This document shows, piece by piece, positions 1 to 5,927 of a stretch of DNA of 5,927 nt. Made by a program: the position numbers and the translations under genes. Every line of letters starts with the position of its first letter. Positions within the stretch are counted from its first letter, which is position 1. Under the pieces are notes generated by a model. It did not search any database, was not told the origin of the DNA, and saw only the letters and a list, made by a program, of their open reading frames with translations. The DNA comes from a virus. Its lineage: Duplodnaviria; Heunggongvirae; Uroviricota; Caudoviricetes. The stretch is taken from IMG/VR virus record IMGVR_UViG_2698536458_000009; one strand, written 5' to 3'.

Positions 1-35
1 GCCAGCGGTAATTGAAGCCTGATAGCTAATTTCAC

Positions 36-458
36 TCACAGTACCGCCTCCTGAAAATCACCCTGATAGAAAGCCGGTACACGCTGCATAACTTCACTCT
101 TCCGGCACTCGCGACAGATTATGTTCTGATGTCTGTCGTAGCGGCGTATTTCTCCGTCCGGTAATGACCAGATAAGGTCCGGATCAACCACAGATGGTTT
201 CTTCAGCTTTGCCCTCGAGAGTTTTTTGCGGGCGTTTTGCCAGTCCTTACGAGCCTGTTCAGACGGGAATAACCCGTAGCCAGAGTTGTATACATCCCCA
301 CTGGCAACCAGCTCTCTGGCGAGAACGCTTATTAAATATCTTGTCGCCCCGGTTTTAGCTTCCAGTTGTCGTAACGTCTCGCGCCCACTCTGGCGTACGA
401 GTTCAACAACCTGCCCCTTAATTTTTTCCCGCTCTTCCTGTGTAAATACTTTTGCCAT
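36..458 (-). CDS. Hypothetical phage protein, about 140 aa, with a C-terminal CxxC motif (CRECRK); function unknown
   Basis: Complete ORF (track 36..473, whose first codon is TTG). The in-frame ATG at 458..456 (MAKVFTQEE...) is preferred because a G-rich stretch (ccgggggcgctt) precedes it. Stop of the upstream gene is at 474..476, so the two genes are tightly packed. No family recognised by eye. Confidence 0.55.
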   Translation of the reverse strand: MAKVFTQEEREKIKGQVVELVRQSGRETLRQLEAKTGATRYLISVLARELVASGDVYNSGYGLFPSEQARKDWQNARKKLSRAKLKKPSVVDPDLIWSLPDGEIRRYDRHQNIICRECRKSEVMQRVPAFYQGDFQEAVL

Positions 459-473
459 AAGCGCCCCCGGCAA

Positions 474-1199
474 TCACTTTTCCGACACAATACGACCGGA
501 GGAATCGACAATCTGTCGAACAATATCCCGGTGCTTGTTCAGCTCCCGCAACGCGGCGCAGACACGCTCCCACTTCTGGACATGACTTTTCGCCCGACGC
601 AGTTCGCGGTTTGCCATATGCAGCGATGGTAAAACCAGGTCATCCGCTTGCGTTTCGGTGAACGATGGCAACGACTGCACAATGTCCGCCACAGTTTCTG
701 TTTTAATTTCTTCCTGTGTTGCAGCTTCCTGTACCGGTAACGCAACACCTGCTGGCTGAGGAAAGACTTTACCATCCGTTTCCGCTATGGATGCGGCTTT
801 CGGCTCTGCCGGTAAATCAGCGCCCGGTATGCAGTACCGAAATTTACCGCCCTGATTCACGCGAATCAGACGCCCTTTGCTGATTGCCATGGCCAGCGAT
901 GAATTCGCCCGGCGGGAGGTAATCCCGAACATCAGTGCCAGCTCATCCGCCGTTTGTGGGCCATGTTGTTCAATCGCCTCAGTCAGCATTTGCGCTGTCA
1001 CTTTCGGTACCGGTGACACTGGTTCACTTTCACCAGCCTGAATCAGCCACCACATCGAACCCTTGTTATCCGCTTCACCACGGCGCTTCAGTTTCCACAG
1101 TTCGTTGACCGCATCTTCACGGCTGATTCCAAGGCGGGACGCCACCACATGTGAAGAGGCTCTTTTCAGTGCTTTCAGTGCGTCAAATACAGTTTCCAT
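474..1199 (-). CDS. Hypothetical phage protein, about 241 aa, with two N-terminal winged-helix-like segments and an acidic/helical C-terminus; possibly the DUF1627-type protein often found downstream of dnaC-like genes in lambdoid prophages
   Basis: ORF track 474..1217 begins with TTG. The in-frame ATG at 1199..1197 ([12 protein letters not shown]...) is preceded by GGAGG 8 nt upstream (ttGGAGGatgttttaATG). It lies immediately downstream of the DnaC-like stop (1221..1223). The segments [25 protein letters not shown] and [29 protein letters not shown] look like tandem wHTH units. Family assignment is from memory only. Confidence 0.6.
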
Positions 1200-1220
1200 T
1201 AAAACATCCTCCAACAAAAA

Positions 1221-1979
1221 TTACTTCACAACTCCCGGAAAGCTGACATTTGAACGCCAGCTATCCCAGTTAAACGTCACCCACCGACAACCGTTCATGG
1301 TCATGCGGTCCATAATCCTCTCACCAAGAAGCGTGCTCATTGCGGCATGATTCAGGTTTGTTAACATCCCGACACTGCACAGTGATGCTGTCCGGCGATC
1401 AATTATCTGGTGCAATACCACCTGCTCGTTTTTCGTCTCCCGCTGAATGCCTATTTCATCCAGGACCAGCAAATCAACCCCGCAAAGCTCCTGTAAAAAT
1501 TTTTCACCGGATTTGCCGTTGTCGTAGCTGTCATGCAACACGCTCATGACATCAGACTCGGTGACGATAATCACGCTGCGCCCCTTCGCCATCAGCCGGT
1601 TACCCATCGCCGCTGCAAGGTGATTTTTCCCGGTGCCGGTTTTACCGCTGAACACAAAATTCGTGCACCCGGTCATCAGTTCGTCAGCTATGGATTTGGC
1701 CTGGCTCAGCGCGTATTTTTGCCCGTCGTTCTGCACCTGATAATTCGCAAACGAGCATTTGCTGTGCAGAGGCTGGATGCCCGAACGATTCAGGATTTTT
1801 TCCACCCGCAACTGGCGATTCTGGCGGTTAATCTCCTCGCTGCGTTTTCGTCCTTCAGCAAGTTGCCATTCCCGCCANNNNNNNNNNNNNNNNNNNNNNN
1901 NNNNNNNNNNNNNNNNNNNNNNNNNNNNNNNNNNNNNNNNNNNNNNNNNNNNNNNNNNNNNNNNCCCCGGCTGCCGCAA
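1221..1979 (-). CDS. DnaC-like replicative helicase loader (AAA+ ATPase, lambda P-equivalent / Rac YdaV-like); N-terminus interrupted by an N-run
   Basis: Walker A FSGKTGTGKNHLAAA and Walker B DLLVLDEIG are present. The C-terminal half is close to E. coli DnaC as I recall it (GMLTNLN...LLGERIMDRM...WVTFNWDSWRS versus DnaC TGMLTNSN...LLGERVMDRM...WVIFNWDSYRS). Residues 6-34 are X because of the N-run at 1878..1964 (87 nt, 29 codons if the length is real). The track start at 1979 is TTG, so the true start is uncertain. Confidence 0.85.
   Translation of the reverse strand: MRQPGXXXXXXXXXXXXXXXXXXXXXXXXXXXXXWREWQLAEGRKRSEEINRQNRQLRVEKILNRSGIQPLHSKCSFANYQVQNDGQKYALSQAKSIADELMTGCTNFVFSGKTGTGKNHLAAAMGNRLMAKGRSVIIVTESDVMSVLHDSYDNGKSGEKFLQELCGVDLLVLDEIGIQRETKNEQVVLHQIIDRRTASLCSVGMLTNLNHAAMSTLLGERIMDRMTMNGCRWVTFNWDSWRSNVSFPGVVK
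1878..1964. other. Masked/undetermined bases (87 N) inside the 5' end of the DnaC-like gene
   Basis: Run of N in the supplied sequence; content unknown. Confidence 0.99.
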
Positions 1980-2032
1980 TGTTTTTCATGCCACATCACC
2001 CCCTGAATCCCGGCGGAATTTCGGTATCCGGT

Positions 2033-3082
2033 TCAGAAATATGATTCACACAACGCTGGTTGTTCGTGCCGCTTACCGGGAGCAACNNNNNNNNNNNNNN
2101 NGAGCAACCAGGGGTTTTCAAAATTCCGGTCCGGCCCAAAAAACGTCGTCGCTCGCTGAACAAATTCCGTTCCCGCTTTCCCGGTCGCCGCCAGGTATCT
2201 CGCGTAACGCCTCACACCATCCAGCATGGTCTCTGGTGGCACCCCCTCGCGCAATCTGGCCTTCCAGGCACTGAATGCGGATTTCTTCGGGTTTGCCCCG
2301 GCACGCAACGGGTATTCCCGCCAGACCTGTTCGAACACATCCGGATAATCCACTCGTCCCACAGGCTGCCCGGTGTTTTCCGGGGCTACCCGATCGGCTT
2401 CCCGCTGAATGGCGGAATCGGCTTCAGGCTGCTGCAGTTGGAGTGATTGCTCCGGCCTTGCGGTCATCACCTGCTGCACAGCGCCCGAATCGGCTTTCAG
2501 CGCATACGCTGAATCGGCTTCCGGTGTCGAGCCTGCTGGCTGACCAGGATTGACGGTCTGAACATCCCCTGCCTGGTTCGTGGCGTTTTTTACGCCATGG
2601 ACCATAGTGTTTTGATCTTCTTTATCTGTATCTTTATCTGTATCTGTCGTGACTCGTCGTGACATGTGCGTGACATTTCGTGACGCGCCGTGACAATCGC
2701 CATTTTGTTCCCGCTTTCTTTCCCTCTCTCGCTGCGCCCTCTTGCGCTCTGCAGGAGATTTTGCGGTTTGCGAAATATTGCCGTTGTCCTCTTTAAGCAC
2801 CTGGCGTTTTTCCCATCCAGTGATTAAATCACCATCAAGTACCCGCCCCTGCATCGTCTGCAAAATTGAATCAATTACCTCTTCTGTCACGTCGAGCGCA
2901 CTTGCCAAATCTTCTGTCGTGACATCAATGTGACCTCGCGTGACATTTCGTGACGCGCTCACCAGGAGGTGGATATACACTGCCATCACTGTTGCAATTG
3001 GCTGCCCTGACACCCTGGCAATTGTTCGCCACTTAGGGTCATTTGGCATGTCATGCCATAATCTGAGCCAGGCGTTAGCCAT
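2033..3082 (-). CDS. Replication initiator / replisome organiser (lambda O-like; Rac YdaU-like), about 349 aa, with a low-complexity repeat linker containing the putative origin
   Basis: Position between the cII-like and dnaC-like genes. N-terminal domain (WLRLWHDMPNDPKWRTIARVSGQPIATVMAVYIHLL) and C-terminal domain (VFEQVWREYPLRAGANPKKSAFSAWKARLREGVPPETMLDGVRRYARYLAATGK) resemble phage replication initiators. The track start at 3088 is GTG; the ATG at 3082..3080 has GAGG 5 nt upstream. The C-terminal 17 residues and the stop lie beyond the N-run at 2087..2101, so the 3' end is uncertain. Confidence 0.7.
   Translation of the reverse strand: MANAWLRLWHDMPNDPKWRTIARVSGQPIATVMAVYIHLLVSASRNVTRGHIDVTTEDLASALDVTEEVIDSILQTMQGRVLDGDLITGWEKRQVLKEDNGNISQTAKSPAERKRAQRERERKREQNGDCHGASRNVTHMSRRVTTDTDKDTDKEDQNTMVHGVKNATNQAGDVQTVNPGQPAGSTPEADSAYALKADSGAVQQVMTARPEQSLQLQQPEADSAIQREADRVAPENTGQPVGRVDYPDVFEQVWREYPLRAGANPKKSAFSAWKARLREGVPPETMLDGVRRYARYLAATGKAGTEFVQRATTFFGPDRNFENPWLLXXXXXVAPGKRHEQPALCESYF
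2087..2101. other. Masked/undetermined bases (15 N) near the 3' end of the O-like gene
   Basis: Run of N flanked on both sides by the direct repeat gagcaac (2080..2086 and 2102..2108). Confidence 0.99.
2619..2642. repeat. Tandem 12-bp AT-rich direct repeat (tctttatctgta x2) adjacent to the iteron cluster; candidate DNA-unwinding element
   Basis: tctttatctgta occurs at 2619..2630 and 2631..2642, followed by a partial copy (tctgtcgt). It encodes the DTDKDTDKED segment of the O-like protein. Confidence 0.5.
2648..2694. repeat. Iteron-like cluster A: five CGTGAC motifs phased at 10-11 bp inside the O-like gene (putative origin of replication)
   Basis: CGTGAC at 2648, 2658, 2669, 2679 and 2689. 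The cluster contains the 21-mer gcgtgacatttcgtgacgcgc (2668..2688), which is repeated exactly in cluster B. Confidence 0.6.
2918..2958. repeat. Iteron-like cluster B: four (C/T)GTGAC motifs phased at 10-11 bp; shares an exact 21-bp repeat with cluster A
   Basis: CGTGAC at 2918, 2939 and 2949, and TGTGAC at 2929. The 21-mer gcgtgacatttcgtgacgcgc sits at 2938..2958. An inverted copy GTCACG lies at 2886..2891. Confidence 0.55.
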
Positions 3083-3153
3083 ACTCACCTCTTCTGATAC
3101 CGAATCTTTTTACTCACGAGTTGCCGGGAGCGATTCGATATGGCTATTGTCAG

Positions 3154-3579
3154 TCAATGTACTGCCACAGCATTTCCTGCCGGGCCACCACGGTTCATCT
3201 GATTGAAACCGGCGATTGCCACTGCGACAAAATCATCAGCGTCTCTCACCAGTCGTTCATGCGTCTCCACCAGTTCCCGAAAATAAGCTGAACTGTGGCT
3301 GCGCATTCGAGCCACCAGCGGAGGTGGCATTGCCCTTTCGATCGCAGGTAACAACGCCTGAATTTTTTCAACAGCGTCAGGGGTGTCTTTATCCAGCCAA
3401 CGGAAAATCTTTTGGGTGTTGAGATAAAGCGTGTTGTGCTTGCTGTCGTTATGCAGAACCGGAAACGTCATTCCCAGTTCGAAATAAACCCTGGTTATTT
3501 CAGCTGCCGGAACTTTTTCACCGTCCGGATGCGCCCAGGCTTTCATCGCCATGCGGATGTGTTCATGCTTGATTTTCAT
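3154..3579 (-). CDS. YdaT-family protein (lambda CII-position analogue; annotated in some genomes as a toxin), 141 aa
   Basis: ATG at 3579..3577 overlaps the stop of the upstream cro-like gene (ATGA overlap). N-terminal MKIKHEHI and overall size match my recollection of Rac YdaT; the family call is from memory, not a search. Confidence 0.6.
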   Translation of the reverse strand: MKIKHEHIRMAMKAWAHPDGEKVPAAEITRVYFELGMTFPVLHNDSKHNTLYLNTQKIFRWLDKDTPDAVEKIQALLPAIERAMPPPLVARMRSHSSAYFRELVETHERLVRDADDFVAVAIAGFNQMNRGGPAGNAVAVH

Positions 3580-3839
3580 GAATCAACCCCCGCCGATGGT
3601 TGTGTGTTAGCCTGAAACTCAGCAGGCAAGCCGTCAGTTGGGTTGGGGTAGGTTTTACTGTCAATCTCATGTGGGGTCACCACCCATCCCGTTGCTTCAC
3701 ACCAACGTAATATTTTTTCTCCTGTAAGTTTTGCACGCCCCGTTATAACGTGGCTGACCATCCCTTGGGATGCGCCAACAATCTCAGCAAATGAACTCTG
3801 GGTTATATGAAAATGATGCAAATATTCTCCAAGATTCAT
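3576..3839 (-). CDS. Cro/YdaS-like HTH DNA-binding protein (lytic-side repressor), about 87 aa
   Basis: HTH-like segment QSSFAEIVGASQGMVSHVITG. Divergent from the repressor gene across an AT-rich intergenic region. The ATG at 3839..3837 has an agggcgga purine-rich stretch just upstream and is preferred over the track's ATG at 3866 (MVTHHIGRI extension), which has no RBS. Stop TGA at 3576..3578. Confidence 0.7.
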   Translation of the reverse strand: MNLGEYLHHFHITQSSFAEIVGASQGMVSHVITGRAKLTGEKILRWCEATGWVVTPHEIDSKTYPNPTDGLPAEFQANTQPSAGVDS

Positions 3840-3950
3840 AATCCGCCCTATGTGATGTGTTACCAATGCATAATTAATAGCACTGTTATTTTTAAAAGTA
3901 AATAGTGATGCTATTTCAAAGTGATTAGCAATCTTATTAGAATTGGATGT
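3840..3950. promoter_or_regulatory. Divergent promoter/operator region between the cro-like and repressor genes
   Basis: About 110 bp, AT-rich, non-coding, between divergent HTH genes. Repeated partial palindromes: AATAGCACTGTTATT (3876..3890) and AATAGTGATGCTATT (3901..3915), both of the form AATAG-N5-YTATT and 25 bp apart centre to centre. TAGCA/TGCTA occurs three times and AGTGAT at 3904 and 3920. No -35/-10 hexamers could be assigned confidently. Confidence 0.5.
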
Positions 3951-4451
3951 ATGAAAAGAAAATCATTGTCAGACACCGACCTCAACGCCGCCAGAAGACT
4001 GAAAGAAATCTGGATGGCAAAGAAATCTCAGTTGGGATTGACTCAGGAACGTGCGGCGGAAATTATGGGGTTTTCAACACAAGGGGCGGTAAGTCACTAC
4101 CTAAATGGTCAAACCCCACTAAACCTTGAGGCTGTTCTAAAGTTTGCTGGCTTACTGAAAGTTCCCCCTGAGTCAATCAGGCCAGACATGGTAGATTTGC
4201 TGCAAATTGCAAGGATGTATTGTCGAGAACCACAGCAAGATAACATAGTCGCATTACCAGCAGACACAGAACAAACAGAGGATGAACTACCGTTTGCCGT
4301 AGAGCCGATGGAACGAGATTTAATCCATACGTTCAGAGCTTTTCCGAAAGAAGATCAAGAACACATGCTTCAGGAGATGAAAGATAAAAAAGAATCAATG
4401 GATCGTACGGTTGCGCGGTGGTTAGCTGCACAAAAAGGCCGTCGCGCCTAA
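3951..4451 (+). CDS. paaR: HTH (Cro/C1-type) transcriptional repressor, PaaR-like (ParE-associated regulator); candidate prophage repressor lacking a LexA/S24 peptidase domain
   Basis: HTH segment LGLTQERAAEIMGFSTQGAVSHYLNG. First gene of an operon with the PaaA-like and ParE genes, and divergent from the cro-like gene. The ATG at 3951 (MKRKSLSD...) is preferred over the GTG at 3921. The C-terminal part shows no Ala-Gly cleavage site or Ser/Lys dyad region by eye. The paaR symbol is inferred from operon context. Confidence 0.7.
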   Translation: MKRKSLSDTDLNAARRLKEIWMAKKSQLGLTQERAAEIMGFSTQGAVSHYLNGQTPLNLEAVLKFAGLLKVPPESIRPDMVDLLQIARMYCREPQQDNIVALPADTEQTEDELPFAVEPMERDLIHTFRAFPKEDQEHMLQEMKDKKESMDRTVARWLAAQKGRRA

Positions 4452-4470
4452 ATCAGAGGAGATATGTAAA

Positions 4471-4665
4471 ATGAGTACAGTCCTTTCCCCAATGGTTTCA
4501 GAATTTGAGACAGTTGAGCAAGAAAATAGTTACAACGAATGGCTGCGGGCCAAAGTAGCAGCAAGCCTCGCGGATCCCCGCCCGGCGATTCCGCATGATG
4601 AGGTAATGGCGGAAATGGAACAAATTATTGCCCAAATTGCTGCTGCAACTCACAGAGGTGAATAA
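4471..4665 (+). CDS. paaA: PaaA-like antitoxin (ParE-associated antitoxin), 64 aa
   Basis: ATG at 4471 with AGAGGAG 9 nt upstream. The stop TAA (4663..4665) overlaps the ParE ATG (TAATG). The segment SPMVSEFETVEQENSYNEWLRAKVAASLADPRPAIPHDEV closely matches my recollection of E. coli O157 PaaA2; this was not verified by alignment. Confidence 0.8.
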   Translation: MSTVLSPMVSEFETVEQENSYNEWLRAKVAASLADPRPAIPHDEVMAEMEQIIAQIAAATHRGE

Positions 4666-4955
4666 TGTTACCCGTTTTATGGCTACCATCTGCTCGTGAT
4701 GATTTGCGCCAGATCGTAGCCTACATAGCTAAAGAAAATCCCGCGGCAGCACGCAGAATGAAAATTCGAATTGAAACATCCGTTTTGCCGCTCACAGAGC
4801 ATCCTTACCTGTATCCTCCAAGCGAGCGAGTTCTTGGTCTTCGTGAAATTGTAACTCATCCTAACTACATCATCCTTTACCGAGTAACAGCATCAAGCAT
4901 AGAAGTAGTAAATATTGTGCATTCTCGAAGACAGTATCCAGGCAAAAACAGTTAA
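4665..4955 (+). CDS. parE: ParE/RelE-superfamily toxin (ParE-like), 96 aa
   Basis: The ATG overlaps the antitoxin stop, with AGAGGTG 4 nt upstream. ParE-like sequence features: N-terminal WLPSARDDLRQIVAYIAKENPAAARRM and C-terminal REIV...YIILYRV...IEVVNIVHSRR. Stop TAA at 4953..4955. Confidence 0.85.
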   Translation: MLPVLWLPSARDDLRQIVAYIAKENPAAARRMKIRIETSVLPLTEHPYLYPPSERVLGLREIVTHPNYIILYRVTASSIEVVNIVHSRRQYPGKNS

Positions 4956-4971
4956 TTATTCCCGCCGACAG

Positions 4972-4996
4972 AACCACCTTAGGGTGGTTTTTTCTT
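4972..4996 (+). terminator. Putative intrinsic (rho-independent) terminator downstream of parE
   Basis: Stem AACCACC (4972..4978) pairs with GGTGGTT (4983..4989) around loop TTAG, followed by a T-tract (4990..4993, then ctt). It begins 17 nt after the parE stop. Confidence 0.6.
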
Positions 4997-5007
4997 GCCC
5001 CAACAAA

Positions 5008-5115
5008 AAACAATAGCNNNNNNNNNNNNNNNNNNNNNNNNNNNNNNNNNNNNNNNNNNNNNNNNNNNNNNNNNNNNNNNNNNNNNNNNNNNNNNNNNNN
5101 NNNNNNGCTATTGTT
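5008..5115. repeat. Perfect 10-bp inverted repeat (aaacaatagc / gctattgttt) directly abutting both ends of an 89-nt masked segment; unknown palindromic or small element
   Basis: Left arm 5008..5017 and right arm 5107..5116 are exact reverse complements. N-run 5018..5106 lies between them. Confidence 0.4.
5018..5106. other. Masked/undetermined bases (89 N)
   Basis: Run of N in the supplied sequence; content unknown. Confidence 0.99.
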
Positions 5116-5293
5116 TCAGGCGTCAACCCACCCCGCCCCACAGAATGCAGGGCAATACTTCGAGTTACCAGACAGTGGTCAGGGGTTAAGTAGCCAGCCC
5201 GAGGCGTAAGAACATGACGGCAGGGTTCAATCTTTAACTATGCAGCAGGTTTTTTGTTCCGCCACCCCGGCGTTAAGGGGAAATGAGGTCAGC

Positions 5294-5446
5294 ATGGATA
5301 CTATCGATCTTGGCAACAACGAATCTCTGGTGTGCGGCGTGTTCCCTAACCAGGATGGAACGTTTACCGCCATGACGTATACCAAAAGCAAAACGTTTAA
5401 AACCGAATCTGGCGCGCGTTGCTGGTTAGCCAGAAACACTGACTGA
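5294..5446 (+). CDS. Small hypothetical protein, about 50 aa (MDTIDLGNNESLVCGVF...)
   Basis: The track ORF 5240..5446 has no RBS at its first ATG. The in-frame ATG at 5294 has GAGG 5 nt upstream (aaatGAGGtcagcATG). Stop TGA at 5444..5446. No family recognised. Confidence 0.45.
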   Translation: MDTIDLGNNESLVCGVFPNQDGTFTAMTYTKSKTFKTESGARCWLARNTD

Positions 5447-5457
5447 TGAGGCTGACG

Positions 5458-5823
5458 ATGGAATTTAAAGATTTACCGTCTGATGTACAGAAAACAGCAG
5501 CTCATACATTGCATTCTGTGCTGCGAGAAATCGGGAAAGATATTGCAAGCGAGCCAGCAAAAGATCTGGCCCGGAAAATCAAGACCGCTTTCGTTGAGCT
5601 TTATAATGTTGGCACTGACTCTGAAACTGTCGAGACCAAGACCGTAAGTTCACCAATATTCTCACTTGAGCCAAGCGTATTATCAGGTGAAATATGCACC
5701 GAGATTTCCAGCGAACTGCTTCCGGTAATACGAGAAGCAATTCGCCGTCGCGGTTTGGATGGAAGTTATGATCATGACGTTCTGCAAGTTCTCAGGACAA
5801 TGGTGACTTCACTGGGGATTTGA
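5458..5823 (+). CDS. Hypothetical acidic protein, about 121 aa (MEFKDLPSDVQKTAAHTL...)
   Basis: The ATG at 5458 has GAGG 6 nt upstream (tgatGAGGctgacgATG). The track's alternative ATG at 5446 overlaps the previous stop (TGATG). No family recognised. It is in the position of early-left genes of a lambdoid phage. Confidence 0.55.
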   Translation: MEFKDLPSDVQKTAAHTLHSVLREIGKDIASEPAKDLARKIKTAFVELYNVGTDSETVETKTVSSPIFSLEPSVLSGEICTEISSELLPVIREAIRRRGLDGSYDHDVLQVLRTMVTSLGI

Positions 5824-5927
5824 TCCCTGCGTCCTCTAAGCTTTTGATATAGCGGTCCTCCAAGAAGCGGTAAATTTTGTCGAAATCATCTTTTCCCTCT
5901 GGTTTATTCAGAGGATTACAGGACCCG

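Follow-up and report, generated by a model that had tools for sequence, protein, structure and literature searches.

The replication initiator gene in the phage DNA analysed here (the whole stretch of 5,927 nucleotides, called the window) carries one short repeat in two separate arrays. This raises the question of whether the gene contains the very origin at which its product acts and, if so, why two arrays should be kept within it. The answer suggested by comparison across relatives is that the gene probably does hold the vegetative origin of a lambdoid-style prophage, with the array nearer the start of the gene (cluster A) as a second array whose identity to the other (cluster B) would be kept by exchange and selection. 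The coordinates of the features discussed below are collected in Table 1.

Table 1. Genes, repeats and other elements of the candidate origin region (window coordinates)
Feature	Position	Strand	Description
DnaC-like helicase loader gene	1221-1979	-	IstB_IS21, Bac_DnaA; phrog_50; NF009043, 446 bits
Replication initiator gene	1996-3082 (about)	-	phrog_3729, 'phage replisome organizer'
Palindrome	2574-2604		13-bp stem TGGTTCGTGGCGT / ACGCCATGGACCA, 5-nt loop, directly beyond the AT block
AT-rich, purine-rich block	2604-2647	-	ACAGATACAGATAAAGATACAGATAAAGAAGAT... on the coding strand; imperfect hexanucleotide repeats
Iteron cluster B	2648-2694	-	five direct GTCACG; spacings 10, 10, 11, 10 bp gene-wise
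21-mer copy 1	2668-2688	-	in cluster B; two iterons plus spacer
Inverted iteron core	2886-2891	+	GTCACG within D-V-T codons, start of the recognition-helix region
Iteron cluster A	2918-2958	-	four direct GTCAC(G/A), 10-11 bp spacing
21-mer copy 2	2938-2958	-	in cluster A

The initial annotation had pointed to five CGTGAC motifs at 10- to 11-bp spacing in what is now cluster B, and these are found on the + strand at 2648, 2658, 2669, 2679 and 2689 (spacings of 10, 11, 10 and 10 bp). It had listed four more at the same phasing in the second cluster. Four phased sites are indeed there as the 5-mer GTGAC (2919, 2930, 2940 and 2950), but only those starting at 2918, 2939 and 2949 have the complete CGTGAC core, the site at 2929-2934 being TGTGAC. 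The iteron units of both clusters are about 10 bp long with a 6-bp core, and all are direct. The window contains nine copies of CGTGAC, every one of them inside 307 bp (2648-2954), against an expectation of 2.44 +/- 1.58 from dinucleotide shuffles; nine copies were reached in none of 200 shuffles. The single inverted copy between the clusters was missing from the earlier list of sites. It is retained in the homologues from Aeromonas and Pseudomonas, an inverted 5-mer is present at anchor+150 in the window and in loci L002, L003 and L163, and the third position of V65, the inverted-core codon, is G in 15 of 17 genes.

Both clusters are also read as protein. Cluster B encodes part of a disordered linker beyond the N-terminal domain (residues about 129-146, CHGASRNVTHMSRRVTT), and the AF2 model has a pLDDT below 50 for linker residues 131-157. 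Cluster A encodes residues about 43-56 (ASRNVTRGHIDVTT), which in the same model run from the end of helix 29-45 through the loop ahead of the helix-turn-helix; this loop is modelled with lower confidence, and very different peptides are tolerated there. The exact 21-mer GCGTGACATTTCGTGACGCGC, which starts at 2668 and again at 2938 as originally described and occurs nowhere else in the window, is the longest string common to A and B in the window gene. Minus-strand translation of the two copies likewise agrees with the peptide reported for them, ASRNVT followed by H or R. ASRNVT as a selected protein repeat was ruled out, since hexamers fall in each of the three reading frames and their synonymous sites are constrained. 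The repeated peptide is a by-product, because a 10-bp period cycles through the three frames and the arrays must share one; such sharing is unavoidable for any two arrays of at least three units at 10-bp spacing.

The gene starts at an ATG (3082-3080) with a GAGG ribosome-binding site. A run of Ns at 2087-2101 breaks its reading frame, which is why the ORF tool gives 2033-3088; alignment with phage Evi identifies the N run and a 7-nt duplication as an insertion and places the true stop at 1998-1996. Residues 3-330 of the product match positions 1-330 of the 356 in the phrog_3729 profile (E 4.4e-229), and NCBI uses the name 'phage replisome organizer' for homologues that are 97-100% identical. 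The gene had been called O-like. That name fits by analogy, but homology to lambda O is not borne out: the protein has no match at default thresholds in Pfam (E <= 0.01) or NCBIfam, and the lambda O family (PF04492, Phage_rep_O) is absent among the Pfam matches of 40 family members at E <= 1. The sole near Pfam match of the window protein is the SPP1-type family Phage_rep_org_N (PF09681), which by its Pfam description is the N-terminal part of phage replisome organisers. This sub-threshold alignment (15.7 bits, below the 23.3-bit cut-off; E 0.016) pairs residues 5-123 with profile positions 1-119 of 121, and two GenBank records of relatives carry the same annotation. Nothing meaningful came from sequence searches of the PDB, whether the query was the single sequence or a 40-member profile. 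A Foldseek search of the AF2 model against the PDB gave weak matches to winged-helix regulators (CRP, MarR, GntR and ArsR, E > 0.4), which are compatible with a winged-helix N-terminal domain and do not amount to an identification.

The initiator gene is preceded by cII/YdaT-like, cro-like and cI-like genes and directly followed by the DnaC-like gene, whose product is presumed to be the partner of the initiator C-terminal domain. This replication module is found in 1817 of 5426 complete E. coli genomes, with up to four related prophages per genome, and it extends to phages that infect Pseudomonas, Aeromonas, Ralstonia or one of many uncultured hosts. An origin of the module is annotated in none of the records, and a literature search on iterons of the family, GTCACG iterons, the phage D3 origin and Eru replication modules, in which few subscription journals were covered, found no description and no experiment on binding, unwinding or origin activity for any family member.

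We propose that cluster B is the core initiator-binding array of the putative origin and that the AT-rich block is its putative DNA unwinding element. The GC content is 0.29 at 2606-2647 versus 0.55 gene-wide, and 71% of the coding-strand bases there are purines. The stretch 2604-2643 has a value of -43.2 kcal/mol, compared with a mean of -55.4 (sd 4.0) for 40-bp stretches of the whole window; it ranks as the second least stable of these and the least stable within any gene. Beyond the last B iteron, a cAGATAaAGATA-type block is present in all 75 two-cluster relatives examined (75/75), irrespective of their iteron class. The AT-rich block noted earlier as adjacent to the repeats adjoins the cluster at 2648-2694, while the cluster at 2918-2958 has no such block. 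The palindrome on the far side of the AT block also scores as a terminator-like hairpin on the + strand, and a CCCCCC..GGGGGG palindrome is located at the matching place in many relatives.

About 120 distinct loci (121) from viral contigs were available for comparison. Had the relatives lacked the repeats, these could be dismissed as incidental; both arrays are present in 75 of the 121. Escherichia, Aeromonas and Pseudomonas phages with about 70% protein identity carry the two at matching codon positions. In cyanophage relatives, which are about 33% identical, intragenic arrays are absent altogether. Cluster B occurs in essentially all relatives that have a clear array and cluster A in about two thirds. 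Several automatic 'B-only' calls (for example L086, L120 and L132) proved on inspection by eye to be artefacts, because the hexanucleotide repeat of the AT block had outscored the iterons. Cluster A is truly absent from about 25 of the 121 relatives and so is dispensable for the initiator family; in some of these the loop holds only decayed remnants. Across the relatives compared, the core common to all putative origins consists of cluster B and the AT block, and cluster A is an accessory array.

One might then suppose that only cluster B and the AT block function, and that cluster A is a passive copy, generated by gene conversion or slippage and harboured without a role in a tolerant surface loop. 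Its absence or decay in some relatives would agree with this, as would the lower-confidence loop that accepts very different peptides and the long exact identities between A and B, which show that sequence transfer happens. However, a passive copy would decay at synonymous sites, and those of the four A hexamers are nearly frozen in 17 diverged genes whose other third positions, including those next to the array, are saturated. At conserved codons with at least 4-fold degeneracy, third-position entropy is 0.18 bit within the cluster A hexamers (n=7) versus 1.46 bit outside them (n=26; Mann-Whitney U=0, p=3e-5), and the third positions of the cluster A spacers vary freely. The comparative check suggested at the outset, for conservation of the repeats beyond coding constraint, is therefore positive. 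The 10- to 11-bp phasing and the orientation of A are moreover kept in every two-cluster class, and in locus L237 the upstream array falls on other codons, which specify another loop of the domain. We regard a roleless cluster A as quite unlikely.

The two arrays also change together. The repeat differs by lineage (GTCACG, GAACGC, GCAACG, GTGACG, TAACGC and others) and is identical in both arrays of each gene, with two-cluster members falling into at least seven repeat classes. When the hexamer was picked from region B alone and then counted in the 120-bp A region, it occurred 2.05 times per locus versus 0.19 for hexamers of other classes; the totals for 107 loci are 219 matches in A versus 22 in 390 bp of control regions. 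The repeats thus combine DNA-level conservation with co-variation with the initiator lineage, the behaviour looked for in functional iterons. The agreement extends beyond the cores in some genes. L121 and L140 each have a 36-nt string common to A and B, and the three spacer differences between these loci are mirrored in both arrays; in phage Evi a single G/A difference within cluster B limits the common string to 17 nt. Gene conversion alone could explain part of the A/B identity. The 21-mer copy in cluster A is, on these comparisons, a likely sign of sequence exchange between the arrays. Repeated gene conversion together with selection would keep A and B identical, and this would be the reason that the exact 21-mer, and hence ASRNVT, is present twice. 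In L115 and L119 the N-terminal domain is of the GAACGC type and the B iterons are GTCAC, and domain similarity is therefore not a strict predictor of the repeat class.

A second alternative grants cluster A a function and makes it mainly regulatory: the initiator, bound in the 5' part of its own gene, would be a roadblock to the replication operon or its auto-repressor, or cluster A would join B in a handcuffing-like negative control of copy number, as with P1 incA. The second arrays of iteron plasmids act negatively, and cluster A is part of the transcribed initiator gene and precedes both B and the loader gene; its use of the same repeat implies that the same protein would bind. B-only relatives also have slightly more 5-mer matches in B (mean 5.6, artefacts from the AT-block hexanucleotide repeat included, versus 4.5), as would fit A titrating or sharing the initiator. 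Against this, sequence does not tell positive from negative action, and copy limitation is of no obvious use to lytic phage replication. A promoter scan of the region likewise gave no enrichment (2 sites versus 1.6 expected); the one of these within cluster B only reflects the resemblance of GTGACA to TTGACA. A cluster A that is mainly regulatory appears to us rather improbable.

It is very improbable that the repeats are bound by some other protein (a host factor or a cII/YdaT-like or Cro-like regulator) or act as a repeat at the protein level: the mismatch between N-terminal-domain type and B-repeat class in L115 and L119 speaks in favour, but the repeat class changes among relatives of one gene with the arrays always inside that gene, a host-factor site would not diversify to at least eight classes across hosts and within a single host, three complete phage genomes of about 40 kb that otherwise differ in gene content contain no phased array of the lineage's hexamer apart from these two, and the protein-level version is excluded by the three-frame reading and synonymous constraint described above.

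The reading of the locus as an intragenic origin with a second array can be set beside well-characterized systems. The lambda ori is located inside gene O, in the linker-coding part, and consists of phased sites, an AT-rich strand-asymmetric block and a palindrome; the N-terminal domain and the origin form an exchangeable module, and the C-terminal domain is matched to the helicase loader (PMC7466680). The window likewise has five phased repeats in the linker-coding part of its initiator gene, and along rightward transcription the B iterons are followed by the AT block and then the palindrome, which is placed like the one flanking the AT region of lambda ori. The N-terminal domain and the origin behave as an exchangeable module here too, with a junction at about 2619-2626. 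The proposal of a lambda-like origin inside the initiator gene finds support in comparisons across relatives, although the likeness is one of architecture, since the initiator has no detectable lambda O homology. The repeats differ as well. The window has 6-bp direct cores every 10-11 bp, none of them forming units of about 19 bp with inverted symmetry, whereas the lambda repeats are about 19 bp long with internal inverted symmetry and each binds an O dimer. The second array, in DNA encoding the DNA-binding domain, has no lambda counterpart, and the loader is DnaC-like where lambda has P. Lambda-like intragenic origins are also known in phi80, 82, P22 gene 18 and Stx phages (six iterons).

The oriL of phage SPP1, which has been proven experimentally, is situated in gene 38 and consists of direct repeats (AB boxes) and an AT-rich unwinding element bound by G38P, a replisome organizer without an AAA+ domain; a 356-bp oriL fragment suffices in vitro, and a second set of sites, oriR, is intergenic, about 13 kb off, with a proposed function in fork stalling (PMC5737612, PMC6316719). 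The window shares the intragenic repeats beside an AT-rich block in an organizer gene, and the presence of a second array. However, this second array is about 260 bp away in the same gene, whereas oriR is distant and intergenic, and no distal second array or origin of the oriR kind was found in the three complete phage genomes.

Two arrays served by one initiator are familiar from iteron plasmids and P4 (P1 incC/incA, F incB/incC, R6K, and P4 ori/crr), where the second array has an effect in cis that is positive for P4 crr and R6K and negative, by handcuffing or titration, for P1 incA. By analogy, the window has two separate arrays of one short repeat and one putative initiator. The plasmid and P4 arrays are, however, intergenic or flank the rep gene, their repeats are usually 17-22 bp, and their initiators belong to other families, whereas one of the window arrays overlays binding-domain coding DNA and evolves in concert with the core array. 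The origins of SaPIs have hexamer or octamer iterons in two sets, an AT-rich region and lineage-specific matching of iterons and initiator. The short iterons in two sets with an AT-rich region are shared with the window, but in SaPIs the AT region has an iteron set on either side, the sets lie beyond the rep gene, and the initiator is of the helicase type, whereas in the window both sets are intragenic and precede the AT block. Our verdict is that the locus probably represents an intragenic origin of the lambda/SPP1 type with an undescribed, concertedly evolving auxiliary array; we infer that the initiator binds the repeats and that the origin is active.

Initiation at such an origin would begin with head-to-tail binding of the GTCACG repeats by the putative winged-helix N-terminal domain, on one face of the helix because of the 10- to 11-bp phasing. 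The array at cluster B would assemble a nucleoprotein complex, and this complex, together with supercoiling and transcription of the rightward operon through it, would open the AT block; the C-terminal domain would then recruit the DnaC-like loader plus host DnaB. Cluster A would give the initiator a further set of sites. These most likely influence the core origin in cis, perhaps by raising the occupancy of B through looping or cooperative loading, and they may also hinder transcription of the initiator operon when initiator protein accumulates. The A-B distance ranges from 152 to 302 bp with a circular resultant of 0.39, in data that are phylogenetically non-independent; there is no clear helical phase between A and B, and a rigid looped geometry is therefore unsupported.

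A more speculative and, in our estimation, unlikely possibility is that the initiator gene, binding domain and sites together, is a self-contained specificity cassette in which gene conversion switches the origin specificity and cluster A is a cis-capture site. The arrays would then bracket the DNA encoding the recognition helix and wing, and one of them would also encode a loop of that domain. A fast switch of specificity could provide an escape from competition or incompatibility with related prophages, of which a single E. coli genome can hold up to four. Cluster A would capture the nascent N-terminal domain, finished while the ribosome is still on the linker, onto its own template, and the outcome would be cis-preferential initiation and feedback on operon transcription.

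With the intragenic origin and its second array as the preferred reading, a very common E. coli prophage appears to have a candidate origin within its own initiator gene, with two co-evolving arrays. An array of 10-bp period within coding DNA of the presumed binding domain would be an unusually clean natural case of overlapping codes. The repeat classes, at least seven of which co-vary, may be used to read the recognition code of the initiator family and to study how the specificities of origin and initiator change jointly. With the origin and its repeat classes defined, replication specificity and the compatibility of co-resident prophages, including those of pathogenic E. coli, could be predicted from sequence alone.

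The minus-strand initiator gene carries two arrays of a short repeat, clusters A and B, whose core reads GTCACG on the coding strand and CGTGAC on the plus strand (see table). The initial annotation had described five phased CGTGAC motifs in cluster B, four in cluster A, and an exact 21-bp repeat common to both and also read as a peptide repeat. A motif search finds the five of cluster B on the plus strand at 2648, 2658, 2669, 2679 and 2689 (spacings of 10, 11, 10 and 10 bp). Cluster A holds three exact copies on the plus strand (2918, 2939 and 2949); the supposed fourth, at 2929-2934, is TGTGAC, though the GTGAC core is present. Together with a single inverted copy, CGTGAC occurs nine times in the 5927 bases of the window, always within the same 307 bp; shuffling predicts 2.4 +/- 1.6, and 0 of 200 shuffles gave nine. 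The 21-mer GCGTGACATTTCGTGACGCGC does occur exactly twice, at 2668 and 2938, with both copies translating to ASRNVT on the minus strand.

Features of the proposed origin region and the neighboring loader gene
Feature	Coordinates	Strand	Location
Cluster A	2958-2918	-	Codes for end of helix 29-45 and loop 46-55
Inverted core copy	2891-2886		In D-V-T codons ahead of putative recognition helix
Cluster B	2694-2648	-	In DNA coding for disordered linker
AT block	2647-2604		Directly after cluster B in direction of transcription
Palindrome, 13-bp stem	2604-2574		Next after AT block
DnaC-like helicase loader gene	1221-1979		Downstream of initiator gene

The ORF tool placed the initiator gene at 2033-3088 on the minus strand. 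Alignment with Escherichia phage Evi corrects this to an ATG at 3082, with a GAGG ribosome-binding site, and a stop at 1998-1996. Relative to phage Evi, the window has an insertion at 2087-2101, a run of 15 Ns between duplicate copies of GTTGCTC, which disrupts the frame, and ORF callers therefore truncate the gene to 2033-3088 rather than 1996-3082. Further N runs lie at 5018-5106 and at 1878-1964, the latter masking the 5' part of the DnaC-like gene. The initiator protein matches PHROG 3729 "replication initiation protein" (E 4e-229), and its close relatives carry the NCBI name "phage replisome organizer". At normal thresholds Pfam and NCBIfam give no match for it, and lambda O is not matched either; the sole near Pfam match is Phage_rep_org_N (in Pfam's description, the N-terminal part of phage replisome organisers), which aligns over its full length but below threshold (15.7 bits versus a cut-off of 23.3). 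An AlphaFold model of residues 1-157, based on 40 relatives, predicts helices at 2-14, 16-25, 29-45, 56-63 and 67-77, a beta wing at 78-88 and disorder beyond, with pLDDT of about 87-95 over most of the N-terminal domain and down to 77 at residues 41-50. The modelled layout of this domain appears winged-helix-like, with weak Foldseek support.

Upstream of the initiator gene lie genes resembling cII/YdaT, cro and, divergently oriented, the cI repressor gene; the neighborhood represents the early-right operon of a lambdoid-style prophage. Database labels conflict for the product of the gene between the cro-like and initiator genes (3154-3579, minus strand): Pfam assigns it to YdaT_toxin (E 5e-9), PHROG to family 163 "CII-like transcriptional activator" (E 3e-40). 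Directly downstream of the repressor gene, the same (plus) strand encodes at 4471-4955 an antitoxin of the PaaA2 type (64 aa) and a toxin of the ParE family (96 aa), a toxin-antitoxin module within the prophage immunity region.

In the lambda origin, iterons, an AT-rich strand-asymmetric block and a palindrome follow one another where the initiator gene codes for the linker. The adjacent AT-rich block of the initial annotation is confirmed. The order cluster B, AT block, palindrome, likewise in linker-coding DNA, is that of lambda; cluster A has no lambda counterpart. GC content is 0.29 at 2606-2647 versus 0.55 for the initiator gene, the coding strand of the block is 71% purine, and 2604-2643 has the lowest stability of any genic 40-mer in the window, second overall only to the cro/cI intergenic region. 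All two-cluster relatives, regardless of repeat class, have a purine-rich AT block of the cAGATAaAGATA type after their last B repeat (mean GC 0.36 versus 0.56; purine 0.72 versus 0.54). Within the block, 2619-2647 consists of imperfect repeats of the hexanucleotide GATA(A/C)A, which encode D-K/D-T dipeptides and vary in copy number; the window has one 6-bp unit fewer than phage Evi, most E. coli matches to a 531-bp query are 537 bp long, and some relatives (L152 and L154) have 9-13 tandem CAGATA units. The palindrome scores as intrinsic-terminator-like on the plus strand, antisense to the initiator gene, its stem being followed by TAGTGTTTTG; in many relatives the equivalent position is taken by a CCCCCC...GGGGGG palindrome.

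A tblastn search with the N-terminal part of the initiator recovered homologues at about 70% identity from Aeromonas phage pAEv1818 and from D3-like phages of Pseudomonas; identity fell to about 47% in uncultured phages and to about 38% in those of Ralstonia. In pAEv1818 and the D3-like phages, each of the two GTCACG arrays is retained at the codons where it lies in the window. Manatee Spring phage and Ralstonia phage Hennie have two arrays at equivalent places, with 10-bp spacing, built of GAACGC and GCAACG repeats, respectively. This persistence of the two-array layout with altered repeats in distant relatives is the decisive comparative result.

The layout was surveyed in about 240 loci from viral contigs, each anchored on conserved DPK codons and searched for its best-phased hexamer. 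Two arrays of one 5-mer were found in 75 of 121 genes with distinct N-terminal proteins; cluster B alone is truly present in about 25 of the 121, so cluster A is not universal. The two-cluster classes include GTCACG, GAACGC/CGAACG, GCAACG, GTGACG, TAACGC/GTAACG, GAAACG and CCGAAC, with GGAACG less clear. Hexamers picked from the B region alone occur in the 120-bp A region 2.05 times per locus, versus 0.19 for hexamers of other classes (in total, 219 matches in A versus 22 across 390 bp of control regions). In the complete genomes of Evi, pAEv1818 and Hennie, clusters A and B are the only phased arrays of the genome's own hexamer. The distance between clusters ranges from 152 to 302 bp, and its helical phase is unconvincing.

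Conservation beyond coding constraint, which the initial annotation had left to be checked, was found at third positions of conserved codons with at least 4-fold degeneracy in 17 GTCACG-class genes differing by more than 5% in DNA. Entropy is 0.18 bit within cluster-A hexamers versus 1.46 elsewhere (U=0, p=3e-5), and third positions of the cluster-A spacers are free to vary (R49, for example, 1.78 bit), so that selection acts on the DNA hexamers and not on the peptide. In one locus (L237, IMGVR_UViG_2872371199_000003) the usual position lacks repeats and the upstream GTCACG array occupies another loop, between helices 2 and 3 (anchor+44 to +64, peptide LSRNVTVGHV), which argues for selection on an upstream array rather than on one peptide. 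The ASRNVT repeat is itself a consequence of the DNA repeat and no feature in its own right. Because 10 mod 3 is 1, consecutive iterons fall in consecutive reading frames, GTCACG being read as V-T, as S-R or within C-H/G-H, and any two arrays of at least three units must share a frame, and hence a peptide, somewhere.

Family members often have long exact strings shared by A and B: the longest has a median of 11 nt, versus 8 nt for a control region, and a maximum of 36 nt. The 21-mer of the window is a modest case; phage Evi shares 17 nt, with one base different in cluster B. In each of two loci, L121 and L140, clusters A and B have an identical 36-nt string in common. The three spacer differences between these loci are each mirrored in A and B, which is the signature of concerted evolution by sequence exchange.

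Some B-only genes, such as L088 and L115, have decayed repeats of another class in the loop. In the IMG/VR contigs L115 and L119 the N-terminal domain and the cluster-A remnant are GAACGC-like and cluster B consists of GTCAC(G/A)CC repeats, so overall domain similarity does not determine repeat class. These loci could represent a recent specificity switch or a recombinant, and they are a caveat on inferring the binder from domain similarity. Cyanophage Cy-LDV1 and Microcystis phage Mwe-JY25 encode N-terminal-domain homologues (about 33-35% identity) annotated "replication protein O" and show no phased arrays within that gene; if this protein does bind their origins, those must be located elsewhere. 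In several classes (loci L005, L171, L185, L183 and L188) cluster A ends 3' in a perfect palindrome of direct and inverted core (GCAACGTTGC, GAAACGTTTC, GTGACGTCAC), a possible dimer site; the inverted core of the window lies 28 bp away.

The best-supported reading of these sequence patterns is a bipartite initiator-binding origin, with cluster B, the AT block and the palindrome as its core. The N-terminal domain would bind the repeats head-to-tail on one face of the DNA. Opening of the AT block would follow from this nucleoprotein complex acting with supercoiling and transcription across the region, after which the C-terminal domain would recruit the DnaC-like loader and host DnaB. Cluster A would be a second array for the same initiator. 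For it we favor an accessory role in cis, based on looping or on cooperative loading; live alternatives are negative control and autoregulation of the operon. We found no experimental work on this replisome-organizer family in the literature searched, most subscription journals lying outside the search.

An origin within the initiator gene is textbook knowledge for lambda, P22 and SPP1, and a second iteron array has precedents in P1, F, R6K, P4 and SPP1. The proposed core is analogous both to lambda ori and to SPP1 oriL; in the latter, G38P binds intragenic repeats beside an unwinding element and a 356-bp fragment suffices for replication in vitro (PMC5737612, PMC6316719). As far as we have found, neither the origin of this widespread family nor the short direct repeats it contains, spaced at about 10 bp, have been described. 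The chief novelty, undescribed to the same extent, is a second array that is written over the codons for the presumed DNA-binding domain and stays matched to the core array across seven or more specificity classes.

The replication module is present in 1817 of 5426 complete E. coli genomes, with as many as four copies in one genome, and not one of the 1817 has an origin annotation. Alignment to E. coli relatives of 80-90% identity ends at about 2619-2626, inside the AT block, and their C-terminal domain is replaced by a DnaT-like (PF17948) one. This is a recombination junction, at which the loader-interaction domain has been swapped and the N-terminal domain retained with both arrays. The N-terminal domain and the two arrays thus move as one specificity unit, and this modularity supports the bipartite-origin mechanism proposed here.

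Follow-up and report, generated by a model that had tools for sequence, protein, structure and literature searches.

The locus analyzed here raises the question of why two adjacent phage regulatory genes share their stop and start codons, and whether such an arrangement binds the two products into an obligate pair. It lies in a 5,927-nucleotide stretch of DNA (the window) from a virus of the class Caudoviricetes (IMG/VR record IMGVR_UViG_2698536458_000009), in which a cro-like gene runs directly into a ydaT-like gene on the minus strand. The original prediction, made from the letters alone, read this junction as translational coupling with no room for a tR1/nut-type element and implying obligate co-expression, and regarded the two genes as a possible YdaS/YdaT module of a toxin-antitoxin-like or Cro/CII-like kind whose derepression would make the neighboring PaaR-like repressor conditionally essential. 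Our analysis indicated that the junction is, letter for letter, the sequence of a known YdaT operator, and this changes how both the overlap and the missing spacer are to be understood.

Gene organization around the junction

Read directly on the minus strand, the stop codon of the cro-like gene (TGA, 3578-3576) and the start codon of ydaT (ATG, 3579-3577) share four nucleotides, ATGA (3576..3579), within the sequence ggcgggggTTGATTcATGAaAATCAAgcatgaac. The predicted overlap was borne out by the sequence, by the list of open reading frames, and by the RefSeq annotation of Escherichia coli RMDEC465, the E. coli genome nearest to the window (96.8% identity over 2 kb), in which both overlapping coding sequences are called. 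Because of this 4-nt overlap, there is no intergenic space between the two genes. A Shine-Dalgarno-like GGGGG run (3587..3591, minus strand) is located 7 nt 5' of the ydaT ATG, within the cro-like coding sequence.

The cro-like open reading frame is listed at 3576..3866, and its first ATG, at 3839, is the most likely start, giving a gene (3576..3839, minus strand) for a protein of 87 aa that is annotated as the same coding sequence in RMDEC465. Its assignment as an XRE-type helix-turn-helix (HTH) protein is based on a sub-threshold match to HTH_3 (20.8 bits, under the cut-off of 23) and a match to phrog_35, "transcriptional repressor" (8e-17). The protein had been expected to belong to the YdaS family, an expectation that the profile search contradicted: it gave no match to the YdaS profile PF15943 even at E<=10, while the YdaS proteins of CP-933P and Rac scored 46.5 and 107.7 bits, respectively, in the same run. 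Nor did BLASTP align it with Rac YdaS, or tblastn with CP-933P ydaS. As a small HTH protein encoded by the first gene of an operon divergent from a repressor, it is a functional Cro analogue by position and not a member of the YdaS family.

The second protein, encoded at 3154..3579 (minus strand; 141 aa), matched PF06254 with 36.9 bits (5e-9; cut-off, 21), phrog_163, "CII-like activator", with 3e-40 over residues 1-128, and, along its full length, the Protein Data Bank entries 3c4r (4e-79) and 8bt1 (CP-933P YdaT; 3e-70). The predicted family membership thus held for this partner, which these sequence matches identify as a true transcriptional activator of the YdaT/CII-like kind, with a POU-type HTH. 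Its identity is 76.6% to CP-933P YdaT and 33% to Rac YdaT, and two YdaT crystal structures exist at 77-88% identity to it. The recognition helix keeps its DNA-contact residues Arg60 and Trp61 (...QKIFRWLD...), the equivalents being Arg60 in CP-933P and R57/W58 in Rac. Differences from the CP-933P and 3c4r proteins are found mainly in the α2-α3 loop (residues 41-53), which the authors of the CP-933P YdaT structure think to be a DNA contact.

The pair is divergent from the PaaR-like repressor and lies 5' of O-like and DnaC-like genes, in agreement with the Cro/CII-like position originally assigned to it. The O-like replication initiator gene (2033..3088, minus strand; phrog_3729, 4e-229) is the next gene of the rightward operon, beginning 65 nt after ydaT, and contains iteron-like CGTGAC repeats at 2643-2697; the genes 3' of ydaT are O-like, DnaC-like, DUF1627, and DUF977/Ren-like. 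On the plus strand, a PaaR/DicA-like HTH repressor gene (3951..4451; HTH_3, 8e-9; DicA match in the C-terminal part), the analogue of CI, is followed by a paaA2-like antitoxin gene (4471-4665; PF21217 PaaA2, 3e-23) and a parE-like toxin gene (4665-4955; PF05016 ParE, 1.8e-17), so that an HTH_3 regulator, a PaaA2-type antitoxin, and ParE stand co-oriented at 3951..4955, as in a PaaR-PaaA-ParE three-component system. The repressor resembles CP-933P PaaR2 only in its C-terminal 44 aa (tblastn, 52%; residues 123-166).

The 111-bp divergent intergenic region contains operator-like inverted repeats (3876..3915; arms at 3876-3891 and 3900-3915 in the repeat search), which overlap a candidate PR promoter for the cro-ydaT-O operon (TTTACT-17-TATTAA, 3874..3902, minus strand) that was picked by eye and falls under the scan threshold. 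These repeats bear no likeness to the consensus published for CP-933P, GTTTAGTAA, in keeping with a different immunity. A PRM-like promoter (TTCAAA-17-TAGAAT, 3915..3943, plus strand; 9/12 in the promoter scan) has a -10 element ending 7 nt before the repressor ATG and therefore predicts a leaderless mRNA; paaR2 is described as being translated leaderless, like cI (PMC8630535). Collectively, these features mark the window as immunity and replication DNA from a lambdoid E. coli prophage of the CP-933P/Sp12/Rac type.

A search for the elements that separate cro from cII in lambda agreed with the view that a nutR/tR1-type spacer is absent. The gene spacing is -4 nt; a scan restricted to hairpins, which detects no Rho-dependent sites, found no terminator-like hairpin on the minus strand in the cro-ydaT-O-DnaC-like operon as far as it lies within the window; and boxA-like matches numbered 2 against 3.98 expected, neither being on the operon strand 3' of cro. 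The Rfam search at E<=1 returned chance-level matches only, none of them near the junction. With no terminator-like hairpin, boxA-like matches below chance, and no Rfam element, the rightward operon looks uninterrupted. The ydaS-ydaT mRNA of Rac is bicistronic, and ydaT has no separate promoter there (PMC11879457); by analogy with Rac, co-transcription of cro and ydaT in the window is plausible.

The gene boundary as a probable YdaT operator

The ATGA overlap lies at the center of a perfect 18-bp palindrome (3586..3569), a feature that the original prediction had overlooked. This 6-N6-6 inverted repeat, TTGATT-cATGAa-AATCAA (TTGATTcATGAaAATCAA; 3569..3586), is identical in every letter to the footprinted YdaT operator of CP-933P. 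Prolic-Kalinsek 2023 reported a DNase I footprint of CP-933P YdaT on 5'-TTGATTN6AATCAA-3' at site OM, on the ydaS/ydaT border (PMC9986795), and this operator was defined by footprinting, isothermal titration calorimetry (ITC), and the oligonucleotide TCATGCTTGATTTTCATGAATCAACTCCAT, which reads as the window in reverse complement over the length of the box. The Rac YdaT-box, ATGATTCATGAAAATCAA, was also footprinted and overlaps the ydaT ATG (Wons 2025; PMC11879457); it differs from the window box by one base, and Rac and CP-933P YdaT each recognize the other's box (PMC11879457). Given this identity with footprinted sites, YdaT probably binds at 3569..3586. The assertion that the junction leaves no room for a tR1/nut-type element was thus right about the missing spacer but misleading: the junction itself has the sequence of the YdaT operator, and the lack of a spacer does not mean the lack of a control element because this element overlies the gene boundary.

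The core pattern of the box occurs twice in the window against 0.26 occurrences expected. The other copy, CTGATTcgcgtgAATCAG at 852-869 inside the DUF1627 gene, encodes LIRVNQ and is probably a chance match that is not conserved, its left half being CTGGCA (LARVNQ) in 31 of 46 homologues and CTGGTA in CP-933P.

Relation to characterized prophage switches

The closest characterized system is CP-933P/Sp12 of E. coli O157:H7 (PMC8630535, PMC9986795, 8bt1), in which paaR2-paaA2-parE2 faces ydaS-ydaT in a gene order common to the window, with an identical 18-bp operator at the junction, the same ATGA overlap, and an O-like gene downstream. CP-933P-type loci were recovered with the sequence of the OMR oligonucleotide; in one of them (L088), YdaT is exactly the 8bt1 sequence, and ydaS (100 aa, ending in ...DGVDS*) terminates in the same ATGA. 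The published CP-933P cloning primers (R-YdaS, ...TCATGAATCAACTCCATCAG; F-YdaT, ATGAAAATCAAGCATGAACAC) agree with the overlap. YdaT, PaaA, and ParE are shared between the window and CP-933P (77%, 75%, and 67% identical, respectively), whereas the cro-like protein is unrelated to YdaS, the repressors have only the C-terminal 44 aa in common, and both the divergent-region operators and the sequence past the box, where the PRE933P elements must lie, are different. The window is thus a mosaic with an immunity different from that of CP-933P.

The racR-ydaS-ydaT locus of the Rac prophage in E. coli K-12 (PMC11879457) likewise has its YdaT-box centered on the ydaT ATG; unlike the window, it has a gap of 22 nt where the genes could overlap, a YdaT of only 33% identity, and no paaA-parE genes. 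[quoted passage not shown] The cI-cro-cII logic of lambda is shared as well, in that a repressor faces a cro analogue that is followed by a CII analogue activating an antisense promoter at the cro/cII boundary; in contrast to lambda, the window has no spacer, no nutR/boxA, and no tR1-like terminator, and its activator site overlaps the start codon of the activator's own gene. YdaT has a POU-type fold and sits as a symmetric tetramer on an inverted repeat, whereas lambda CII binds direct TTGC repeats. A junction of this kind has already been studied in CP-933P and Rac, and for this reason the locus is ordinary: it adds a heteroimmune member to a type of prophage switch that is known and has been dissected by experiment.

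Conservation of the junction among related loci

A survey of 129 loci with close ydaT relatives, of which a first survey had covered 84, revealed that the cro-like open reading frame ends at +1 (ATGA; C terminus, ...DS*) in 79 loci and at +14 (gcaTGAac; C terminus, ...IHENQA*) in the remaining 50. The overlap is therefore conserved and not accidental, since 129 of 129 related loci end the cro-like frame in the ydaT start region. The upstream cro-like proteins themselves fall into about nine mutually unrelated clusters, all ending inside this region, and the window's own cluster shows both frames (6 loci at +1 and 12 at +14). In the 84 loci surveyed first, the core GATTCATGAAAATCAAGCATGA is nearly invariant, with single synonymous changes in the ydaT-coding part in five, and every junction variant listed has a purine-rich, Shine-Dalgarno-like run 7-9 nt 5' of the ATG. 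A scan of genome contigs with YdaT returned three loci and added little.

The full box carries TGA in all three frames, at -6 (tTGAtt), +1 (aTGA), and +14 (caTGAa), so any recombined cro allele would be closed within 20 nt. Since about nine unrelated cro-like genes all end in the ydaT 5' module, the overlap looks like a by-product of the operator. On this reading, the operator forms part of the ydaT module, at the border across which a variable cro/repressor immunity cassette recombines.

A start-centered box is found both with and without an overlap: the upstream gene overlaps ydaT by 4 nt in Actinobacillus phage pPE4 and by 17 nt in Klebsiella phage ST405-OXA48phi1.2, and is separated from it by a gap of 22 nt in Rac and 10 nt in Rac-SA53. 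Farther out in the family, in ZF40, Stenotrophomonas BUCT708, and about 80 IMG/VR loci, the predicted start is preceded at 36-58 nt by a (C/T)TGATT-N6-AATCAA box, the start codons in this survey being assigned by a heuristic. In roughly 28 of these loci, the upstream open reading frame takes its stop codon from the TGA of the left half-site. In the enterobacterial MKIKHE clade, the box has the ATG at its center. It may be, although this is rather less likely than not, that the YdaT-box acts as a portable module boundary throughout the family, placed in a spacer 36-58 nt upstream in the distant relatives and fused onto the start codon in the MKIKHE clade, where it would supply the ATG, stop codons in three frames, and the activator site of an antisense PRE-like promoter.

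Putative reverse promoter

In CP-933P, YdaT turns on PRE933P, a promoter located between ydaS and ydaT (Jurenas 2021; PMC8630535). In Rac, YdaT activates a reverse promoter inside ydaS, approximately 190 bp from the box, by 29-fold and raises racR expression, and mutation of the box abolishes this activation (Wons 2025; PMC11879457). The same authors noted that CP-933P YdaT seems to be without effect on PaaR2 (PMC11879457), unlike the activation of PRE933P reported by Jurenas.

In the window, the 37 nt at 3551..3587 (plus strand) reproduce without a difference the 5' end of the PRE933P reporter fragment used in the published work, comprising the F-PRE primer (ATGCGGATGTGTTCATGCTT, matching 3551-3570 on the plus strand) and OM. 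The identity with CP-933P ends one base past the box; the sequence beyond 3587, at the 3' end of cro, is unrelated, and the core elements of PRE are therefore not placeable by homology. A strict promoter scan of the plus strand from 3586 to 3839 found nothing, and a relaxed scan of the same region gave two weak candidates (8/12), one at 3754-3782 and one at 3813. The former (CTGACC-17-AACAAT, 3754..3782, plus strand) lies inside the cro-like gene approximately 170 bp from the box and might serve as the PRE-like promoter.

Taken together, the junction is very probably a conserved ydaT 5' module, with the YdaT-box placed on the start codon and presumably serving a reverse PRE-like promoter, and with the ATGA overlap arising mainly as a by-product. 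According to this model, the PaaR-like repressor, the analogue of CI that precedes paaA-parE, faces a rightward operon of cro-like, ydaT, O-like, and DnaC-like genes, the first two of which would be co-transcribed from PR. The spacer of the 18-bp palindrome TTGATT-CATGAA-AATCAA supplies the ATG of ydaT, and the overlapping TGA serves as the stop codon of the cro-like gene. A YdaT tetramer would bind the box and activate the reverse promoter on the plus strand of the window, which would be read antisense through cro toward the repressor-antitoxin-toxin operon, as by lambda CII at PRE. Tetramer formation, box binding, and activation of a reverse promoter by the window YdaT are predicted by analogy with the experiments on the CP-933P and Rac proteins.

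Alternative explanations

The view behind the original prediction, that the ATGA overlap is itself the selected trait and that ydaT is translated only by ribosomes terminating on cro, which would fix the Cro:YdaT ratio, appears rather unlikely to us but deserves consideration. ATGA is the classic arrangement for termination-reinitiation, all 129 close loci overlap and none is gapped, and a UUCAUG/CAUGAA hairpin (-3.6 kcal/mol) could mask the AUG until a ribosome translating cro opens it. However, obligate coupling does not follow from the overlap: ydaT has its own Shine-Dalgarno-like G run 7 nt 5' of the ATG, comparable purine-rich runs occur in every junction variant seen, overlaps of 4 nt and 17 nt are interchangeable even within one cro family, and Rac and Rac-SA53 keep both the box and the start despite their gaps. 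Nor is the local RNA fold at the junction unusual (z = -1.58). Since ydaT has a Shine-Dalgarno sequence of its own, termination-reinitiation coupling is possible and not required, and the translation of ydaT may be coupled to that of cro without being obligatorily so. The same folding data make it scarcely credible that the palindrome works as an RNA hairpin presenting or hiding the AUG/UGA instead of as a protein-binding DNA site. Pairing of its 6-bp arms would place the AUG in a loop, yet the resulting hairpin is weak (-2.5 kcal/mol), as is the one mentioned above, and the minimum-free-energy fold makes no use of the arms; moreover, DNase I footprinting and mutagenesis of the box have directly established identical or near-identical sequences as DNA operators.

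A toxic, toxin-antitoxin-like module, in which derepression would kill the host and the PaaR-like repressor would be conditionally essential, like RacR of the Rac prophage, is improbable at this locus. The idea draws on the Pfam names YdaT_toxin and YdaS_toxin and holds for Rac, where racR is not deletable unless ydaST is absent and overexpression of YdaT leads to filamentation and death, partly via the host rcsA promoter. Off-target binding is also conceivable for the window protein because Rac and CP-933P YdaT recognize the same box. In the closest characterized relative, however, YdaT (77% identical) is not toxic, a paaR2 stop mutant of the cloned immunity region on a p15A plasmid is viable with all cells ydaST-on, and even wild-type reporter cells mostly grew ydaST-on (PMC8630535). 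The authors of the CP-933P work and Jobling regard YdaS and YdaT as Cro/CII analogues and not as a toxin-antitoxin pair, a view that now prevails in the field, the toxicity of Rac YdaT being that of an overexpressed transcription factor, and the cro-like protein of the window stands outside the YdaS family in any case. If the repressor of the window is essential at all, the downstream O/DnaC-like replication genes would be as likely a cause as YdaT, and lysis genes are equally conceivable.

Implications for annotation and for the YdaT family

These findings suggest that the locus should be annotated as a heteroimmune, CP-933P-like immunity region with CI, Cro, and CII analogues and a PaaA-ParE addiction module, and not as a YdaS/YdaT toxin-antitoxin pair; the Pfam/PGAP label "toxin YdaT family protein" is misleading here. 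If the portable-boundary reading is true, the overlap and the lost tR1/nut space would be consequences of operator compaction, and YdaT sitting on the initiation region of its own gene could exert feedback on cro-ydaT transcription or on the recombination of immunity modules. Beyond annotation, the locus has little significance, and the family-wide reading of the YdaT-box as a boundary between modules is its only point of mild novelty. That the YdaT operator accompanies the ydaT 5' end across many unrelated cro alleles, which explains the overlap, is nevertheless a modestly useful generalization, and the box provides a simple sequence signature for PRE-type control sites in a large class of enterobacterial prophages.

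YdaT-box patterns beyond the ydaT start

The core YdaT-box pattern occurs once more at 852-869, as CTGATTcgcgtgAATCAG; this second copy falls within the DUF1627 gene and is separated by 2.7 kb from the one that spans the ydaT start. It is also present in Rac and codes for LIRVNQ. Its left half is missing in 31 of 46 homologues and in CP-933P, and this second copy is probably coincidental. Among distant YdaT relatives (the ZF40-type CII-like loci L146-L225, together with L143 and L144), the (C/T)TGATT-N6-AATCAA box is situated 36-58 nt 5′ of the start codon rather than over it, and the cro-like ORF upstream often terminates at the TGA of the box.

Antisense hairpins and ori-like features

Two weak terminator-like hairpins followed by T runs were located on the + strand, at 3345-3370 (antisense to ydaT) and 3690-3717 (antisense to cro), each with a 5-bp stem, which is at chance level. 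The former could terminate an oop-like antisense RNA, and the latter would lie in the path of the candidate PRE-type transcript.

The O-like gene contains an ori-like architecture (2574-2697 and 2913-2954), comprising a hairpin with a 13-bp stem (2574-2604), a tandem pair of TCTTTATCTGTA (2619-2642), and five iteron-like CGTGAC repeats spaced by approximately 10 bp (2643-2697); CGTGAC clusters again at 2913-2954. Three masked or unresolved N runs (1878-1964, 2087-2101, and 5018-5106) break the DnaC-like and O-like reading frames, as well as the region 3′ of parE. Separately, a YdaT gene 86% identical to that of the window was found on a 1,797-bp contig (L005) in a MAG labelled as the Gram-positive Collinsella sp.; this contig is almost certainly a mis-binned E. 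coli prophage fragment.

Repressor expression and immunity

In the + strand stretch 3915-3953, a PRM-like promoter (TTCAAA-17-TAGAAT; 3915-3943) stops 7 nt short of the repressor start codon, an ATG at 3951, which predicts a leaderless repressor mRNA; paaR2 and lambda cI are reported to be leaderless too (PMC8630535). The window repressor (3951-4451, + strand) is a domain mosaic. In the comparison with L088, a CP-933P-type locus, likeness to PaaR2 was confined to residues 123-166 (52%), whereas the N-terminal HTH domain is unrelated to that of PaaR2. The cro-like gene and operators are likewise swapped relative to CP-933P, whereas the paaA-parE and ydaT modules are retained. The exchange of the HTH domain, cro-like gene, and operators makes the locus a heteroimmune variant.

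Follow-up and report, generated by a model that had tools for sequence, protein, structure and literature searches.

Escherichia coli O157:H7 already provides an established case of a ParE toxin-antitoxin (TA) pair that resides in the lysis-lysogeny switch of a prophage and is governed by a cI-like repressor. The paaR2-paaA2-parE2 genes of prophage CP-933P were shown experimentally to be part of the prophage switch (Jurenas 2021, PMC8630535). No ParE2 activity is found in either switch state, and addiction or stabilisation has experimental support in this system (PMC8630535). The same study saw in PaaR2 an analogue of CI "despite lacking sequence similarity", and leaderless translation has been published for paaR2 (PMC8630535) as well as for lambda cI. 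The published PaaR2 operators are four 18-bp repeats with a GTTTAGTAA consensus. A second O157:H7 locus (L002) is presumably paaR1-paaA1-parE1 of CP-933M, going by a statement in the literature. It was ruled out as paaR2-paaA2-parE2 by its mismatch to the PaaA2 and ParE2 sequences in the PDB and to the PaaR2 N-terminus MQKKE, and the EDL933 locus (L004) was used as the CP-933P reference for comparisons.

The locus described here lies in a 5,927-nt stretch of Caudoviricetes DNA (IMG/VR record IMGVR_UViG_2698536458_000009; hereafter the window). Shigella sonnei chromosomes from independent genomes match the whole window at 100% identity, and there the element is a prophage remnant at the Qin locus scarred by IS1. 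It is short and defective, with no integrase, Q, lysis or structural genes within 10 kb, and the IS1 insertions that cut it sit in its PL operon. Since the S. sonnei element is such a remnant, parts of the circuit discussed below may no longer matter. The exact PaaR protein was found in about 6000 blocks of the assembly collection, 74 of which include megabase-scale contigs. The sole match in the phage genome collection was to Escherichia phage Evi and, being only partial (24% coverage), is no evidence of the module on a sequenced free phage. A search of the window against Rfam gave no match. We consider the locus very probably to be the immunity core of a defective lambdoid (Qin/Rac-type) S. 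sonnei prophage, with PaaA-ParE as cargo in the operon of the master repressor.

The three genes form one tight co-directional unit on the plus strand, as a sequence-only reading of the window had described. paaR (3951-4451, 166 aa), the gene of the cI-analogue prophage repressor, ends in a TAA stop at 4449-4451. A 19-nt spacer (4452-4470) separates it from the antitoxin gene paaA (4471-4665, 64 aa), whose TAA stop (4663-4665) overlaps the ATG (4665-4667) of the toxin gene parE (4665-4955, 96 aa) in the sequence TAATG. This stop/start overlap suggests translational coupling from paaA to parE. That reading had also placed a ribosome binding site before each gene, which holds for paaA (GAGGAG, 4456-4461, 9 nt upstream of the start) and parE (GAGGTG, 4655-4660, 4 nt upstream of the start) but not for paaR, which probably has none: a mere GGA is found between the -10 hexamer TAGAAT (3938-3943) and the ATG. 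There is no terminator between paaR and paaA. The single intrinsic terminator of the operon follows parE (4970-4996, plus strand) and consists of a hairpin (4970-4991) and a U-run. A simple promoter/terminator consensus scan did not pick it up, and RNA folding bore it out (-15.1 kcal/mol, z = -2.96).

All three genes are under purifying selection. Relative to an 80%-identical E. coli lineage, dN/dS is 0.05 for paaA, 0.05 for parE and 0.05-0.09 across paaR, paaA and parE, values that are approximate because dS is near saturation (1.2-1.4). The intact ORFs and the dN/dS of 0.05 lend indirect support to ParE toxicity, its neutralisation by PaaA and plasmid stabilisation as candidate functions. 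The block had also been described as AT-rich and, from this, as a moron-like acquisition. The GC figures hold (45.5% for paaR and 45.4% for paaA-parE, compared with 51-55% for ydaT, the O-like gene, the dnaC-like gene and DUF1627), but ydaS (47%), ydfA (48%) and orf125 (45%) are also low. Low GC is therefore not specific to the TA pair, and we rejected AT-richness as a sign of horizontal acquisition. Moron acquisition is better evidenced by comparative synteny.

PaaA and ParE belong to the families proposed for them. PaaA matches Pfam PaaA2 (PF21217) at 3e-23, with 82 bits against a cutoff of 27, and PDB entry 3zbe (PaaA2) at 1.4e-23. The Pfam search found no HTH or RHH match in PaaA, i.e., no DNA-binding domain. 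ParE matches Pfam ParE_toxin (PF05016) at 1.8e-17, with 64 bits against a cutoff of 23, and aligns without gaps over its full length with PDB entry 5cw7 (ParE2; 6.7e-37). Identity to the EDL933 CP-933P proteins is 75% for PaaA and 67% for ParE. As in canonical ParD-ParE systems, a ParE-family toxin gene is preceded by its antitoxin gene and the stop and start codons overlap. Unlike those systems, the antitoxin is of the PaaA2 family, without an RHH DNA-binding domain, and transcriptional control lies with a separate phage-type repressor.

PaaR has a lambda-cI-like HTH domain (residues ~1-91), a disordered stretch (92-113) and a helical C-terminal domain of the PaaR/DicA type (119-164). The N-terminal domain (NTD) aligned with that of lambda cI in phmmer (3e-09, residues 2-81, 40% identity over 80 aa) and matched Pfam HTH_3 (8e-09). 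The best 11 Foldseek matches to the predicted fold were all lambda cI NTD (TM 0.84-0.93, rmsd 1.0-2.3 Å), and the likeness includes the basic N-terminal arm. By sequence and modelled fold, the NTD of PaaR is a true homologue of the lambda cI DNA-binding domain. In the model the C-terminal domain is a helical hairpin, which has homology to PaaR2 and DicA. PaaR aligns with PaaR2 over no more than its last 44 aa (52% identity, E = 5e-15); the N-terminal DNA-binding domain does not align. Residues 106-162 match the NCBIfam DicA profile (PRK09706) at 7e-08, a partial match that, at 32.4 bits, falls below the subfamily cutoff of 101. A PDB sequence search with PaaR found lambda cI alone and no PaaR2 structure. 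No Peptidase_S24 match was found in Pfam at E ≤ 0.01. Because PaaR, unlike the lambda repressor, has no S24/RecA-cleavable C-terminal domain, no classical SOS induction is expected.

The position of paaR in the prophage-repressor slot was borne out by the gene order and by predicted operators at OR and at a PL-like promoter. The cro-like ydaS and the cII-like ydaT run divergently from paaR and are followed by replication genes, and ydfA...dicB lies on the other side. The annotations of the E. coli prophage L001 (nearly complete and 99% identical) and of S. sonnei within 10 kb list no second repressor of the cI-like or S24 kind, in keeping with the expectation that there is no separate canonical cI-like repressor. 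ydaS (3576-3839, minus strand; start taken as the ATG at 3839, following the RefSeq annotation of L001 and L006) encodes a cro-like HTH regulator that matches PHROG 35 "transcriptional repressor" at 8e-17, so the divergent cro-like gene stands as described; its Pfam HTH_3 match (20.5 bits) is below the cutoff. It has no detectable similarity to CP-933P YdaS, and YdaS has its own immunity specificity. ydaT (3154-3579, minus strand) encodes a cII-like activator with matches to Pfam YdaT_toxin (5e-09) and PHROG 163 "CII-like transcriptional activator" (3e-40), and the protein is 77% identical to CP-933P YdaT. The function is taken from earlier work (PMC8630535; PMC9986795), and the database label "toxin YdaT" is a misnomer. 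A predicted YdaT operator, equivalent to OM (TTGATTTTCATGAATCAA, 3569-3586), spans the ydaS stop and ydaT start codons. It is an exact match to the published site 5'-TTGATT-N6-AATCAA-3' (0.41 matches expected by chance at ≤2 mismatches), and its position agrees with PMC9986795. One such site per locus is present at the same junction in L002, L004 (CP-933P), L005 and L011-L014. On the far side of the operon, ydfA (5294-5446, plus strand; Pfam DUF1391, 3e-28) is the first gene of the PL-driven early-left operon, which by synteny leads to dicB in S. sonnei and relatives.

The paaR-ydaS intergenic region, which had been described as AT-rich and operator-like, is 111 nt long with 29.7% GC and contains three candidate operators of the form AATAR-N5-YTATT. 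O-a (AATAGCACTGTTATT, 3876-3890; like OR1) is an exact copy that overlaps the PR-like -10, and its arms are kept in 7/7 loci that share the NTD of this PaaR and missing in 4/4 with other domains. O-b (AATAGTGATGCTATT, 3901-3915; like OR2) is the inner part of a perfect 17-bp palindrome (3900-3916), which shares bases with the PR-like -35 and borders on the PRM-like -35. O-c (ATTAGCAATCTTATT, 3924-3938; like OR3) has one mismatch to the motif, lies inside the PRM spacer and -10, and is found at the same 23-bp offset in 7/7 related loci. The set covaries with the DNA-binding domain: three sites at 25/23-bp spacing are present in all seven loci that share the NTD of this PaaR and in none of the four with other domains. 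AATAR-N5-YTATT has four exact copies in the 41-kb L001, all at OR or OL, where 0.19 would be expected by chance. This arm-only motif is the informative form, unlike the full 15-mer AATAGTGATGCTATT, which as a query (≤3 mismatches) was rejected: it gave one site in the window, which is chance level (at least one match in 26/200 shuffles).

Two promoters overlap these sites. The tentative PR-like promoter (3874-3902, minus strand) has a -35 TTTACT (3902-3897), a 17-nt spacer and a -10 TATTAA (3879-3874). It is placed with caution because its poor -10 does not pass a strict consensus scan; its register with respect to the operators equals that of the PL-like promoter. The PRM-like promoter (3915-3943, plus strand) reads TTCAAA, 17 nt, TAGAAT (scan score 9/12), and its -10 ends 7 nt before the A of the paaR ATG. 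In alignment A3, all six divergent loci share this -10 hexamer and have an ATG 6-7 nt after it, and the Shine-Dalgarno sequence is not conserved. By analogy with paaR2, paaR is therefore probably leaderless.

The OL/PL region (5012-5112, plus strand) contains AATAGCGATGCTATT and AATAATGATGCTATT, 11 nt apart, and a PL-like promoter (TTTACA-18-TATTGT) directed toward ydfA. It is mostly hidden in the window by an 89-N mask (5018-5106) and was read unmasked from an S. sonnei locus (L013) with 100% identical flanks. The N-runs are padded masks: the two long runs are truly 65 nt and 29 nt, and in L013 the two flanks of the 15-N run have a 7-nt overlap. Every related locus has two exact motif copies at OL, which invariably follow the cargo and overlap the PL-like promoter. 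PaaR is predicted, from the operator motifs, to bind at both OR and OL.

The CP-933P locus is the same in order: ydaT, ydaS, divergent paaR-paaA-parE, and then OL/PL. It also shares the exact YdaT site at the same junction, the -10 placed for a leaderless paaR, and a repressor without an S24 autocleavage domain. In contrast, the PaaR NTD is unrelated in sequence to that of PaaR2, the protein is longer (166 aa here, 123 aa for PaaR2), the three operators here are 15-17-bp palindromes rather than the published 18-bp repeats, and the element that hosts the present locus is the Qin-locus remnant of S. sonnei. Since the PaaR NTD, YdaS and the operators all differ, the two loci would have different immunity specificities, i.e., they would be heteroimmune. 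L002 has the closest toxin (ParE 86%, PaaA 77% and YdaT 81% identity), and the C-terminal 64 aa of its PaaR are 56% identical. Its PaaR (133 aa, MMSALEV...) has another type of HTH, and its operators are of the AAAACTGT...ACAGTTTT type. In K-12, the Qin dicA-dicC region occupies the same chromosomal neighbourhood and is laid out in the same way (dicC, divergent dicA, ydfA-ydfB-ydfC-dicF-dicB), with a ydfA about 90% identical in DNA and a repressor whose profile, as noted, matches the PaaR C-terminal domain. It differs in having no TA cargo between dicA and ydfA, and the DicA NTD and operators are different.

The likeness to lambda extends beyond the NTD. Both loci have three OR operators, here with a centre spacing of 25/23 bp. 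The centre spacing in lambda OR is 24/23. Both have an OL/PL beyond a cargo pair and terminator, divergent cro- and cII-like genes, and a repressor gene that here, too, is probably leaderless. The loci differ in their operator sequences and in their cargo (PaaA-ParE here, not RexAB), and the role of cII is played here by the unrelated YdaT. No cIII or N was identified at the paaR locus.

From this architecture a circuit can be proposed. The lambda-cI-like HTH of PaaR probably binds the three OR operators between paaR and ydaS and the two at the PL-like promoter, and oligomerisation is presumably the task of the C-terminal helical domain that it has in common with PaaR2 and DicA. With PaaR on these sites, transcription from PR (ydaS, ydaT and the replication genes) and from PL (ydfA...dicB) would cease, and PaaR would also control its own weak PRM, the likely source of the paaR-paaA-parE transcript. 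The cro-like YdaS may compete with PaaR for the same operators, and YdaT, acting at the ydaS/ydaT junction, may provide a PRE-like back-up transcript of the operon. PaaA, without a DNA-binding domain, would neutralise ParE through direct binding. PaaA2, its homologue in CP-933P, is unstable, so a cell in which the locus is lost or replaced would be left with free ParE, and the immunity region would in this way be addictive. This repression logic, leaderless translation, bistability, the lability of PaaA and addiction are all carried over from the CP-933P homologue. Because the published PaaR2 operators differ, the regulatory logic is extrapolated from the architecture and not from the sequence. 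The proposal that the TA pair is wired into the immunity switch, established earlier by experiment for CP-933P (PMC8630535), is supported here.

A different role for PaaR, as a dedicated TA transcription factor in a "split antitoxin" with incidental cro- and cII-like neighbours, would fit the finding that PaaA has no DNA-binding domain, so that a regulator must supply one. According to the summary in PMC4803016, the original description (Hallez 2010) was of a tripartite TA system with PaaR as its third component. We find this role very improbable: the same NTD and OR/OL sets occur in loci without a TA pair (L015, L016) or with unrelated cargo, the predicted OL/PL operators sit past the TA terminator at the promoter of another operon, K-12 Qin has the homologous dicC|dicA-ydfA layout without a TA pair, and PaaR2 represses PR and PL experimentally (PMC8630535). 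It is also very unlikely that the module is an inert relic, with genes intact by chance in a decaying S. sonnei prophage. The frequency of the exact PaaR in the assembly collection, including blocks with megabase-scale contigs, the identity of the window among independent S. sonnei genomes, the low dN/dS of all three genes and the intact operators, -10 hexamer, terminator and YdaT site all argue against this, even though the IS1 interruptions, and the absence of integrase, Q, lysis and structural genes over 10 kb, speak for it.

As rexAB does in lambda, paaA-parE sits exactly between the repressor gene and OL/PL, and the analogy with rexAB drawn by the sequence-only reading is sound as far as position goes. 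The slot, i.e., the interval from the repressor stop to the terminator/OL, holds swapped cargo in related loci: higBA in L017, HipA_2+DUF3037 in L007, an overlapping gene pair in L019, and nothing in L015 and L016. The L007 pair matches the PADLOC candidates PDC-M66A/B. PaaA-ParE might serve above all in anti-phage exclusion or abortive infection and be the functional counterpart of rexAB. The proposed trigger is an infection that shuts off host or prophage transcription, or repression of PRM by a heteroimmune Cro-like protein, either of which would halt PaaA synthesis; as the labile antitoxin disappeared, ParE would poison the cell too early for the invading phage to complete its cycle. The placement, the other toxin/defence-type pairs in the slot and the degradation of PaaA2 by ClpAP and ClpXP (PMC8630535) are compatible with such a function. 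PADLOC, however, has no model matching PaaR, PaaA or ParE, and neither Pfam nor PADLOC detected homology of PaaA-ParE to RexA or RexB. Post-segregational killing with plasmid stabilisation is the sole published phenotype of the homologue, and ParE2 is inactive in both switch states of CP-933P (PMC8630535). Exclusion as the primary function is unlikely, and the immunity core with PaaA-ParE as cargo remains our preferred reading.

Immunity specificity may change by swapping of the DNA-binding head on a constant PaaR/DicA-type tail, and tandem double-HTH proteins of 244 aa (P0013-P0023) could be intermediates. In the double-HTH loci, no obvious operators for a PaaR1-type HTH came to light. paaA-parE, together with higBA, HipA_2/DUF3037 and the L019 pair, could act in the manner of rexAB as a guard against phages or recombination, wired to the repressor promoter; this guard and the head-swap taken jointly are conceivable but unlikely. 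If the guard reading is true, any event that silences PRM/PRE would lead to PaaA decay and so trigger ParE, for example a heteroimmune phage infecting the cell, an exchange of the immunity region, or host shut-off.

The main contribution of this locus is a well-annotated S. sonnei example of a known arrangement. The sole new feature of the S. sonnei copy is a repressor with a different, lambda-cI-like DNA-binding head, and PaaR provides the first sequence- and fold-level link of a PaaR-type regulator to lambda cI. The predicted operator set, with its lambda-like geometry, is clean and testable. Toxin/defence gene pairs have landed repeatedly between the repressor gene and OL, and the comparative loci that carry them there support searching this slot for new defence systems.

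Three co-directional genes on the plus strand make up the paaR-paaA-parE operon, as seen in the six-frame ORF list and in the raw sequence. The 166-aa paaR (3951-4451, stop TAA 4449-4451) is followed after a 19-nt spacer by the 64-aa paaA (4471-4665), whose stop codon (TAA 4663-4665) has one A in common with the ATG of the 96-aa parE (4665-4955). This is exactly the layout described in the sequence-only reading. A ribosome binding site had been claimed before each gene. Good Shine-Dalgarno sequences do precede paaA (GAGGAG, 9 nt upstream) and parE (GAGGTG, 4 nt upstream), but nothing convincing precedes paaR. The terminator reported after parE, a plus-strand hairpin at 4970-4991 with a U-run, was absent from the list of a simple consensus scan and was confirmed by RNA folding (-15.1 kcal/mol, z = -2.96). 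The cro-like HTH gene ydaS (3576-3839, minus strand) diverges from paaR across 111 nt of AT-rich sequence (29.7% GC), so the earlier observation is confirmed in this respect also. The operon has a lower GC content than the replication genes (45% vs 51-55%), as had been stated. Because ydaS, ydfA and the next ORF are likewise low in GC, this is a trait of the whole early-left/immunity segment, not of the toxin-antitoxin (TA) pair.

The family assignments of the TA pair were borne out. PaaA matches Pfam PaaA2 (3e-23) and the solved PaaA2 structure 3zbe (1.4e-23); ParE matches Pfam ParE_toxin (1.8e-17) and, ungapped over its full length, ParE2 5cw7 (6.7e-37). Strong purifying selection acts on paaR, paaA and parE, with dN/dS of 0.05-0.09 against an 80%-identical E. 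coli lineage, at dS near saturation. The minus-strand neighbours are ydaT (3154-3579; PHROG 'CII-like transcriptional activator', 3e-40), an O-like replication initiator, a DnaC/IstB-like loader, a DUF1627 gene and a DUF977/Ren-like gene. The Pfam family YdaT_toxin and the RefSeq name 'toxin YdaT family protein' are misleading, as YdaT is a non-toxic, cII-like DNA-binding activator (PMC8630535; PMC9986795). The DUF977 ORF (36-473, minus strand) matches PHROG 142 'Ren-like exclusion protein' (2e-46) and is possibly another exclusion-type moron, downstream of the replication genes. On the plus strand, ydfA (DUF1391) lies downstream of parE. The 125-aa ORF after it (5446-5823, plus strand) has no Pfam or NCBIfam match; its sole match is to PHROG 33007, a family of unknown function. 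The ORF stands where two related E. coli prophages (L001 and L006) and Qin have ydfB and ydfC.

The reference for this architecture is paaR2-paaA2-parE2 of the cryptic prophage CP-933P (Jurenas et al., 2021; PMC8630535). There, PaaR2 functions as the counterpart of lambda CI; it lacks the RecA-dependent peptidase domain and, like cI, is expressed from a leaderless gene. YdaS and YdaT are the analogues of Cro and CII, and are not a TA pair. The operators bound by PaaR2 and YdaS overlap and lie between the divergent promoters PRM and PR; both proteins in addition repress a PL promoter situated past the TA pair, and a PRE-like promoter is activated by YdaT. Bistability of the locus was reported, as was its ability to stabilise an unstable plasmid (PMC8630535). 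The YdaT site, TTGATT-N6-AATCAA, was mapped to the ydaS/ydaT junction (Prolic-Kalinsek et al., 2023; PMC9986795). The window carries one exact copy, TTGATTTTCATGAATCAA, at 3569-3586, spanning the ydaS stop and ydaT start; it is likewise single and equally placed in CP-933P and five other loci. Thus, the proposal that the TA regulator occupies the prophage-repressor slot, wiring the TA pair into the lysogeny switch, is supported but already in print. A separate cI-like repressor would have spoken against it; none is annotated, from integrase to tail genes, in the E. coli FDAARGOS_944 prophage (L001).

The window differs from CP-933P of O157:H7 EDL933 in its immunity determinants. PaaA, ParE and YdaT are 75, 67 and 77% identical, but YdaS has no detectable similarity, and PaaR aligns with PaaR2 over its last 44 residues only (52%). 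ParE is closer (86%) to a second O157 copy (L002), which presumably belongs to CP-933M. DNA similarity to both ends at ~3590-3650, inside the 3′ end of ydaS, and restarts at ~4324-4386, inside the 3′ part of paaR. The immunity-specific segment thus comprises the ydaS head, the operators, and the paaR head and linker, a swap like that of the classical lambda/434-type heteroimmune hybrids. PaaR residues 2-81 match the lambda cI N-terminal domain (phmmer 3e-09, 40% identity), with a basic N-terminal arm common to both (MKRKSLS in PaaR, STKKKPLT in cI). The AlphaFold model has five helices at 8-91 (pLDDT ~90), a disordered linker at 92-113 and a helical hairpin at 119-164, and its best eleven PDB matches are all the cI N-terminal domain (TM 0.84-0.93). 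The head is thus a genuine homologue of that domain. The tail resembles PaaR2 and DicA, and PaaR contains no S24 peptidase domain. Relatives of 240-255 aa (P0013-P0023; e.g., L007 5001-5735, L015 4001-4768, L019 3269-4000) are tandem double-HTH repressors, in which the same head precedes a complete PaaR1-type protein (second HTH and tail). The window's PaaR looks like this form minus ~78 aa, the second HTH.

Three operators of the form AATAR-N5-YTATT are predicted at OR: 3876-3890; 3901-3915, which forms the core of a perfect 17-bp palindrome; and 3924-3938, which has one mismatch. Their centre spacings are 25 and 23 bp. The 41-kb L001 locus has four exact copies against 0.19 expected by chance, two at OR and two directly after the parE terminator, overlapping a PL-like promoter. 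In the window this second cluster lies under an 89-N run, which leaves only its edges, AATAGC and GCTATT. The S. sonnei sequence beneath reads AATAGCGATGCTATT, 11 nt, AATAATGATGCTATT, with a PL-like promoter towards ydfA (TTTACA-18-TATTGT). Three OR sites at 25/23(24) bp occur in all seven fetched loci with a lambda-cI-like head, and two exact OL sites in six of them (L017 lacks exact copies). No such site at all occurs in the four loci whose repressors have a different head (CP-933P, the second O157 copy, L003 and Qin), so the motif covaries perfectly with the DNA-binding domain across the fetched loci. The AATAR-N5-YTATT set is the only one seen in the OR regions of double-HTH loci. The L002 immunity type has its own OR/OL repeat, AAAACTGT...ACAGTTTT (L002 3464-3571 and 4540-4575), with TTGACA embedded at its PL. 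Each type of PaaR head seems to be paired with operators of its own, which fits heteroimmunity. In the AATAR-N5-YTATT motif, conservation falls on the operator arms, and the central 5 bp are variable. In an alignment of six divergent OR regions, the invariant columns are these arms, a TA(G/A)AAT -10 hexamer and, 6-7 nt beyond it, an ATG; none of the bases between hexamer and ATG is conserved. Such a pattern would be expected if a PRM-like promoter yielded a leaderless repressor mRNA, and paaR has no convincing ribosome binding site. A promoter scan predicted such a promoter reading to paaR (TTCAAA-17-TAGAAT); a PR-like promoter on the minus strand (TTTACT-17-TATTAA) is assigned tentatively.

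Repressor and operators form a unit that does not depend on the TA pair: the interval from repressor stop to terminator/OL varies in content among loci. The window and S. sonnei have paaA-parE here. Two Salmonella loci (L017 and L018; 154-aa P0025) have a HigB toxin and HTH gene (L017 4612-5339), and L007-L009 (244-aa P0018) have HipA_2 and DUF3037 genes matching the PADLOC candidates PDC-M66A/B (L007 5787-7360). L019 (243-aa P0022) has an unknown overlapping pair of 150 and 98 aa (4093-4841). L015 and L016 (255-aa P0020) have a hairpin alone, and in K-12 Qin nothing lies between dicA and ydfA (L010 3343-3508). This variation supports the suggested moron-like acquisition far better than base composition does. 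Lambda rexAB occupies the same topological position, so the analogy drawn earlier stands as one of position. By that analogy the slot may have a rexAB-like defence or anti-replacement role, but phage exclusion by PaaA-ParE would not follow from position. The only published phenotype of the CP-933P homologue is addiction (PMC8630535), our literature search on function returned nothing more recent, and PADLOC has no model matching PaaA-ParE.

An identical PaaR is annotated in Shigella sonnei, and S. sonnei chromosomes (e.g., strain 53G, L013) match the window at 100% identity outside its N-runs. Against these, the N-runs are padded masks, not true-length gaps: 87 N (1878-1964) stand for 65 nt, 89 N (5018-5106, covering the OL/PL operators) for 29 nt, and 15 N (2087-2101) hide little or no sequence, as the two flanks share a 7-nt overlap. 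Any ORF predicted across a mask is an artefact, and the true start of the dnaC-like gene (248 aa) is ATG 1989. In S. sonnei the element survives as a short remnant at the Qin locus. It runs from an IS1 copy and a restriction-modification gene pair through DUF977, DUF1627, dnaC-like, O-like, ydaT and ydaS to the divergent paaR, paaA, parE, ydfA and an ORF of 121 aa, beyond which come IS1 copies, a Rha-type gene, dicB and ydfE. Within 10 kb there is no integrase, Q, lysis or morphogenesis gene. In 53G (L013 1685-5501, 11961-14670) IS1 copies bound and interrupt the remnant, parting ydfA and orf121 from the Rha-type gene and dicB. A BsuBI/PstI-type restriction endonuclease and an N6-methyltransferase/Eco57I-type gene adjoin the replication genes. 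The immunity/TA module (3153-5017) is ~95% identical in L001, a much more complete prophage, and L006, with a 99.4% identical core (3576-5010). A mosaic boundary lies at ~3153 and leftwards, where the replication modules differ: L006 has DnaT-like and P genes, L001 a 'DNA-binding protein' and an ECs1072-family gene, while the window's O-like/dnaC-like/DUF1627 module matches O145 and O157 prophages (86-95%). Relatives of paaA-parE occur in 842 of 5426 complete E. coli genomes, and full-length paaR of the window type in only 72.

The system is a heteroimmune member of the PaaR-PaaA-ParE/YdaS-YdaT immunity architecture; the architecture is known, and the member is new. It is distinguished by a lambda-cI-homologous DNA-binding head on a PaaR/DicA-type tail, by a predicted lambda-like tripartite OR together with an OL, and by its home in a prophage remnant that is conserved in S. 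sonnei. The interval from repressor gene to OL, with its changing cargo, looks like a hotspot and would merit a search for defence systems.

Follow-up and report, generated by a model that had tools for sequence, protein, structure and literature searches.

We found that the gene at positions 3951 to 4451 of the window (the whole stretch of 5,927 nucleotides that was analysed) probably encodes an immunity repressor equivalent to CI, which belongs to a remnant of a lambdoid prophage located at the Shigella sonnei Qin locus. In this reading, to which we assign a probability of roughly 0.7, the 166-aa protein carries a small helical tail in the place of the S24 peptidase domain and is relieved by a route that does not involve RecA. 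The repressor belongs to the short non-cleavable lambdoid repressors, a class that is already known, and joins a DNA-binding domain of the lambda CI type to a tail of the DicA/PaaR2 type. The features of the window that bear on this reading are as follows (coordinates, strand, description and basis).

3154..3579, minus: ydaT, an analogue of CII (Pfam YdaT_toxin; PHROG 163, CII-like activator)
3569..3586, no strand: perfect YdaT box, TTGATT-N6-AATCAA, at the ydaS/ydaT junction (pattern search)
3576..3839, minus: cro-like HTH gene of 87 aa, an analogue of YdaS, divergent from the repressor gene (Pfam HTH_3; PHROG 35; annotation of a 99.4% identical E. coli locus)
3874..3902, minus: tentative PR-like promoter for ydaS, TTTACT-17-TATTAA, overlapping O-a and O-b (by eye)
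3876..3890, no strand: operator-like site O-a, AATAGCACTGTTATT, in an OR1-like position at about -68 from the putative PRM start (pattern search)
3901..3915, no strand: operator-like site O-b, AATAGTGATGCTATT, a perfect half-site palindrome in an OR2-like position at about -43, abutting the -35 element (pattern search)
3915..3943, plus: PRM-like sigma-70 promoter, TTCAAA-17-TAGAAT (promoter scan)
3924..3938, no strand: operator-like site O-c, ATTAGCAATCTTATT, in an OR3-like position within the PRM-like spacer at about -20 (pattern search)
3951..4451, plus: repressor gene, 166 aa and stop, in the cI position (ORF; homologues; exact S. sonnei matches)
3951..4223, plus: residues 1-91, five-helix DNA-binding domain of the lambda CI type (phmmer, Foldseek, Pfam)
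4224..4304, plus: residues 92-118, acidic disordered linker, the mosaic junction between the modules (AlphaFold2, dipeptide scan, DNA homology)
4305..4448, plus: residues 119-166, helical hairpin tail of the DicA/PaaR2 type (AlphaFold2, tail HMM, NCBIfam, PHROG)
4471..4665, plus: paaA antitoxin gene, 64 aa, in the same orientation and 19 bp past the repressor stop (Pfam PaaA2, E=3e-23; PDB 3zbe, E=1.4e-23)
4665..4955, plus: parE toxin gene, 96 aa (Pfam ParE_toxin; PDB 5cw7_B, E=6.7e-37)
4970..4996, plus: terminator-like hairpin followed by a T-run, after parE (fold energy -15.1 kcal/mol, z = -2.85)

The repressor gene and its control region in Shigella sonnei

The gene runs from an ATG at 3951 to a stop codon at 4449-4451, and the C-terminal sequence of its product is the one quoted in a first-pass annotation of this DNA. 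That annotation had described a 166-aa protein with an N-terminal HTH, which the ORF and Pfam matches to HTH_3/HTH_31 confirmed. Homologues with 75-100% identity were found in Shigella and E. coli, and the identical protein is encoded in S. sonnei chromosomes and in about 6000 indexed blocks of public assemblies. The repressor gene is therefore real and is intact in thousands of assemblies. All full-length homologues begin with MKRK, which favours the ATG at 3951. A start at the upstream GTG at 3921, giving 176 aa, was ruled out by the MKRK starts of the homologues, by the position of the promoter and by the replacement of this codon with GAG in the O104:H4 homologue.

The window is part of an IS-riddled remnant of about 9 kb and is 99-100% identical to loci in six S. 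sonnei chromosomes. In these chromosomes, host genes lie at most 10 kb away on both sides and IS1 copies are present at the locus; the remnant sits between ydfZ/ydfI-like and ynf/dms genes. No int, Q, lysis or morphogenesis/virion genes were found among the called genes at the S. sonnei locus. Because the called genes lack integration, late-regulation, lysis and virion functions, derepression in S. sonnei would yield no phage, and in a remnant of about 9 kb "prophage induction" comes down to the derepression of a few early genes.

The surrounding genes are arranged as in a lambdoid early region. The repressor gene lies opposite the cro-like ydaS gene, ydaS and ydaT are followed by replication genes, ydfA is located downstream in the window, and dicB is found further downstream in some S. 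sonnei loci. The YdaT box, a motif defined in PMC9986795, was matched once in the pattern search, with 0.06 matches expected by chance. On the other side, paaA and parE occupy the slot after the repressor gene that is held by rexAB in lambda. Among the genes of the window, none is a stronger candidate for the repressor. The first-pass annotation had treated the identity of the protein as the immunity repressor as a condition, and both the cI position and this lack of a better candidate support it.

The sequence AATAG-N5-CTATT occurs four times in the window, and three of these matches fall within 63 bp of the 111-bp intergenic region between the repressor gene and ydaS. These three operator-like sites are conserved in three diverged loci that encode the same repressor DNA-binding domain. 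Their centres are 25 and 23 bp apart, which we take to be close to the geometry of lambda OR. The PRM-like promoter ends at 3943, 7-8 bp before the ATG, so transcription is predicted to start at about 3950/3951. We infer that the repressor mRNA is leaderless, with its start coinciding with the ATG at 3951. Leaderless expression of paaR2 has been shown by experiment, and lambda cI has been cited as leaderless (Jurenas 2021, PMC8630535). The PR-like promoter, which was read by eye and is absent from the promoter-scan output, is a putative assignment. A candidate LexA box, CTGTTATTTTTAAAAG at 3883-3898, was discarded as a sign of SOS control: it has one mismatch, it is not conserved in homologous loci, and such sites are not above chance. 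Neither the window nor the 20-kb S. sonnei loci contain a conserved LexA box.

Domain architecture and the autocleavage apparatus

The DNA-binding domain is a homologue of that of lambda CI. A phmmer search of the PDB matched it to the lambda CI N-terminal domain (NTD) at E=2.9e-9, and the top Foldseek matches were also lambda CI NTDs (for example 3kz3_A, with TM 0.93, rmsd 1.0 A and 40% identity). Pfam placed HTH_3 at residues 27-74, and in the full-protein scan the only match was HTH_3/HTH_31 at residues 27-75. The segment GF-TQGAVSHYLN (residues 40-52), which aligns to the HTH segment of lambda CI, is invariant among the homologues except at residue 42.

By eye, the first-pass annotation had seen no autocleavage domain or site in the C-terminal half of the protein, and Pfam, a dipeptide scan, AlphaFold2 and a control protein bore this out. 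Peptidase S24 (PF00717) was not detected in the full 166-aa protein at E<=0.01, and in residues 85-166 there was no Pfam match to it even at E<=10. The control in a similar Pfam scan, the CI of Stx2 phage F039, is 51.7% identical to residues 2-90 of the repressor and gave Peptidase_S24 at E=2e-28. The sole Ala-Gly of the repressor is at residues 66-67, within a helix of the DNA-binding domain. The dipeptide scan found no Ala-Gly after residue 67, linker included, and no Cys-Gly in the whole protein. Only one Ser, S149, lies beyond residue 75, within a long predicted helix, and the C-terminal part offered no S24 alignment against which a Ser/Lys dyad could be placed. AlphaFold2 predicted an all-helical protein with no strands, comprising helices at 8-91, 119-129 and 133-165 and a disordered stretch at 92-118. 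The structure prediction that had been suggested for the C-terminal domain thus showed no cryptic S24 fold. After the linker there are about 48-54 helical residues, compared with 116 positions in the Pfam S24 profile. Since an S24 fold, a cleavage dipeptide in the linker and a dyad are all missing, the sequence and the predicted structure indicate that RecA cannot trigger self-cleavage of the LexA/CI type in this repressor; the first-pass annotation had called such cleavage unlikely.

The linker is the mosaic junction between the DNA-binding domain and the tail. In the linker, pLDDT is below 50 at residues 92-111, no secondary structure was predicted over residues 92-118, and DNA homology to other loci breaks off. 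The tail was predicted confidently as a hairpin (pLDDT 81-92). A tail HMM scored 76.7 bits against PaaR2, 101.5 against a 133-aa paralogue from O157, 31.0 against DicA and 16.4 against Salmonella P0025, with a background maximum of 10.6 bits over 1200 shuffles. NCBIfam NF007257 (DicA) matched residues 106-162 (E=7e-8) and PHROG 5736 also matched the tail; no Pfam family did. The tail is 52% identical to that of PaaR2 over 44 residues in pairwise alignment, and it contains the conserved C-terminal module of PaaR2-type regulators (...LLxxFxAFPExxQ...KKESM...ARWxAAQKxRRA). On a broadened tail profile, GtgR of Gifsy-2 reached 13.7 bits, a score attained by none of 1000 shuffles, and the tail of RacR had no detectable sequence similarity (0.2 bits at best on the tail profiles). 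Since the likeness to GtgR is weak and that to RacR is nil, a single family is not established for all short repressors.

At least four different N-terminal architectures bear the tail, which is conserved among them at 52-76% identity, and the genome record of the PaaR2-carrying Escherichia phage Evi also encodes the hairpin. When the PDB was searched by sequence for a solved structure homologous to the tail, the matches were of the lambda CI NTD type and included no PaaR2 or DicA entry, and Foldseek with the whole model matched the N-terminal domain and not the tail. An exhaustive HMMER search with the 54-residue tail gave 11 representatives, of which several were either fragments or long proteins matched in multiple stretches, probably because of their composition. 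The distribution of the tail module is therefore narrow. The same tail is found upstream of varied cargo, including a gene of unknown function, HipA_2+DUF3037 and ydfA, while a DicA-like variant precedes HigBA. Judged by this distribution, the tail is a feature of repressors and not of toxin-antitoxin systems. We propose that it serves in oligomerisation and/or as a docking module for antirepressors, the docking role being conjectural.

The position of the gene could also be explained if the protein were not an immunity repressor and were instead a dedicated regulator of paaA-parE, that is, a detached antitoxin DNA-binding domain whose tail senses PaaA-ParE. In favour of this, a gap of 19 bp without a terminator separates the gene from the co-oriented paaA-parE downstream, PaaA2 lacks a DNA-binding domain, and the first description of PaaR2 was as a regulator in a toxin-antitoxin system of three components (PMC8630535). 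We consider this explanation unlikely, as the same tail is carried by repressors without PaaA-ParE, the DNA-binding domain is homologous to that of lambda CI, and the operators are lambda-OR-like and lie between divergent cI-like and cro-like genes. In addition, the primary role shown for PaaR2 is the repression of ydaS-ydaT in a lambda-like circuit (PMC8630535). A role of the tail as a PaaA-ParE sensor was ruled out by its occurrence with other downstream genes.

If the protein is the immunity repressor, it could in principle be removed by a host ATP-dependent protease (e.g., ClpXP or Lon) that recognises the conserved C-terminus ...AAQKGRRA, with regulated degradation leading to derepression and no antirepressor involved. 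Repressors whose DNA-binding domains are unrelated are nearly identical in their last 12 residues, and a basic C-terminus followed by Ala is presumably vaguely like the C-terminal tags of ClpX. Consistent with such a route, "an inherent instability of DicA" has been proposed, together with induction by heat and urea that does not require Rem (Ragunathan 2023, PMC10448788). However, the conserved end is equally well explained by oligomer contacts or partner binding, and the C-terminal ends of DicA and P0025 differ, which leaves a protease route improbable.

It is very unlikely that the protein is the crippled leftover of a lambda-type CI that lost its S24 domain during prophage erosion. The element is indeed heavily eroded and full of IS1, and among sequenced phages the DNA-binding domain has its closest relatives in the full-length, S24-bearing CI proteins of Stx2 phages. 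However, the last 50 residues form a confident helical hairpin and are not out-of-frame debris, the tail is conserved on at least four N-terminal architectures, in DicA and in the phage Evi record, and the gene is intact in thousands of assemblies. Cryptic self-cleavage despite the lack of a recognisable S24 sequence, a general possibility in keeping with a local BLASTP alignment to lambda CI that extends weakly into the hinge region, is scarcely credible for a short all-helical C-terminal part set against an S24 profile of 116 positions, with Ala-Gly and Cys-Gly wanting after the start of the linker and with the relatives GfoR, GtgR and GfhR shown to be uncleaved on induction (Lemire 2011, PMC3121763).

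Relation to PaaR2, DicA and other repressors

Short non-cleavable CI-like repressors have been described with GfoR and GtgR as examples and with DicA and RacR named as members, and repressors of this class are inactivated by small antirepressors, which are controlled by LexA in the case of Gifsy (Lemire 2011, PMC3121763). The repressor of the window shares the length of about 130-170 aa, the N-terminal HTH, the lack of S24 and the cI position opposite a cro-like gene. Its kinship to a characterised member runs through the DicA tail, that to GtgR being weak. Since such repressors form a well-described class, the observation that S24 is absent here is correct but ordinary.

PaaR2 of CP-933P (Sp12) in O157:H7 likewise occupies the cI slot, divergent from ydaS-ydaT and directly upstream of paaA-parE. 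It is also short, without a peptidase motif, and has a homologous tail and a predicted leaderless start; the crystallised PaaA2 and ParE2 have close homologues in the PaaA and ParE of the window. PaaR2 "lacks the peptidase motif" and was "not reactive to mitomycin C" (Jurenas 2021, PMC8630535), and the O157 prophages Sp6, Sp9 and Sp10 have peptidase-less repressors and showed no induction by mitomycin C (Asadulghani 2009, PMC2669165). However, PaaR2 has 123 aa, starts with MQKKE and has no Pfam HTH match, whereas the protein of the window has a lambda-CI-type domain, and the two N-terminal domains cannot be aligned. DNA homology to the CP-933P locus begins only at window position 4386. The CP-933P operators are four 18-bp palindromes with the consensus GTTTAGTAA, in contrast to the three AATAG-N5-CTATT sites. 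The differences in DNA-binding domain and operators therefore make the 166-aa repressor a heteroimmune relative of PaaR2 and not its orthologue. Identification of the protein as the O157 PaaR2 was rejected, as the PaaR2 of O157:H7, whose published MQKKE N-terminus we confirmed, shares the tail only. The label "PaaR-like" given in the first-pass annotation thus holds for the last ~50 residues and fails for the N-terminal domain. paaR2-paaA2-parE2 has been described as a three-component toxin-antitoxin system (Hallez 2010, as cited in Jurenas 2021, PMC8630535). Regulation of a toxin-antitoxin pair and immunity repression are not mutually exclusive roles. PaaR2 is reportedly an octamer, which we did not count as evidence.

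DicA (Qin, E. coli K-12) shares the type of chromosomal locus, with ydfA and dicB downstream in the S. sonnei remnant. It is also short (135 aa), lacks Ala-Gly, and has a homologous tail and a divergent cro-like partner. DicA differs in its HTH subtype (Pfam HTH_3 and Phage_CI_repr) and has no toxin-antitoxin pair downstream. Its antirepressor, Rem, is known and is encoded in Qin, whereas no Rem homologue was found near the window. Repression by DicA, which is without an Ala-Gly bond, is lifted either by Rem or when the DicA/DicC switch flips spontaneously (Ragunathan 2023, PMC10448788). Lambda CI has a homologous DNA-binding domain, three operators with OR-like spacing, a PRM-like leaderless promoter and an accessory operon after the repressor gene (rexAB in lambda, paaA-parE in the window). 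Unlike lambda CI, the repressor of the window has no hinge cleavage site, S24 C-terminal domain or Ser/Lys dyad.

GfoR, GfhR and GtgR of the Salmonella Gifsy phages are also short CI-like lambdoid repressors (about 136-150 aa; Lemire 2011, PMC3121763), and GtgR shares the first-helix motif of the tail, LLxLFNxLPExE, but overall similarity is weak. Nothing in the window or in the 20 kb around it corresponds to the LexA-controlled dinI-antirepressor-irsA module of Gifsy, and the Gifsy phages are inducible and functional, whereas the S. sonnei element is a remnant. RacR (Rac, E. coli K-12) has the same layout of a helical N-terminal DNA-binding domain, a disordered linker of ~18 aa and a small helical C-terminal domain, and its circuit partners are also ydaS and ydaT; it differs in the HTH and in a tail without sequence likeness.

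The Gifsy prophages, Qin, Rac and CP-933P are established cases of S24-less repressors whose derepression is antirepressor-based or bistable. As a discovery, the 166-aa repressor therefore matters little and its value is modest. It documents a heteroimmune variant in which the DicA/PaaR2 tail is joined to a lambda-CI-type DNA-binding domain, and it reveals that the tail moves as a module whatever the toxin-antitoxin cargo. The slot after the repressor gene holds interchangeable cargo, including PaaA-ParE, HigBA, a HipA-like pair and genes of unknown function.

Possible routes of derepression

We propose that the repressor is a mosaic of a lambda-CI-type DNA-binding domain, a flexible acidic linker and a tail of ~48 residues, in which the DicA/PaaR2-type tail would replace the S24 autoprotease/oligomerisation domain of lambda CI. 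Dimers or higher oligomers formed through the tail may bind cooperatively to the three AATAG-N5-CTATT operators from 3876 to 3938. The bound repressor would shut the rightward ydaS-ydaT-replication operon and would autoregulate its own leaderless PRM-like transcript, which would also carry paaA-parE as cargo. By analogy with characterised systems, derepression most likely occurs in one of two ways. A small antirepressor may act in trans, as Rem does on DicA and GfoA, GftA and FsoA do on the Gifsy repressors, or the bistable switch formed by the repressor and the Cro-like protein may undergo a stochastic or stress-biased flip, as for PaaR2/YdaS and DicA/DicC.

The first-pass annotation had argued for a non-canonical induction route. 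Derepression without RecA is a reasonable expectation, but it has already been published for this class, and the S. sonnei remnant has no phage to induce. The search for an antirepressor gene that the annotation had suggested came up empty: tblastn with Rem gave no match in the window or in any of the six 20-kb loci of S. sonnei, and no other candidate gene was found there. Rem was therefore rejected as a local antirepressor; the hokD neighbour in a related E. coli prophage (L001) is unrelated to Rem. The annotation had also speculated that ParE could feed into SOS signalling. Since the repressor is not cleavable through RecA, nothing here could receive such feedback, and in the O157 system neither expression state showed SOS activation (Jurenas 2021, PMC8630535).

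A further possibility, which we regard as doubtful but worth stating, is that the tail is a portable cassette, transferred to unrelated DNA-binding domains by recombination at the linker, and that beyond oligomerisation it provides a common docking surface for small antirepressors. If so, a single antirepressor from one prophage could flip several heteroimmune prophages or remnants that share a cell, which would give a structural explanation for the cross-talk observed by Lemire et al. (PMC3121763). The S. sonnei remnant, with its ParE toxin and DicB, would then still be triggerable by incoming or resident phages.

Within a dead prophage, S. sonnei carries a switch-plus-toxin module that is intact and apparently fixed. 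Two effects probably account for its retention: the repressor keeps harmful early genes silent, and ParE imposes a cost on losing the region. The module bears on genome stability and possibly on the responses of S. sonnei to superinfecting phages.

Gene, start and operators of the candidate repressor

The ORF of the candidate repressor is intact, with 166 codons and a stop, and the C-terminal half of its product reads exactly as quoted in the first-pass annotation. About 6000 indexed assembly blocks contain exactly this protein; the gene is hence intact and, it appears, fixed in the Shigella sonnei lineage. It is divergent from a cro-like gene and ydaT, with replication genes beyond these.

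3154-3579, divergent: ydaT
3569-3586: perfect YdaT box, TTGATT-N6-AATCAA
3576-3839, divergent: 87-aa cro-like HTH gene
3876-3890, 3901-3915, 3924-3938: operator-like sites O-a, O-b, O-c
3915-3943 (+): sigma-70-like, PRM-like promoter, TTCAAA-17-TAGAAT
3951-4451 (+): repressor candidate (the window protein)
4471-4665: paaA antitoxin gene
4665-4955: parE toxin gene, with a hairpin and T-run 3' of it

The promoter ends at 3943, so the predicted transcript starts on or adjacent to ATG 3951. We preferred this codon over the in-frame GTG at 3921 because all full-length homologues begin with MKRK, because of the promoter position, and because the GTG is GAG in a homologue locus with 78% identity. The ten codons upstream of the ATG (3921-3950, GTG-started MISNLIRIGC) resemble the homologue gene calls MISKTIRMTT and MISNTIRMLD. 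This stretch coincides with O-c and the -10 hexamer, so the simplest explanation for its apparent conservation across some homologues is one at the level of DNA.

A pattern search for AATAG-N5-CTATT returned four matches in the entire window, three of them within the 111-bp intergenic region. These three are also conserved at three diverged loci that encode repressors with the window-type DNA-binding domain. With the predicted PRM-like start as reference, their centres fall at about -68, -43 and -20, spaced by 25 and 23 bp, which resembles the layout of lambda OR1-OR2-OR3 relative to PRM. The YdaT box follows the motif defined in PMC9986795.

PaaA2 and ParE2, both of which have been crystallised, are close homologues of the paaA and parE products. 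The antitoxin has a chimeric appearance: its N-terminal toxin-binding part matches CP-933P PaaA2, and its C-terminal end (MAEMEQIIAQIAAATHRGE) resembles not PaaA2 but the antitoxin of the second O157 paralogue (L002:3001-3192).

A CI-type domain and a helical tail without autocleavage apparatus

Pfam searches of the window protein returned HTH_3/HTH_31 alone (residues 27-75), and the C-terminal 82 residues gave no Peptidase_S24 match even at E<=10. The positive control gave Peptidase_S24 at E=2e-28; it was the CI of Stx2 phage F039, which in its N-terminal domain shares 51.7% identity with window-protein residues 2-90. The sole Ala-Gly (residues 66-67) lies inside the DNA-binding domain rather than the linker, and a dipeptide scan of the protein found no Cys-Gly. 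The AlphaFold2 model (alignment of 35 sequences, mean pLDDT 78.7) places helices at residues 8-28, 32-39, 45-51, 59-69, 78-91, 119-129 and 133-165, with no secondary structure at 92-118 (pLDDT <50 at 92-111) and no beta strands. Because the model is all-helical, a cryptic S24 fold is excluded at the level of prediction. The first-pass annotation had seen no S24-type autocleavage domain in the C-terminal half and had proposed structure prediction as a check; search and model both bear it out. The protein thus shares with the S24 family its DNA-binding domain and none of the other features compared.

The N-terminal domain (residues 1-91) is a homologue of the lambda CI N-terminal domain. A phmmer search against PDB matched the latter over residues 2-81 (E=2.9e-9), and lambda CI N-terminal structures were the top Foldseek matches (3kz3_A, TM 0.93, rmsd 1.0 A, 40% identity). 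We compared the protein with bona fide PaaR2, taken from an O157:H7 genome: 123 aa, with the MQKKE N-terminus established by N-terminal sequencing (Jurenas 2021, PMC8630535). The next gene there encodes a PaaA2 that matches the crystallised protein at every aligned position. The two repressors are alike in their last ~50 residues only, so the earlier label "PaaR-like" holds for the tail (residues 119-166) and not for the rest. A bona fide PaaR2, two amino acids different from that of O157, is also encoded by Escherichia phage Evi (LR597642.1, a deposited 40-kb genome; L025:2420-3003), followed by PaaA2 with one difference from the O157 sequence; parE is not annotated there, and parE-like DNA is present. 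Immunity regions of the PaaR2 type thus occur outside cryptic prophages as well.

By sequence comparison, the tail is not PaaR2-specific. We made a profile of the tail from homologues of the window protein and scored 1200 shuffled sequences for comparison.

Scores of the tail profile
133-aa O157 paralogue: 101.5 bits
PaaR2: 76.7 bits
E. coli K-12 DicA: 31.0 bits
Salmonella protein P0025: 16.4 bits
Best of 1200 shuffles: 10.6 bits

Two libraries lend independent support: residues 106-162 are hit by NF007257, the DicA model of NCBIfam (E=7e-8), and PHROG 5736 matches the tail, which no Pfam family covers. A broadened profile detected the first tail helix in Gifsy-2 GtgR at 13.7 bits, a score reached by 0 of 1000 shuffles, and gave no match to RacR or lambda CI.

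Tail modularity and the slot behind the repressor

The tail was seen on four repressor architectures, with 52-76% identity to the window protein across classes and 29% for DicA.

Lambda-CI-type domain plus tail, 166 aa (window protein)
Different HTH domain plus tail, 132-133 aa (E. coli O157 and Salmonella)
PaaR2 domain plus tail, 123 aa
CI-type domain and 133-aa-type HTH in tandem plus tail, 244 aa

DNA homology breakpoints among the loci map to linker codons (linker, residues 92-118). Homology to the window begins at 4324 in the O157 133-aa locus and extends through paaA-parE, covers 4317-4453 only (the tail alone) in a Salmonella locus, and covers 3872-4209 only (operators and N-terminal domain) in a 244-aa locus. 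The tandem proteins (P0013-P0023, 244-255 aa, e.g. L010:2501-3235) look like fusions between repressors of two heteroimmune types. Most were seen in metagenome and Logan assemblies, with a HipA_2 and DUF3037 gene pair downstream.

The gene 3' of tail-bearing repressors varies: PaaA-ParE (window), an unknown 112-120-aa gene, HipA_2 plus DUF3037, HigB-HigA, or ydfA (Qin). This makes the tail a feature of the repressor rather than of the toxin-antitoxin pair, and the site after the repressor acts as a slot for cargo, as with rexAB in lambda, a comparison made in PMC9986795. Interchangeable cargo directly after the cI-like repressor was compared in window 4471-4955 and in L007, L010, L013 and L005; one related locus type has nothing between repressor and ydfA. 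It is conceivable, and in our judgement rather unlikely, that the shared tail serves as a transferable cassette for docking and oligomerisation, letting one antirepressor control several heteroimmune elements.

Derepression and the setting in Shigella sonnei

The window protein differs from PaaR2 in DNA-binding domain and operators, whereas it has the structure of short non-cleavable repressors, of which it is an uncharacterised heteroimmune member. Alongside its observed composition, homology, operator array and context, its working may be proposed as follows. It would bind the three operators as an oligomer held by the helical tail, repress the rightward ydaS-ydaT-replication operon and autoregulate a leaderless transcript, from which paaA-parE would be expressed as well; RecA would be unable to inactivate the protein. 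The earlier argument from a missing S24 domain to a derepression route other than RecA is reasonable for this class, but it is not new: PaaR2 has no peptidase motif and is unresponsive to mitomycin C (Jurenas 2021, PMC8630535), and a route other than RecA is likewise described for the Gifsy repressors (Lemire 2011, PMC3121763).

PaaR2/YdaS (Jurenas 2021, PMC8630535) and DicA/DicC (Ragunathan 2023, PMC10448788) form bistable switches, and derepression comes about when these flip, spontaneously or under the bias of stress. Antirepressors are the other precedent: the small GfoA, GftA and FsoA act on Gifsy repressors, with LexA controlling the Gifsy antirepressors (Lemire 2011, PMC3121763), and Rem acts on DicA (Ragunathan 2023, PMC10448788). 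The antirepressor search suggested earlier covered the window and six 20-kb S. sonnei loci; no Rem homologue turned up, nor did a convincing LexA box. For these two reasons we favour a bistable switch, possibly with a trans-acting antirepressor from another prophage. A LexA-box-like site between O-a and O-b (3883-3898, CTGTTATTTTTAAAAG; one mismatch to CTGT-N8-ACAG) was rejected as evidence for SOS control: homologous loci do not conserve it, and the window has no more sites of this kind than chance would give. The loop from ParE to SOS floated earlier would have no entry point, as the repressor is predicted not to be RecA-sensitive, and neither expression state of the O157 system raised SOS (Jurenas 2021, PMC8630535).

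The window is 99-100% identical to S. sonnei chromosomes such as 53G, where about 9 kb of the element remain, flanked by ydfZ/mannitol-dehydrogenase genes and ynf/dms-type host genes; Qin occupies this position in K-12. IS1 copies interrupt the remnant, and its called genes include none for integrase, Q, lysis, head or tail. No phage formation is inducible from it. Masked N runs (1878-1964, about 2088-2105, 5018-5106) break up the DnaC-like and O-like replication genes as well as the stretch that follows the parE terminator; none of them belongs to the repressor finding. A 125-aa ORF after ydfA (DUF1391) at 5446-5823, conserved in S. sonnei loci, matches PHROG 33007 (unknown function, E=5e-80) and no Pfam or NCBIfam family. 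Left of the window, the remnant carries a type II restriction-modification pair (L016:2590-5501), a BsuBI/PstI-type endonuclease and an N6 methyltransferase (Eco57I domain) that in some strains (L019, L020) seems to be split or truncated. Some 2 kb to the right of the window's end, between two IS1 copies, 53G alone has a 262-aa gene with Phage_pRha and Phage_ASH domains (L018:13191-13979), absent from the five other S. sonnei loci; annotations of Rha-family proteins often name them antirepressors or regulators.
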